Source: an uncultured Gemmatimonadales bacterium
GTDB lineage: Bacteria > Gemmatimonadota > Gemmatimonadetes > Gemmatimonadales > GWC2-71-9
Direction of reading: 5' to 3'
NCBI GenBank assembly: GCA_963695555.1
Contig: CAVOGR010000001.1
Location: 1,077,716 to 1,141,715, forward strand
DNA length: 64,000 bases
The translations under genes and the position numbers were made by a program. Shown here piece after piece: positions 1 to 64,000 of this stretch (the stretch's first letter is position 1; each line of letters starts with the position of its first letter). The notes below the pieces were generated by a model. The model was not told where the DNA came from, searched no databases, and saw nothing but the letters and a program-made list of their open reading frames with translations.

Positions 1-31
1 ATCCCCTTCCTCATCGTGCCATCTTAAGTCC

Positions 32-1828
32 ATGACGCTGGTCTTGATTCTCCTCGGTGCGGTGGGGATGGCCGTCGCCACCTACTGGTGGCTGGAACGC
101 ATCGGTCGTCGAGCCTGGCTTGCCGCGGCATTCCGGGCACTCGCCTGGAGTGCTCTCGGCGTGCTTGTCCTCAACCTGAGCTGCGCCACACGCCGACCGG
201 CCGGCCCGCCGATCGCACTGCTCGATGCCTCGCTGAGCTACTCCGGCTCGGCGCGGTGGACGGCGTTGCGGGACAGTCTGTCTGGTGTCGCGGACGTGTG
301 GTACTTCGGCGACCAGCGCCCGGCGCGAGACTCGAGCGCGCGCGGTACGTCGCGGCTCGGCCCCGCCCTCAGCACCGCCGCTGCCACCAACCGGTCCATC
401 GTGGTCTATACCGACGGCGAGCTGGACGATGTGCAGGATATCCCTGCCGACATCCTCGCCCGCGCCCGCGTGAACGTGCTGGCCCGGGAGCCTGAAGGCG
501 ATGTAGCCCTGGTTCGAATTCGGGGGCCGGAGCGGGTCACGCAAGGCGACACGCTCACGCTCGAAGCGGAGGTTCTCGCTTCGCCAACCAGCCAGGTCCA
601 ACGGATCGGCGTGGTGTTGGGCGCCGGATCCATCCGTCTCGCGAGAGCCTCCGTTGACATCGAGCCCGGCGGACGCACGCGAGTCCAGCTCCGGGCGCCG
701 ACCACCCGGCTCCCTGTCGGCGAGCAGCTGGTCACGATCGCACTCGATGGCGTTGTGGACAGCGAGTCGCGCACCGACATGAGGCTCCACCACGTCGAGA
801 TCGTCCCGACCCCGGGCGTGGTCATCTTGGCCAGTCCGCCGGATTGGGACGCGAAGTTCCTTTACCGTGCACTCAAGGAAGTCTCTGACCTCCCGGTTCG
901 CGGGTACAGCCGCGTGACCGATGGCGCGTGGCATGGCATGCACGACCTCGGGTTGGTATCCGAGTCGGTCGTGCGCCGCGCCGCCCTGGGGGCCGACCTG
1001 CTGATCCTCAAGGGACGCGACGAGGGTCTGGGTCCTGGCCCGGGCACCAGGGCCGTGTGGCGATGGCCAAGCGGCGAGAATGGCGTGACGACGCTGGAGG
1101 GGGATTGGTACGTGACGCCTGAACCCGGCTCTCCCGTGTCCGAAGCCTTCCTTGGACTCCCCGTCGATTCCTTTCCCCCGGCAACACAGGTGACGCCGAT
1201 CGATACGGTAACCGGCGGATGGACCGCTCTGACTGCCCAAGCGGGGCGGCGCGGAGCGTCCCGGAGCATCGTCACGGGCTTCGACGACGGCCGGCGGAGA
1301 CGGCTCGTGGTTGGGGCAGACGGCTTCTGGCGCTGGACCTTTCGAGGAGGGAGCAGCGAGCAAGGGTACCGATCCTTCGTGGCGTCGGCCGCCACCTGGC
1401 TCCTCGGCGGGGCAGATTCGGCGCGCGGCCCTGCCGTGGTGGTGCACGCGGTGGTAGAGCGCGGCCGTCCCGTGGTGTTCCGTGCTGCGGTGAGGGACTC
1501 ATCATCCGCCCTGCCCGTTCACTTGAGCGGGCCCGCTGGTGCCAGGACCGACACGCTCAGGTGGGACGGCATCGGCGAGGCGAAGGTATGGCTGGCTCCG
1601 GGGGAATATCGTTACCACTTTGCGTCGGGCGGTCCCGAGCATGTGATCGGGGTGGAGGAGTATTCCACTGAATGGCTGGTGCGCCCTCCCACGCTTGCCA
1701 GCGCCGCAGCCGGCGTGACGCGGCAGACCGGCCGGGCCTCCGCCCGCGAAGCGCTCTGGCTGTTCGGCCTGGGCATCTTGGGATTGGTCGGCGAGTGGAC
1801 CGTTCGGCGCCGGTTGGGGCTCCGATGA
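32..1828 (+). CDS. Conserved hypothetical membrane protein (N- and C-terminal TM helices, degenerate vWA-like and Ig-like regions)
   Basis: 598-aa ORF with hydrophobic N-terminal segments, LLDASLS and VYTDGE vWA-like motifs, and the C-terminal LVGEWTVRRRLGLR tail. Its stop overlaps the ftsY start (ATGA). Confidence 0.75.
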   Translation: MTLVLILLGAVGMAVATYWWLERIGRRAWLAAAFRALAWSALGVLVLNLSCATRRPAGPPIALLDASLSYSGSARWTALRDSLSGVADVWYFGDQRPARDSSARGTSRLGPALSTAAATNRSIVVYTDGELDDVQDIPADILARARVNVLAREPEGDVALVRIRGPERVTQGDTLTLEAEVLASPTSQVQRIGVVLGAGSIRLARASVDIEPGGRTRVQLRAPTTRLPVGEQLVTIALDGVVDSESRTDMRLHHVEIVPTPGVVILASPPDWDAKFLYRALKEVSDLPVRGYSRVTDGAWHGMHDLGLVSESVVRRAALGADLLILKGRDEGLGPGPGTRAVWRWPSGENGVTTLEGDWYVTPEPGSPVSEAFLGLPVDSFPPATQVTPIDTVTGGWTALTAQAGRRGASRSIVTGFDDGRRRRLVVGADGFWRWTFRGGSSEQGYRSFVASAATWLLGGADSARGPAVVVHAVVERGRPVVFRAAVRDSSSALPVHLSGPAGARTDTLRWDGIGEAKVWLAPGEYRYHFASGGPEHVIGVEEYSTEWLVRPPTLASAAAGVTRQTGRASAREALWLFGLGILGLVGEWTVRRRLGLR

Positions 1829-2754
1829 GCGACAAACGACTCGGGGCGTCACAGAACCGTGGCGTGTGGCAGCGGATCAAACGGCTGGCCCTCACCGATG
1901 TGGGTGCCCTGGTCCGGCGCTTGAATGCCGACGATCTCGAGGCTATCGAACGCATTCTGATCGAGGCGGACTTCGGAGTGCAGGCTACCGTCGAGCTCAC
2001 CGAGGCATTGGAAGATGAGGTGCGGCGAGGGAAGGCCAAGACGGAGGCCGACCTCAAGGCCTCGCTCCGGCAGCGGTTGGTGGACGTGTTAACCGGCCCA
2101 CCCAATCCCGGGCAGATTGCGGTAGCGGAAGGCGGCGGGGCCACCGTCGTCCTCTTGGTCGGTGTCAACGGCGTCGGGAAGACGACCACGCTGGCCAAAC
2201 TCGCGGCCCGGCTTACCGGTGAAGGCCGGCGGGTGCTCGTCGCCGCGGCCGACACGTACCGTGCTGGTGCCATCGAGCAATTGGAAGCATGGGCGGAGCG
2301 GCTCGGCGTAGACTGCGTGTCCGGCCGTCCAGGTGGCGACCCGGCCGCCGTCGCATTCGACGCTGTGGATGCGGCGGCGGCCCGCGGCGCGGACACGGTG
2401 CTGATCGACACCGCGGGGCGGCTCCATACCCAAGACGATCTCATGGAGGAACTCCGTAAGGTGAGCCGCGTCGTGGCCCGCCGGGCGCCGGGAGCGCCAC
2501 ACGAGACACTCTTGGTGTTGGACGGAACGGTTGGCCAGAATGCTGTCCAGCAAGGAAAGATGTTCCGCGATGCGGTTGCCCCAACCGGTCTCATCGTGAC
2601 CAAACTCGATGGCAGTGCGCGAGGTGGCGCCGTCGTGGCCCTCCGTCGCGAGTTGGACCTCCCGATTCGTTTTATCGGCGTGGGCGAAGGACTGGACGAC
2701 CTGGAGCCGTTCGATCCCGGCCGCTACGCCGATCTCCTGCTCGCGGAGGCCTGA
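1825..2754 (+). CDS. ftsY: Signal recognition particle receptor FtsY (NG-domain-only form)
   Basis: GVNGVGKTTT, DTYRAGA, DTAGRLHT, TKLDGSARGG and GVGE..DDL motifs. ATG at 1825 is coupled to the upstream stop. Confidence 0.96.
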   Translation: MSDKRLGASQNRGVWQRIKRLALTDVGALVRRLNADDLEAIERILIEADFGVQATVELTEALEDEVRRGKAKTEADLKASLRQRLVDVLTGPPNPGQIAVAEGGGATVVLLVGVNGVGKTTTLAKLAARLTGEGRRVLVAAADTYRAGAIEQLEAWAERLGVDCVSGRPGGDPAAVAFDAVDAAAARGADTVLIDTAGRLHTQDDLMEELRKVSRVVARRAPGAPHETLLVLDGTVGQNAVQQGKMFRDAVAPTGLIVTKLDGSARGGAVVALRRELDLPIRFIGVGEGLDDLEPFDPGRYADLLLAEA

Positions 2755-2760
2755 CCGGCC

Positions 2761-4830
2761 GTGACGGTCCGGCTCGATACCAGCGTCCAATTCCTCAAGG
2801 GCATCGGTGCCCGCCGGGCCGAGTCCTTGAGCCGACTCGGCATCCGAACCGCGCGGGATCTGCTGTGGCATCTGCCCCATCGATACGTCGACGCGTCGAC
2901 GGTCACTCCCCTGGCCAAGGCACGGGTGGGTGACGATGTGGCCTGTGTTGGTCGCGTGGTCGACACGGGTGTGCAGCCTACCCGGCGCGGCCTTCGGATC
3001 TTTCGGGCGGTACTCCGCGACGACTCCGGTGTGCTGGAATGTGCCTGGCCGGGCCAAGCGTTTCTCGACCGGAGCATCCGAGTTGGGCAACTCCTCCTCG
3101 TGGCGGGTCCGGTGCGGTTCTATCATGGGCGGCAGATGGCTCCCCGCGAGTTCGTGGTCTTGGGCGACGCCGACGGTGAGGACACTGAAGGCACAGACGC
3201 GGGAAAGATCCTCCCGGTGTACCCGGCAACCGAGGGGTTGAGCCACAAGATCATTCGCAGCTTGATCGATCGGCATCTGGAAGCGTTGCTCGCCCTGAGT
3301 CATGATCACATGCCCGATCCGCTGCGCCACCGGCTTGGGTTGCCGACCCTGCCGGACGCATTGCGGGCGGTCCATCGGCCTCGATCGCTCGACGAGGCCG
3401 AGCAAGGACGCCGTCGGCTTGCGTTCGATGAATTGTTTGATTTGCAGCTTACCTTGGTCCGGGCACGCGCTGTGGCCAAACGGGCACGCGGTGGAATCGC
3501 GTTTGAGATCCGCCGTGAGCTTACCTCACGGTTGAAGAACCACCTGCCGTTCAGCCTGACTGCCGACCAGCGACAGGCGATTCGCGAAATTACCGCGGAC
3601 ATGACGGCGCCCGACCGGATGCACCGGTTGTTGATGGGCGACGTCGGGACCGGGAAGACCATCGTTGCGCTCTTCGCCATGCTCCTGGCCGTCGAGAACG
3701 ACTACCAAGCGGCGATGATGGCGCCGACCGAACTCCTGGCCGAGCAACATGCTGCCACGCTCGAGCGACTCTTGGAGCCGCTCGCCATCGCGCCCGAGCT
3801 GATCCTTGGCCGTCAGACATCGAGTGAGAAGGCAGCCTCGCGGGAGCGCCTCGCCGACGGACGCTCGCGGATCGTCGTAGGGACACATGCGCTGCTCCAG
3901 GATACGGTGTCATTCCACCGGTTGGGCCTCGTGGTCATCGACGAGCAACACCGTTTCGGGGTCGAGCAGCGCGCCACGCTGATCGGCAAGGGCGATACCC
4001 CGGATGTCTTGCTGCTCTCCGCCACCCCCATTCCCCGCTCGCTGGCCCTCACGCTCTATGGGGATCTCGATATCTCGACGCTTCGGGAGCGCCCACCCGG
4101 ACGCGGGGACGTCCGCACCGCGATTCGAACGCCGGCTGAACGGAACCGCGTGCTCGACTTCGTCCGGGAGCGTTGCGTGGCTGGCGGTCAGGCATACGTG
4201 GTCCTCCCGGTCATCGAGGAATCGGAACGCGCCGACCTTCGCGCCGCGACGACCATGGCCCAGCGCCTGGCCGCGCGCTGGCCCGATTTGCGGGTCGGCC
4301 TGGTCCACGGCCGGTTGAAGCCTGATGAACGAGACCAGGTCATGCGCGATTTCCGGGCAGGGAACGTCGATTTGTTGGTTGCCACCAGCGTTATCGAGGT
4401 CGGGATCGACGTGCCCAATGCCACCGTCATGTTGGTGGAGCATCCCGAACGGTTCGGGCTCGCCCAGCTCCACCAGCTTCGGGGGCGGGTGGGGCGCGGT
4501 GCGGCCGAGAGTCACTGCATTCTTCAGATCGAGGACCGCATTCTCCCACGGCTCGAGGCGTTCGCCGCCACCAACGACGGTTTTACGGTGGCCGAATTGG
4601 ACCTGGCGGAGCGAGGGATGGGAGACCTCATCGGGGCGCGGCAAAGCGGTGGATTCGAGCTACGCCATGCCCGCCTGCCGCAAGATGCCGAGCTGCTTGG
4701 CCAGGCACGGGCCCTCGCATCCGAGATCATCGCGGCCGACCCCGAACTCCAAAAGCCCGCCGGGCGCGCCATGCGTGAGCGGGCCGTAGCCCGCTACCCC
4801 AAAGCGATGGAACTGTTTCGGGTTGGTTGA
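2761..4830 (+). CDS. recG: ATP-dependent DNA helicase RecG
   Basis: LKGIG N-terminus, wedge/OB region, GDVGTGKT, DEQHRFGV, SATPIPRSL and QLRGRVGRG motifs. Confidence 0.97.
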   Translation: MTVRLDTSVQFLKGIGARRAESLSRLGIRTARDLLWHLPHRYVDASTVTPLAKARVGDDVACVGRVVDTGVQPTRRGLRIFRAVLRDDSGVLECAWPGQAFLDRSIRVGQLLLVAGPVRFYHGRQMAPREFVVLGDADGEDTEGTDAGKILPVYPATEGLSHKIIRSLIDRHLEALLALSHDHMPDPLRHRLGLPTLPDALRAVHRPRSLDEAEQGRRRLAFDELFDLQLTLVRARAVAKRARGGIAFEIRRELTSRLKNHLPFSLTADQRQAIREITADMTAPDRMHRLLMGDVGTGKTIVALFAMLLAVENDYQAAMMAPTELLAEQHAATLERLLEPLAIAPELILGRQTSSEKAASRERLADGRSRIVVGTHALLQDTVSFHRLGLVVIDEQHRFGVEQRATLIGKGDTPDVLLLSATPIPRSLALTLYGDLDISTLRERPPGRGDVRTAIRTPAERNRVLDFVRERCVAGGQAYVVLPVIEESERADLRAATTMAQRLAARWPDLRVGLVHGRLKPDERDQVMRDFRAGNVDLLVATSVIEVGIDVPNATVMLVEHPERFGLAQLHQLRGRVGRGAAESHCILQIEDRILPRLEAFAATNDGFTVAELDLAERGMGDLIGARQSGGFELRHARLPQDAELLGQARALASEIIAADPELQKPAGRAMRERAVARYPKAMELFRVG

Positions 4831-4840
4831 CTGAGCTGAT

Positions 4841-5302
4841 TCAGAACCGGATCTGGAACCCCAGCCCGACCCCGTTCGAGAATTGCTGGACGACGGGCGC
4901 GAACGGCTCATTTTCCGGCGGCGAGTCGACGGACCGCGTCAGCTCCCAGACGAACAATGCGGTGGCACCGAGTAACGCGGCTTCGCCCGCGATGAGCCAG
5001 CGCGTGGCCTTCTCGTCGAGGGCCAGGGTTTCCTGATACAGCTGTTCGGTGACGGGGTCCATATAGCGTCCTGACTGTTCGAGCTCACATCGGAGTGCAT
5101 TCGGCGCCGCACAGCGGGCATCGATGCGATCGAAGGAACGGTTGGCGTCGTTGTGGGCATCGGCAGCCGCGATGTTGAACCCGATCGAGGCGGCCAGTGC
5201 CACCCACTTGCCATACTTGACGAGCGGGCGCGACATCTGTGCGGCGGCCGACGTCGGGGCGACGACGAGCATGGCAAGGAGGAAGGGCAGGGCGCGGTTC
5301 AT
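4841..5302 (-). CDS. Hypothetical exported/membrane protein
   Basis: 153-aa ORF with a signal peptide (..SAAAQ), two hydrophobic segments and C-terminal GLGFQIRF. Coupled to the upstream gene (TAATG). Confidence 0.75.
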   Translation of the reverse strand: MNRALPFLLAMLVVAPTSAAAQMSRPLVKYGKWVALAASIGFNIAAADAHNDANRSFDRIDARCAAPNALRCELEQSGRYMDPVTEQLYQETLALDEKATRWLIAGEAALLGATALFVWELTRSVDSPPENEPFAPVVQQFSNGVGLGFQIRF

Positions 5303-6396
5303 TATTGCTGGTAGCGAGAGAAATCTCCGATTCCACCGATCACCACAATGCCGTCCTCAAGCACAACCGGTGCCATTCGGATGGGTTGCCACATGACGAG
5401 GCGCCAGTCCTCGGTGCCGTTGGCTCCGATGGCTCGTATGACCCCGTCGGCTCCGCCCACCAAGACCCATTGGCGAAACTGAACGGGCGGGGCGGTAACC
5501 GGCGAATGGAGCGCCGCCATGACTCTGGCCCGGGGGCTGGGAGCGGGCCCGAGGTCGATCTCGTACAGGGTCCCGCTGCGGCTGACGACGAATGCGGTGT
5601 CGCCGTGCACAGCCGGGGGTTCCAGGATCGCGGCATCGAGCGCCACTCGCCAGACAATCGCCAGGTCGCGCGGGCGGAGCCCGATGAGTAGCGAGTCTGT
5701 GGTGCCGGCAACGAGGAGCTCGCCGGAGCGGCGCCAGCCACCCAGCACGGCCCCCGGCGAGGCGGCGCGGTGCAGCACGTGGCCGTCACCCGTGGTGAGG
5801 CAATAGATCGAATCCGTCGTGGCAAAGACCGTGGTGTCGATCCCGCTCTGGTAGGCCGCCGCGCGCGATGAGCCGAGCCGCCGCTCCCACACCTTTACTC
5901 CGGTCTTGGCGTCGAGACCGACGAGTCGACCGTCGAACGTCGGAACGAGAATGCGACCGTCCGCAAGCGTGATCGGGGCGCTAGGCTTTCCCGCATCGTG
6001 CTCCCACAGAATGTCGCCGTCTGCTGCTCGAAGGGCCACGACGCGACTGTTTGGTCGGTCGGTCACGGCGTAGAGCGTGTCGCCGGAACGGACGACGCCC
6101 CCGAACACCGATCCAGGGAGCCGCTTGCTCCAGCGCGTCTCCCCGGTGGCAAGGTCGATCGCGTACACCCGGCGATCGGCGTCTCCGACGAACATGATCG
6201 AATCCACCATGGCCACTGCACCCGAGGCGCCGCGCCCCGTCTTGGCGTTCCAGCGCTCTGCCAAGGGGATGGTGCCGGCATTCTCCGGCATGGGCTGGAG
6301 CTTCGGGCGGTAATTCAGGCACGCCGCGTTGACGAGGCTCAGGAGCACGGCTAGACTGAAGCCGCCGCCGGACCATCGAACCTTCAGCGCGAGCAC
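5302..6396 (-). CDS. PQQ-like beta-propeller lipoprotein (BamB-like); start uncertain
   Basis: Repeated A.D..TG...W PQQ-type blades (AIDLATGETRW, GLDAKTGVKVW) and a LVNAAC lipobox. Confidence 0.85.
   Translation of the reverse strand: MLALKVRWSGGGFSLAVLLSLVNAACLNYRPKLQPMPENAGTIPLAERWNAKTGRGASGAVAMVDSIMFVGDADRRVYAIDLATGETRWSKRLPGSVFGGVVRSGDTLYAVTDRPNSRVVALRAADGDILWEHDAGKPSAPITLADGRILVPTFDGRLVGLDAKTGVKVWERRLGSSRAAAYQSGIDTTVFATTDSIYCLTTGDGHVLHRAASPGAVLGGWRRSGELLVAGTTDSLLIGLRPRDLAIVWRVALDAAILEPPAVHGDTAFVVSRSGTLYEIDLGPAPSPRARVMAALHSPVTAPPVQFRQWVLVGGADGVIRAIGANGTEDWRLVMWQPIRMAPVVLEDGIVVIGGIGDFSRYQQ
6329..6357 (+). promoter_or_regulatory. Putative sigma70 promoter for asnS
   Basis: TTGACG-17 bp-TAGACT, about 40 bp upstream of the asnS ATG, within the 5' end of the divergent gene. 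Confidence 0.45.
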
Positions 6397-6399
6397 GGC

Positions 6400-7695
<1,296 letters not shown>

Positions 7696-7714
7696 GCCCG
7701 CCGCGCCCCGCGGC

Positions 7715-8476
7715 TCATGGTTCGTTTTTCGATTCGTCCCAGAGCCGGTCGAGCACCTCCAGCCCCGCCGCATGCACGTTGATGTGCCGCGTCTCCGCCA
7801 GGCGCTCCATCGCGGTGAACCGGCGCCGGAACTTGCGATTGGCCGCATCCAACGCCACCCCGGGGGGCACGCCGGCCTTGCGTGCCAGATTCACCACCGC
7901 AAACAGCAAATCGCCGATCTCTTCGCTCACGCGGTGACCGCGTTCGGCGTCGCCTGACTCGGCAAACTCCGCCTCGCATTCGGCGAGTTCTTCGCGGACC
8001 TTGTCGGCCGGCCCCGCGGTATCGGGCCAATCGAACCCGACGGCGGCGGCGCGTTCTTGGAGGCGTTGGGCCATGAGAAGCGGCGGCAAGGTAGGTGGCA
8101 GCCCGTCCAACAGGCTCCCATCCTGCCCGCGCTCGCGATGTTTGATGACCTCCCAGGACTCCTTCGGCCCACCGTCGAACAGGTGCGGGTGCCGTCGCTG
8201 AATCTTCCGCTCCAACGTCTCGGCGACGTCTGCGGCCGTGAACTCACCGGACTCCTCCGCCAGCACCAATTGGAAAGCGACGTTGAGCAACACGTCTGCG
8301 AGTTCATGCCGGATCTCCTCGGCCGATCCGCGGGCGAGCGCGTCATCGAGCTCGAGCGCCTCTTCGACCAAGTAGGGCCGAAGCGTCTCGCGCGTTTGGG
8401 CCCCGTCCCATGGGCACCGTTCGCGGAGGTCGGCCACCAGGGCCATGGCGCGCCCAAGCGCTGAATTGTCTTGCAT
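7715..8476 (-). CDS. mazG: Nucleoside triphosphate pyrophosphohydrolase MazG
   Basis: LRERCPWD..QT, RRHPHLF, VGFDWP and EEIGDLLFAVVNLAR tandem MazG domains, with a GGAGG SD upstream on the - strand. Confidence 0.95.
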   Translation of the reverse strand: MQDNSALGRAMALVADLRERCPWDGAQTRETLRPYLVEEALELDDALARGSAEEIRHELADVLLNVAFQLVLAEESGEFTAADVAETLERKIQRRHPHLFDGGPKESWEVIKHRERGQDGSLLDGLPPTLPPLLMAQRLQERAAAVGFDWPDTAGPADKVREELAECEAEFAESGDAERGHRVSEEIGDLLFAVVNLARKAGVPPGVALDAANRKFRRRFTAMERLAETRHINVHAAGLEVLDRLWDESKNEP

Positions 8477-8499
8477 TTATCCTCCTTGGCCCATATGAT
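8471..8499 (+). promoter_or_regulatory. Putative sigma70 promoter for the alr-deoB-cdd operon
   Basis: TTGCAT-17 bp-TATGAT spanning the mazG start codon and the 35-bp divergent gap. Confidence 0.5.
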
Positions 8500-8511
8500 A
8501 CGCGCCGTCTT

Positions 8512-9594
8512 GTGAGCCAGTCAAACCAGCGGCCGGTCGCCCGTGCCTGGGCGGATGTCGATCTCGGCGCGATCGTCGCCAACGCGAACACCGTGGCCTC
8601 CGTTTCCCAGAGCCGCCTCTTGCCGATGGTCAAGGCCAACGGCTATGGGCTGGGTGCGGTCCAGGTCGCCGGGGCGCTCGAGTCGCTCGACCCCTGGGGA
8701 TACGGCGTCGCCACGCTGGCCGAGGGGGCCGAACTTCGGTCGGCAGGCATCGATCGGCCTGTCGCCGTGTTCAGTCCGCTCGTGCCGGAGGACGTCGCTG
8801 ATGTGCTCCGGCACGATCTCCGCCCCGCGATCGGCGACCTTCCGGCATTAGAGGCGTGGATCGGTGCCACTGACCGGCCATTCCACCTCGAGATCGATAC
8901 CGGCATGGCTCGCGCCGGACTGCGCTGGCACGACGCCGACGCGTTGGCCCACGCGCTCCGGCTGGTGGCATCGGCACCCGGGTGGGAAGGGGTCTTCACG
9001 CACTTCCACTCAGCCGACACCGACGACTCGGCGACGACCACGCAGTGGGAACGGTTTCACAGCGTGCTCCAAAAACTGCCCCGGCGGCCGGCCTTGATTC
9101 ACGCGGCCAACAGCGCCGCCGCACTCCGTGGCACCCGCTTTTCGGGCGACCTGGTCCGCCCCGGGATCTTCCTTTATGGCGGAGCGGTGGGCGGTCACGA
9201 GCCGGCGGTGGCGGTTCGATTGCAGGCTCCCGTGGTGTCGCTGCGAACGATCAGGGCTGGCGATACGGTGAGCTACGGCGCGACCTGGACCGCACCGGCT
9301 TCGACTGAGATCGCAACGATTGGGATTGGGTACGCCGATGGCGTGCCCCGCGTGCTGGGCGGTCGGACCGATGTCGAATTGGCCGGCGCCCGCCGTCCGC
9401 TCGTAGGTCGAGTCACCATGGACCTCTCCATGGTTGCGGTCCCGGCCGGCACGGTCCAATGTGGCGATGTGGCGACGGTCTACGGGGGACTCGTCTCCCT
9501 CAGTGAGCAAGCTGAGCGAGCGGGAACCATTTCGTATGAACTGCTGACCGCCCTCGGAGGGCGGGTACCTCGACTCTACCGGCACCGATCATGA
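8512..9594 (+). CDS. alr: Alanine racemase
   Basis: MVKANGYGLG PLP-lysine motif, HLEIDTGMAR, IGYADG, GRVTMD and GTISYELL. GTG at 8512 chosen to avoid overlap with mazG. Confidence 0.96.
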   Translation: MSQSNQRPVARAWADVDLGAIVANANTVASVSQSRLLPMVKANGYGLGAVQVAGALESLDPWGYGVATLAEGAELRSAGIDRPVAVFSPLVPEDVADVLRHDLRPAIGDLPALEAWIGATDRPFHLEIDTGMARAGLRWHDADALAHALRLVASAPGWEGVFTHFHSADTDDSATTTQWERFHSVLQKLPRRPALIHAANSAAALRGTRFSGDLVRPGIFLYGGAVGGHEPAVAVRLQAPVVSLRTIRAGDTVSYGATWTAPASTEIATIGIGYADGVPRVLGGRTDVELAGARRPLVGRVTMDLSMVAVPAGTVQCGDVATVYGGLVSLSEQAERAGTISYELLTALGGRVPRLYRHRS

Positions 9595-9845
9595 ATCCAC
9601 ACTTTGCATCGTTGGTCTTGGGATTGGCACAACAGGCACAGGCCGCACTCGACGGCCAGCTCCCGCCGGGCGCCGAGCAATTGGGTGCACCCGACCCCAA
9701 AGACGTGGCTCAAGCCCTGATCGATACCCTCGGCATGCTGGAGCAAAAGACCACCGGGCAGCTCGACGCCGAGGAACACGCGCTCCTCACCCAGACGCTC
9801 ACGTCCCTCCGGTTCCGCTTCGTTCAGGCTTCTTCCGCACAGTGA
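9591..9845 (+). CDS. DUF1844-like small protein
   Basis: AQALIDTLGMLEQKTTGQLDAEE..LL...L..LR..FV pattern; coupled to neighbours on both sides. Confidence 0.8.
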   Translation: MNPHFASLVLGLAQQAQAALDGQLPPGAEQLGAPDPKDVAQALIDTLGMLEQKTTGQLDAEEHALLTQTLTSLRFRFVQASSAQ

Positions 9846-11011
9846 CGCGACGGGCTGCAATCGTCGTGCTGGACGGACTTGGCATCGGACCGGCCCACGA
9901 CACCGACCAGTACGGTGACTCGGGAAGCCACACCCTGGGCAACGTGGTGCGGTCGGCGTCCGACCTCCGACTGCCGAACCTCGAGGCGCTGGGCCTGGGA
10001 CGCACCGCGGACTTGGGGTCGATCCGGTCGGTGAGCACTCCCCAGGCCGCGCACGGGAGCTGCGAGCCGGCGAGCCCGGGCAAGGACAGCACCACCGGGC
10101 ATTGGGAAATCTGTGGGCTCGTGCTACCTGAGCCTTTCCCCACGTTTCCCAAAGGATTTCCCGAGGACCTGCTTCGAGAATTTTCCCGGCAGACCGGTCG
10201 CGGTGTGCTCGCGAACAAGGCAGGCTCGGGCACGGCGCTCCTAAAGGAATTTGGGGCGGCGCACGTGGCGTCCGGCGACTGGATCGTATACACGTCGGCC
10301 GACAGCGTGTTCCAAGTAGCGGCCCATGAAGACGTGGTTCCGCTGGAGGAGTTGTACCGCGCCTGTGCGATCGCGCGGGACATGCTTCAACCGCCGGTCG
10401 GTGTTTCCCGCGTCATCGCACGACCGTTCCATGGCTCGGCGGGGCGGTGGGAGCGCACGCCCGATCGCAGGGATTTCAGCCTGGCGCCTCCCGGCGTGAC
10501 GTTGCTCGATCGATTGGCGGCAGCCGGCATTGCCCGGGTGGGCGTGGGGAAGGTGGACGACCTGTTTGCCGGCCGGGCCATCGAGAGCATCCATACCAAG
10601 ACCAATCAAGAGGCCTATCGTCTCATTCGCGATGTGCTCCAGACCATGGCCCAGGGCTTCCTCTTCGCCAACGTGATCGAGTTCGATCAGACGTGGGGGC
10701 ATCGCAACGACATCCAGGGATTCGTGGACGGACTCCGCGAGTTGGATGAGGCCATTCCGTCGATCCTCGATGCAACTCGGGCGGACGACCTCATTATCTT
10801 TACCGCCGACCACGGCAACGACCCCACGACGCCCTCGACCGATCACTCTCGCGAGGTCGTTCCCGTATTGGCCTACGGCCCCAAGATTGCGGCGATTGAT
10901 CTGGGACGGCGGGCTACCTTTGCCGACATGGGTCAGACGGTCGCCGAGTTTCTGGGGGTCGATCCCTTATCTGCCGGCAAGTCGTTCTTGAGCGAGGTGT
11001 GGCGTGGGTGA
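9842..11011 (+). CDS. deoB: Phosphopentomutase
   Basis: IVVLDGLGIG, GKDSTTGHWE, YTSADSVFQVAAHE, GHRND and TADHGNDPT..STDHSRE. Confidence 0.96.
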   Translation: MTRRAAIVVLDGLGIGPAHDTDQYGDSGSHTLGNVVRSASDLRLPNLEALGLGRTADLGSIRSVSTPQAAHGSCEPASPGKDSTTGHWEICGLVLPEPFPTFPKGFPEDLLREFSRQTGRGVLANKAGSGTALLKEFGAAHVASGDWIVYTSADSVFQVAAHEDVVPLEELYRACAIARDMLQPPVGVSRVIARPFHGSAGRWERTPDRRDFSLAPPGVTLLDRLAAAGIARVGVGKVDDLFAGRAIESIHTKTNQEAYRLIRDVLQTMAQGFLFANVIEFDQTWGHRNDIQGFVDGLRELDEAIPSILDATRADDLIIFTADHGNDPTTPSTDHSREVVPVLAYGPKIAAIDLGRRATFADMGQTVAEFLGVDPLSAGKSFLSEVWRG

Positions 11012-11402
11012 TGCCTTAGTGGACGGCGCGCGGCGGGCACAAGCCGCCGCGCATGCGCCCTACTCGAAGTTTCCGGTCGGAGCAGCACTGGAGTCGGTTG
11101 ACGGCACGGTGTTCTTCGGGTGCAATGTGGAGAACGCGTCCTACGGGCTCACCATATGTGCCGAACGTGCGGCACTGGTGGCAGCCGTGGTGAGCGGGGC
11201 TCATCGATTCCGGCGACTCGCGGTCGCCACATCGGTCGACCCGCCTGCCTCGCCCTGCGGCGCGTGTCGCCAAATGCTCGCGGAATTCGGCTTGGATCTC
11301 GAGATCGTGGCCGTCGGTCCCACCGAGCGGCGCGAGTGGACGCTCGGAGACCTCCTGCCCGATGCGTTTCTGCCTGATCGTTTACCGCGCGGCGACCAAT
11401 GA
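11004..11402 (+). CDS. cdd: Cytidine deaminase
   Basis: APYSKFPVGAA, GCNVENASYGLTICAER and PCGACRQ zinc motif. Confidence 0.96.
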   Translation: MGDALVDGARRAQAAAHAPYSKFPVGAALESVDGTVFFGCNVENASYGLTICAERAALVAAVVSGAHRFRRLAVATSVDPPASPCGACRQMLAEFGLDLEIVAVGPTERREWTLGDLLPDAFLPDRLPRGDQ

Positions 11403-12652
11403 TCGTCGGTCCCACGTCCGTTCGGACCGCCCGCGTTGTTGCGGCGAGCGCGCTACTTAGCCTGGTGGCGCTTGCGTGTCAGGAAGACCTGACGGCGCCC
11501 GGCTCCTGCCCGGCGCTCTGTCCCGGCGGTGCGCCCGAGGTGGTCGATACGGTCTTGACGCCGGTTCCTGGGGGCGACAGCACGTTCATCGGATATGTCG
11601 AGGCAGGTGCGGGATCCGCCCTGCTGGCTTCGGAGCAGCTCGGAGGCGTCGATGCCCGTGCCGTCCTTCGTTTCGCCTCACGAGGGGATTCGGTGCTGGT
11701 GCGCGACACCCTTCGTGCCTTCACCGTCGACTCCGTGCTCATCACGGTTGGCCTCCTGGCCCGTGACAGCACCGTTGCCGGATTGAGCCTCGTGCTCTAT
11801 CGCCTGCCGAGCACGGTCGATTCCGCGGTCACCCTGGCGGACGTCAACGCGGCCTTCATCCCCGCCAACCTGGTGGGGACCATTCCGATTCCGGATTCGA
11901 TTCAGACGGGAAGCGTCCAATTGCCACTGGCCGACACGTTGCTCGCCCGCGTGGCCATTCCCCCGGGCGACAGCGGCATCCTCGCGATCGCCATCGGCGT
12001 TCAGGGGCCAGCGCAGACCGGAGTCCGGCTGGGCAGCCAGACGGGTGGCTCGCTCGCTCCTGCCTTCACCACATTTGTGACCGCCGATATTGCCGATACG
12101 GCGCTTCAGGCCCAGCGCATCGCCCGGGTCGCCAGCTTCAACACATTCGTGACCAGCGCCGCGGGCTTCCCACCGCCGGATCTGCTCTCGGTCGGCGGCG
12201 CACCGTCCTCCCGGTCGCTCATCCGGTTCGCACTGCCGTCCCGGATCAAGGACTCCGTGCAGATCCTTCGGGCCACGCTCGAGTTTGTTCCCGAGAGCCC
12301 GCTTCCGGGGCTGCCAAATGACCCGGCCACCCTCGAGGTTCGCGGCATTCTGAGCGATATCGGGGCGAAGTCCCCGCTGTGCAATCTGTCGAACCTCTGC
12401 GGCGGCGCGATCATCACCCGCAGATCGCAAGCGGAGCTCGCGGCCGGCAGCACCGACACGCTGCGCGTGGAAGTCCCCGACATCGTCCGGGGCTGGCAGG
12501 GAGAGGACGGCGCGCCGGAAGCGTTCTTCGTCCTGCTGATACCCGAAGGGGGGAGCTTCACGACCGCGACATTCGGCTCCACGCGTGCGGGCGTGAACGT
12601 GCCCCGGCTCCGTATCACGTACGCCCGCCGGCTCGAATTCGAGGTTCCCTGA
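11399..12652 (+). CDS. Hypothetical beta-rich lipoprotein
   Basis: LVALAC lipobox; two similar beta-sandwich halves (RAVLRF.. / RSLIRF..ATLEF..PRLRITY). Confidence 0.75.
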   Translation: MIVGPTSVRTARVVAASALLSLVALACQEDLTAPGSCPALCPGGAPEVVDTVLTPVPGGDSTFIGYVEAGAGSALLASEQLGGVDARAVLRFASRGDSVLVRDTLRAFTVDSVLITVGLLARDSTVAGLSLVLYRLPSTVDSAVTLADVNAAFIPANLVGTIPIPDSIQTGSVQLPLADTLLARVAIPPGDSGILAIAIGVQGPAQTGVRLGSQTGGSLAPAFTTFVTADIADTALQAQRIARVASFNTFVTSAAGFPPPDLLSVGGAPSSRSLIRFALPSRIKDSVQILRATLEFVPESPLPGLPNDPATLEVRGILSDIGAKSPLCNLSNLCGGAIITRRSQAELAAGSTDTLRVEVPDIVRGWQGEDGAPEAFFVLLIPEGGSFTTATFGSTRAGVNVPRLRITYARRLEFEVP

Positions 12653-12653
12653 T

Positions 12654-13796
12654 ATGCGGCGTCTTCTCCTGGGTACTCTCCTCGGGGCGCTGGTTCCGTG
12701 CATCGTGTCGGCACAGGCGTCGCAGTTCGGCACGCGTGGGCTTGGGCTGCCGGGACGCGGCGCATCGGTGCGGGCGATGGCAATGGGTGGGGGGTTCTCG
12801 CTGTTCGACGCCGAATCGAGCCTGAACCCGGCGGCGCTCACCGCGCTGGAAAACCTGGCGGCGGGGTTCACCGTGCTTCAGGAGTGGCGATCGCCCAGCA
12901 ATCCGGTCGGGGACGCGTCGCTCAAAGACAGCCGGTTTCCCCTGGTCCGTGTCGCCGGGCCCATCAAGAGCATCGGCCTGTGGATCGGTGGGTCGGCCAC
13001 GCTCTACACCGACCAGGATTTTCGGATCGCGACCACCGACACCTTGTTGTTGCGGGGAGAGCCCGTTGGGATATGGGACACGACCACGTCGCTCGGAGGG
13101 CTCAACGACCTCCAGCTCGGGGCGGCGCTCAAGCTCAATGACGTCTGGTCCGTCGGCATGGGCCTCCACGTCATCACCGGTGGCACCCGGGTCGAGATCC
13201 GCCGTTCGTTCTCGGACTCGAGCTTCGTGTCATTCCGCCAGCGCGCAGAACTGTCGCACACTGGCTGGGGCGTCTCGGCCGGCATCCTCGGGCAGCTGAC
13301 CCCGGGTCTTGCGGTGGCGGCGATGGCGCGGACAGACGCCAAGGCCCACACCGACCGCGACTCCACGTCGCTCGGCACCATCGACCTGCCACATCGGTTC
13401 GGCGCCGGCATCCGCTGGCAAGCGAGGCCCAAGCTCGCGCTGGCTGGCCACGTGCTCTACCGGACCTGGTCCGCAGCGAACAGCGATCTCCTGGCCCGCG
13501 GAGGCACCGGGGCCCAGAACACCTGGGAGGTCGCGGTTGGCGGTGAGCTGGTGGGCGATCCGGAGCGTCCGTATCGTCGGCCGATTCGCTTCGGCGTGCG
13601 CTACGGCCAGCTGCCCTTTCCGCTCGTGACCGGGGAACAGGGCAGGGAGTTCGGCGTGTCGATTGGGACCGGGACCCGGTTTGCGGCCCTCCGGGCTGGA
13701 GTGGACCTGGCGCTCGAACGGGTGTGGCGCAGCGAAGGGCCCGACTTCTCCGAGACGGCCTGGATTCTTACCGCTGGGGTGTCGGTTACGCCGTAG
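12654..13796 (+). CDS. Outer-membrane beta-barrel protein (FadL/PorV-like)
   Basis: Signal peptide, RAMAMGGG..LNPAAL plug motif typical of the FadL/PorV superfamily, and amphipathic strands. Confidence 0.7.
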   Translation: MRRLLLGTLLGALVPCIVSAQASQFGTRGLGLPGRGASVRAMAMGGGFSLFDAESSLNPAALTALENLAAGFTVLQEWRSPSNPVGDASLKDSRFPLVRVAGPIKSIGLWIGGSATLYTDQDFRIATTDTLLLRGEPVGIWDTTTSLGGLNDLQLGAALKLNDVWSVGMGLHVITGGTRVEIRRSFSDSSFVSFRQRAELSHTGWGVSAGILGQLTPGLAVAAMARTDAKAHTDRDSTSLGTIDLPHRFGAGIRWQARPKLALAGHVLYRTWSAANSDLLARGGTGAQNTWEVAVGGELVGDPERPYRRPIRFGVRYGQLPFPLVTGEQGREFGVSIGTGTRFAALRAGVDLALERVWRSEGPDFSETAWILTAGVSVTP

Positions 13797-13877
13797 CATA
13801 CCGCCACCCGGCCAGGCTTGGCGGGACGGTGCACCTTGGTTTCCGATCCCACCCCGTCGGACTATCTTGATTGACTC

Positions 13878-15188
13878 ATGGCAACCTCCGTCTACATCGA
13901 AACCTACGGCTGCCAAATGAACGTGGCAGACAGCGAGCTCATGGCCGGCTTGCTGCATGCGCACGGGTATACCATCAGTCCGGTACCGGATCAGGCGGAT
14001 GTCATCCTGGTCAACACGTGCGCGGTCCGCGAGAACGCCGAGCAGCGGGTGGTGGGCCGGCTCGGGGATCTCCAACGCTACACCCGCCCGGGCAGCGTGC
14101 TGGGCGTCGTTGGCTGCATGGCGCAGCGACTCGGCAGCGAACTCACGGAGCGCGTGCCCCGGGTCAACTTGGTGGCCGGCCCGGACGCCTACCGCTCCCT
14201 TCCCGATCTGTTGCGCTTGGCGGCAGGCGGTGAGCGCACAGTGGATACCGAGCTCCGACCCTGGGAACATTACGAGGACATCCCGCAGACGCGAACGGCC
14301 GGACCCACGGCCTTCGTGACGGTCCAGCGCGGCTGCGATTATCGGTGCACCTTCTGCATCGTTCCGTATACCCGCGGCAACGAGCGCAGCCGCACATTGG
14401 AGTTGATTCTCCGAGAGGTACGTGATCTCGTTGCCGAAGGAAGCAGCGAAGTCACCCTGCTCGGGCAAACCGTCAACGGCTACCACGATGGCGTCGCCGA
14501 CTTCGCCGACCTCCTCCGGGCGGTCGGCGCCGTGGACGGAGTGCGGCGGGTGCGCTTCACCAGCCCATACCCGACTGATTTCACCGATCGGGTCATCGAG
14601 GCCATGGCCACGACGTCCGCCGTGTGTGAGCACGTGCATCTCCCTGCCCAAAGCGGGTCGAATGCAGTGTTGCGGCGTATGCTGCGCCGGTATACGCGGG
14701 AACAGTTTCTGGACGTGATGGCCCGGCTGCGGGCGGCGATTCCCGGCATCACGTTCACCACGGATTTGATCGTGGGCTTTCCCGGCGAGACCGAAGCGCA
14801 GTTCCAGGAGACGCTGAGCCTCGTCGGGGAAGCGCAATTCGATGACGCGTACACGTTCCGATACTCCGAGCGCGAAGGAACCCCGGCAGTCAAGCTCGGC
14901 CACGCGGTGCCCGAGGAGGAGGCCGGTGAGCGATTGCAGCGGCTCATTGGCGTGGTGCGGAAGGTGGCTCGCCGCCGGAACGTCGCGCGCGTGGGCACCA
15001 TCACCGAGGTGCTGGTGGAGCGCCCGGCAAAGCGCGGGGGCCAATTGGGACGGACGCGGAGCAACCAGATGGTGCTCCTGGATCTGCCGGAATCGTCCAT
15101 CGGCGATTACCACCGGGTCCGCCTCACCGGCACCACCGGTTCCACCTTTACCGCGACGCTCACTACCTCGCAGCTGGCCGTACTATGA
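13878..15188 (+). CDS. miaB: tRNA-2-methylthio-N6-dimethylallyladenosine synthase
   Basis: ETYGCQMNVADSE, NTCAVRENAE, CDYRCTFC radical-SAM motif and a C-terminal TRAM domain. Confidence 0.97.
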   Translation: MATSVYIETYGCQMNVADSELMAGLLHAHGYTISPVPDQADVILVNTCAVRENAEQRVVGRLGDLQRYTRPGSVLGVVGCMAQRLGSELTERVPRVNLVAGPDAYRSLPDLLRLAAGGERTVDTELRPWEHYEDIPQTRTAGPTAFVTVQRGCDYRCTFCIVPYTRGNERSRTLELILREVRDLVAEGSSEVTLLGQTVNGYHDGVADFADLLRAVGAVDGVRRVRFTSPYPTDFTDRVIEAMATTSAVCEHVHLPAQSGSNAVLRRMLRRYTREQFLDVMARLRAAIPGITFTTDLIVGFPGETEAQFQETLSLVGEAQFDDAYTFRYSEREGTPAVKLGHAVPEEEAGERLQRLIGVVRKVARRRNVARVGTITEVLVERPAKRGGQLGRTRSNQMVLLDLPESSIGDYHRVRLTGTTGSTFTATLTTSQLAVL

Positions 15189-15469
15189 TCCGCAATCTCA
15201 CCGAAGACCGAGTCACCGAAGCCTACCGCCGTCTGTCGACCCACTTCCCCAGCTTTTGTGGCTGCGACAGCTGCCGCAACGATGTGCTCATCTTTGCCTT
15301 GAACCGGCTGCCGCCCCGCTATGTGGCCTCCGACGAAGGCAAGGCCGTCACCGAGTTCCAACTGGAAAAGGGTCAGAATCGGGCCGACATCGACCGGACG
15401 CTGATCGATGGATTCAAGACGGTGGCCATGGCGCCACGCTGTGGCAAGGTGAAGCCGCAGACGCTCTGA
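15185..15469 (+). CDS. ComFB-family protein
   Basis: N..E..V, CGCDSCRNDVLIFALNRLPPRYV and terminal PR motif of the ComFB domain. Confidence 0.85.
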   Translation: MIRNLTEDRVTEAYRRLSTHFPSFCGCDSCRNDVLIFALNRLPPRYVASDEGKAVTEFQLEKGQNRADIDRTLIDGFKTVAMAPRCGKVKPQTL

Positions 15470-15482
15470 TCCGAGCGCCGCG

Positions 15483-17879
15483 ATGATGCGGCGCCCGATC
15501 ATCCCAGTCACCGTCTGCTTCGGGGCCGGTCTCGCGACCGGCCTCCTGCGTTTCGGGGCACCCCTCGTCGCCATTTCGCTCTTCGTGCTCATCGGAGTCG
15601 CCGGCCGGCGATCGTGGGTTGGCTGGCTCAGCCTGGTGCTGCTGCTCGGCCGACTGCTCGGCGGCGCGCTCGCTCAGGCCGAGCACGAGCGTTGTGCGGT
15701 ACGACTGCCCCAAGCGCGCGTCGAATTCCTGGCCCTGGTTCTGGAGCCGGTCGACTCGTCCGGCGGTGTGACCCGGCTCGAGCCACTCGGTGCGGGGTGC
15801 CGGGGCTCGACGGCAGCGCGGTGGCCGCCAGCCGAGCCCGTCCTTGCCGGGAACGAAGTCCGGCTGGTCGGTCGCTGGGTTCGGGGCGACGAACGAAACG
15901 GCCGCCAGAGAGGGCGATGGGTCATCGAGAAGGTGCTCGATGTCCGACAGCGACCTCGTCCCGATCACGCCCTTCGCAATGCCACGGTCCGCATGATCGA
16001 CCGGCTCTACGGGTCCCGCGCGCCGATCGTAGACGCCTTGGTCCTCAATCGGAAGGCAGACTTGGATCCTGCACTCCGCGACCGCTTCGCCCGATCCGGC
16101 ATGATTCACCTGCTGGCCATTTCCGGGTTTCACGTCGGGCTCCTGACGGCGTGGTTATACGCTGCCTGCCGCCTGGTGGGGTTGGCGCGCACCACGGCGC
16201 TCATCGCGGCTTCAGGCGGCGCCGTGGCATATGCCGCGTTCCTGGGCTGGCCGGCCCCCGCCACGAGGGCTGCCCTCTTGTGCCTGCTGGTGTCGGTGGC
16301 GCGCGGCCGCCAGCGAAGGGTCGACGCCCTGTCGGTGCTCTCGGCAACCGCCCTCCTGGTCATGCTGGTGGACCCGTGGGCGATACTCAATGCCGGGGCC
16401 TGGCTTTCGGTTCTTGCAGTCTGGGGCATCATGACGTTCGCACCGAATCGTGACGCGGGTCAAAGGGTGCGACTCGTTCAGCACGCCTTCGCCTCGTCGC
16501 TGGGAGCGACGCTCGCAACGGCGCCGGTCATCGCGGCACTGTTTGGTGTGGTATCCGTGGCCGGGATCGTCGTCAATCTGGTGGCGCTTCCCATCGCCGG
16601 CATCGCGGTGCCGGGAGTTTTGGCGAGCCTCATCACCGCCCCGTTCGCGTTTCCCATCGCAGAGCGTCTTGCCGGCGGCACGGGCCTCGGCCTCAATCTG
16701 TTGGAGCAATTGGCGGAGTGGGGAAGCCGAATTCCGTTGGGCCACGTCGTCCAGCCCACCGGTGCGTTGGCGGCGGTTCCCTGGGTACTGGTGCTGGCGG
16801 CAGGTCTGTGGATTCGCGGCCGGGGCACCACGCTGGGCGAGGCTTGGCGGAGGATCCTATGGGTGGGCGTGCTCGCGCTCTGGGGAGCGCTGGGCCTCGG
16901 GCTGGCCGGCCCGGCGGGCGGGCACGGATCGCTCGCGTTACATTTTCTCGATGTGGGGCAGGGCGACGGTGCTGCCATTCGCACGCCCGGGGGACGGTGG
17001 GTCATCGTGGATGCCGGCCCCAGGCACGATCGATTCGACGCCGGCCGTCGCCGCGTCGTCCCATTCCTGCGACGACATCGAGCCCAGTCGCTCGACATGG
17101 TGTTGGTATCTCATGCGCATGCCGACCATCTCGGCGGAATTCGAGCTGTGCTCGAGCAATTTCCCGTGGGTGTGGCGGTCGAACCGGGCTTCCCCGTTGC
17201 CGACCCGATGTATCGGGAATTCTTGGGGGCCATGGAACGACACGAGATTCTCTGGCAACCTGCGAGGTCGGGGCAGCGGATGGAAATCGACGGGGTAGAG
17301 TTCTCGATCATCCATCCCGACAGCGCGTGGCAGGGGTGGGGTGCAGATCTCAATGAGGACTCGATCGTGCTCCTGGTCGAGTATGGAGACTTCCAGGCGC
17401 TCTTTGCCGGCGATGCGGGCCTGCCGGTCGAGGCACTGCTGGAGGGGCGGGTAGGCTCGGTCGATGTGTTGAAGGTGGGCCATCATGGCTCGGCAAGTGC
17501 CACAGGCGGAGCGTGGGTCCGAGAGTTGCAGCCGAAGGTGGCGGTCGTTAGCGTGGGCAAGAACCGTTACGGCCACCCCGACCCGGGCGTCCTGGCCAGG
17601 CTTGGGGCCGAGGGGATAGCCCTCTGGCGCACCGATCGGGACGGAGTGGTAACCATCGAGACGGACGGGCGCACCATGGAGGTGTACGGTGCGCACCGCC
17701 GCCAGTTCGTTGCCGACCTCCGTGATTCGAACCGTTCTAGACAGGCGGATCGGCCGGCGCGCGTCCGGCCGCCACGCCCGGCGAGAGGAGTAACGCCCAG
17801 TGATTCACGATTCGGCGGTCACCACGATCGAACGATTCATCATCGATCAGGAGCGTCAGCACCCGCAGGCGACAGGTGA
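15483..17879 (+). CDS. comEC: DNA internalization competence protein ComEC/Rec2
   Basis: HLLAISGFHVG competence domain, LDVGQGD, SHAHADHLGG and LKVGHHGS beta-lactamase-fold motifs. Confidence 0.95.
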   Translation: MMRRPIIPVTVCFGAGLATGLLRFGAPLVAISLFVLIGVAGRRSWVGWLSLVLLLGRLLGGALAQAEHERCAVRLPQARVEFLALVLEPVDSSGGVTRLEPLGAGCRGSTAARWPPAEPVLAGNEVRLVGRWVRGDERNGRQRGRWVIEKVLDVRQRPRPDHALRNATVRMIDRLYGSRAPIVDALVLNRKADLDPALRDRFARSGMIHLLAISGFHVGLLTAWLYAACRLVGLARTTALIAASGGAVAYAAFLGWPAPATRAALLCLLVSVARGRQRRVDALSVLSATALLVMLVDPWAILNAGAWLSVLAVWGIMTFAPNRDAGQRVRLVQHAFASSLGATLATAPVIAALFGVVSVAGIVVNLVALPIAGIAVPGVLASLITAPFAFPIAERLAGGTGLGLNLLEQLAEWGSRIPLGHVVQPTGALAAVPWVLVLAAGLWIRGRGTTLGEAWRRILWVGVLALWGALGLGLAGPAGGHGSLALHFLDVGQGDGAAIRTPGGRWVIVDAGPRHDRFDAGRRRVVPFLRRHRAQSLDMVLVSHAHADHLGGIRAVLEQFPVGVAVEPGFPVADPMYREFLGAMERHEILWQPARSGQRMEIDGVEFSIIHPDSAWQGWGADLNEDSIVLLVEYGDFQALFAGDAGLPVEALLEGRVGSVDVLKVGHHGSASATGGAWVRELQPKVAVVSVGKNRYGHPDPGVLARLGAEGIALWRTDRDGVVTIETDGRTMEVYGAHRRQFVADLRDSNRSRQADRPARVRPPRPARGVTPSDSRFGGHHDRTIHHRSGASAPAGDR

Positions 17880-18813
17880 ACTCTCCGATATCCTCTACGA
17901 TATCTGTCTGGCCGCAAAGCTCATCGCAGCCGAAATTCGCCGCGCTGGCTTGGTCGACGTGCTGGGCTCGGCGGAAGCGACCAATGTGCAGGGCGAGGAG
18001 CAGCAGAAGCTCGACGTATTCGCCAACGAGGTCATCAAGAATTCGTTGCTGCACACCGGTCGGGTATGCGTGATGGGATCGGAGGAGGAGGAGGCGCTCA
18101 TCCCGGTTCCGGACGCGTATCCGGCGGGGAAATACGTCCTGCTCTACGATCCGCTCGACGGGTCCTCCAATATCGACTGCAATTCGTCGGTCGGGACCAT
18201 CTTCAGCGTGTATCGCCGGGTGACACCGGACGGATGCGGGACCCTGGCGGACCTGCTGCAGCCGGGCAAGGAACAGGTCGCGGCGGGCTACGTGATGTAC
18301 GGGTCGAGCACGATGCTGGTGTACTCGACCGGGGACGGGGTCCACGGATTTACCCTCGATCCGACGATTGGGGAGTTCCTGCTCTCGCACCCGCGTATCG
18401 TCATGCCGGACGTGGGGCAATACTACAGCGTGAACGAGAGCAACTTCACTCGCTGGAGCCCCGGGATTCAACGAGCGGTGCGCGGATTCAAAGGAGACCT
18501 GCCGGATCGCATCGACCGGAAGAACAGTCGGTACATCGGTTCGTTCGTGGCGGATTTCCACCGCAATCTCGTGAACGGCGGCATCTTCCTCTATCCGGCG
18601 GACACCAAGAACCCGCACGGCAAGCTGCGCATGCTCTATGAGGCGAGCCCCATGGCATTCCTGGCGGAGCAGGCCGGTGGCCTGGCGACCGACGGGCGGC
18701 GCCGCATCATGGATTTGCCGGTGACCGAGCTGCACCAGCGAACGCCGTTGGTCATCGGGACCAAGCGCGACGTGGAATTCGTGCGTGACATCCTGACGGA
18801 GGTCGAGGGGTGA
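17800..18813 (+). CDS. fbp: Class 1 fructose-1,6-bisphosphatase
   Basis: NVQGEEQQKLD, DPLDGSSNID, RYIGSFVADFHRNL and GKLRMLYE. Confidence 0.97.
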   Translation: MIHDSAVTTIERFIIDQERQHPQATGELSDILYDICLAAKLIAAEIRRAGLVDVLGSAEATNVQGEEQQKLDVFANEVIKNSLLHTGRVCVMGSEEEEALIPVPDAYPAGKYVLLYDPLDGSSNIDCNSSVGTIFSVYRRVTPDGCGTLADLLQPGKEQVAAGYVMYGSSTMLVYSTGDGVHGFTLDPTIGEFLLSHPRIVMPDVGQYYSVNESNFTRWSPGIQRAVRGFKGDLPDRIDRKNSRYIGSFVADFHRNLVNGGIFLYPADTKNPHGKLRMLYEASPMAFLAEQAGGLATDGRRRIMDLPVTELHQRTPLVIGTKRDVEFVRDILTEVEG

Positions 18814-20375
18814 GCGGTCCCGATCCCAAGGGCACGCGGAAGCAGGTATACGGGCAGGCCGATTGGCACGGCGATATCCCACGTGATCTTGGCTCGCCGG
18901 GCGAGTTCCCGTTCACCCGGGGCGTGTACCCCACGATGTACACCACTCGAGTGTGGACCATGCGGCAGTATGCCGGGTTCGGCACCGCGCATGAAACCAA
19001 CCGGCGGTTTCGCCGGCTCCTGGCTGCCGGGCAAACCGGCCTATCCACGGCGTTCGACCTACCCACGCAAATGGGGATGGACTCCGACCACCCGCTCGCG
19101 CAGGCCGAAGTCGGCCGTGTGGGGGTGGCCATCGATACGGTGGACGATCTCGCCGAGCTGTTTCGCGAAATCCCGCTCGACCGCGTGTCCACCTCGATGA
19201 CCATCAATGCCACCGCCGCCATGCTGCTCGCCATGTACGTGGTGGTCGGCGAGGAGCAGGGGGTGGCTCGGACGCACTTGACCGGCACGGTCCAGAATGA
19301 TGTGTTGAAGGAGTACATTGCGCGTGGGACGTACATCTATCCGGCGGAGCCGTCGTTGCGTCTCGTGACCGACGTGTTCCGGTTTGTCGCCACCGAAGGC
19401 ATGCGGTTCAACCCCATTTCCATCAGTGGCTATCACATGCGGGAGGCCGGTGCTACGGCCGTCGAAGAAGTCGGCTTTACCCTGGCCAACGCGGTGGAGT
19501 ACGTCGGCCGCGCGGTCCACGCGGGCCTGGACATCGAGGACTTAGGGCCGCGGCTGTCGTTCTTCTTTGCCGCCCACAACGACCTGTTCGAAGAGGCGGC
19601 AAAATTCCGGGCCGCGCGCCGACTGTGGGCCCGCCTGGTACGTGAGCGATTCAGCGGCAGCGACGCAGCGGCCCGACTCAGATTCCACACCCAAACGGGC
19701 GGCGTCACGCTTCAGGCGCAACAACCGCGGAACAACATCGTGCGGGTAACCATCCAGGCGCTCTCCGCCGTGCTGGGTGGCACCCAATCCTTGCACACCA
19801 ACAGCTATGACGAGGCGCTCACGTTGCCGTCCGCGGAGGCGGCCACCCTGGCGCTTCGGACCCAGCAGATTCTGGCATATGAGAGCGGGGTCACGTCGAC
19901 GGTCGACCCCTTGGCCGGGAGTTACTATGTCGAGGCCCTGACCGACGACATCGAGCAGGGTGCCCGGGAAATCCTGGCCGAAGTCGATGGGATGGGAGGT
20001 GCGGGGGCGGCCATCGAGCGTGGCTATTTTCAGGAACGGATCGCCAGGAGCGCCTATCGAGCGCAGCAGTTACACGAGCGAGGTGACCAAGTCGTGGTTG
20101 GCGTCAACCAATTCACCGATAACGCCCCGCCGTCCCCGATCGAGATCCCGAATTTCGAAGAACTGGCAGACCGCCAACGCGAGCGGCTCACCCGGGCCAA
20201 GGCGGCCCGCGACGCGACGGCCGTCGCGCGGGCGCTCGGGGCGCTCCGGGACGCGGCCGCGGAGGGCCAGCCGCTCATGACCTGCCTCATTGATGCGGTC
20301 CGTGTCCGGGCGACCATCGGCGAGATGAGCGGCGTGCTGAAGGAGCTGTGGGGCGCATACGTGCCGCCTGGGTGA
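18810..20375 (+). CDS. Methylmalonyl-CoA mutase family, substrate-binding (large) subunit lacking the B12-binding domain
   Basis: PFTRGVYPTMY, WTMRQYAGFG (Tyr, MCM-type), ISISGYHMREAG and GGTQSLHTNSYDEA; no DxHxxG motif. Confidence 0.92.
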   Translation: MSGPDPKGTRKQVYGQADWHGDIPRDLGSPGEFPFTRGVYPTMYTTRVWTMRQYAGFGTAHETNRRFRRLLAAGQTGLSTAFDLPTQMGMDSDHPLAQAEVGRVGVAIDTVDDLAELFREIPLDRVSTSMTINATAAMLLAMYVVVGEEQGVARTHLTGTVQNDVLKEYIARGTYIYPAEPSLRLVTDVFRFVATEGMRFNPISISGYHMREAGATAVEEVGFTLANAVEYVGRAVHAGLDIEDLGPRLSFFFAAHNDLFEEAAKFRAARRLWARLVRERFSGSDAAARLRFHTQTGGVTLQAQQPRNNIVRVTIQALSAVLGGTQSLHTNSYDEALTLPSAEAATLALRTQQILAYESGVTSTVDPLAGSYYVEALTDDIEQGAREILAEVDGMGGAGAAIERGYFQERIARSAYRAQQLHERGDQVVVGVNQFTDNAPPSPIEIPNFEELADRQRERLTRAKAARDATAVARALGALRDAAAEGQPLMTCLIDAVRVRATIGEMSGVLKELWGAYVPPG

Positions 20376-20406
20376 GGTCTTGCGCGCCTCGCCACCACCG
20401 GCCAGC

Positions 20407-20435
20407 TTGAATCGCGGGTCACATCCGGCTAAGAT
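20407..20435 (+). promoter_or_regulatory. Putative sigma70 promoter for the FmdB-argS operon
   Basis: TTGAAT-17 bp-TAAGAT in the intergenic gap. Confidence 0.5.
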
Positions 20436-20479
20436 ATTGCGTTTTCTGTTCTTATGAGGCACGAGGTTCAGCAGCGACC

Positions 20480-20806
20480 ATGCCGACGTACGAGTACGTG
20501 TGCCTATCGGGGCACACCTTTGAACGATTCGAGAAGATGTCGGACGCTCCCCGCACCAAATGCCCGGTGTGCGGCAAGCGCGCCGTGCGTCAGATTTCGG
20601 GCGGCGCCGGCCTCGTGTTCAAGGGCAGCGGCTTCTACATCACGGATTACGGCAAGGACGGCAAGGGGCCCCGGAAGGCGGACAAGAGCGGGGAAAAGCA
20701 GGAGAAGGGCGCCGAGAAGTCCGCCGCCGCTGAGAAATCCAAACCCGCCGCGTCGGACAAGGGTGGCGGCGACTCCGGCGGTTCCGCCCCGAAGGCGCCA
20801 ACGTGA
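20480..20806 (+). CDS. FmdB-family zinc-ribbon protein
   Basis: MPTYEYVC..GH.FE..CPVCG..FKGSGFYITDY followed by a low-complexity K/S/A tail. Confidence 0.92.
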   Translation: MPTYEYVCLSGHTFERFEKMSDAPRTKCPVCGKRAVRQISGGAGLVFKGSGFYITDYGKDGKGPRKADKSGEKQEKGAEKSAAAEKSKPAASDKGGGDSGGSAPKAPT

Positions 20807-22440
20807 CCGAGCGCATTCGCACTGAGCTGGCCCGTGTCGCGGAGGAGTTGGGCGGAGACGGAGTCGAGTTCGTCGTCGAGCGACCGCGCGACCCCACCCA
20901 TGGCGACCTCGCCACCAACCTGGCGATGGTGTTGGCGCGCCGGCTCCGCCGCCGGCCGCGAGAGCTGGCCGAGGCCGTGGTTGAGCGGCTCCACCTTCCT
21001 GCCGAGCTCGCCTCCAAGACCGAGATTGCCGGGCCTGGCTTCATCAATTTCTGGCTGGCCGACACGGCGCTGACCGAGCAGATCCAGGAGATCGTGTCGC
21101 TGGGAAGCCGGTACGGACGGAACACACTCGGTTCCGGCCGGAGCGTCAACGTTGAGTTCGTTTCGGCAAATCCGACCGGGCCACTCCATGTTGGGCATGG
21201 GCGTGGCGCAGCCGTGGGCGATGTCTTGGCCTCACTGCTCGAGTGGAGCGGGTATCGCGTGGTCCGCGAGTTCTATGTGAACGATGCCGGCGCGCAGATC
21301 GACAAGCTCGCGGAGAGTCTGTGGGCCCGGGTGCAGCAGGCGGTGGGGCGGGACGCGGTTGTGCCGGAAGGTGGGTACTTCGGAGCCTATCTGGTCGAGA
21401 ACGCCGAGCAGATCCTCCGCGAGGAAGGCGCCGCGTTTGCCGACTTGCCGATGGAGGAGGGCCTCGGCCGGTGCCGAACCATGGGTGTCGCACTCCAGCG
21501 GAGCGACCAGGATCAGGATCTCCGGACATTCGGCGTCCACTTCGACGTTGTCACCAGCGAACGCTCGCTCTACGACAACCGCAAGGTCGAGGCGGCGATC
21601 GACCAATTGACCGCGGGCGGCCTGACGTTCGAGGCGGACGGCGCCTTGTGGCTCCGCACCGAGCGCTATGGCGACGACAAGCCTCGCGTCCTGCGGAAGC
21701 GCGACGGAACCTACACCTACCTCGTGCCGGACATCGCCTACCACATCGACAAACACGAGCGCGGCTTTGCCCATGTGATCGACGTCTGGGGCGCGGACCA
21801 TCACGGCTACATCCCCCGCATGCGTGCGGTGCTCCAGGCCTTGGGGTATCTGGATGATTTCTTCGATGTGACGCTGGTGCAGCTGGTCAAGGTGATGCGG
21901 GGTGGGGAAGAGGTGAAGATGTCCAAGCGCACAGGGACGTTCGTTACCTTGCGGGATTTGGTCGAGGAGGTCGGCGTCGATGCCGCTCGCTATTTCTTTT
22001 TGATGCGCCGCGCCGATTCTCAGTTTGCCTTCGATGTCGATTTAGCGAAGCGCCACACGGACGAGAATCCGATTTTCTATGTGCAAATGGCGCATGCCAG
22101 GCTGAGCGGCATCTTTCGGGTGGCCGATTGTAATCCGGACGACGTCGTTGGGACCGTAGCGCTGGAGGACTTGCCGGCGCCCCACGATGTCGATTTGCTC
22201 AAGAAACTCACCATATTCCCCGATATCGTGGCGCGCGCGGCGGAAGAACGGGAGCCGCACCGGGTTCCCGTCTACGTCGAGGAGTTGGCCCGTCTGGTCC
22301 ACGGCTGGTATCACCACTGCCGGGTGCTCGGGGAGCCGCCCGGAGTCGAACGGGCCAGGCTCATGCTGGCCCGGGCCGCGCGTATCGTGGTGGCCAACGC
22401 GTTGGCCGTTCTCGGGATCACCGCGCCAGACCGGATGTGA
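20803..22440 (+). CDS. argS: Arginine--tRNA ligase
   Basis: EFVSANPTGPLHVGHGR, WGADHHGY, KMSKRTG, YVQMAHAR and terminal APDRM. Confidence 0.97.
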   Translation: MTERIRTELARVAEELGGDGVEFVVERPRDPTHGDLATNLAMVLARRLRRRPRELAEAVVERLHLPAELASKTEIAGPGFINFWLADTALTEQIQEIVSLGSRYGRNTLGSGRSVNVEFVSANPTGPLHVGHGRGAAVGDVLASLLEWSGYRVVREFYVNDAGAQIDKLAESLWARVQQAVGRDAVVPEGGYFGAYLVENAEQILREEGAAFADLPMEEGLGRCRTMGVALQRSDQDQDLRTFGVHFDVVTSERSLYDNRKVEAAIDQLTAGGLTFEADGALWLRTERYGDDKPRVLRKRDGTYTYLVPDIAYHIDKHERGFAHVIDVWGADHHGYIPRMRAVLQALGYLDDFFDVTLVQLVKVMRGGEEVKMSKRTGTFVTLRDLVEEVGVDAARYFFLMRRADSQFAFDVDLAKRHTDENPIFYVQMAHARLSGIFRVADCNPDDVVGTVALEDLPAPHDVDLLKKLTIFPDIVARAAEEREPHRVPVYVEELARLVHGWYHHCRVLGEPPGVERARLMLARAARIVVANALAVLGITAPDRM

Positions 22441-22442
22441 CA

Positions 22443-23354
22443 ATGACCCTCTGTGTCGTCGGTAGTATCGCGCTGGATTCCGTCTTCACCCCGTTTGGCG
22501 AAACCGCCGACGCACTGGGTGGGTCCGCGGTGTATTTCAGCGTGTCGGGATCGCTGCTTCATCCCGTCAGCGTGGTCGGTATCGTTGGCGAGGATTTCCC
22601 CATGGCCGAGCTCGACCGGCTGTCCGGTCGGGGCATCGACTGGTCCGGTGTCGAACAGGTGGCGGGAGAGAGCTTCCGGTGGAAAGGGAAGTACTCGTAC
22701 GACCTGCAGAACCGGGAAACCCTCGAGACTCGGCTCGGCGTGTTCGCGGACTTCAAGCCGTCCATTTCGAATGGGGTGAAGGACGCGCGGTACGTCTTCC
22801 TGGGGAATATCGACCCGGAGCTCCAGCTGGGCGTCCTGGATCAGATCCGGCAACCGCGGCTCGTGGCCTGCGATACCATGAACTACTGGATCCACAGCAA
22901 GCGGGACAGCCTCATGAAGTTGATGCAGCGCATCGACGTGCTCATGGTGAACGACAGCGAGGCGCGCGAGCTGTCCGGCGATTGGAATGTCTATCGGGCT
23001 GCCCGATGGATCCTCAAACACGGGCCGCGATTGGCGGTCATCAAGCAGGGCGTGTACGGTGCCGTCCTGGTGGATGAGGATCGGTTCTTCTATGTGCCTG
23101 GATTCCCGCTTGAGGAAGTCTTCGATCCCACGGGAGCGGGTGACGCCTTCGCGGGCGGCTTCATGGGGCACCTGGCCCGCACCGACGATCTGTCGCCGGC
23201 CAACGTGCGACGGGCGATGGTGTATGGGTCCGCCATGGGCTCGTTCGCGGTCGAACGATTCTCGACCGCCCGGTTCGATGAGATCGGCCCAGCCGAGGTC
23301 ACTGCCCGGGTGCGCGAGTTCAGCGACCTCGTTCACTTCGACATCGCGCCCTGA
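22443..23354 (+). CDS. PfkB-family carbohydrate/nucleoside kinase
   Basis: VVGSIALD, LGGSAVYF and the DPTGAGDAFAGG PfkB signature. Confidence 0.92.
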   Translation: MTLCVVGSIALDSVFTPFGETADALGGSAVYFSVSGSLLHPVSVVGIVGEDFPMAELDRLSGRGIDWSGVEQVAGESFRWKGKYSYDLQNRETLETRLGVFADFKPSISNGVKDARYVFLGNIDPELQLGVLDQIRQPRLVACDTMNYWIHSKRDSLMKLMQRIDVLMVNDSEARELSGDWNVYRAARWILKHGPRLAVIKQGVYGAVLVDEDRFFYVPGFPLEEVFDPTGAGDAFAGGFMGHLARTDDLSPANVRRAMVYGSAMGSFAVERFSTARFDEIGPAEVTARVREFSDLVHFDIAP

Positions 23355-23368
23355 CGACTTCACGAACC

Positions 23369-24397
23369 ATGAAGTCCACCGATCAGTACCGCGCCGCGGG
23401 CGTGGATCTCGACGCCGCCGAGGCGGCCAAGCGGAAGATCGCCGGCCTCGTGGCCACCACGCGTACCAGCGACTCCCGAGGCAGGGTCGGCGCCTTCGGG
23501 GGCATGGTGCGACTCCCGGCGGGGATCGAGAACCCGGTGCTCGTCCTGAGCACCGATGGGGTCGGGACCAAGGTGCTGGTGGCCCGGGCCGTGGGACGAT
23601 ACGACACGGTCGGCGAGGACCTCGTCAACCACTGCGTGAATGACATCCTGGTCCACGGGGCTCGGCCGCTGGCGTTTCTCGACTACCTCGCGGGTGCGGA
23701 CCTGCCGGTCGACGCCATCGCGAGCCTGGTGGACGGAGTGGCCCGCGGCTGCCGCGCCCATGCCATGCCGCTCGTGGGCGGTGAAACGGCCCAGATGGCC
23801 GACCTGTACCGGGCAGGCGAGTTCGACCTTGCCGGGACTATCCTCGGGGTCGTCGAGGAAGGACAGGCGCTCCACGGCGACGCCATCGAGCCGGGCGACA
23901 TGCTCCTCGGCTACGCCTCCTCAGGGCTCCACACCAACGGCTACACCCTGGCCCGCCGCATTCTCTTCGATGAGCAGGGGCTCGGCCCGGCCGACCCGCT
24001 GGGAGAAACCGGCCACACGGTGGGCGACGCCCTGCTGGCCGTCCATCTCAGCTACCACGATGCTGTGATGCCCGTCATTTCGCGACTCCACGGAATTGCC
24101 CATATCACGGGTGGCGGAATCGAGGGAAATCTCGCGCGCATACTGCCACCGGGCTGTGAGGCCCTGATCGACCCCGCCAGCTGGGAGATACCGGCCCTGT
24201 TCCGGATCCTCCAGGCGAGCGGGCGGGTGGCGATCGAGGAGATGCGGCAGGTGTTCAATCTGGGGGTCGGACTGATCGTCGTACTCCCCCCGGACCAGGT
24301 GACCCCGGTTCGTGCTGCGGCAACCCAAGCGGGTGCCACAACCTGGATCATGGGCGAGGTGCGCCGGGGTGAGCGAGCGGTGCGCTTCGCTGGCTGA
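23369..24397 (+). CDS. purM: Phosphoribosylformylglycinamidine cyclo-ligase
   Basis: YRAAGVD, STDGVGTK, GGETAQM, SSGLHTNGY and AHITGGG. Confidence 0.97.
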   Translation: MKSTDQYRAAGVDLDAAEAAKRKIAGLVATTRTSDSRGRVGAFGGMVRLPAGIENPVLVLSTDGVGTKVLVARAVGRYDTVGEDLVNHCVNDILVHGARPLAFLDYLAGADLPVDAIASLVDGVARGCRAHAMPLVGGETAQMADLYRAGEFDLAGTILGVVEEGQALHGDAIEPGDMLLGYASSGLHTNGYTLARRILFDEQGLGPADPLGETGHTVGDALLAVHLSYHDAVMPVISRLHGIAHITGGGIEGNLARILPPGCEALIDPASWEIPALFRILQASGRVAIEEMRQVFNLGVGLIVVLPPDQVTPVRAAATQAGATTWIMGEVRRGERAVRFAG

Positions 24398-24410
24398 AAG
24401 GACGAACATC

Positions 24411-24590
24411 ATGCGCATCGCCATCACGTCCGGCCTCAGCGTCGGACTGAGCCTCCTTGCCGGGAGCACCCTTGCCGCCGAGCTTGGCTATCAGTTGGGA
24501 AAGGACCAGAACTTGACGACCGACTTCGAGAACATCGATACCACAGGAGGCAACGTCTTCGCGGGGTCCGGCATCAGGCTGGGTCTCTAG
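24411..24590 (+). pseudogene. 59-aa ORF, probably an internally deleted outer-membrane protein (signal peptide fused to terminal beta-hairpin)
   Basis: AAAGGA SD; signal peptide MRIAITSGLSVGLSLLAGSTLAA followed directly by ELGYQ...NVFAGSGIRLGL. Confidence 0.5.
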
Positions 24591-24638
24591 CAGTGCGCCG
24601 TAGCGGCACCATGGTGACGAGGGAGGGTCAAGCCGGGC

Positions 24639-25730
24639 GTGGATGAACACGGTGCGATGGACCGGGCGCTCGAGTGTGCCCGTCAAGGCTGGGGCAGGGT
24701 CCACCCTAACCCACTGTGCGGGGCGGTGGTGCTGTCAGAGGGCGTGCCGGTGGCCGAAGGGTGCCACGCGGAGTTCGGCGGGCTCCACGCCGAGCGAGTT
24801 GCTCTCGAGAAGGCGGAAGGGCGGAGCCGCCAAAGCACGTTGGTGGTTACTCTCGAGCCCTGTACCCATGAAGGCAAGCAGCCGCCGTGTGTTCCGGCAA
24901 TCATTCAGGCGGGTGTGAGGCGGGTGGTCATCGCTCTCCGCGACCCCAATCCCGAGGCCGGAGGGGGGGTGGATCTCTTGCGAGCCGCTGGCCTGGACGT
25001 CGATGTGGGATTGGGCGCGGAGCAGGCAGCGGTAGACAATGCAATCTTCTTGCATCGTCACCTCGATCCGCGTCGTCCCTACATTGCTCTCAAACTCGCC
25101 ACGACACTGGATGGGCGGATTGCCGATTTCAGCGGCCGCTCACGCTGGATTTCAGGGGCCGAGGCGAGAGCCTACGTTCATTGGCTCCGCGCCGGGTTCG
25201 ATGCCATCGGCGTTGGAGGCCGGACGGCGCGGATGGACGATCCTTCGCTCACGGTGAGGGGTTCGATCGAGCCGCGGCGCCGTCCGGCGAGGGTCGTGTT
25301 CGATAGCCGGGCGTCCCTCCCGGGTACCCTCAGGATCGTCACGACGGCACGAGAGATTCCTACCTACTGCGTTACCAGTCCGCTGGCCGATGCGGGACGT
25401 CGTCGAGGACTCGAAGCCGCCGGTGTGCATGTCCTGGTTCCCGATTCCCTCGCCGCGGGCCTCGAGGCCTTGCGAGCGATGGGCATCGGGTCCTTGTTGG
25501 TCGAAGGCGGGGGCAGGCTGGCGGGCGCGCTTCTCGAGGCGGATCTGGTAGACCGTTTCTATTGGATCCAGAGTCCGCTCTGGCTTGGCGACTCCGGCAC
25601 GCAGGCTGTAGGCGGGTTGCCTGGGCGCAAAGTCGGGTCGGCCGACCGTTGGCACGTCGTCGACCGGCGCGCGCTGGACGAGGACACACTATTGGTTGTC
25701 GATCGCAAGTCATGTTTACCGGCATCATAA
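24639..25730 (+). CDS. ribD: Bifunctional riboflavin biosynthesis deaminase/reductase
   Basis: PNPLCGAV, HAE, TLEPC.H.GKQPPC, KLATTLDG, SRWISG and VEGGG. Confidence 0.96.
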   Translation: MDEHGAMDRALECARQGWGRVHPNPLCGAVVLSEGVPVAEGCHAEFGGLHAERVALEKAEGRSRQSTLVVTLEPCTHEGKQPPCVPAIIQAGVRRVVIALRDPNPEAGGGVDLLRAAGLDVDVGLGAEQAAVDNAIFLHRHLDPRRPYIALKLATTLDGRIADFSGRSRWISGAEARAYVHWLRAGFDAIGVGGRTARMDDPSLTVRGSIEPRRRPARVVFDSRASLPGTLRIVTTAREIPTYCVTSPLADAGRRRGLEAAGVHVLVPDSLAAGLEALRAMGIGSLLVEGGGRLAGALLEADLVDRFYWIQSPLWLGDSGTQAVGGLPGRKVGSADRWHVVDRRALDEDTLLVVDRKSCLPAS

Positions 25731-26317
25731 CCGCGGTCGGTACGGTGACGGCCGTCCGTCAGTCGGAGGACGGCCTCCAACTCTCCATCTCGAGTTCGTA
25801 CGATGGAACGGAGCCCGGTGAGAGTATCGCGGTGGACGGAGCCTGTCTCACGGTGGAAACCGCCACGGCGGAAGAGTTCACCGTGCACGTGATCCGGACC
25901 TCGCTCGATCGCACGCGTTTCGCCGAGTTTCGCCGCGGCCAACGGGTCAATCTGGAACGCGCGCTTCGTGCCCAGGATCGACTGGGTGGGCATATCGTGC
26001 AGGGGCATGTCGATGGCGTTGGGCGCGTCGTGGCGATCGCCGAACGTGACGATGCCCGTATCGTTGATATCGAGGTGCCGCCCGAGATCCGGGCGGTGTC
26101 CATCCCCCTCGGGTCGATCGCGGTCGATGGGGTGAGCTTGACGGTCAACGCCCTGCCGGCCCCCGGCATCATCCAGGTTTCCCTGATTCCGTTTACTTTA
26201 CAGCACACCACCTTGGGGCACCGCCTCGAGGGCGACCGCGTCCATCTCGAAGGCGACATCGTCGGCAAATACATCGCGGCGTTGGTAGAACCGTGGAAGC
26301 GGCCCCCATCGCCATGA
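25712..26317 (+). CDS. ribE: Riboflavin synthase
   Basis: MFTGII start, [17 protein letters not shown] and [11 protein letters not shown]. Confidence 0.96.
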
Positions 26318-26372
26318 ACACGTGCCCAAGGCTGCGAGCCCTGGTGTAGCCGCCTTCTCCAATAGATTCCAT

Positions 26373-27578
26373 ATGCCAATTGTGCGGATCGAGCAGGCCA
26401 TCGAGGACCTCAGAAACGGCAAGATCATTGTCGTTGCCGATGACGAAGACCGGGAGAACGAGGGTGACCTGGTCTGCGCCGGCGAGCTGGTCACGCCCGA
26501 GATGATCAACTTCATGACCATCCACGGCCGCGGGCTCATCTGCCTGGCCTTGACGGGGGAGCGATGCGATCAACTCGGGCTGCCGCTCATGACGGAGCGG
26601 AATACCGAGGCGCTCGGAACCGCGTTCACCGTGAGCATCGACGCCGAGCGCCGGTTTGGCGTAACGACCGGAATCTCCGCGGCGGACCGGGCCGCCACCA
26701 TTCACGTGGCGCTCAACCCCGCGACCACGCCGGCGGACCTGCGGCGGCCGGGGCACGTCTTCCCATTGCGGGCCCGACCCGGTGGCGTCCTGCAGCGTGT
26801 TGGCCAGACGGAGGCCAGCGTTGACCTCGCGCGGTTGGCCGGGCTGAACCCGGCGGGTGTCATCTGCGAGATCCTCAATCCCGACGGCACCATGGCTCGG
26901 CGGCCTCAGCTGGCCCGCTTTGCCGCGGAGCATGGGCTCACGGCGGTGACGGTCGCAGATCTGGTGGCGTACCGCCTCCAGACCGAGCGACTGGTCCACC
27001 GCATTGCCGAGGCCCGGTTACCCACTCGCTATGGCGACTTCACCATCATCGGATACCGGAACGACGTGGACCAGGCCGAGCATGTTGCGGTCGTGCTCGG
27101 CGACGTCCGGGACGCGTCGGCCGTGCTGGTACGAATGCACTCGAAATGCCTGACGGGGGATGTGTTTGGCTCCATGCGCTGCGATTGTGGCCCCCAACTG
27201 CAAGCCGCTTTAGACATGATTGGCCAGGCCGGCGCGGGGGTGATCGTGTATCTGGACCAGGAGGGCCGCGGCATTGGTCTCCTGAACAAGCTCCGCGCCT
27301 ACGAGGCGCAGGACCAAGGCGCCGACACGGTCGAGGCCAACCAGCAACTCGGGTTCAAACCCGATCTCAGGAACTACGGCATCGGTGCTCAGATCCTGCG
27401 CGACCTGGGTCTCTCGACCATCAGGATCATGACCAACAACCCGCTCAAGCTGGTCGGCCTGGAAGGATACGGACTCGAGATCGTCGAACGCGTCCCGCTG
27501 GTGCTCTCGCCGACGGACGAGAACCGAGAGTACCTGGACGTGAAGCGTGACAAGCTCGGCCACCTGCTGACCCACTGA
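26373..27578 (+). CDS. ribBA: Bifunctional DHBP synthase / GTP cyclohydrolase II
   Basis: [33 protein letters not shown] and QEGRGIGL. Confidence 0.97.
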
Positions 27579-27579
27579 C

Positions 27580-28047
27580 GTGACCGAATACGCCGGCCAG
27601 CCGCGGCCCGTCGGTCGCATCGCGATCCTCGTCGCCCGGTACAATCAAGTCGTCACGGCCAAATTACTCGACGGCGCCCTGGCGTGTTGCGGCGAAGCCG
27701 GGATCGATGCCGACCAGGTGGACGTCATCTGGGTGCCGGGTGCCTTCGAACTCGGGGCTGCGGCGGCCGGCGCCGCGGCAACCGGGCGGTACGCCTGCCT
27801 CATCGCGCTGGGCTGCGTGATCCGCGGGGAGACGCCGCACTTTGGGTTCGTGGCGGGTGAGGCCGCTCGGGGTCTCTCGAGTGTCGCGGTCTCTCACCGC
27901 CTCCCCATCGGATTCGGCGTGCTCACCGTGGACACGATGGAGCAGGCATTGGCTCGCGCGGGCGGTGATGCCGGCAACAAGGGCAGGGAAGCGGCCGACG
28001 CGGCGCTTCGAACCGCGGATGTGCTGGAGAGGCTTACCCGTCGATGA
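27580..28047 (+). CDS. ribH: 6,7-dimethyl-8-ribityllumazine synthase
   Basis: VPGAFEL, GCVIRGETPHF, FGVLT and GNKG.EAA. Confidence 0.96.
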   Translation: MTEYAGQPRPVGRIAILVARYNQVVTAKLLDGALACCGEAGIDADQVDVIWVPGAFELGAAAAGAAATGRYACLIALGCVIRGETPHFGFVAGEAARGLSSVAVSHRLPIGFGVLTVDTMEQALARAGGDAGNKGREAADAALRTADVLERLTRR

Positions 28048-28469
28048 CCCTGCGGCCCGAGACCCGTGCGCGGGCGCGCGCGTTGCAGCTCTTGTACGCC
28101 TGGGAAATCCAATCGCACCCGCCGATGGCGGAGGTTGCCTCCCTCGCCGCGCGGTTCAGCGGGCCTGGCGGCGGGAGCCTGACCACGCTCGAACGGGCCG
28201 AGACCCTCGCGACGGCCGTGGCCGACGATCGAGCGGCACTCGACGAGCTAGCGGGACGGGCCGCCGAACACTGGCGACTCGAGCGGATGGCGGTGGTGGA
28301 GCGGAACATCCTGCGCTTGGGAATCCACGAACTGCGACTGGGAACCGCCCCACCCAAGGTCGTGATTGACGAAGCACTGCGCCTCGCGCATTGGTTTGGC
28401 GGAGCGCAAGCCTCCGCGTTCATCAACGGGATCTTGGATCGTATCGCCCACGACCTGGGCCTCCTGTGA
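28044..28469 (+). CDS. nusB: Transcription antitermination factor NusB
   Basis: RARALQLLYA, WRLERMAVVERNILR, VVIDEA and FINGILD; follows ribH. Confidence 0.95.
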   Translation: MTLRPETRARARALQLLYAWEIQSHPPMAEVASLAARFSGPGGGSLTTLERAETLATAVADDRAALDELAGRAAEHWRLERMAVVERNILRLGIHELRLGTAPPKVVIDEALRLAHWFGGAQASAFINGILDRIAHDLGLL

Positions 28470-29596
28470 ACATCCTCCTGGTCAACTGGCAGGATCTGGA
28501 GCATCCAGAAGCGGGCGGGGCGGAAATCCACCTCTTCGAGATCTTCGGGCGACTGGCCGAGCGCGGACATCGGGTGCGGCTGGTTTGCGCGGGGTGGCGC
28601 GGTGCGGTGCCGAGGGCATCGCTTCGTGGAATCGCGGTTGAGCGCTCCGGCACCCGAAACACCTTTGCGCTCGTCGGACGGCGTGCGGTGCGGCGGGCGA
28701 TCGCCCGGGAGCGTCCCGATATCGTCGTCGAGGACATCAACAAGCTGCCGCTCTACCTCGCGTGGCTCACGAACCTGCCGCTGTGCGTGATCGTTCCCCA
28801 TCTCTTCGGGACAACGGCCTTTCGCGAAGCGGCTTGGCCGGTCGCGGCCGCGGTATGGCTCAGCGAACGCCCCATCCCGCTGGTCTATCGTCGGGCGGGC
28901 TTCCACGCCATCAGCGAGAGCACCAGGGACGACTTGGTGCGGCGCGGTGTTGCGCGCGAGCGGATTCGCGTGATTCATCCCGGCGTCGACACGGCCCACT
29001 ACACGCCGGATCCAGCGGTGCCACGGGCCACGCCCCCGGCCTTCCTGTACGTTGGGCGGCTGAAGCGTTATAAAGGAGTGGAGACGGCGATTCGTGCCCT
29101 GGCCCTGGCCCGGGCCCAGGCACCGGGGTTGGTCCTCCACGTCGCCGGGGATGGAGACGATCGAGCCCGGCTGGAGGGGTTGGCGGAGGGCCTCGGCGTC
29201 TCGGCCGGGGTTAAATTCCACGGGCGTGTCAGCGAGGCGGAGAAGATACGGCTGTTCCAAAGCTGCTGGGCCAACGTGTTTCCCTCACCCAAGGAGGGGT
29301 GGGGTATCACGATCATGGAGGCGGCTGCTTGTGGCACGCCGTCGCTCGCGTCCGACAGCCCCGGACTTCGGGATTCGGTGCGCGACGGGGTGACCGGCGT
29401 GCTCGTTCCGCATGGGGACGACGCGGCTCTGGCGCGCCGCATGCTCGAGTTTGCGGCCGATCCCGACCTCGTTACCCGCTTGGGCCTGGCCGCACGCCGA
29501 CATGCAGAGCAGCTGAGCTGGGACGATGCCGCCAACCATACGGCGGGCCATCTGGAGGCGCTGATCGACAGTGGCCCATCCGCTAGGACAGCATGA
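28466..29596 (+). CDS. Glycosyltransferase family 4
   Basis: HPEAGGAE, YVGRLKRYKG and EGWGITIMEAAACGTP; GTG overlaps the nusB stop. Confidence 0.92.
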   Translation: MNILLVNWQDLEHPEAGGAEIHLFEIFGRLAERGHRVRLVCAGWRGAVPRASLRGIAVERSGTRNTFALVGRRAVRRAIARERPDIVVEDINKLPLYLAWLTNLPLCVIVPHLFGTTAFREAAWPVAAAVWLSERPIPLVYRRAGFHAISESTRDDLVRRGVARERIRVIHPGVDTAHYTPDPAVPRATPPAFLYVGRLKRYKGVETAIRALALARAQAPGLVLHVAGDGDDRARLEGLAEGLGVSAGVKFHGRVSEAEKIRLFQSCWANVFPSPKEGWGITIMEAAACGTPSLASDSPGLRDSVRDGVTGVLVPHGDDAALARRMLEFAADPDLVTRLGLAARRHAEQLSWDDAANHTAGHLEALIDSGPSARTA

Positions 29597-29609
29597 GGAG
29601 ACAGCGCGG

Positions 29610-29924
29610 ATGCACGTGACCATTACCGCCAGACATTGTGACATTCCCGACGCCCTCAGAACGCGCGCCGAAAGCGTCATGGACCGCCTGGGCAACTACG
29701 GCCTGGAGTTGGCGGAGGGGGCGGTCATCTTTGACGTCGAGGCGTTGCGCCAACGGGCGGAAGTCCGCCTGCGCGCCACGACTGGCGAAATGGTCGTCGC
29801 CAAGGACGACGGTCCCGACCATCGAACCGCGCTCGATCGTGCGGAAGAGAAACTCAAACGACAATTGAAAAAGGTCGCCCACCGGATTCGTGATCGCAGG
29901 CGGCCTGAGGCCGACGCAGTGTGA
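29610..29924 (+). CDS. hpf: Ribosome hibernation factor HPF/RaiA family (short form)
   Basis: M..TITARH..I...LR and ALDRAEEKLKRQLKK; GAGGAG SD; precedes hprK. Confidence 0.85.
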   Translation: MHVTITARHCDIPDALRTRAESVMDRLGNYGLELAEGAVIFDVEALRQRAEVRLRATTGEMVVAKDDGPDHRTALDRAEEKLKRQLKKVAHRIRDRRRPEADAV

Positions 29925-30886
29925 CACTCCGCATCCGAGAACTGCTCGAGCGGGGCGGCGATTCGCTCCAGCTCGAGACGCTGACCGGGGACACCGGATT
30001 GGACGGCTTCCTGCCCGACCAGGAGATCGCGAGCCCCGGTTTGGTCCTCGCGGGGTTCACGGACCGTTTTTCCCCCAATCGTATGCATGTGTTGGGGGAA
30101 ACCGAGGTGTCGTACCTCAACTCACTGTCCGCCGAGGAGCGTCGCAAGAAGCTCGAGACGTTCTTCGGCTTCGACCTGCCGGTCGTGTTCATTACCAAGG
30201 GTCAGGATGTGCCGCCCGAGATGCTGCAACTCGCGGCGGAGCGGCGCACCGCCGTGCTTCGTACCAAGCTCAAGACGGCGGAGTTCTTCCGGCGTATCAA
30301 GCCCATCATCGAGCAGGCCTTCGCGCCTCGGACTACGGTACACGGATCGATGGCGGACGTGTACGGCGTCGGCCTCCTGTTCGTGGGGCGCTCGGGCATC
30401 GGCAAGAGCGAGTGTGTGCTGGACTTGGTGGAGCGAGGGCACCGGCTCGTGGCCGACGACGTCGTGATGATCTCGCGCCGCGGCAACGACGTGCTCATCG
30501 CTCAGGGGCACGAATTGGCCCGTCACCATATGGAAATCCGAGGAATCGGGTTGGTGGACGTTCCGTCCCTCTTTGGGATTCGCGCCGTCCGCCAGCAAAA
30601 GCGTATCGAGGTGGTGGTGCAGCTCGAGGACTGGGACACCGCCAAGGACGCCGACCGCACGGGCTTGGCGCGCCAGGAAACGGTCATTCTGGGGGTTGCG
30701 CTGCCCAAAGTGATGGTACCACTCAACCCGGGAAAGAACCTCACCGTCATCTCCGAAGTGGTGGCCATGCTCCACCTCCTCCGATATTCCGGCGTCGACG
30801 TGGCCACGGCCTTCAATGAGCGCCTCATCCGGCGCATGACCGAACAGCGCGGCATCAGAGAGTATCTCCAGGAAGACTATGAGTAA
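29921..30886 (+). CDS. hprK: HPr(Ser) kinase/phosphorylase
   Basis: GRSGIGKSE, RGHRLVADD and MEIRGIG. Confidence 0.97.
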   Translation: MTLRIRELLERGGDSLQLETLTGDTGLDGFLPDQEIASPGLVLAGFTDRFSPNRMHVLGETEVSYLNSLSAEERRKKLETFFGFDLPVVFITKGQDVPPEMLQLAAERRTAVLRTKLKTAEFFRRIKPIIEQAFAPRTTVHGSMADVYGVGLLFVGRSGIGKSECVLDLVERGHRLVADDVVMISRRGNDVLIAQGHELARHHMEIRGIGLVDVPSLFGIRAVRQQKRIEVVVQLEDWDTAKDADRTGLARQETVILGVALPKVMVPLNPGKNLTVISEVVAMLHLLRYSGVDVATAFNERLIRRMTEQRGIREYLQEDYE

Positions 30887-31253
30887 CGACCTCCGGGGTG
30901 TGGTGGTTGCACATGGCCGGATTGCGGAGGCCTTGGTGTCGGCGGCGGAGGGGATCAGCGGCGTCACGGACGTGCTAGTCCCGGTCTCCAACGACGGCTG
31001 CGATCGAGATCGCCTGGAAGAACGGATCGCCGAGGCCATCGACAGCCATCCATCGGTGGTGTTCGTCGACTTGCCGAGCGGGTCGTGTCTCGTGGCCGTC
31101 CTGCACCGCTTTCGCGGAGAGCTGAACGTGAAGGTCGTGACCGGGGTCAATCTGGCGATGTTGCTCGATTTCCTGTTTCACCGGGAGCTGCCCCTGCCCG
31201 AGGTAGCGGAGCACGTGGCCAGTCGTGGGTCCGGAGCGATTCGCGTTACCTGA
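30879..31253 (+). CDS. PTS mannose/fructose/sorbose-family EIIA
   Basis: VVVAHG phospho-His, DLPSGS and GVNLAMLL. Confidence 0.92.
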   Translation: MSNDLRGVVVAHGRIAEALVSAAEGISGVTDVLVPVSNDGCDRDRLEERIAEAIDSHPSVVFVDLPSGSCLVAVLHRFRGELNVKVVTGVNLAMLLDFLFHRELPLPEVAEHVASRGSGAIRVT

Positions 31254-31726
31254 TGTCCATCGTTCTCTACCGGATTGATGACCGGCTGATCCATGGCCAA
31301 GTAGTCATTGGCTGGGGTCGCCCGTTAGGAGCGGAGTTCATCGTGCTGGTGGATCCGGAGGTTAGCGGCAGCGAATGGGAGCAAGACCTGTATCGCATGG
31401 CGGTGCCTCGCTCGGTGGACATCATCTTTGCCGATGTCGAGGAGGCGCGCCGGCGGCTTCCCGAATGGCAGGCCGACCGGCGAAGGGGCATGCTCTTGAC
31501 CGGCACCGTCGCCGCAATGGCCGCGGTATGCCAGAACGGAACCGGCATTCCGAAGATCAACCTCGGCGGGATTCACCACCGCCCGGGCCGCCGGCAGCGA
31601 CTGCCGTATGTGTTTCTCACCGACGATGAGTACCAGACCTTGATCGACTTGCAACAGCAGGGACCCAAGATCGTCGCGCAGGATGTTCCGACGGCGAAGG
31701 CCATCGGATTGGACGACCTCGCGTGA
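31253..31726 (+). CDS. PTS mannose-family EIIB
   Basis: RIDDRLIHGQV signature and INLGG. Confidence 0.94.
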   Translation: MSIVLYRIDDRLIHGQVVIGWGRPLGAEFIVLVDPEVSGSEWEQDLYRMAVPRSVDIIFADVEEARRRLPEWQADRRRGMLLTGTVAAMAAVCQNGTGIPKINLGGIHHRPGRRQRLPYVFLTDDEYQTLIDLQQQGPKIVAQDVPTAKAIGLDDLA

Positions 31727-32406
31727 TCGAGGGCATCGGGATCGCGACGCTCGTGCTTCTCGCGCTCTGGGGAGCGGTCGCCGGCATCGATCTGGTGAGC
31801 GTGCCGCAGTTCATGATGTCGCGGCCGCTGGTCGTCGGGGTTGTGGCCGGGGCGATCGTGGGCGACCCGATGGCGGGACTCCGGGTTGGCGTCGTGCTCG
31901 AGCTGTTTGCCCTGGATGTTCTTCCGGTCGGCGCAGCCAGGTATCCGGACTACGGGGCCGCGACGATCGGGGCGGTGCTGATTGTCGCCGGCGGGCCGTG
32001 GGTGTCGGGCGTCGGTCTCGGCGTTGCGACAGGATTGGTCATTGCTGCGCTCGGTGGCTGGACCTTGCCGGTCCTGCGCCGGGCCAACGCAGCGGCCATC
32101 GCGGGCCGGCTCGACGCCCTGCAGGCCGGCGATTCCGCGACGATCCGGGCCCTGCAGTATGCCGGACTCGCGCGGGACGCGCTTCGAAGCGGGCTCCTCG
32201 TCGTCGTGGCCATCAGCGCCGCCCTGCTGATCCGTCACCTGCAACCGCTCGGCGACGAGGCGGCGCTAGCGCTCACGGTCGCGGTCATTGGGGCAGGTTT
32301 GGCGAGCGCTCTCGCAGGAGCAATGCGTACCGCCGGCCGGAGCGTTCGGGTCCGATGGCTGATGGCGGGCCTGGCGACGGGTATTGCGGTGGCCCTCGCA
32401 TGGTGA
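31723..32406 (+). CDS. PTS mannose-family EIIC
   Basis: SRPLVVG...G...GD...G...G..LEL and PVGA..YPD; hydrophobic. Confidence 0.9.
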   Translation: MIEGIGIATLVLLALWGAVAGIDLVSVPQFMMSRPLVVGVVAGAIVGDPMAGLRVGVVLELFALDVLPVGAARYPDYGAATIGAVLIVAGGPWVSGVGLGVATGLVIAALGGWTLPVLRRANAAAIAGRLDALQAGDSATIRALQYAGLARDALRSGLLVVVAISAALLIRHLQPLGDEAALALTVAVIGAGLASALAGAMRTAGRSVRVRWLMAGLATGIAVALAW

Positions 32407-33137
32407 GGGGGTTGGGCAGCGCGTTCACCCGTCTGTTCGCCGTGCAGGCCTCGTGGAATTACGAGCGCATGCTCGGGATCGGGATGGGGTACGCCGCCGA
32501 GCCGCTCCTTCGGGAAATGAAATCGACCGACGCTCCTCGTCATGCCGACGCGGTGCGGCGATCCGCGGAATTCTTCAACTGCCATCCGTATCTGGCCGGA
32601 TTGGCGCTGGGTGCGACGGTCGCGGCGGAGTACGCGGGGGAACCCGAGGACCGGATTCAACGTCTGCGCACCGCACTGTGCGGTACGCTCGGAGCCCTGG
32701 GCGATCACCTGTTTTGGGCCGGCCTGCTTCCCGCCCTGATGGGAATGGCCTTGATCGTGGCGGTGCTGTGGAATCCCTGGTGGGGGCTCGGGCTGTTCCT
32801 GGTCGGGTACAACGGATGCCGGGTCGTGGTGGGGTGGTGGGGGCTGAGGACCGGATTGGCGGGCGGCATGCGCGTTGGGCAGGCGATTGCGACGTCGTGG
32901 ATTCCACGGGCGCGGTTCGTGGTGGGTTTGGCGGCGGGGTTCATGGTGGGGTTGGCGGTGCCGCTGGTCGGCAGGTTCCAGCTTGCCGACTTACCGCGGC
33001 CTGCCGCCGTGGTCGCCATCGCCGTGGCGGTGTTGGGCCTGGGCTTGGCCTATCGGTTCGGCGCGACGTTCCGTGGGGTGCGCTACGGCTTGTTCGTGGT
33101 TGGCGTGGTGCTTCTCTATTATGGGATCATGCCATGA
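32400..33137 (+). CDS. PTS mannose-family EIID
   Basis: QASWNYERM, FFNCHPY and GALGDHLFW. Confidence 0.92.
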   Translation: MVRGLGSAFTRLFAVQASWNYERMLGIGMGYAAEPLLREMKSTDAPRHADAVRRSAEFFNCHPYLAGLALGATVAAEYAGEPEDRIQRLRTALCGTLGALGDHLFWAGLLPALMGMALIVAVLWNPWWGLGLFLVGYNGCRVVVGWWGLRTGLAGGMRVGQAIATSWIPRARFVVGLAAGFMVGLAVPLVGRFQLADLPRPAAVVAIAVAVLGLGLAYRFGATFRGVRYGLFVVGVVLLYYGIMP

Positions 33138-33397
33138 TCGAGCGCACCGCCCTCATCGTCAACGCGCTCGGACTCCACGCGAGGCCCGCGGCCCAAATCG
33201 TGAAGCTGGCGAGCGAGTTCGCATCGCACGTCGAGGTGGAAAAGGACTCGTTCGCGGTGAACTGCAAGAGCATCATGGGCGTCATGATGCTGGCCGCCGA
33301 GAAGGGCAGCACGTTGAATTTCCGGGCCGAGGGGCCCGATGAGACCGCAGCGGTCGACGCCTTGGTGAACCTGGTTGCAACTGGATTCGGGGAATGA
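33134..33397 (+). CDS. ptsH: Phosphocarrier protein HPr
   Basis: GLHARPAA (His15) and KSIMGVMML (Ser46). Confidence 0.96.
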   Translation: MIERTALIVNALGLHARPAAQIVKLASEFASHVEVEKDSFAVNCKSIMGVMMLAAEKGSTLNFRAEGPDETAAVDALVNLVATGFGE

Positions 33398-35202
33398 CGA
33401 ATCGCAGGCTCGAACTCTCCGGCATCGGCGTCTCACCCGGGATTGCCTTTGGGTCGGCCCTGGTCGTCCGTTGGGATTTCCCCGACGTGCCCGACCGTGG
33501 GATTACCAAGGACGAGGTGCCCGGCGAGATTGCGCGGTTTCGTCGTGCGATCGATGAAGTCGCTCAGAGCCTGGCCGAACTCAGGGATCGGGTGGCGGAG
33601 CGGGCCGGGCCGGAGGAGTCTCGGATCTTCGACGCGCAGATCCTCATGGCCCAGGACCACGAGTACGTGGAGAGTGTTGAAGCGCTCATCCGAAACAACC
33701 TCCTCAGTGCCGAAACGGCATTTGAATTCAAGTCGCTCGAGCTACGGGAAGCATGGGCCGGCGCCCAGCATTTACGGGAGCGCCTGACCGATCTGACAGC
33801 GGTGCAACGGCATGTTCTGTACCGACTGCTGGGACGGGCAGAAGATGACCGGTGGGCGAACACCCTCGATGAGCCGGTGATCGTGGTGGCGCGGGAGCTG
33901 TCGCCTGGGGTCACAGTCCAGCTGGATCGTGAACATGTGGTCGGACTCGTGTCCGAACAGGGTACCAGAACGTCTCACGCGGCGATCCTGGCGCACTCGC
34001 TCGGCATCCCGGCCGTGATGGGAGTGGCGGATGCGCTGGAACACGTCCGTGATGGCGCCGTGGTCTTGCTGGACGGGCGGCAGGGGACCGTCCTGCTCGA
34101 TCCTACGCCGTCGGATATGGATACGGCGCGCACTCGGCTGAGCCGCCGGCACCGCCTTGCGCTCGAGCTGGAGGTCGCGGCCAGCGAGCCGGCCATCACG
34201 CCGGACGGCGTGGAATTGACCTTGATGGGGAACGTCGACTTGCCCGAAGAAATCGAGTCGGCGGTGCGCAACGGGGCCCGGGGCGTCGGGCTGGTGCGGA
34301 CGGAGTTCCTCCTGACCGGACGGGCCGAGCTCCCCAGCGAAGATGAGCAATTTGCCTACTTCCGACGAATGGCGGATGCCTTTCGTCATGACCCGGTCGT
34401 CATCCGCGCTTTCGATCTCGGTGGCGATAAGTTCCCGGTATCGTTCAAAGTGGCAAGCGAGGCGAACCCGTTTCTTGGATGGCGGTCCATCCGTGTGTGT
34501 CTGGACGAGGAAGAAGTATTTCGGCCGCAGCTTCGTGCCGTGCTGCGGGCTGCGGTGGATCGCAACATCCACTTGATGCTGCCGCTCGTGACCCGGATCG
34601 AGGAAGTCTTACAGTCGCGCGCGCTCCTGAATGAGGAAGCGCAAGCCCTGGCGGCGGAGGGGGTGCCGGCGGCAATCTCGGTGCCGGTGGGTGTGATGGT
34701 GGAGACCCCGGCCGCGGTGATCATGGCCGACGAATTAGCCGAAGTGAGTGATTTCTTCAGTGTGGGCACCAACGATCTCACCCAGTACACCCTGGCGGCG
34801 GATCGCGGCAATGCCCGCCTCGCCCGCAAGTTCACCGCGTATCACCCGGCTATCATTCGCCAACTCAAGCAGGTCCAGGCTGCCGGCGAGCGCCAACACA
34901 TTCCAGTGAGCGTTTGTGGGGAGATCGCGTCAGAACCTCTGGCCGCCGTGCTCTTGATTGGGTTGGGATACCGGAGCCTCAGCGTATCGCCGCCGGAGCT
35001 GCCGCTGGTCAAGTGGACCGTGCGCCGCGTTCCAGTCGAAGCGGCAGAGCGGGCGGCTCGGCGAGCCCTCGAGGCCCGCACCACGGATGAAGTGCGTGAC
35101 GTGGTCCAGGCAGAGTGCGGTTCCTACTTGGACCTGCGACTGCTCGAAACCCTCAACGCGTTGCCCGGCATGCAGAAACTCGCTAGCTTGCCGTCGCAAT
35201 GA
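33394..35202 (+). CDS. ptsI: PEP-protein phosphotransferase (Enzyme I)
   Basis: [35 protein letters not shown] and SVCGE. Confidence 0.96.
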
Positions 35203-35230
35203 TTCCCCTCACCCTCTTCACGTTGCTCCT

Positions 35231-36463
35231 ATGAACCATGCTGCCCAGGGTAGTACCAAGCGCCACGTCTTCACGTCGGAGTCCGTGACCGAAGGCCATC
35301 CCGATAAGATGGCCGACCAGATTTCCGACGCGATTCTGGATGCCATCCTCGAGAAAGATTCTGCCGCCCGGGTGGCGTGCGAGACCTTGGTGACGACCGG
35401 CATGGTGGTGGTCGCGGGAGAGGTGACCACCACCGCCTACGTCCACATTCCCGATCTCGTGCGGGAAACCGTAGCAAGGATCGGCTACACCGACGCCGCG
35501 TCGGGGTTCGATAGCCGAACCTGCGCCGTGTTGACGTCGATCGACCGGCAGTCGTCGGACATCGCCATGGGGGTGGACCGGCAAGCCCAGCAGGGCGCCG
35601 GCGATCAAGGCATGATGTTCGGCTATGCCACCGCCGAAACCCCCGAGCTGATGCCATTACCGATCCTCCTGGCCCACCGGCTCGCCGAGCGGCTCGCGAT
35701 GGTGCGGCGCGGGGGGCGGGGCATCACCGCCATTCCGTGGCTCAGGCCTGACGGCAAGTGCCAGGTATCGGTCGAATACACCGGCGACCGGCCAACGGCC
35801 ATCAAGACCGTGGTCGTATCCACCCAGCACGCGGAGCGCGTGGGGTCGCGCAAGCTGAGTCAGGCGGCCATCCGCGAGGCCATCGTCGAAGAGGTCATTC
35901 GACCCGTGGTCGATCGTGCGCAACTCGGTCTGACCGGTACCAAGATTCACGTCAACCCGACCGGTCGATTCGTCATTGGCGGCCCGCATGGGGATGCCGG
36001 ACTCACCGGCCGGAAGATCATCGTGGATACCTACGGCGGGATGGCACGCCACGGCGGCGGCGCTTTCAGTGGGAAAGATCCCAGCAAGGTCGACCGATCG
36101 GCCGCGTACGCCACGCGATGGGTGGCAAAGAATATCGTAGCGGCGGGCCTTGCAAAGCGTTGCGAGGTCCAGGTAGCCTACGCTATTGGGGTGGCGAGGC
36201 CGGTGTCCGTCATGATCGACACGTTCGGGACGGGGAAGCTGCCCGACACCCGGCTGGAGAAAGTCGTGTCGGAGGTGTTCGACCTCACCCCGAAGGGTAT
36301 TTTGTCCGCCCTCAAGCTGAAACGGCCCATCTACTTACCGACCGCGACCTATGGGCATTTCGGGCGAGCACCCTACTCCACCGGGCGCGGCGGCGCCAAA
36401 CTCGATTTCTTCGCGTGGGAGCGTACCGACCGGGTTCGCGATCTGCTGGCGGCTGCAAAATAG
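35231..36463 (+). CDS. metK: S-adenosylmethionine synthase
   Basis: [19 protein letters not shown] and [16 protein letters not shown]. Confidence 0.97.
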
Positions 36464-36511
36464 AAGCCGCACCTTCGAGAGTGTGAGGAGGACTCGCTGG
36501 GCGCTGACAAT

Positions 36512-37003
36512 ATGGTGGAGGTGACCATTGCCCATCTCGGGCTCGATCGCACGACCAATTCCCCGGTCGTCATCCTTCGCGAAAAGGACGGGACCCGGGT
36601 GTTGCCCATTTGGATCGGGCCGGCGGAGGCCAGCGCCATCGCCATGGAGATCCAGGGCGTGCAAGCTCAACGGCCGCTCACCCACGACCTCCTGAAGCAG
36701 ATCGTGACTGGCCTGGGGGGGACCCTCAAGAAGGTTACCATCACCTCGGTCAAGGAAAACACCTACTTCGCTGAGCTGCTCATTGCCCGGGACGATCACC
36801 TGTTCCAGGTCGATGCGAGGCCGAGTGATAGCATTGCCCTGGCCCTGCGGCTCAACGCGCCGATGTATGCCAACGACACACTCCTCAATCAAGCGGCTGT
36901 CGAGCCGGTGGAACCTGGACCCGATGCCTCGTCCAGCGCCGAAACGCTGCGACAGTATCTGGAGAAGTTGGATCCCGAGGATTTCGGGAAGTTCAATCCG
37001 TAG
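36512..37003 (+). CDS. Bifunctional nuclease family protein (DUF151)
   Basis: LPIWIG..EA, RPLTHDL and DARPSDSIALA. Confidence 0.93.
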   Translation: MVEVTIAHLGLDRTTNSPVVILREKDGTRVLPIWIGPAEASAIAMEIQGVQAQRPLTHDLLKQIVTGLGGTLKKVTITSVKENTYFAELLIARDDHLFQVDARPSDSIALALRLNAPMYANDTLLNQAAVEPVEPGPDASSSAETLRQYLEKLDPEDFGKFNP

Positions 37004-38099
37004 CGCGGTACTGGCGCTCGTCGCTCTCACGTTCCTACCGCAGTCGAGTGTGGGGCAGGCATCGCTCACGGTAAGCGGGCGCGTCCTCAATCAGTCTGCC
37101 CCCGATAGCGCTCCGGCGGCCGGCGTCCGAGTGGTCGCCCACCGAATAGGCCGCACCGTTCAGGGCCCCATCGATTCGACCAAGACCGATCGAAGCGGCG
37201 CCTTCCGCATCACCATGCCGGCCGATTCGGAGGCGGTCTACCTCCTGAGCGCCCGCCACCACGGCATCGAATATTTTTCCGCGCCGTTCCAGGATCCCTC
37301 CGGTCGACGGACCGACTCGGTGGTGCTGGTGGTATCGGACACATCCTCGACCGTTGCGGTCCATGCCCCGCGCCGGCACATCGTGATCGCGCCGCCGACC
37401 ACCGAGCGCACCCGCGAGATCGTCGATCTGGTGACGCTCGAGACGGTTGGCGGCAAGCTGACGCGGGTGGCCCCCGATACTCTCACACCGAACTGGGCCG
37501 GGCCCTTGCCGTCCGGAGTGTTGGACGTCGTGGTTGGAGAAAGCGATTTCTCACCCGACGCGGTCGAGATCGCGCGCGACTCCGTCTTCGTATTCGGGCC
37601 GGTCGCACCCGGCGAAAAGCAACTCTGGTTGCAGTACTGGATTCCGGTCGACCAGCTGGCGCTCGTGATACCGAGCCTGTCGGACGTGACCGACCTGTAC
37701 ATCGAGGGTGGCGGGGCGACCGCCACTGGACCCGGCCTGTCGGCAGTGGCGCCCGAGGAGATCGGCGGAAGCCAGTTTTCCCACTGGACCGGAACCATGC
37801 CTGAAGGGAGCGCGGTCGAGGTCCGCCTGGCACCCCTGGGCCGAGAGTCGTACGCGCTCATCGTGGCGTTGGTCTCGGTGATGGTACTGATTCTCGCCGC
37901 CGCGGCCTACCGTCTCCTGCGCCGGCCGGCCCCTGCTCCCAGAGCGGCAACGTCCGCCGAGTTGATCGACCGGCTGGCGCGACTGGACGCGGCAAAAGAC
38001 GAGCGGGATGGCAGCGCGTTGAAACGGTATCAACGCGACCGGGAGCAGCTCAAGCGGGAAATTGCCGCTGCCCTTGCCCGCGAGCGCCGGCCCCGGTAA
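36924..38099 (+). CDS. Hypothetical exported membrane-anchored protein with a carboxypeptidase-regulatory-like Ig domain; start uncertain (about 36924-37011)
   Basis: Signal-like LALVALTFL, VSGRV..TD.SG.F Ig motif, C-terminal TM helix and a short coiled coil. Confidence 0.7.
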   Translation: MPRPAPKRCDSIWRSWIPRISGSSIRSAVLALVALTFLPQSSVGQASLTVSGRVLNQSAPDSAPAAGVRVVAHRIGRTVQGPIDSTKTDRSGAFRITMPADSEAVYLLSARHHGIEYFSAPFQDPSGRRTDSVVLVVSDTSSTVAVHAPRRHIVIAPPTTERTREIVDLVTLETVGGKLTRVAPDTLTPNWAGPLPSGVLDVVVGESDFSPDAVEIARDSVFVFGPVAPGEKQLWLQYWIPVDQLALVIPSLSDVTDLYIEGGGATATGPGLSAVAPEEIGGSQFSHWTGTMPEGSAVEVRLAPLGRESYALIVALVSVMVLILAAAAYRLLRRPAPAPRAATSAELIDRLARLDAAKDERDGSALKRYQRDREQLKREIAAALARERRPR

Positions 38100-38117
38100 A
38101 CTCGAAGCACAACTCGA

Positions 38118-38258
38118 CGCGAACGCGGATCCACGGAAGCCGGTGCAAGTCCGGCGCGGCCCCGCCACTGTATCGGGCACTAGCACCCCGCTCATCACGC
38201 CACTGGGAAACCGGGAAGGCGAGCGGGCGCCCGGAGCCAGGAGACCTCTCCGTTCGCG
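38118..38258 (+). promoter_or_regulatory. Cobalamin (B12) riboswitch
   Basis: P1 CGCGAACG/CGTTCGCG; GGAAGCCGGTGCAAGTCCGGCGCGG; CCCGCCACTGT; GCCACTGGGAAACCGGGAAGG; B12 box AGCCAGGAGACC. Lies directly upstream of the btu genes. Confidence 0.95.
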
Positions 38259-38354
38259 CCACCACGTTGACCCTCGGGGGAGGGGACGGTGGCCAGCCGG
38301 TTCTCTGTGAACCGTTCATGCGCCCATCTCCGCCCGCCCGGGATGGGCGGCTCT

Positions 38355-39242
38355 ATGTTGCGGTTCCGACACGCCAGCTCGTTCCTGGGACTGGCCGCGC
38401 TACTCACCATTGGTGGGTGCCGCCCCACGTCCCATGCCGCGGGCGACTTGCGCGTCATCGATGACGCCGGCGATTCGGTCGCCCTGTCGCGGCCGGCTCA
38501 GCGCGTCGTCTCGCTCATACCGGCCACCACCGAACTCCTCTTCGCCATCGGGGCGGGGCCCAACGTGGTCGGTCGGACGGCGTGGTGTGATTTCCCTCCC
38601 GAAGCGGAGTCCGTCCCGAATTTAGGCGACGGCCTGCGACCCAACCTCGAAGCGGTGGTCGCACAGCGTCCCGACCTGGTTCTGCTCTACAACTCATCCC
38701 AGAACGCCACCGCCGTCTCCCATCTCGAGCAGCTGGGTATCGCAGCCCTCAGGCTGAACACCGACCGATTGGACCAGGTGGCGAAGAACGCTCGGCTCCT
38801 GGGGCGACTGACGGGCAGAGCGGCCGAGGCGGATTCCGTGGCCCGGGCCTTCGAGCGGGCGCTCGCGAGCGCCAGGTACCGCCTCGATCCCGCTCCGAGG
38901 GTCTTCCTCCTGGCCTGGGATCAGCCGCCGATGACCATCGGCGGCGGCAGCTTTCAAAGCGAAATCGTGGCGCGCGCCGGCGGTCGCAATGTGTTTGACG
39001 ATCTCTCGGTTGCGTCGGGCCCGGTGAGCATCGAGGCCGTGGCCGAGCGCGACCCCGACATCATCCTCCTCTTCGCGGATGAGGTGCCGGACCTCGACAA
39101 TCGCCCGGAGTGGAGGGCGGTGCGGGCCGTTCGGGAACAGCGGTTCCTTCGAATCGGCGGGTCGGAATTCAGCCGTCCCGGACCCCGGGTCCCGAGCGCC
39201 ATCCATCGACTCGCCGACAGTCTCGGGTCGTTCCACCGATGA
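38355..39242 (+). CDS. btuF: Cobalamin ABC transporter substrate-binding lipoprotein (alternative GTG start at 38289)
   Basis: Lipobox IGGC, RVVSLIPATTELLFAIG, CDFP and PNLEAVVAQRPDLV; riboswitch context. Confidence 0.88.
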   Translation: MLRFRHASSFLGLAALLTIGGCRPTSHAAGDLRVIDDAGDSVALSRPAQRVVSLIPATTELLFAIGAGPNVVGRTAWCDFPPEAESVPNLGDGLRPNLEAVVAQRPDLVLLYNSSQNATAVSHLEQLGIAALRLNTDRLDQVAKNARLLGRLTGRAAEADSVARAFERALASARYRLDPAPRVFLLAWDQPPMTIGGGSFQSEIVARAGGRNVFDDLSVASGPVSIEAVAERDPDIILLFADEVPDLDNRPEWRAVRAVREQRFLRIGGSEFSRPGPRVPSAIHRLADSLGSFHR

Positions 39243-40213
39243 AACCAGCCTGGGGGGTGCTGCTCGGCGCGGTCGTGGTGGCGAGCCTCGTGGTCGGAGT
39301 CGGTGTCGGGGCGGTGACCCTGGGGCCGATCGATCTGTGGAACGGATTGGTGCACGGAGAGGGCAACGGCGGCGCCATCATTCGGCAGCTTCGGGTTCCG
39401 CGCGTGCTGCTCGCCTTTGCGGTTGGCGGGACGCTCGCGCTCTCCGGCGCGGCGCTTCAAGCGCTGATCCGCAATCCACTGGCCGATCCGTATCTGCTGG
39501 GCCTGTCGGGCGGTGCGGGCCTGGGAGCGGTGGTGGCTCTGGCGTTGAAGATTGGATCGATCTGGGCGGTGCCCGCGGCTGCCTTCGTCGGCGCGCTTGG
39601 CGCCGTGGCGCTGGTCTATCGGTTGAGCCTGGTAAGCGGACGCCGGCTCGACCCCCGGATCCTGCTCCTGGCCGGTGTCGTGGTCGGCGCGTTCGCCGGC
39701 GCGCTCATGAGCGCGATCATTGCCCTCTCGGACGCAACCGAATTGCGCAACGCCTTCCTCTGGCTCCTGGGCGGGTTGGGAGGTGCATCCTGGCGCACGC
39801 TCGGCATCTTCGGCGTCTACGCCATCGTGCCGACGGTGGTGCTGCTCGCGAGCGCCCGTTCGCTCGATCTCCTCGCGCTCGGCGAGGAGCCCGCCCAACA
39901 TCTCGGCGCCGATGTGGAGCGCACCAAGCGCATCATCTACGGCACCACCGCATTGCTCACCGCCGCGAGCGTTGCCGTGTGCGGCATCATCGGGTTCGTG
40001 GGATTGGTGGTGCCGCATGCGGTCCGGCAGGTCCTCGGGCCACTCCATCGGCCACTGCTGCCCGTCGTCTTTCTCGTGGGTGGGTCGTTCCTCGTGCTGA
40101 CCGACACGGTTGCGCGCACAGCCGTGCGCCCGCTCGAGCTTCCCGTGGGTGTCGTCACCGCACTGGTCGGCGTTCCGCTCTTTGCCGTGCTCCTGCGGCG
40201 AACCCTGACATGA
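39239..40213 (+). CDS. btuC: Cobalamin ABC transporter permease (FecCD/BtuC)
   Basis: LRVPRVLLA, RNPLADPYLLG, GEE.A.HLG and IIGFVGLVVPH. Confidence 0.9.
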   Translation: MKPAWGVLLGAVVVASLVVGVGVGAVTLGPIDLWNGLVHGEGNGGAIIRQLRVPRVLLAFAVGGTLALSGAALQALIRNPLADPYLLGLSGGAGLGAVVALALKIGSIWAVPAAAFVGALGAVALVYRLSLVSGRRLDPRILLLAGVVVGAFAGALMSAIIALSDATELRNAFLWLLGGLGGASWRTLGIFGVYAIVPTVVLLASARSLDLLALGEEPAQHLGADVERTKRIIYGTTALLTAASVAVCGIIGFVGLVVPHAVRQVLGPLHRPLLPVVFLVGGSFLVLTDTVARTAVRPLELPVGVVTALVGVPLFAVLLRRTLT

Positions 40214-40998
40214 TCCTCGAGGCGAAGGGCATCACCGTCCAGTACCCGGGCTCGCCGCACCCGGCGCTCGACCAAGTGTCGTGTGCCGTTGGGCCGGGAG
40301 AGCTGCTCGCGATCGTGGGACCGAACGGCAGCGGCAAGACGACACTGCTCCGCGGATTGCTCGGCCTGGTGGACCCGACCAGCGGTCAGGGGCTGGTGCA
40401 GGGCAGGCCAATCGACCAGTGGCGCCGTTCGGAGCTGGCGCGGATCATCGGGGTCGTGACCCAACGAGAGGAAAGCGTATTCCCGCTTCGCGTGGAGGAG
40501 GCCGTCATGCTGGGCCGCTACGCCAGGTTGGGACCGCTCGCGCCTCCGGGCGCAAGCGACCGGGCCGCCGTCGAGCAGGCCATGGCGCGCTGTGATGTAA
40601 CCGATCTCAGGGCTCGGCACGTGGACACCTTGTCCGGTGGCGAGTGGCAGCGCGTCCGGGTAGCACGTGCGCTGGCACAAGAGCCCGCTGCGTTGGTGCT
40701 CGACGAGCCGACCTCGGCACTCGATGTCCGCCACGAGATGGAAGTGCTCGAGCTCGTTCGCGTGCTGGTCGATGGTGGCCTGGCCGGCATTCTCGTGACC
40801 CATCAACTCAACTTGGCGTCGCGTTTCGCCGATCGGCTGTTGCTGTTAGACCACGGCCGGGTCGTGGCCGAAGGCTCGCCCGAATCCGTTCTCACGGCCC
40901 AGATCGTCGAGGCGGTGTTCGAATGGCCGATTGCCGTCACGGCATGGGTCGATGGATCGCCGCAAGTCATTCCCCTTCGCCCCGGAGAGCGGGCATGA
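40210..40998 (+). CDS. btuD: Cobalamin ABC transporter ATP-binding protein
   Basis: GPNGSGKTT, LSGGEWQRV and LDEPTSALD. Confidence 0.88.
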   Translation: MILEAKGITVQYPGSPHPALDQVSCAVGPGELLAIVGPNGSGKTTLLRGLLGLVDPTSGQGLVQGRPIDQWRRSELARIIGVVTQREESVFPLRVEEAVMLGRYARLGPLAPPGASDRAAVEQAMARCDVTDLRARHVDTLSGGEWQRVRVARALAQEPAALVLDEPTSALDVRHEMEVLELVRVLVDGGLAGILVTHQLNLASRFADRLLLLDHGRVVAEGSPESVLTAQIVEAVFEWPIAVTAWVDGSPQVIPLRPGERA

Positions 40999-43001
40999 TA
41001 CCGATGGTCCGCGGTGTGGTTTCCCTGATTCCCCGTGTGATCATCTTCGCAGCCTGCGCGGCGCAGGCGGTGCAGGCGCAGCAGGTGGTGCGCGATACCG
41101 TCGAGCTCGAGGATCTCGTGGCGACGGCAACTCGGGTACCGCTCTCGCTCGGATCGCTCACGGCCGCCGTCACGGTCATCTCGGGCGACGAATTGGCGAA
41201 CCGCGGAATCCGGTTCGTGAGTGATGCGCTCCGGGACATACCAGGTGCTGCGGTCGTTCCTGTGGGGTCGTACGGGGGAGTCACCTCGCTCTTCCTCCGA
41301 GGAGGGGAGAGCGACTACGTCAAGATCCTGGTGGACGGGGTGGCGCTCAATATGCCGGGCGGCGCGTTCAATCTTGCGAATCTGACTACGGACAACGTGG
41401 ATCGAATCGAGGTTGTCCGCGGACCGACCAGTGTCTTGTACGGGTCGGATGCAGTGACCGGAGTCGTGCAGATTTTTACCAAACGGGGCCGCCCGGGCAT
41501 CGATGCCGCGGTCAACGCGACGGCGGGGACCTTCGGCAGCACGGCCCTTGGTGGCAGGATCTCAGGCGGGAATGGTAACGGGCGGGTGAGTTACGCGCTG
41601 GCAGGGTCGCGCTTCACGACCAACGGCACCGCCGCGTTCAATAGCGATTACGCCAACACCGTTGGCAGCGGGGTGTTTCGAGCCGCTTTGGATGGCCGCA
41701 CCCACGCCATCCTTACCGCCCGGTTCGACGATAACACCGTCCATTTTCCCACCGACGGGGCCGGGGTGCCGTCGGACAGCAACCAGTTCTCCTTCGACCA
41801 ATCCTGGGCGCTGAGCCTGGAGGTTGCGCGGCAGCTGGGGTCCGACGTCGAGGGACTGCTCACCCTGACCCGATACGCCGTCGACGGCGGGTTCGATGAC
41901 CGGCCGGATCATCCGGCCGACACCGTCGGGTATGCGTTCACCTCGACCCGTGCGTCCAAGATGGTCCGGCAGAGTATCGACGCGCGAGTCAATGTCCTTG
42001 CCACGCGGCCGCTCATGATCACGGCGGGAACGACACTCGATATCGATCGGGAGCGGCAAAGTGGTGACGCCACTTCCAACTTCGGGGCTGGGATCGAGCG
42101 GGAGCAATCCGAGCCGGTCGATGCAACCCGCCGGAATCTGGGCCTCTATGTGCAGGGCCTGCTCGATTTCAGCTTTCCGGCCAGTCTCCACCTCGGCGTG
42201 CGGCTGGATGAGAACGATGCGTTCGGCACGTTCTTCACCTATCGTGCCGGGGCGATGTATCGAGTGGGTCCGGAAACGCGGCTCCGCGCCTCGATCGGGA
42301 CCGGCTTCAAGGCGCCGACGTTCGCAGAGCACTTTGCCGATGCCCCCTATGAGGTTGGCAACGCGGCTCTGGAGCCCGAGCGGTCGATCAGTTGGGAAAT
42401 TGGAGCGGAGCAACGTGCGTGGGACGGGCGGGTGGTGGTCTGGGCCGATTACTTCGACCAACGGTTTCGCGACTTGGTCCAGTACGTCTTTGCGGAGCCT
42501 GGTCTGCCGACCTACCAGAACCTGCCGCAGGCACTCGCCCGGGGGGTGGAGGCCGGTATCTCCGTGGCCCCACGAGCGGGCCTTTCGATCTCCGGTCAGT
42601 ACACCTATCTGCACTCGGAGACGACCGATCCCGGTGCCAATCCAGCCCCTGGGACGGCATTTGAGCTCGGCCGGCCCCTGGTCCGCCGGCCCGCCCACGC
42701 CGTTCAAGTAGCCGGCTCAGCCAGGCTCGGCTGGGGGGCCAGGGTTTCGTTCCGCTTGAATCATGTTGGCGCGAGAGACGATCTCGCGTTTGAGGATTTC
42801 GCCTCGGTCCGTATCGAGCTTCCCGCGTACACGACGCTCGATGCGAGCGGCTTGGTGGAGATCCTTTCCAGCCGCCCGGGCCGTCCCGGCCTTTCCGCGA
42901 CGCTCCGGATCGAGAATGTGCTCGACGAGGCGTACGAAACTGTGAAAGGCTTCCCGGGCAGGGGGCGCACCGTGTCGCTTGGGGCTGCACTCCTGTTCTA
43001 G
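40995..43001 (+). CDS. btuB: TonB-dependent receptor, BtuB-like
   Basis: Signal peptide, plug domain (LRGGESDYV.ILVDG; RIEVVRGPTSVLYGSDA), GFKAPT, L.PE and C-terminal Phe; in a riboswitch-led operon. Confidence 0.88.
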   Translation: MIPMVRGVVSLIPRVIIFAACAAQAVQAQQVVRDTVELEDLVATATRVPLSLGSLTAAVTVISGDELANRGIRFVSDALRDIPGAAVVPVGSYGGVTSLFLRGGESDYVKILVDGVALNMPGGAFNLANLTTDNVDRIEVVRGPTSVLYGSDAVTGVVQIFTKRGRPGIDAAVNATAGTFGSTALGGRISGGNGNGRVSYALAGSRFTTNGTAAFNSDYANTVGSGVFRAALDGRTHAILTARFDDNTVHFPTDGAGVPSDSNQFSFDQSWALSLEVARQLGSDVEGLLTLTRYAVDGGFDDRPDHPADTVGYAFTSTRASKMVRQSIDARVNVLATRPLMITAGTTLDIDRERQSGDATSNFGAGIEREQSEPVDATRRNLGLYVQGLLDFSFPASLHLGVRLDENDAFGTFFTYRAGAMYRVGPETRLRASIGTGFKAPTFAEHFADAPYEVGNAALEPERSISWEIGAEQRAWDGRVVVWADYFDQRFRDLVQYVFAEPGLPTYQNLPQALARGVEAGISVAPRAGLSISGQYTYLHSETTDPGANPAPGTAFELGRPLVRRPAHAVQVAGSARLGWGARVSFRLNHVGARDDLAFEDFASVRIELPAYTTLDASGLVEILSSRPGRPGLSATLRIENVLDEAYETVKGFPGRGRTVSLGAALLF

Positions 43002-43044
43002 CGCCGAGCAGGTAGATTTCGACCAACCCCTACCACCGAGCTCG

Positions 43045-44100
43045 ATGCCTCGTTTCCGCTTTCAGGCCCTTCTGGCAGCCGCTGTCCTCGGCGGCTGCGC
43101 GGATCCCTTTCCGCCATTGCCGCCTCCGGAAGAGATCCTGGTGGTGGCCAATCGCACCGACGGGTCCCTGAGCCTGATCCCGGTGGGCGCTCCGACCAGC
43201 GGCACGACCCTCACGCTGGGAGTGGCCGATGTGGAGGCCGTCGCCGCGCTGGACGATCGTCTGCTTGCGCTCTCGCCATCGGCTGCGGTGCTGTCGGTGA
43301 TCGATCTCCAGGTGCCACGGGTGACGGGCACCATCCAACTGCCTTCGGGATCTCGACCGTCAGCTGTGGCCATCGTCAACGATTCCATCGCCTACGTTTC
43401 GATCCCCAGCGCCAACGGCATCGTACGGGTCAACTACCGCACCGGCGCGCAGGCGCCGCTCGCCATCGGATCCTATCCTCAGGGACTGCTCTTCACTCGC
43501 GGCCGCCTCTTCGTGCTGAATGGCAATCTGACGCTGTGCGGGTCACCGCCTGCACCATGTGTCGCGGGGGAAAGCTGGGTCAGCGTGGTTGACCCGATTC
43601 TGAACCTGCCGGCAAGCGGAGGCGACTCCATTCCGCTGCCGGGCCCCGGCAACGCGCAGTATGCCGCCGTGGCCGGAGACGGGCTGCTCTACGTCATGAA
43701 CGCGGGATCCGCCGCCACCGAGGCGCGCTTGTCGATTGTCGATCCCGTCAGACGCGAGGAAGTGGCCAATTTTGCAGGCTTCGGCCTCCTCCCGGGACCG
43801 ATCGCCACCGACGGCGGCGATCGTCTCTTCATTAGCTCCCCGACCCAGGGCCTCATGGAATTCGATGTGCGGTTGCGAACGGTTGTCCGCGGCGAGGGTG
43901 AAGGAGTCGACATTCCCGGAATCGCCGGGGTCGACACAGACAGCCGCGGCCGCATCTATGCGCTCGAACCCGGCGCCTGCACCGGTACTTCCACGGGCGC
44001 AGTCCGAGTCCTGGATGAGGCCTTCGTCGATATCCGGACGATTCCAGTGGGCCGCTGTGCGGTCGCTCTGGTGATCACCCGGTTTCAGAGGGAGGAGTAG
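43045..44100 (+). CDS. YncE/BtuG-like beta-propeller lipoprotein
   Basis: VLGGC lipobox; repeated blades (VVAN..DGSLSLI, LSVIDL, IAYVS, RLFVLN, VSVVD, LYVMN); directly after btuB. Confidence 0.75.
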   Translation: MPRFRFQALLAAAVLGGCADPFPPLPPPEEILVVANRTDGSLSLIPVGAPTSGTTLTLGVADVEAVAALDDRLLALSPSAAVLSVIDLQVPRVTGTIQLPSGSRPSAVAIVNDSIAYVSIPSANGIVRVNYRTGAQAPLAIGSYPQGLLFTRGRLFVLNGNLTLCGSPPAPCVAGESWVSVVDPILNLPASGGDSIPLPGPGNAQYAAVAGDGLLYVMNAGSAATEARLSIVDPVRREEVANFAGFGLLPGPIATDGGDRLFISSPTQGLMEFDVRLRTVVRGEGEGVDIPGIAGVDTDSRGRIYALEPGACTGTSTGAVRVLDEAFVDIRTIPVGRCAVALVITRFQREE

Positions 44101-44101
44101 C

Positions 44102-44863
44102 CTGCGCCGCATTTCGACCGCCGCGATCATCCTCTCGACCATGCGATACCGGGAGACCTCGAAGATCGTGCGGCTGGCCACCAGGGATGCGGGGGTCCTC
44201 AGCGTTATCGCCAAGGGTGCCTTCCGGCCGAAGAGCCGCTTCGGGGCCTCGCTCCAGCCGCTGAGCGACGGAATTGCCGACATCTATCTGAGCGAACACC
44301 GCGACCTCCACACCCTCGGAGAATTCGAACTCACCCACCTCCGTAGTGTCCTCGCGGCTTCGCTCGACCGATACGCGGCCGCCGTCGCGTTGGCCGAATT
44401 GATGCTCCGGTTTGCCCCAGCAGCGCCGCATCCGGAGAGCTTCGACCTGCTCGGCGGTGCCCTGTCGGTGCTGGAGACGGCGCCGCTCGAGGCGGTCGAG
44501 GCCGTTGCCATCAGCATGCTGTGGCGCCTCGTGAGTGAATTGGGATTCGCCCCGTCACTCAACCAGTGCGCCAGGGATGGGACGCCGCTCGACGGGAATG
44601 GCGTCCTGCTCTTCAGCGCGGCCGAGGGGGGGGCCGTGTGTGCCAAGTGTGCGCGCGCAGTGGCCGTGACACGACTGGGGGCCAGCGACCGAACGGCACT
44701 CTGCTCGCTCATTTCGTCGGGCACCGGATTGCCTGACCTGGATGCGCGCCACGGGAAGTCACATCGCAGGCTTCTCGACCGGTATATCCGGTATCACGTG
44801 GCAGACGGGGCGGAGTTGCCGGCGCTCAAGTTCTGGACCAATCGAGAGACCGCGCGGTCATGA
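44102..44863 (+). CDS. recO: DNA repair protein RecO (likely CTG start at 44102; first ATG at 44141)
   Basis: AIILST.RY.ETSKIV, AKGA.RPKSRFG, GFAP.L..C..C and GG..C..C zinc motifs. Confidence 0.93.
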   Translation: MRRISTAAIILSTMRYRETSKIVRLATRDAGVLSVIAKGAFRPKSRFGASLQPLSDGIADIYLSEHRDLHTLGEFELTHLRSVLAASLDRYAAAVALAELMLRFAPAAPHPESFDLLGGALSVLETAPLEAVEAVAISMLWRLVSELGFAPSLNQCARDGTPLDGNGVLLFSAAEGGAVCAKCARAVAVTRLGASDRTALCSLISSGTGLPDLDARHGKSHRRLLDRYIRYHVADGAELPALKFWTNRETARS

Positions 44864-46713
44864 TCATCGGCACCGCGGGCCACATCGATCACGGCAAGAG
44901 CATGCTGGTGGAAGCTCTTACCGGACGCTCGATGGACCGACTGGCCGAGGAACGCCGGCGCGGCATTACCATCGATCTCAACTTCGCTCCGTTGGATCTG
45001 GGTGACGGGCGGACGGCCGGCATCATCGACGTGCCCGGGCACGAGGACTTCGTTCGCACCATGGTGGCCGGAGCGACCGGCATCGATCTGGTCTTGCTGG
45101 TGGTGGCCGCCGATGAAGGGATCATGCCGCAAACGCTCGAGCACCTCCTGATCGTGGAGCAACTGGGCATTCGGCGCGGCATTCCAGTGGTAACCAAGTC
45201 CGACCTGGTCGAGCGCGAGTGGGCGGAACTCGTGGCCGGGGAGGTACAGGAACGACTCACGGCGTCGCCCATCGAGTTCGGACCGCCGTTGATCGTCTCA
45301 CCGCCAACTGGCGAGGGGATGGGCCCGCTCCGCGACGCGATCCGGCAGGCTGGGACCGTCCTGGAGTCACGGAGCGAGGAGGACGCGTTCCGGATGCCGA
45401 TCGATCGCGCATTCTCGGTGGCCGGTGTCGGCACCGTGGTCACGGGCACCATCTGGTCCGGACATCTCGCGGTTGGCGACACGGTACAGGTGGTTCCCGC
45501 CGGCCACGCCGCACGCGTCCGTTCGCTGGAACACTTCGGGGAGGCCGTTCGTGCGACGCGGCCGCGGGCTCGCACCGCGATCGGGCTGGCCGGAATCGAT
45601 CGCGGCCTCATCCGTCGCGGCGACGCGATCGTCACCGACGCCGTGCCATGGCGCCCGAGCTCCGCTATCGACGTGCACCTCACGCTTTCACCCGGCGCCC
45701 CTCAGGCACTTCGTCCGCGAACCCGCGTCAGGATCCACCTGGGTACTCAGGAGGTACTCGGACGGGTCTACCCAAGGGACACACTGGAGCCGGGCCATGC
45801 GGTCCTCGCACGCCTCGCGCTCGAGTCCACCGTGGTCGCGCGCGGCGGCGACCGGTTTGTGGTCAGGTCCTACAGCCCTGTCGGAACGATCGGGGGAGGC
45901 CGGATCGTCGATCCAACGCCGCCGCCGCGGCGAACGATCTGGCCTGTCTCACTCGAGTCGAGCGACCCGGCCATCCGGCTGGGTGGCTTGGCCGCCAGGA
46001 GGCCCGGCGGGATCGCACACGCGGAATTGCCCATTGTGTTGGGACTCCGCGAGCCGGAGTGTGCGCGGGTCGCACTGGGCCTCTCGAGCCTGGAGCGTGC
46101 CGGTGAGCGCTGGGTGGAGCGCACCATGGTCGAGCGCGCAGAGCGTCGGGCCATAGCTCAGCTCGACGACTACCACAGGAGGAATGCCGCAGATGTCGGC
46201 ATCCCGCTTCAGGACCTGAAAGGCCGACTCGGCGCGGCACCCTGGATTGCCGAGCTGGTGATCACGAAGTTGGCGGCGGCCGGCCGGATCGAGTTCGCCG
46301 ACGGCCGGGTGCGAGCACCGGGCTTCGAGCCGAGGGTAGCAGGAGGGCAAGGCGAGATCGATCGCGTGGTTGCCTACCTCGAGGCTGAGGGACTGACACC
46401 GCCCACCGTGGCCGAGTTGGGCCAGCGCCTCGACCGGGGCGATGCGGCAGATGTGCTTCGCCTCGCGGCCCGGCAGGGCCGGGTGGTGCCGGTCGGGCGG
46501 GACCGGTACTTCGCGGCGGCCGCCCTCGATGGGTTCGTCGCAACCCTATCGGACATGGGCGGCCAGGGAGAAATCACCGTGGCCGCGCTGCGAGATCGGC
46601 TGGGACTCAGCCGGAGATGGCTGATTCCGCTGCTCGAATGGGCGGATGGCCAGGGGGTGACGACCCGGGTGGGAGACGCGCGCCGCCTGGCCGGCCGGGC
46701 CGGACCAGACTAG
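44860..46713 (+). CDS. selB: Selenocysteine-specific elongation factor
   Basis: IGTAGHIDHGK, RRGITIDL, DVPGHEDF, GIMPQT.EH and C-terminal winged helix LGLSRRWLIPLLE. Confidence 0.95.
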   Translation: MIIGTAGHIDHGKSMLVEALTGRSMDRLAEERRRGITIDLNFAPLDLGDGRTAGIIDVPGHEDFVRTMVAGATGIDLVLLVVAADEGIMPQTLEHLLIVEQLGIRRGIPVVTKSDLVEREWAELVAGEVQERLTASPIEFGPPLIVSPPTGEGMGPLRDAIRQAGTVLESRSEEDAFRMPIDRAFSVAGVGTVVTGTIWSGHLAVGDTVQVVPAGHAARVRSLEHFGEAVRATRPRARTAIGLAGIDRGLIRRGDAIVTDAVPWRPSSAIDVHLTLSPGAPQALRPRTRVRIHLGTQEVLGRVYPRDTLEPGHAVLARLALESTVVARGGDRFVVRSYSPVGTIGGGRIVDPTPPPRRTIWPVSLESSDPAIRLGGLAARRPGGIAHAELPIVLGLREPECARVALGLSSLERAGERWVERTMVERAERRAIAQLDDYHRRNAADVGIPLQDLKGRLGAAPWIAELVITKLAAAGRIEFADGRVRAPGFEPRVAGGQGEIDRVVAYLEAEGLTPPTVAELGQRLDRGDAADVLRLAARQGRVVPVGRDRYFAAAALDGFVATLSDMGGQGEITVAALRDRLGLSRRWLIPLLEWADGQGVTTRVGDARRLAGRAGPD

Positions 46714-46825
46714 GGCCCGGCGTGGACGCCGTTGCGCCGCGGCCCAGATGGCGCGATGTTCAATCTCATACTGCCACCAGCGGAGGGTAATCCAGGAACT
46801 TACGACGTCAGTCAAAGGGGTCGAC

Positions 46826-47263
46826 ATGTACCGGTTGATCAGGCCGGGGTGGTGGCTCGTCCTTCTGGCTCTTCTGGCTACTCAGGCGGTGGCGCAGCAC
46901 AACCCACCGACGCCCAAGGCCGAGCTCAAAGAGAACTACCCCAACCCGTTCTATCCGGCGACGACGATCCCGTTCACGATCTTTCCTGAAGTCTGTCAGG
47001 ACGACCATCAACCGGTCGTGAGTCTGAGGATTCTGAATGTTCTGGCCCAAACGGTGGCCATTCCCAGACTGGTCGATACGACCAGGGCACCGCTCGAGGA
47101 CCTGAGCATTGCATGTGGGGATCACGAGGCCTTGTGGAACGGATCCCAGCTCAGCGGAGAACGCGAACCTCGGCCGGGAATTTATTTTTATCGCCTGACA
47201 GTCGACGGAGATGTCTTCACCCGGAAGATGATCGTGAGCCGGGACGTGCTCAGGGGGGCGTAG
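46826..47263 (+). CDS. Small exported protein made of a single T9SS-CTD/FlgD-Ig-like domain
   Basis: Signal peptide (..QAVAQ), then LKENYPNPFYPATTIPF...LRILNVL.Q.V...WNG...PGIYFYRL..DG..TRKMIV. Confidence 0.75.
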   Translation: MYRLIRPGWWLVLLALLATQAVAQHNPPTPKAELKENYPNPFYPATTIPFTIFPEVCQDDHQPVVSLRILNVLAQTVAIPRLVDTTRAPLEDLSIACGDHEALWNGSQLSGEREPRPGIYFYRLTVDGDVFTRKMIVSRDVLRGA

Positions 47264-47296
47264 CTCGCGCTCCGAGCCGCGTCGCCCAGAACGCTT

Positions 47297-47320
47297 CGAG
47301 GGCTCCGAAAGGGGCCCTCG
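47297..47320 (+). terminator. Stem-loop, putative terminator
   Basis: CGAGGGCTCC-GAAA-GGGGCCCTCG hairpin 33 nt after the stop codon; U-tract is weak. Confidence 0.5.
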
Positions 47321-47493
47321 TTGCACTTAGGACAAATCCAAAATGGCAGCGCAGGCCGCCAAAAGGGCAGATTTCCCAGGAACGCTCCTTGCCCCTCCGG
47401 AACGGCTGGTGACAAACACGCGCACGGTACCGGGGCCCTGACGGGTTTCGGCGGTGTGCTGCATGCAGGTGAATGCAAGGAGGACCCGTTCGA

Positions 47494-50121
47494 ATGTTAC
47501 GTCCGGAACGACTGACCATCAAAGGACAGGAGGCCTTTCGGGACGCCGGCGAGGAAGCGCGGCGCCGTGGCAATCCTGTCGTCAACGATACCCATCTGTT
47601 GCTGGCACTCCTGGATCAGGACGAGGGTATTGTCGGCCCCTTGTTGCAGAAGGCCGGGCTCAACGTGACGACGCTTCGGGAAGCGACGGAGCGCGAGGTC
47701 GAGCGGTTTCCGCGTCAGGAGGGCGGGGGCGAACCGAGCTTCAGCCGCGAGCTGCACGCGGTGTTCGACCGGGCCGAAGCCGAGGCCAAGGCGTTGGGCG
47801 ATGCGTACGTGTCGACCGAGCACTTGCTGCTTGCCCTCGCGGAGACCAAGGCGACGACGGCGCGCGAGCTGTTGAGTGCCGAGGGCATTTCCGCCGCCGA
47901 CCTCCGGCAATCCCTCGAAGGAGTCCGGGGATCGCATCGGGTCACCGATCAGGCGCCGGAGGACAAGTATCAGGCGCTCGAGCGCTACACCCGAAACCTC
48001 ACCGACCAGGCGCGGCAGGGAAAATTGGATCCGGTCATTGGACGAGATGAGGAGGTACGCCGGATCATGCAGGTGCTGTCCCGGCGGACCAAGAACAACC
48101 CGGTGCTGATCGGCGAGCCCGGCGTCGGGAAGACCGCCATCGTCGAAGGACTGGCCCAACGCATTGTGAACGGCGATGTCCCGGAGTCGCTCCGCAGCAA
48201 GGAGATCGTCGGCCTCGACATCGGGCAACTCGTTGCGGGCACCAAGTACCGCGGCGAGTTCGAGGAGCGGCTCAAGGCGGTGGTGAAGGAGCTGATCGCA
48301 GGCGAAGGGCACTACATCGTGTTCATCGACGAGCTCCATACCATCGTGGGTGCGGGCGCGGCGGAGGGCGCGGTCGATGCCAGCAACATGCTCAAGCCGG
48401 CGTTGGCCCGCGGGGAGCTGCACGTCGTCGGCGCCACCACGCTCGATGAATACCGCAAGCACGTCGAGAAGGATGCGGCCCTCGAGCGGCGCTTCCAGCC
48501 GGTGCTGGTGGGGGAGCCCAGCGTGACCGACACCATCGCCATTCTCCGCGGGTTGAAGGAACGCTACGAGGTCCACCACGGCGTGCGCATTACCGACAAC
48601 GCGCTGGTCGCGGCCGCGACGCTTTCCAATCGCTACATTGGCGACCGATTCCTGCCCGACAAGGCGATTGACTTGGTTGATGAAGCGGCGAGCCGGCTCC
48701 GCATCGAGATCGACAGCCTGCCGCAGGAGATCGACGAGGTCGAGCGGCGCATTGTTCAGCTCGAGATCGAGCGCCAGGCGCTGCTCAATGAAAAAGACAA
48801 AGCAGGCCGCGAGCGGAGATCGGCGGTGGAGCAGGAAATCGGCGGCCTCAAGGAGCAGTCGTCCGGCATGAAAGCGCAGTGGCAGGCCGAGAAGTCGGCA
48901 ATTCAGGAACTCCAGGAGCGTCGGGCCAAAGTAGAAGCGCTCCGACTCGAGGCCGACCAGGCCACCCGAAGCGGAGATCTGCAGCGAGCCGCGGAACTCA
49001 GGTACGGAGAAATCCCCAAGCTCGAGGCGGAACTCAAGGCGGACGAGACCCGGCTAGCCGATATCCAGGCCACTGCCAAGTACCTGAAAGAAGAGGTGGG
49101 CGCGGAAGACATCGCCGAGATCGTGGCCAAGTGGACCGGGATTCCAGTCTCCAAGCTGATGGAGTCCGAGCGCGAGCGGTTGACCCACCTCGAGGCAGAG
49201 CTCGGCCATCGGGTTGTGGGACAGGACGTTGCGCTCCGAGCCGTGTCCAACGCGGTCAGGCGGAGCAGGGCGGGATTGCAGGACCCGAACCGTCCGGTCG
49301 GCTCCTTCATCTTCCTCGGCCCGACCGGGGTGGGGAAGACCGAGACCGCGCGAGCCCTCGCCGAGTTCCTGTTCGACGACGAGCGGGCCATGGTACGGCT
49401 CGACATGTCCGAGTACATGGAGAAGCACGCGGTGGCTCGGATGATCGGCGCACCGCCCGGATACATCGGCTATGAAGAGGGCGGCCAGCTGACCGAAGCG
49501 GTTCGCCGCCGCCCCTACGCGGTGATCCTGTTCGACGAGATCGAAAAGGCGCATTCGGATGTGTTCAACCTGCTGCTCCAGATCCTGGACGACGGCCGGT
49601 TGACCGACAGCCAGGGGCGACTGGTCGATTTCCGGAATGCGGTCATCATCATGACCTCCAATCTGGGGAGCCAGTACATCGTCGAAACGGCGCCCGGTCA
49701 AGACGCCGAGGCGTGGTCCATGGTGGAGCAGCGGGTCCGCGGCGAACTGCGACAGCACTTCCGGCCGGAGTTCCTAAACCGGGTGGACGAAGTCATCGTA
49801 TTTCGCCAACTTTCGAAGAAGGACTTGGGACAGATCGTCGAGCTGCAACTGGAGCATCTGGAGCGACTCCTCGCGGACAAGGAGCTTCGCCTCGACGTGA
49901 GCGCCCGAGCGAAGGAGCTGCTCGTGGAGCAAGGATACGACCCGGTGTTCGGCGCCCGGCCGCTGAAACGAGTCATTCAGCGGCTGCTGCAGAACCCGAT
50001 CGCCCTCGAGGTGCTCGAAGGCAAGTTTACCGGTGGCGACACCATCCGGGTGGACCGGGAAGGGGACGCCTTGGCATTCGCCCGCCAGCCCAAAGCGCCG
50101 GCCGAAGAAGCCAGTGCGTAG
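47494..50121 (+). CDS. clpB: ATP-dependent chaperone ClpB
   Basis: Clp N-domain, two AAA modules ([16 protein letters not shown]), coiled-coil middle domain, GARPLKR; AGGAGG SD upstream. Confidence 0.97.
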
Positions 50122-50608
50122 GGGGCTGCCGTCACCCGCGGACATCGCCGGAATGCAGGCGGCGGTGCGATTGGCCCGGGCGGCGGCGGTCCGAGAAGAA
50201 GTCCCGGTTGGGGCGGTCATCATCCGCGATGGCGAGATATTGGCCGAGGCTCACAACGAGACCATCATCCGGGGCGACCCAACCGCGCATGCCGAGCTCC
50301 TGGCCATTCAGCAGGCTCTGGCCAAACACCACGAGTCTCGGCTGCTGGACGCGACGCTCTACGTGACGCTCGAGCCCTGCGCCCAATGCGCCGGAGCCAT
50401 CGTGCTGAGCAAGATCACTTGCGTGGTGTTCGGGGCCTACGACCACCGCTCTGGCATGGCGGGATCGGTCTTCGACCTGCTGCGCCATCCCCGGCTGAAC
50501 CACCGCCCGGAGGTGATCGGCGGCATCCTCGAGGAAGAGTGCGGGGCCTTGCTCAAGCGCTTCTTCCAGGCCCGCCGCGGCCCCGAGCAGCCGGCCGGCT
50601 CTGGTTGA
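50114..50608 (+). CDS. tadA: tRNA adenosine(34) deaminase
   Basis: [25 protein letters not shown] and LNH; FF..RR near the C-terminus. Confidence 0.93.
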
Positions 50609-50634
50609 CCCCTCTGATGAAGGGCGGCTAAGTT
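50605..50634 (+). promoter_or_regulatory. Putative sigma70 promoter of tRNA-Ser
   Basis: TTGACC-18 bp-TAAGTT followed by a GC-rich discriminator, about 20 bp upstream of the tRNA. Confidence 0.5.
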
Positions 50635-50653
50635 CCGCCCCGGTAAGACCCCA

Positions 50654-50740
50654 GGACAGGTGTCCGAGTGGCTGAAGGAGCCGGTCTCGAAAACCGGTAT
50701 ACCCTCACGGGTATCGTGGGTTCGAATCCCACCCTGTCCG
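50654..50740 (+). tRNA. tRNA-Ser (anticodon CGA), CCA not encoded
   Basis: Acceptor GGACAGG/CCTGTCC, anticodon arm CCGGT-CTCGAAA-ACCGG, long variable arm, T-arm GTGGG-TTCGAAT-CCCAC, discriminator G. Confidence 0.97.
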
Positions 50741-51061
50741 CTGGTGCGCGGGGCACCGCCCGAGAGAGGGGTGCCTTGGTAACTCGTGGGTTGAGCTGCG
50801 CCCGGCTCTGCCGGTGCTCGCTCTCCTTGGCCCCGCCTTCGGCGGGCCCTGCGGATCGAATCCCACCCTGTCCGCTGGTACGCGGGGCACCGCCCGAGAG
50901 AGGGGTGCCTTGGTAACTCGTGGGTTCGCCTGCGAGCCGCTCTCGGGCTCGGCGGTCTCGGTGGCCTCCCGGCTGAGCTGCGCCCGGCTCTGCCGGTGCT
51001 CGCTCTCCTTGGCCCCGCCTTCGGCGGGCCCTGCGGATCGAATCCCACCCTGTCCGCTGGT
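50722..51061 (+). repeat. tRNA-linked tandem repeats (units of 134 and 182 bp, three copies of the 24-bp tRNA 3'-end sequence)
   Basis: TCGAATCCCACCCTGTCCGCTGGT at 50722, 50856 and 51038. The units are identical apart from one substitution and a 48-bp segment (50926-50973). Confidence 0.92.
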
Positions 51062-51130
51062 GGCAGGCGTCGAGATGGGATGGGGCGGTAAGGACGGAGG
51101 CAGGTGGAGCGGCGAATCTCCAGCCGGCAG

Positions 51131-51219
51131 CTATTGGCTATCAGCTATCAGTCCGCGCTTGGCGGCGAAAGGCGTGTGGTACCTTCGCGGACCAATAGCC
51201 AATAGCCAATAGCCAATAG
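51131..51219. repeat. Inverted heptamer tandem repeats
   Basis: CTATTGG-CTATCAG-CTATCAG at 51131-51151 facing (CCAATAG)x4 at 51192-51219. Confidence 0.85.
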
Positions 51220-51523
51220 CCAAGCCCCCCCGTATGTGGAAAACCCCACCAACCTTCACACACTGTGTCGATATTCCGATGTTGTAACTAATTGTAAAAA
51301 TGCTACATACGGCACTGATATGATCCAGTGTCTCATGTGACTTTAGCTAGTTTCTCGAGGTTCACAATCAGACAGTTCCCGTGTGCCTCGAGCCCTCGGC
51401 GGTCGTCTGTGAGCGGTATACGCTCAGGCCGGGGTGACGGAGCGCACGGCCATGCGGTCTGGTTGCACCAAGATTGAAAGCCTGCCATCGGCCCGACTTC
51501 CTGGAACGCGAAGCCTCGTGAGG

Positions 51524-54500
51524 ATGCCCATGCTTGCCCCCAGCCCACGCCACTCATCCCTGGCTTCCCTCCGGCGTGCCCGCGCTCTTCCCTGGATGAT
51601 CCTCGGCTTTGCGGGCCTGTGGAGCTGCGGCGAGGACAAGATGGGCCCGCCGCCCAACCCGACGGGCATTCAGGCCAGCGCCGGAGACGGTCAGACCGCA
51701 GCGGCCGGAATGGCGGTGGCCATCGCGCCGTCCGTCCTGGTCACCGGCGCCAATGGCCCTATCTCGGGCGTTTCGGTGGTCTTCGCCGTGGCTTCGGGCA
51801 ACGGGTCGGTCACCGGAGGAAGCGCCACCTCCAACTCCAATGGCATCGCGGCCGTGGGCGGCTGGGTTCTCGGCACTCTGGCTGGGCCTAATACCCTGAC
51901 GGCCACCGTCACCGGCCTTCCCGCAGTGACCTTCACGGCCCAGGCCACGGCAGGCGCCCCAGCCGGCTTGGCCGAGAGCGCCGGGAACAACCAGACCGCC
52001 ACGGTGGGAATGCCGGTCGCGCTCAGTCCAGCCGTTCGAGTGACCGACCAGTTCGGCAACGCGGTCGAGAACGTCTCGGTTGCCTTCACCGTGACCGGCG
52101 GCGGGGGGAGCGTCGCGGGTGGCACTGCCACCACCAATGCGGGTGGCGTTGCCACCGCCGGCGCCTGGACCCTCGGCACCACCGCGGGTCCGAACGAGCT
52201 GACCGCAACCGTGAGCGGGGCTCCCAGCTTCGTCTTCACGGCTACCGGTACCGCGGACATGGCGGCCGCCATCGCCGTCAACGCCGGCGACAACCAGAAC
52301 GCCCCGGCCGCGACCGCCGTGCCGGTGGCGCCGTCGGTGCTTCTGACCGACGCCAATGGCAACCCGGTGCCTTCGGCCACGGTGGTGTTCTCCGTCGCAT
52401 CGGGCGGCGGGAGCGTCACCAACGGGACCACCCAAACTGACGCGAACGGGATAGCGACGGTGGGCAGCTGGACCCTTGGCAGCGGGCTCGGCACCAACAC
52501 GCTCGACGCGACGACCGGAAGTCTCACGCCGGTCACCTTCACGGCCACGGCGACGCAGGGTCCGGCCGCCATCGTCTCAATCGATGCCGGCGACGGGCAG
52601 AGTGCCACGGTCGGAACCGCGGTGACGACAGCCCCCAGGGTGCTGGTGACCGACCTTGGCGGGAACCCGGTCTCCGGCGAACCGGTGACCTTTGCGGTGG
52701 CATCGGGTGGCGGGAGCGCCACCGGCGCCTCGGCAACCACCGATGGCGCCGGCCTGGCGAGCGTCGGCAGTTGGACGCTCGGCACCACGGCAGGCTCCAA
52801 CACGCTGACGGCGACGGTGAGCGGCCTCACGCCCGTCACCTTCACCGCCACCGGCACGGCCGGTGCGCCGGCAACGATGGTACTGAATGCCGGTGACGGG
52901 CAGACTGCGACCGCCGGTACGGCAGTACCCATCGATCCGTCGGTCCTGGTCGAAGATGGCAATGGCAATCCGGTGCCAGGTGCCGCTGTCACCTTCACGC
53001 CGACATCGGGCGGCGGCAGCGTCACCGGTTCTCCGGCCACGACCAACGCGACCGGCATCGCGACCGTGGGCAGCTGGGTTCTGGGCAGTGGACCGGGCGC
53101 CAACACGCTCGACGCCACATTGGGGTCGTTACCGGCGGTGACCTTTTCGGCAACCGCGGTAGGTGGCGCGGCCAACATCGTGGTACAGGCCGGCGACGGC
53201 CAGAGTAGGACGGTGGGACAGTCAGTAACGACCGCTCTGTCGGTATTGGTCACCGATGGCGGGTCCAATCCGGTCCAGGGTGTGGCGGTCACGTTTGCTG
53301 TGGCGAGCGGCGGTGGGAGCATCACCGGAGCCAGCACCACGACCAATGCGAGCGGCATCGCGACGGTGGGCAGCTGGACCCTCGGCACCACGGCCGGTAC
53401 CAACACACTCACGGCCACGGCCCAGGGGAGCGGCATCAACGGCAACCCGGTCACGTTTACCGCCACCGGTACGGCCGATGCGGCCGCTAGCATCGCGGTG
53501 AATGACGGCGACGGCCAATCGGCGCTCCAGGGAACGGCCGTCCCAATCGCGCCGTCAGCGATCGTCCGGGATCAGTTCTCGAACCCGGTTTCGGGAGTTC
53601 AGGTCGATTTTCAGGTGGTGGTCGGCGGCGGTAGCGTCACCGGTTCCAGCCAGGTCACCAACGCGAATGGCATAGCGCGGGTCGGTAACTGGACTCTCGG
53701 CGCTGCGGCCGGGCTCAACTCGCTCGAGGCCACGGCGCAGGGGACGGGCATCGCCGGCAATCCTGCTCTGTTCTCGGCAACCGGGACGGCCTCTGCGTAT
53801 GACATCGTCGTGCGATTCTCGACGGGAACCACCCCAACGCCCTCGCAGCAGCAACTGTTCGTCAGTGCCGCCGCTCGTTGGGAGCAGCTCATCATTGGTG
53901 ATGTACCCGATGGTCAGCTGACGCTCTCGGCCGGATCCTGCGCCGGTGCTGCGTACCCAGCGCTCAACGAGAGTCTGGATGACATCATCATTTACGCGAC
54001 CGCGGTTCCCATTGATGGGGTGGGTGGCATCCTTGGCCAGGCAGGTCCCTGTTTCGTCCGATCGGGCAGCCTCCTTCCCGTCCTCGGCGGCATGCAATTC
54101 GATACCGCGGACCTCGCGAATCTGGAGAGCCAGGGCAGGCTGCTCGACGTGATTCTCCATGAGATGGGACACGTACTGGGGTATGGGACACTCTGGAGCT
54201 CGCTCGGGTTGCTGCAGAATCCTTCGTGTGGAGGATTCGGCTCGACCTGTAACCCCGACTTGCCGGGGGCCGATACCCACCTGAACGGCACCAACGCAAT
54301 TGCGTCATTTGATAACGTGGGCGGCACGGCCTGGACCCTCGGCTCTAAGGTGCCGGTTGAAAACACCCAGGGAGGCCCCGGGACCCGCGACAGCCACTGG
54401 CGCGAATCGACCTTCGGCAATGAGTTGATGACCGGTTTCATCGGCGGCGGCTCCAACCCGTTGAGCGAGGTGACCACCGCCTCCATGCAGGATATCGGGT

Positions 54501-54667
54501 ACCAGGTCAACCTGGGCAGTTCGGATAACTACACACTGGCCAATCCCAATGCGCTCGTCGCACCAGCGCTCGCCGGCAGCATCGAGCTCGAGGATGATGT
54601 TTATCGCGGACCCCTGGTGGTCATCGATAGGAACGGGCGGGTGGTACGAGTCCTCCAACCTCGATAA
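51524..54667 (+). CDS. Large surface lipoprotein: 7 invasin/Big-like Ig repeats plus a C-terminal leishmanolysin-like (M8) zinc metallopeptidase; start uncertain (51434-51596)
   Basis: GLWSC lipobox; seven ~100-aa repeats starting G(D/N)(G/N)Q; DGVGGILGQAGP, HEMGHVLG, SHW.E and ELMTG. Confidence 0.88.
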   Translation: MPMLAPSPRHSSLASLRRARALPWMILGFAGLWSCGEDKMGPPPNPTGIQASAGDGQTAAAGMAVAIAPSVLVTGANGPISGVSVVFAVASGNGSVTGGSATSNSNGIAAVGGWVLGTLAGPNTLTATVTGLPAVTFTAQATAGAPAGLAESAGNNQTATVGMPVALSPAVRVTDQFGNAVENVSVAFTVTGGGGSVAGGTATTNAGGVATAGAWTLGTTAGPNELTATVSGAPSFVFTATGTADMAAAIAVNAGDNQNAPAATAVPVAPSVLLTDANGNPVPSATVVFSVASGGGSVTNGTTQTDANGIATVGSWTLGSGLGTNTLDATTGSLTPVTFTATATQGPAAIVSIDAGDGQSATVGTAVTTAPRVLVTDLGGNPVSGEPVTFAVASGGGSATGASATTDGAGLASVGSWTLGTTAGSNTLTATVSGLTPVTFTATGTAGAPATMVLNAGDGQTATAGTAVPIDPSVLVEDGNGNPVPGAAVTFTPTSGGGSVTGSPATTNATGIATVGSWVLGSGPGANTLDATLGSLPAVTFSATAVGGAANIVVQAGDGQSRTVGQSVTTALSVLVTDGGSNPVQGVAVTFAVASGGGSITGASTTTNASGIATVGSWTLGTTAGTNTLTATAQGSGINGNPVTFTATGTADAAASIAVNDGDGQSALQGTAVPIAPSAIVRDQFSNPVSGVQVDFQVVVGGGSVTGSSQVTNANGIARVGNWTLGAAAGLNSLEATAQGTGIAGNPALFSATGTASAYDIVVRFSTGTTPTPSQQQLFVSAAARWEQLIIGDVPDGQLTLSAGSCAGAAYPALNESLDDIIIYATAVPIDGVGGILGQAGPCFVRSGSLLPVLGGMQFDTADLANLESQGRLLDVILHEMGHVLGYGTLWSSLGLLQNPSCGGFGSTCNPDLPGADTHLNGTNAIASFDNVGGTAWTLGSKVPVENTQGGPGTRDSHWRESTFGNELMTGFIGGGSNPLSEVTTASMQDIGYQVNLGSSDNYTLANPNALVAPALAGSIELEDDVYRGPLVVIDRNGRVVRVLQPR

Positions 54668-54690
54668 CCGAGTCTTTTCTCGAGATGGTG

Positions 54691-54724
54691 GCGGCCCGGC
54701 AGGGTTACCTTCCTGCCGGGCCGC
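54691..54724. terminator. Perfect 13-bp inverted repeat, putative terminator or mRNA-stabilising hairpin
   Basis: GCGGCCCGGCAGG-N8-CCTGCCGGGCCGC, 23 nt after the protease stop; no U-tract. Confidence 0.5.
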
Positions 54725-54781
54725 AAATATGTTCCCCTTCGCCGTCAGCAAACGATCGTCTCCCCATCCGGGCGTACTTCG

Positions 54782-55468
54782 TTGACAGACGCTGGCACTC
54801 TCCTTCGCATCGACCATCTCGCCCGGGTTGTCCACGACGTCCGGGTGGTGGATGACGTCTCGCTCGAGGTCGAGCGGGGCGATATCCTCGCCGTCGTCGG
54901 GCCCAGTGGAGCGGGGAAGTCATCATTTCTCCGGCTGCTCAACCGGCTGGACGAGCCCACCAGCGGCACGGTCTATCTCAACGGGCGCGACTACACCACC
55001 ATCCCGCCCCGGGAGCTGCGGCACCAGATCGGGATGGTCATGCAATCGGCCTTTCTCTTTCCCGGAACCATCGCCCAGAACATTTCCTATGGCCCGGCCC
55101 AACGCGGCATCGAGCTGTCATCCGCTCGGATCGACTCGCTGCTCAGTGACATGGGTTTGGCAGGACGCGGGAAGGGAGACGTGGCACTGTTGTCGGGCGG
55201 CGAGGCACAGCGGGTGGCCCTCGCGCGGGCGTTGGCCAACGAACCGCAGCTGTTGCTGCTGGACGAACCCACCTCGGCGCTGGATGAGACGGCACGAAAG
55301 GAGATCGAAGTGTTGATCGGCACAATTCTCCGCGAGCACCGCCTGGCCTGTGTCATCGTCACCCACGATCGGGCGCAGGCCCGCCGCATCGCGACGCGCG
55401 TCATGGTCATGGAGCGCGGCCGCCTGACGGCACTGGGCTCGGTGGAGGAGGTATTACATGCTCGCTAA
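54782..55468 (+). CDS. fetA: ABC transporter ATP-binding protein (FetA/YbbL-like)
   Basis: GPSGAGKS..LRLLNRL, LSGGEAQR and LDEPTSALD; paired with a UPF0014 permease. Confidence 0.75.
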   Translation: MTDAGTLLRIDHLARVVHDVRVVDDVSLEVERGDILAVVGPSGAGKSSFLRLLNRLDEPTSGTVYLNGRDYTTIPPRELRHQIGMVMQSAFLFPGTIAQNISYGPAQRGIELSSARIDSLLSDMGLAGRGKGDVALLSGGEAQRVALARALANEPQLLLLDEPTSALDETARKEIEVLIGTILREHRLACVIVTHDRAQARRIATRVMVMERGRLTALGSVEEVLHAR

Positions 55469-56246
55469 CCTGTTCCAAGACACGCTGAGTCTCGGCATCG
55501 CCCAGGCCGTCGCCGCGGCACTCCTCGCTATCCTGGCCATGTGGGTCGCGCGGACACAGCGGATCCACCTCGAGCGAGAAACCCTCGTCGCACTCGCCCG
55601 CGGCATCGTCCAGATCGTGGCGGTCGGCTCGATTCTGGTGTTTGTCTTCAGGGGGCCCACGTGGACCGGCGCCATCGTGCTCGCCATCATGATGGCGGTG
55701 GCCGCCCTGATCTCGGCCCGGCGGAGCCGCGAGCTACCGGGGGTCTACCGAGTTGCCTTCATCAGCATCGTGCTCGGCGCCGGTGCGGTGATCGCGACCA
55801 TGACCTCGCTCGGCGTCATTGCGCCGACCTTGACGTCGCTCATCCCAATCGGCAGCATGATCATCGCCAGCACCATGAACGCGAGTGCCTTGGCGCTGGA
55901 GCGGTTCAAGGCCGAGTTGCTGGCCCACGTGGGGCAGATCGAGGCTGGTCTCGCGCTGGGCGCCGCACCGTCGGCAACGGTGGGCCCGTACCTCCAGGCC
56001 GCGGTGACGGCGAGCCTCATCCCGCAGATCAACTCGCTGCGCTCGCTGGGCATCGTGTGGATTCCAGGGCTGATGGCAGGCATGGTTCTGTCAGGCACCG
56101 ATCCGCTGTATGCCGCCGTGTATCAGTTCGTCGTGATCGCCATGATCTTCGGCGCCTCTAGCGTCACCTCGGTCACGGCAGCACTCTTGGTTCGGCCTCG
56201 GGTCTTTACCGCGGCCGACCAGCTGATCCTGAGGCCGCGGGGGTAG
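55458..56246 (+). CDS. fetB: ABC transporter permease FetB/YbbM (UPF0014)
   Basis: RGIVQI..VG, IPIGSMII, IEAGLALGA and GIVWIPGLMAG..LSG.DP..A..YQ. Confidence 0.85.
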   Translation: MLANLFQDTLSLGIAQAVAAALLAILAMWVARTQRIHLERETLVALARGIVQIVAVGSILVFVFRGPTWTGAIVLAIMMAVAALISARRSRELPGVYRVAFISIVLGAGAVIATMTSLGVIAPTLTSLIPIGSMIIASTMNASALALERFKAELLAHVGQIEAGLALGAAPSATVGPYLQAAVTASLIPQINSLRSLGIVWIPGLMAGMVLSGTDPLYAAVYQFVVIAMIFGASSVTSVTAALLVRPRVFTAADQLILRPRG

Positions 56247-56406
56247 CGGCCGGAGGCAGGACTGTGAACCTTTCTTCACCGGGCTTGACGCACAGCTTCA
56301 CCCTGAGCTGGGCAAATTGAAAGGACCTGGGAAGGGCACGAGACGGCCGTACCCGCGCCGACAGAGCGTCCGGCGCCAGGAGGCCTGAGACACGATGGAG
56401 GACGCC

Positions 56407-57168
56407 ATGGGTCGGAAGATCTTGTTGCCGCTCGACGGATCCTCGTTTGCCGAGGCGGCGGCACCGTACGCGGTTTCGATTGCCGAGAAGTCCGAGGCGG
56501 AGATTACCCTGGCCTTGGTCCATCCGTCATTGCCGGCTGTCACGGAGTCGTCACACCCCGAGCTGATCGAATGGGCGCGGCGCGGAGAGCAGGGGTACCT
56601 GGACGATGCGGCCACGCGGCTATTCGAAGGCACCGACATCGCGGTCACGAAAACACTCCTCACCGGCGACCCCGCCGGCCGCGCTAGTCAAGCACGCGGC
56701 CGACCAGCGGGTCGACCTGGTCGTCATGTCTACCAAAGGGTGGGGCCCCGCCAACCGGCTCTGGATCGGTAGTGTGGCCGACCGGCTGGTGCGGGAGCTC
56801 ACCCTGCCGCTCCTTATCATCCGCCCGAAAGCCGAAGGGGGTAAAGCTCCGCGGGCTGCGGCCGACGCGGTGATTCGGCGGATTCTGCTGCCACTCGACC
56901 AGTCGCGCTTCAGCGAGGGGGTGCTCGAGGGAGCGGCCATGCTTGCGGAGATCTTCTCGGCGGCGGTGATCCCGCTCCACGTCGTCAGGGCCCGTTCGGT
57001 GTCGGCCGGCCTTCCCTTACGGCCAAGCCTGGCGCCGACGAGCTTTCCACTCGGCCTCGGCACTGAAGCCGCCGCAACCTACCTGCGCAACATCGCGAGC
57101 GACCTCCGGGTACGCGGGGTCGACGTGGACACGCCCGAGGTAGTGCAAGGGGGCGACGTCGCGAGCAT
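56407..57168 (+). pseudogene. Tandem universal stress protein, frameshifted (about 56677) and truncated at about 57168
   Basis: KILLPLDGS in one frame; DLVVMST.G..IGSVADRLVR..P and a second RILLPLDQS in another frame. Ends abruptly at the IS1182 fragment. Confidence 0.85.
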
Positions 57169-57625
57169 CCAGCGGTAGACATCGTGCTCCTGGATCAGCC
57201 GGGCGATCGCCCGCGCGCTGCCCACCCCGTCGAGGGTCGCGTACAGCCACAGGGCGAACAGGATTTCCGGGGCGATGGCGGTGCGCCCGCTGCCACCTTC
57301 CAACGCGCGGATGTCAGCATACATGCAGCTCAAGTCGGCCCGCTCGACCCACGCCCACACCAGACGCGCACGGTGCCCGTCAGGCAGCAGGGACTCCAGG
57401 TCGCAGGGACGCAGCTCCAGCTGCGTTCGGTTGGGCAGCAGAACCCGCGCGACGCCCGGCGCTTTGCTCGCAGCGGGTGCCTGGGGGAGGTTCGGGTCGT
57501 CTTCGAACAGCCTCGATTGCAGTTCGTCGCTCATCGTTGGGTCGTCGCCGGGTGCCACTTCGATGGGGTCATTCTACCTCGCCAGGGGGGTTCCGGCGAC
57601 GTGGGAGGTTTCTTCACAGACTCTC
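57167..57625 (-). mobile_element. IS1182-family left-end remnant with truncated transposase (ATG at 57534)
   Basis: DLESLLPDGHRAR.VW..V..P.ILFALWLYAT.DGVGSAR.IARL..HDVYRW; putative end GAGTCTGTGAAGAAAC near 57625. Confidence 0.82.
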
Positions 57626-58695
57626 AGGCGCAGCTGCTCAGGGTCGCTCGCATCGACCAGGCGCCAAATCGGCCCGAACTTGACGGCGCAACACCACCGC
57701 ACGACGTGCCCGGCTCCAACCCTGTAACCGCAGGCTCGTCTCTGCCCCTTGCCAGCCCTGTCCGGCATTGGCCCAGGACGCCCCGCGCATGAGACGCTCG
57801 ATGGTCTTCTTCACCCCTGTGGTCAGGCGCAACTTGAACAGGAAGGCAATCCCTTCCTGCTCAGCCCGGGCCATGTTCGCCTCGCTGCCCCAGTCACGAT
57901 CCCCGCGCAACAGCGCCGGCCAGTGCGCCCGCGGCACACGCCCGAGCAGCTCCCACAGCCCGGGGGCGCTGTACTTGGAGGCGGTGCGGTTGCCGTCCTG
58001 AACCTCCACCTCCAGCACCAGACGCAAATTGGCGATGAGGTAGGTGTGGTAGCTGTGGGATGGCCGCCCCGGCTTATGCGGGTTGTACCCCTTCACCGCT
58101 CCTTCCTGGTGGCCATAGAGCGGCTTGACCGTGACGTCGGCGTCGAGGATCCAGGGCTCACCGAGAATCGGCCCCACGCAGAAGCCGAGATGATCCTGGA
58201 GCCACTTGACCCCCGCGTCCTCATCGATCTTGGCGAGGTTGCGTCTGACCGAATCCTCGCTCACCACCGTACGCATTCCCAGCAACGGCGGATTGATCGT
58301 ATCGTTACGAACCCCATTGATATGGGCATAACGCTGGTGTCCGGCGAGGATCGACAGCACCGTCGTGCCCAGCACGTCGCGCTTGCTCGGGGCATTGGGG
58401 CTGCGCAGATGCAGGGGGCAGTCCCTCACCCACGGATCGAACAGTCCGCTGACCTGCAGAAACTCGGTGAAGAACGGCAGCTGCCCCAGCGGGGTCACCG
58501 CCGCCTGCGCATCCCACTCAATGTGAACGCGTCCGGCGAAGGTGTCCACGGGAACGGGACCGAGCACCGGCCCCAACGCTCTGCCTTCGCTCTCACCCAC
58601 AGGGTGAACCGCTTGATTGGTCATAGGTGCCTCCATGCCCCTGTATTTCAGCCAGTTACGAGTCTGCGGGCAAGGTCAAACTGCCGCTTTTCGGA
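57626..58695 (-). mobile_element. IS1380-family-like element; transposase (58636 to 57626) frameshifted near 57662 and interrupted by IS1182
   Basis: VTPLGQLPFF.EFL, WILDADVTVKPLYGHQEGA.KGYNP.KPGRPSH and LRGD; putative end CCGAAAAGCGGCAGTT near 58694. Confidence 0.8.
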
Positions 58696-59127
58696 TAAAA
58701 GTACCCCTTCGTAAGCGATCACGAGCCGCCCGAGCATCTAGGTCTACCGTTAGCCGAAACCGCCAGTTCCCTACTGTCCGGCTCTGGGTAAGCTTGGGCG
58801 ACGGAGTGGCGTTCGCCGTGAGAGGCTGCTCATCCGCAGGGAGTGGTTGGTTCTGCCTCAAGTATGGCCTGGCAGCGCCAGAAAATGCAGGTGGAGAGGA
58901 CAGTCGCTGGGGGAGCAGCAGCGCCTGTCCCTGGCCGTCAGAGATACTCCCGCACAACACTAATTTCGGCGGGCGATTGGCGGGCGGAGCGGCGAGCCCG
59001 CAACCTTGCCCTCAAGCCCGTCCGCCATGCCAGCCGTGGGGGTGCTGCAAGGGCGCCACCGTGAGGGGTTTACTGGCGAAGAGGACCGACCGGTATTCCG
59101 TGACTTCGGGTCCAAGCGGATGGCCGG

Positions 59128-59170
59128 CTGGGTGGCCGCGGGCAGTTGCCCGCTCGCGGCTCCCACAGAT
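59128..59170 (-). ncRNA. 3'-terminal remnant of a group II intron (end of domain V plus domain VI)
   Basis: Minus strand ATCTGTGGGAGCCGCGAGCGG-GCAA-CTGCCCGCGGCC-A-CCCAG: DVI hairpin with a GNRA loop and bulged branch A. Confidence 0.65.
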
Positions 59171-59633
59171 TCTGCCGTTGACGTGTCCGAACTGCGGTGC
59201 GGACATGCGCATCGTCGCCTTCATCACCGAGGCTGCCCCGGTGCGGCGCATTCTCGCCCACATCGGCGAGCCGACCGAGCCGCCGCCCATCGCCCCAGCA
59301 CGCGGACCGCCAGCATGGGACGACGAGCAAGTGCAGCTCCCGGACTGGGAAGCGATCGCCCAGCCGGAACCTGAGTACGAGCTCGATCAGCGGGTGCAGT
59401 GGTAGTCCACGCCGCCGTGCGGTTTTGTGCGCGACACGCACACCCGCGTGCCCCCGTTGTCGCAAATGCGGAATTCAACGCCCTCCGTAACCCTGCCGCA
59501 GGTCGGGACGGCCGATTCTTACCTACCTCCCCGCTTTGCGCCTTCCCAAGCGGCCTTGCCGAAGCGCCTTCGATGGTAGCGCCCCGCTCAGATCAGCCTT
59601 AGGGGGCCTTAGGGCGGTTGGATTTCTCTATCC
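59169..59633 (+). mobile_element. IS91/ISCR-family remnant: transposase C-terminus (59169-59405) plus oriIS end
   Basis: ILPLTCPNCGADMRIVAFITEA..VRRILAHIGEP..PP.IAPARGPP.W..AQPEPEYELDQR; GCGGTTGGATTTCTCTATCC at 59614-59633 resembles ISCR oriIS. Confidence 0.82.
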
Positions 59634-59645
59634 CTGAGCAGGTCC

Positions 59646-59945
59646 ATGAATCCGTATCTCCATCCCATCTGGAGCCAGTGGATACGAGGCGCCCACCATG
59701 GCGGTGCCCGCGCACTCCAGAACCTGGCTCTGCACCTCCACAACTCCCGGGAGTGGCCGGTGGACCTCAGCTACCTGTGCTCGATGTCCGACGACCACTG
59801 GGAGGCCGCGCTGGCCATGATCCTGGACTACCGGGAGAACGGCGAGAACAACGCCGCGTTCATGACCATGTGCGAGGAGATCGTCGAGGCGCGGCTGGCG
59901 CAGGCGGAAGCGGATAAGGCGAGGGAAGACGAGACCGATTCCTGA
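59646..59945 (+). CDS. Hypothetical protein (mobile-element type)
   Basis: 99-aa ORF with strong GC3 bias, immediately after oriIS; may be 5'-truncated. Confidence 0.65.
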   Translation: MNPYLHPIWSQWIRGAHHGGARALQNLALHLHNSREWPVDLSYLCSMSDDHWEAALAMILDYRENGENNAAFMTMCEEIVEARLAQAEADKAREDETDS

Positions 59946-60102
59946 TCGGGAGCCGCTGTTGCAGGATCGACAGCCCGCCACCGATTCGCGGTGGCCTGGA
60001 GCGCCCCGATGTTTTGCATGCGAAAATTTTCGCGGGGTCCGGTTGGTGACCAGAGCGGTCCGCCCTATCCCGTTTGTCAGCCACGAGGCCCGGGTTGCCC
60101 AA

Positions 60103-61286
60103 TCAGCCGCCTTCGGTCGTCGCGCCGCTCAGCAATCCAGCCATCTCCCGCAGGCCGATGGCCTCGATGCTCTCGGAGATCGGGTAACGGTCATCGCCCG
60201 CGTGCACGACGAAGGCCTTGGCGGGCTGGATGTCCTCGACCGCCTGGTAGAAGCCGCGCTGGGGCTTGGCCGAGAGGCTGCGCTTGATCTCGACCGCCCA
60301 GGTGCCCGTGCCGTCCTCCGAGCTCCAGGAGCAGGTCGATCTCGGCGCCGGCGGCCGTGCGGTAGAAGCTGGCCTGGGTTCGGCTCGGGGCGGCCGTGAT
60401 CAGGTTCTCGATGACGAAGCCCTCCCAGCTCGGGCCGGAGACGGGGTGCCCGAGCAGATCCTCGAAGGTCTCGATGTTGAGCAGTGCGTGGGTCAGGCCG
60501 CTGTCCCGGACATAGGTCTTCGGGGATTTGACCAGACGCTTGCCCACGTTCGCGTGGAAGGGCGGGAGCCGGCGCACCAGGAGCAGGTCCACCAGCAGGT
60601 CGATGTAGCTGGTCACGGTCGGGGCCGAGACACTCAGGCCCGAGGCCAGGCGCGAGGCGTTGAGCAGGGTGCCTTGGTTGTGCGCCAGCATGGTCCAGAG
60701 GCGTCGCAGGGTCTCTGCCGGGATGCGCGGTCCGAACATCGGCACATCGCGCTCTAGATAGGTGCGGACAAAGCTCTCGCGCAGCTCCAGGCTGTCGCCG
60801 TCCGTGGCCGCCAGGAAGCTATCGGGGAATCCGCCACGCAGCCAGAGCCTGCACGAGGTCGCCGGCGTCTACTTCGCCGATCGTCAGCGGCACGAGGTCG
60901 ACATAGGCGATTCGCCCGGCCAGGGTTTCGCCGGACTGCCGCAGGAGGTCGATGGTCGCCGATCCCAGGAGCAGGAAGCGCCCTGTGCGGTGGCCGGCGC
61001 GCCGGCCGGTGTCGATGATCCCGCGCAGCGCCTCGAACAGGGCAGGGACCCGGTGGATCTCGTCGAGGATGACGAGCTTGTCGGCATGGCTGTCCAGGAA
61101 GAGCACGGGGTCGGAGAGCTTGTCCCTGTCCGCCGTGGCTTCGAGGTCCAGGTAGATCGAAGGCCGAGTCTTGGCGATCTCGTGGGCCAGGGTCGTCTTG
61201 CCGACCTGGCGCGGTCCGATGAGCGCCACCGCGGCCTGGCGCGCCAAGGCAGCTTCGATCTTCGAGTGGACGGTGCGCGGTATCAT
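60103..61286 (-). pseudogene. AAA-family ATPase with DUF4143 / PD-(D/E)xK-like C-terminus; two +1 frameshifts (about 60850 and 60303)
   Basis: GPRQVGKTT, ILDEIH, LLGSA, ETLAGR, LRGGFP, KRLVKSPK.Y.RDSG, G.SWEG and EIDL..WAVEIK, spread over three frames. Confidence 0.88.
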
Positions 61287-61324
61287 CCTTGCAAATTAAA
61301 AGTTTCGTTTTGGATATGCAAGGA
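61286..61324 (-). promoter_or_regulatory. Putative leaderless promoter with a palindromic operator
   Basis: Minus strand TTGCAT-17 bp-TAATTT-6 bp-ATG, bracketed by the inverted repeat TCCTTGCA/TGCAAGGA. Confidence 0.55.
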
Positions 61325-61863
61325 AGTCACTGGTCAGGACCCAGGACCGCCGATTCTTCCCATGTGAAACGTTTTGCCTCGCGCGTCCCCCGCGGGTTGG
61401 GCTCTAGGCGCCCCGGTCTCCTGACCGTGACGCCCTGAGCTACGCCGCCCATGCGGGTGACGATCCCTGACGCCCGCGCGCTCCGCTTGCCGGAAAGCCG
61501 TTTCCATCCCCTCGAAGCCGCGTCTATCGCGGATGGTCCACCGGGCGCGGCTCTGGTCAAGGACTACTCGTTCCTGCGTTCCTCCTTGACCAGGGCCTTG
61601 ATGCGCCGATGGCCTTCATCCCCGACGCGGCTTCGACGGGATGGTGAAGGGGCCAGTGTTTGACTGGAAGGGGAGGGGGTTGAGCGCTGCGCGCGACCGG
61701 GTTGGATGCGAGAGTCGTTTCCTCTCTCGCGCTCTCTCCCGACGCTCACCAACAGGATCGGCGGGGCCAGAGCAAGCGGGGAAACAGGCCGAAAGAGTGC
61801 AGTGCTGTATGTAGTGCTGTATAATCTTCCCCTTCGTAACAACAACGAGACGGGATCTTCGCA

Positions 61864-62577
61864 ATGACCCAGCAGGTTCTTTCCCTTCCCGGGATCGGCT
61901 CGACCACCAACCGGTTCTCCGGCATCCGGGTTACCGATCTGACCGCCGACGAGGCGGATTCGACCATTGCCCTGGCCCTGTCCGTGCTGGCGCGCAAGCA
62001 TCGCCGCGGGGCCGCGTTGACCAGCCCCGAAGCAACCCGGTCCTATCTCCGCCTGGAGATCGGCGAGCGTCACAATGAGCTGTTCGGTGTCCTGTTCGTC
62101 GACAACCGCCATCGCATCATCGCGAAGGAAGATCTCTTCTTCGGAACCATCGACGGGGCCTCGGTACATCCGCGGGTCGTGGTGCAGCGGGCCTTATCCC
62201 TTAACGCCGCGGCGGCGGTCTTCTATCACACAACCATCCCTTATGTTGATTTCGTGGTGTCAACCTGCCCGTCTGTTACCGCCGCCCCCCTGGGGAGGTC
62301 GCCGAAAGGTGCCATGGCATCGGGCTACTCGCCTCTGATAGAGGCTGGGCTACTCGGGCATGACGCAGTGTAGGAAGTGCCGATGGAGAGGCCAATCAGG
62401 TTGACGAAAGCGAATGCAACCTAACACCCCTCGGGCGTCGCCGAGCCGAGCCAGGCAGACATCCGGATTACGAGCCGGCTCAAGGAAGCCCTGGGCATGG
62501 TCGACGTCCGGGTGCTCGATCACTTCATCGTCTCCGCGGAAGACTCTGTCTCGCTCGCGCAACGGGGTCTGGTCAGA
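61864..62577 (+). pseudogene. radC: Short RadC-like JAB-domain protein (MGE type), interrupted at HNHPSG
   Basis: LTSPEATR.YL, E.FGVLFVDN.HR, GTIDGASVHPR.VV..AL..NAAA..FYH | [31 protein letters not shown]. Confidence 0.92.
62241..62424. mobile_element. 184-bp non-autonomous element inserted in radC
   Basis: Bipartite terminal inverted repeats at 62241-62267 and 62397-62424, flanked by CATCCC and CACCCC; no recombinase gene. Confidence 0.8.
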
Positions 62578-62636
62578 ACAAACAACCGGAGAGGGCGGCC
62601 TCGCGCCGTCCATCCTGCACAATCGAGGAAAGCGCC

Positions 62637-62923
62637 ATGTCCGATCGTTCCTTCTTCGGTCCTTTGCCGTGAGACCTGCCGGGCTTGCCGCGGGTCGGGC
62701 GTCGTCGTCAATCCGGTATGGGACCGCTACTTCACGGAAACTGACGGCACGGGGGACCCGGATCTGTGGGCGCGAGCCGTCGGGTTCGGCTCGGCCCTGG
62801 AGGTCGGTACGGAAGAGATCCCCTGCGAGGATTGCGAAGGGGAGGGCAAACGTGCAGTATCCCGTCCCGCTCGCCGAGGCACTGGCGATCTGTACCGAAC
62901 GGAGAGAGACAACCCATGTTTGA
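62637..62923 (+). pseudogene. Small protein with two CxxCxGxG zinc-finger half-sites; frameshifted
   Basis: GAGGAAAG SD and ATG at 62637; CRACRGSG and CEDCEGEG in a second frame; VPLAEAL end in a third frame. Confidence 0.55.
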
Positions 62924-62996
62924 AGACGCTGACCTGATCCACAGCTACACGCGTGCCGATGCCATTGAGGACGGCATTGTTGAGGTCCTTTGCTAG
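62916..62996 (+). pseudogene. N-terminal fragment of a small ICE/plasmid protein (DUF6573-like)
   Basis: [20 protein letters not shown], followed by abrupt loss of the frame near 62975. Confidence 0.55.
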
Positions 62997-63167
62997 CCGA
63001 AGATCCGCGCCTCTCCCGAGAGAGCGACTATGGTCCAGTCCATCAAGCGGCGATCCACGCCGGACCGCGGCGGTCATTGCCTCAGAAAGGCTGGCTGGAA
63101 GTGAAGGGCACATGTATCGCTGTTGCTGTATGCTTAGCGGCCTTGTACGCACGCACGGGGAGAACTG

Positions 63168-63410
63168 ATGGCCGAGAAAGGCCCGATGGCGCGCATGCAA
63201 CTGCTGCTGCCCCGTGACCTCAAGGCCGACATCGAGCGGTTCGCCGGAGGGCAGGGCATTTCCGCCAACGAGGCGATCCGGGTCCTGTGCAGGCGGGGTC
63301 TCGACGCTTCCGGGCGCGCGCCGCCGCTCTCCGTCCTGGTGGAGGAATTGGGCTATCGGGTGCACGATCTGGAGAAGCGGCTCGCGGCTCAAGAGGGAGC
63401 CGATACATGA
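63168..63410 (+). CDS. Ribbon-helix-helix (Arc/CopG-like) DNA-binding protein
   Basis: MQLLLPRDLKADIERFA..QGISANEAIRVL..RGL plus a short coiled coil; GGAG SD. Confidence 0.75.
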   Translation: MAEKGPMARMQLLLPRDLKADIERFAGGQGISANEAIRVLCRRGLDASGRAPPLSVLVEELGYRVHDLEKRLAAQEGADT

Positions 63411-63670
63411 TCACCGCGGTGATCCCGCCCCTGGTTCCAATGCGGGCGGTTCGGACCTTTGCCTCACGGCAGGGAGACGGCTAGGAACTTCGTCCATGCC
63501 CGGTTCCGACTATCCCAAGATCCACGCCCAGTACATCGATGCGCCGGTACGGCGCTTTCTGTACGAGTACCACCACGCCGCCTATCAGCCGCACGGGTTT
63601 CCGCTCACCGTTCCGGCCGCGACCCGCCGGGAATGGGTGTTGGCCGAGAGCCCCCTGTCCCGAGCGTGGC
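63407..63670 (+). pseudogene. Frameshifted, truncated hypothetical gene
   Basis: ATG overlaps the RHH stop, with a GGAG SD; coding-like sequence continues in another frame (DYPKIHAQYIDAPVRRFLYEY) up to the IS4 fragment. Confidence 0.4.
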
Positions 63671-63972
63671 GCCGACTGGCTGGTGCGCGTGCAGCACACC
63701 GATCGGCTCCTCGTCGATGGGCGGAAGCTGCGCGCGGTCATCGACGCCGCCCCTGTGTTTACCGAGATCACCTTCGAGCGACCTGCCACCAATGGCCGAC
63801 GGGCGCGCACCGTCCACCAGCAGATCAAGGCCGTGTGCGTCACCCTCAAGGCGCCCGCACGCCCCGACCGCACCTTGGCCGAGGTCACCGTCACCGCACT
63901 GCTCGCCACCGAGGCACAACCACCCGCTGGCGAAGCCCCCGTAGCGTCGGGGAAAGCTGTGGGTAATGGTAG
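63671..63972 (+). mobile_element. IS4-family (IS50/Tn5-like) remnant: internal transposase fragment joined to a putative right end
   Basis: Frame missing from the ORF track reads ADWLVRVQHTDR..GRKL..AAP..R.ARTV.QQI..VTL..EVTVTALLATE..PP.GE.PV and breaks before the expected W.LLT. TGTGGGTAATGGTAG at 63958-63972 resembles an IS4 IR. Confidence 0.7.
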
Positions 63973-64000
63973 GGTGTTGGGCGCGCGCATGGCGCCCGCT

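Follow-up and report, generated by a model that had tools for sequence, protein, structure and literature searches.

Near the right end of the window, the whole 64,000-nt stretch of DNA that was analysed, a radC gene is split by a 184-bp insert. The Pfam RadC profile (121 positions) matches the 5′ piece of the gene at positions 1-71 (E 4.7e-16) and the 3′ piece at positions 73-121, and the break therefore lies inside the HNHPSG motif, among the codons of the catalytic site. Around it the coding sequence reads ...AAAAVFY, then CAC ACA ACC ATC CC, the 184 bp, and CAC CCC TCG GGC, which resumes as HPSG. An earlier note on this DNA had described a 184-bp insert placed precisely in this motif and flanked by CATCCC and CACCCC, with bipartite inverted ends and a 10-bp direct repeat around a small hairpin; all of this is seen in the sequence, and the insert lies at 62241-62424. 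The features, in window coordinates, are as follows.

61864..62240, plus strand: 5′ part of radC, with its ATG at 61864, running up to the His-Asn-His-Pro codons
62227..62232, plus strand: CACACA; by alignment to intact radC, a CA repeat has gone from 2 to 3 units, and the two added bases put radC out of frame
62235..62240, plus strand: hexamer CATCCC, adjoining the intA-distal end
62241..62424, minus strand: gene-less mini-element of 184 bp; the element orientation is reversed, with the intA-proximal end at the right
62241..62267, plus strand: intA-distal terminal repeat TTATGTTGATTTCGTGGTGTCAACCTG, 27 bp, matching the distal ends of relatives L021 (22/24), L019, L052, L058, L024 and L078
62268..62316, no strand: middle stretch of about 49 bp, which holds the deletion junction; the 17-sequence alignment A4 diverges here
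62314..62373, plus strand: 19-codon ORF with indels in relatives and no conserved start, judged not to be a gene
62317..62424, minus strand: conserved non-coding region of the intA-proximal end, about 108 bp, with invariant blocks in 17/17 sequences of A4
62322..62331 and 62347..62356, no strand: two copies of the 10-nt direct repeat GGGCTACTCG, flanking the palindrome GCCTCT-GAT-AGAGGC
62366..62373, no strand: conserved box CAGTGTAG (CTACAsTG on the element strand), conserved columns in A4
62397..62424, plus strand: intA-proximal terminal repeat CAGGTTGAC-GAAAGCGAATG-CAACCTAA, common to relatives upstream of intA
62425..62430, plus strand: hexamer CACCCC, adjoining the intA-proximal end
62425..62577, plus strand: 3′ part of radC, HPSG...RGLV (Pfam RadC 73-121 of 121, E 5.2e-15)

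The split radC gene and the anatomy of its insert

The closest intact radC is that of the Thioflavicoccus mobilis plasmid pTHIMO01, with 77% DNA identity over the 5′ part. Aligned to it, the window radC has two surplus bases within CACACAAC, and its codon 62575-77 is AGA where the pTHIMO01 gene stops, so that the frame continues to 62937. The prolonged frame enters a small zinc-ribbon-like ORF. Because of the extra CA, the window radC is left out of frame after any precise excision of the insert. That these bases break the frame had been recognized before, but the idea of a plain sequencing error fits poorly with two contigs from public metagenome runs. One of 247 nt from run X2 is identical to 62148-62394 with the extra CA included, whereas one of 187 nt from run X3, which belongs to a different study, is identical to 62217-62405 minus two bases at 62227 (depth below 3 in each case; the runs provide contigs only, and either may be the source sample). 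The extra CA is a polymorphism that arose after the insertion, or else one of the assemblies is in error.

Since these contigs reproduce the radC-insert junction and the insert itself, the insert is real. The region does lie near a contig end in a metagenome-type assembly, but an assembly artefact is ruled out by the independent contigs from X2 and X3. The companion possibility was a structured RNA, for example an intron or a ribozyme; a search of 61800-62700 against Rfam gave no match at E ≤ 1, the DNA fold of the insert was unremarkable and no better than shuffles (z −1.35), and the ends recur at 94 loci among the matches listed. We give the pair of explanations, artefact or RNA, practically no credence. 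Many contigs from other organisms in public runs match only 62425-62460 and read ...GCGCACAAC upstream of it; these are uninterrupted radC genes of other strains. Among the low-depth contigs of four public runs, none joins across the insert and none contains a circular junction, which has no bearing on excision; in run X1, which had the best coverage, the insert itself is uncovered.

The left end of the insert consists of TTATGTTG (62241-48), 10 nt and GTCAACCTG (62259-67), and the right end of CAGGTTGAC (62397-405), 11 nt and CAACCTAA (62417-24). Between the two ends the boxes match at 7/8 and 9/9 positions, the inner pair being a perfect inverted repeat of 9 nt. The spacers, previously described as not conserved, are in fact partly conserved (ATTCGC). 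All the invariant blocks of A4 are kept in the window copy, namely the terminal TTAGGTTG, the GTCA(A/C)C box, CTACAsTG and AGAGGCGAGTAGCC. In this alignment the 5′ arm of the small palindrome is variable, with no compensating changes, while AGAGGCGAGTAGCC is invariant, and we therefore read the GGGCTACTCG repeats that flank the palindrome as putative protein-binding sites, which is probably a better description of this sequence pattern than a hairpin. The 19-codon mini-ORF pointed out in the earlier note does exist, but the indels in A4 argue against its being a conserved gene.

Full-length relatives and their assignment to the SE type

Plasmid BLAST with the insert alone returned a Paraburkholderia end, a 27-nt chance match at E 0.6 and nothing else. 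With radC and the insert together as the query, window positions 62324-62426 were 75% identical to non-coding DNA of the Paraburkholderia plasmid, and the similarity stopped exactly at CAACCTAA. Four genes lie beside this match on one strand, and their products measure 394 aa (an integrase), 580 aa, 638 aa and 136 aa (unannotated, with a weak match to DUF6262). BLAST of the Paraburkholderia end against plasmids found itself only. When genome contigs were scanned with the Paraburkholderia IntA, 42 loci were recovered, with identities of 38-88%; their hosts are Burkholderiales (Paraburkholderia, Rubrivivax, Ideonella, Piscinibacter), Steroidobacteraceae and further proteobacterial MAGs. In most of them xxxxxx|TTAGGTTGCATT...GTCA(A/C)C precedes intA by about 450-470 bp (the loci with a call range from 328 to 576 bp), and this end is the reverse complement of the right end of the window insert.

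The delimited full-length elements measure 5,672-9,294 bp and encode intA, a Tfp-like protein of about 580 aa, an IntB-like recombinase of about 640 aa and a small HTH protein; for the elements of the Rubrivivax group, distal ends were not found within the 10 kb examined. By BLAST, the right 105-125 bp or so of the insert are 73-82% identical over 103-132 nt to the proximal ends of at least 24 full-length elements, and the left 30-40 bp or so match the opposite end of L024, L021, L019, L052 and L058. Positions 62268-62316 gave no BLAST match to any locus. As these 49 bp or so in the middle match nothing, the deletion endpoints are unmapped and no parent is identified. The search for larger elements with the same ends, recommended in the earlier note, was thus successful: tyrosine recombinases lie between the ends, and no DDE gene was found there. 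The proposal that the insert is a gene-less, internally deleted derivative of a tyrosine-recombinase element agrees with these full-length relatives, which have the same ends and the same radC site.

Two other traits of the relatives were observed. In L018, L021, L044, L046, L047 and L055 (about 8676-9020), intA is preceded by a conserved ORF of about 112 aa that runs into the start of intA; this ORF belongs to no Pfam family, and the window copy has lost it. A complete radC-like gene of the element's own is found 255-281 bp from the distal end in five of the ten delimited elements (L042, L046, L051, L055 and L057). All five are inserted in radC, the L055 target being a chromosomal radC beside coaBC, and the element-borne gene has the motif HPHPSG instead of HNHPSG in every case (5/5). 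It looks like a replacement copy with altered target codons.

Profile alignment by hhalign of IntA against genes 2 and 3 gave only a 29-column match (the H..Y motif) and an insignificant N-terminal match, and the catalytic residues were therefore read, by eye and from invariant columns, with the help of alignments to curated proteins of SEs (strand-biased circularizing integrative elements). In these columns IntA keeps R220, K250, H326, R329, H362 and Y371, and the protein of about 638 aa keeps R300, K334, H430, R433, H457 and Y467 together with a cysteine cluster. The gene 2 protein of about 580 aa, which lacks a Pfam integrase match, has AGNPEP at the place of the box I arginine and keeps only R386, H409 and Y418. 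Because this arginine is missing, the non-catalytic protein stands second, as in SEs (intA-tfp-intB-srap). By tblastn, the 580-aa protein matches inside two CDSs, NZ_CP029096 252354-253970 and NZ_CP033067 78429-80081, both listed as SE tfp (Idola et al., PMC10214605, supplement file 3). Against Pseudoalteromonas SE proteins, hhalign gave 98.6% for Tfp (E 5.7e-16, 404 columns) and 98.5% for IntB (E 3.7e-15, 483 columns), and BLASTP of the small protein against Srap gave E 2e-5. Judged by these protein comparisons, the parent family is homologous to SE IntA-Tfp-IntB-Srap.

Homologues of the 638-aa protein are present in 185 plasmid records, including Agrobacterium (32), Pseudomonas (32) and Sphingobium (22), and the four-gene module occurs at about 35% identity on many plasmids, with the gene order verified in Methylocella and Ochrobactrum. 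In L016 and L017 and on alphaproteobacterial plasmids (Agrobacterium, Sphingobium, Mesorhizobium, Methylocella, Ochrobactrum), where it is common, this module has other end sequences.

Target sites and flanking hexamers

An end was counted as belonging to the family if both the terminal and the internal motif were present. Among the matches listed this gave 94 family ends; genomes contributed 30 of them, and a metagenome scan by end pattern the other 64. The scan used one exact pattern and covers the best 80 of 92 loci. Flanks were considered readable from 12 nt upward, as is the case for 87 of the 94 ends among the matches listed. Among these, again within the matches listed, 27/87 adjoin radC, recognized by HP(S/T)G, and 27/27 continue with the RadC motif HPSGxxxPSxxD; 45/87 lie in a second gene that opens with (H/T)PYLxMPS (L026-L041 and many metagenome loci), and the remaining 15/87 are in other places. 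The proportions among targets are biased, the metagenome pattern having been modelled on the betaproteobacterial end type. L051 and L053 are also in radC, with a shorter proximal region, and fall outside the count of 27.

The proximal hexamer is CAYCCN in all 27 radC insertions among the matches listed. In the (H/T)PYLxMPS gene it is CAYCCC or ACGCCG; Pfam searches of this gene and of the Paraburkholderia target found no family. At the opposite, distal end, ten loci read ...HNHP|TTATGT.., and in seven full-length insertions in radC a CAYCCN hexamer stands on each side. Both hexamers are complete in eight elements, these seven and L021, which occupies another target. The two members of the pair are identical in five of the eight (L046, L051, L053, L055 and L021) and one base apart in three (L019, L024 and L057). 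Such flanks of 6 bp, CAYCCN and sometimes one base apart, resemble those of Tn554/SE-type elements and are in keeping with the earlier view that they are not a true duplication.

The metagenome contig L078 (4,746 bp) reads ...GCAACCTTA-CACCCC-TTATGTTGATTTGG... at 690-760, so that a proximal end is joined to a distal end via 6 bp; the junction is CAACCT(T/A)A-CACCCC-TTATGTTG. A circular form or a tandem pair would give this arrangement, and the circular junction end-CA(C/T)CCC-end predicted in the earlier note is seen here as end-CACCCC-end. At L120 (650-740), radC retains only about 30 bp of a proximal end, in frame (...HHHATMLTLANATL|HPSG); this is a different, smaller scar at the same radC site.

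Origin of the insert and comparison with known elements

From 0 to about 57 kb, the window has long intact ORFs, ClpB for example. Between 57600 and 64000 the genes around the insert are broken: besides radC there are a fragment of a DDE transposase, an AAA_14/DUF4143 ATPase that is split, and a DUF6573-like ORF cut down to a stump of 26 codons at 62917-62996. From 57.6 kb on the window is syntenic with Thioflavicoccus pTHIMO01, and this part is a decaying plasmid/ICE-like segment. The insert is single-copy in the genome. Neither the insert nor full-length ends were found in 60 relatives and 400 sampled genomes of the same class, and when Tfp-like and IntB-like profiles were run against the genome, which is 87% complete, the best matches were to two generic recombinases, at no better than E 0.001. 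The metagenome end scan, which is blind to gene content, yielded 54 signature ends with at least 600 nt of interior among the matches listed; 52/54 of these show an IntA N-terminus and are full-length, the exceptions being L093, which is rearranged, and L112, which is unclear. A comparable mini-element, that is, one with a distal end nearby, was found at 0/54 of these metagenome ends among the matches listed.

These counts bear on the suggestion that the insert is a MITE-like mini-element, mobilised in trans, which hops between radC alleles and by its excision restores His-Pro, as a reversible switch for a JAB protein. In favour of this, the insert has lost neither of its terminal repeats, neither hexamer and none of the conserved internal motifs, and such an intact set of cis motifs would equally suit an element that can be mobilised; HNHPSG would be restored by excision whichever hexamer stayed behind. 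The contigs of two further metagenome runs contain the identical insert, one of them without the CA frameshift, and could represent the same strain or a mini form that persists and spreads. With 87% completeness and a contig that ends at 64000, the window end, 1.6 kb downstream of the insert, recombinase genes could also lie in unassembled DNA or on a plasmid. Nevertheless, we consider mobility and switching improbable: there is one copy in the genome and none in the relatives or the same-class genomes, no cognate recombinase was found in the 87%-complete assembly, and 0/54 unbiased family ends among the matches listed belong to a mini-element. Against a switch there is in addition the extra CA, which leaves the window radC out of frame after precise excision, and, in the part of PMC10214605 available to us, the strand-biased attL × attR recombination of SEs is reported without an empty site.

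The insert is very likely the gutted remnant of an SE-type site-specific transposon, now an inert scar in a radC pseudogene. A dead relic of a deletion in situ, within a decaying plasmid-like segment, is the most likely reading. By analogy with its family and with SEs, GInts and Tn554, the parent would have entered radC through a tyrosine-recombinase exchange in which the 6-bp spacer between its joined ends recombined with the His-Pro codons (CAYCCN) of HNHPSG, and would thereby have left one hexamer on each side. For SEs, the available text of PMC10214605 describes the hexamer at the intA-distal end as a spacer imported from the previous site and that at the intA-proximal end as the target's own central 6 bp. 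If this rule applied here, CACCCC would be radC's own hexamer and CATCCC would have been carried in from a previous radC; within the same text, the import rule, the strand bias and the missing empty site are published for Vibrio SEs only. Comparison with the relatives shows that all four genes were lost through a later internal deletion, probably a single one in place, of at least about 5.5 kb; the 27-bp distal end and about 108 bp of conserved non-coding proximal end remain. The insert would now be immobile, the cognate recombinases not having been found in the assembled genome.

A more far-reaching joint reading seems to us unlikely. The window would then contain the first miniature SE, with a full cis set (the 27-bp distal end and the proximal end of about 108 bp with two GGGCTRCTCG repeats) that a full-length relative can still move in trans; its parents would be an undescribed SE clade beyond the published host range, and their radC specificity would derive from a common ancestor with Tn554. 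If this were true, the targeting of JAMM-motif codons in radC would be ancient and common to the Tn554/SE superfamily as a whole.

SE-type elements are an established class; no description was found of the clade that targets radC or of the miniature form. Literature searches combining radC with SE terms found nothing, no description of a miniature SE was found in the SE literature, and none of the papers holding the SE phrase, among the matches listed, is on radC by title or abstract. The terms radC, remnant, miniature and non-autonomous have 0 occurrences in the text of the SE host-range paper as far as it was available, with its supplements covered in part (PMC10214605).

The remnant in the window points to a little-described mobile-element family that aims at one spot in radC. 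The definition of SEs dates only from 2018-2023; resistance genes are among their cargo, and the chemistry by which they transpose is unsettled. Through this locus and its relatives, SE-type elements acquire a precise, easily recognisable target, the His-Pro codons of radC HNHPSG, and the family now reaches Burkholderiales and, at a greater distance, alphaproteobacterial plasmids. The mini-element marks out a natural minimal cis set that could serve as a substrate in recombination assays, and the radC target common to Tn554 makes a common origin of target choice testable. In annotation, a split radC with TTATGTTG...CAACCTAA between HNHP and HPSG can be read as an SE-type insertion or scar.

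Origin from another class of element, whether a RIT trio, a GInt, Tn554 proper or a DDE MITE with target duplication, is largely refuted and in our view very improbable. The ends do start in a TTATG/CATAA-like manner, and a RIT insertion in the radC of an ICE is mentioned in the accessible part of PMC3414803. RIT elements, however, have 34-bp terminal repeats and three adjacent catalytic tyrosine recombinases of 315-410 aa (PMC10214605 and PMC3414803, from the portions available), whereas the relatives encode four proteins of about 394, 580, 638 and 136 aa, the second without the box I arginine; the parent family is not RIT, to whose ends the earlier note had likened those of the insert. DDE MITEs occur in many copies with a true duplication and have DDE parents, whereas the insert is single-copy, its hexamers are unequal, its parents encode tyrosine recombinases and there is no DDE gene between the ends. 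Like CIMEs and MITEs, the insert keeps both recombination ends without an enzyme; unlike them, it shows no sign of mobilisation or of an increase in copy number.

The GInts (ginABCD) are similar in having a four-gene operon for three recombinase-fold proteins and a small helix protein. They integrate site-specifically, their flanking repeats are imperfect, and junction variants point to staggered cuts of 6 nt (Bardaji et al. 2017, PMC5385486). The protein without the first arginine is third in GInts but second in the radC clade, and hhalign of gene 3 against a GInt-listed 708-aa protein, a single truncated GInt copy, found no similarity (0.8%). The Tn554 family (tnpA-tnpB-tnpC; Staphylococcus, Enterococcus) is also site-specific in radC, with 6-bp sequences instead of a true duplication, and truncates the gene in its 3′ region, according to the available parts of PMC7371108 and bioRxiv 10.1101/2020.09.30.320143. 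The target common to Tn554 and this clade is radC, compared at the level of the gene. Tn554 has no Tfp counterpart in the account given in the accessible text of PMC10214605 and has Firmicutes as hosts, whereas the radC-clade relatives have a Tfp-like second gene of about 580 aa.

Compared with SEs themselves, the radC clade differs in several respects. Its proteins are only about 23-30% identical to curated SE proteins, and its terminal repeats are about 27 nt long as against 13-19. Its hosts are Burkholderiales, with remote cousins on alphaproteobacterial plasmids, whereas the SE survey, in the portion of PMC10214605 at hand, reports no Tfp or Srap homologues in Alpha- or Betaproteobacteria. 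The window element is without any gene, so the core order intA-tfp-intB-srap is missing here, but the full-length relatives have it, and three of their four proteins have detectable homology to curated SE proteins. The relatives also resemble SEs in their imperfect terminal inverted repeats, their target specificity, the end-6 bp-end junction seen in L078 and their 6-bp, possibly unequal flanks, and the window insert itself retains the imperfect terminal inverted repeats together with the 6-bp flanks CATCCC and CACCCC.
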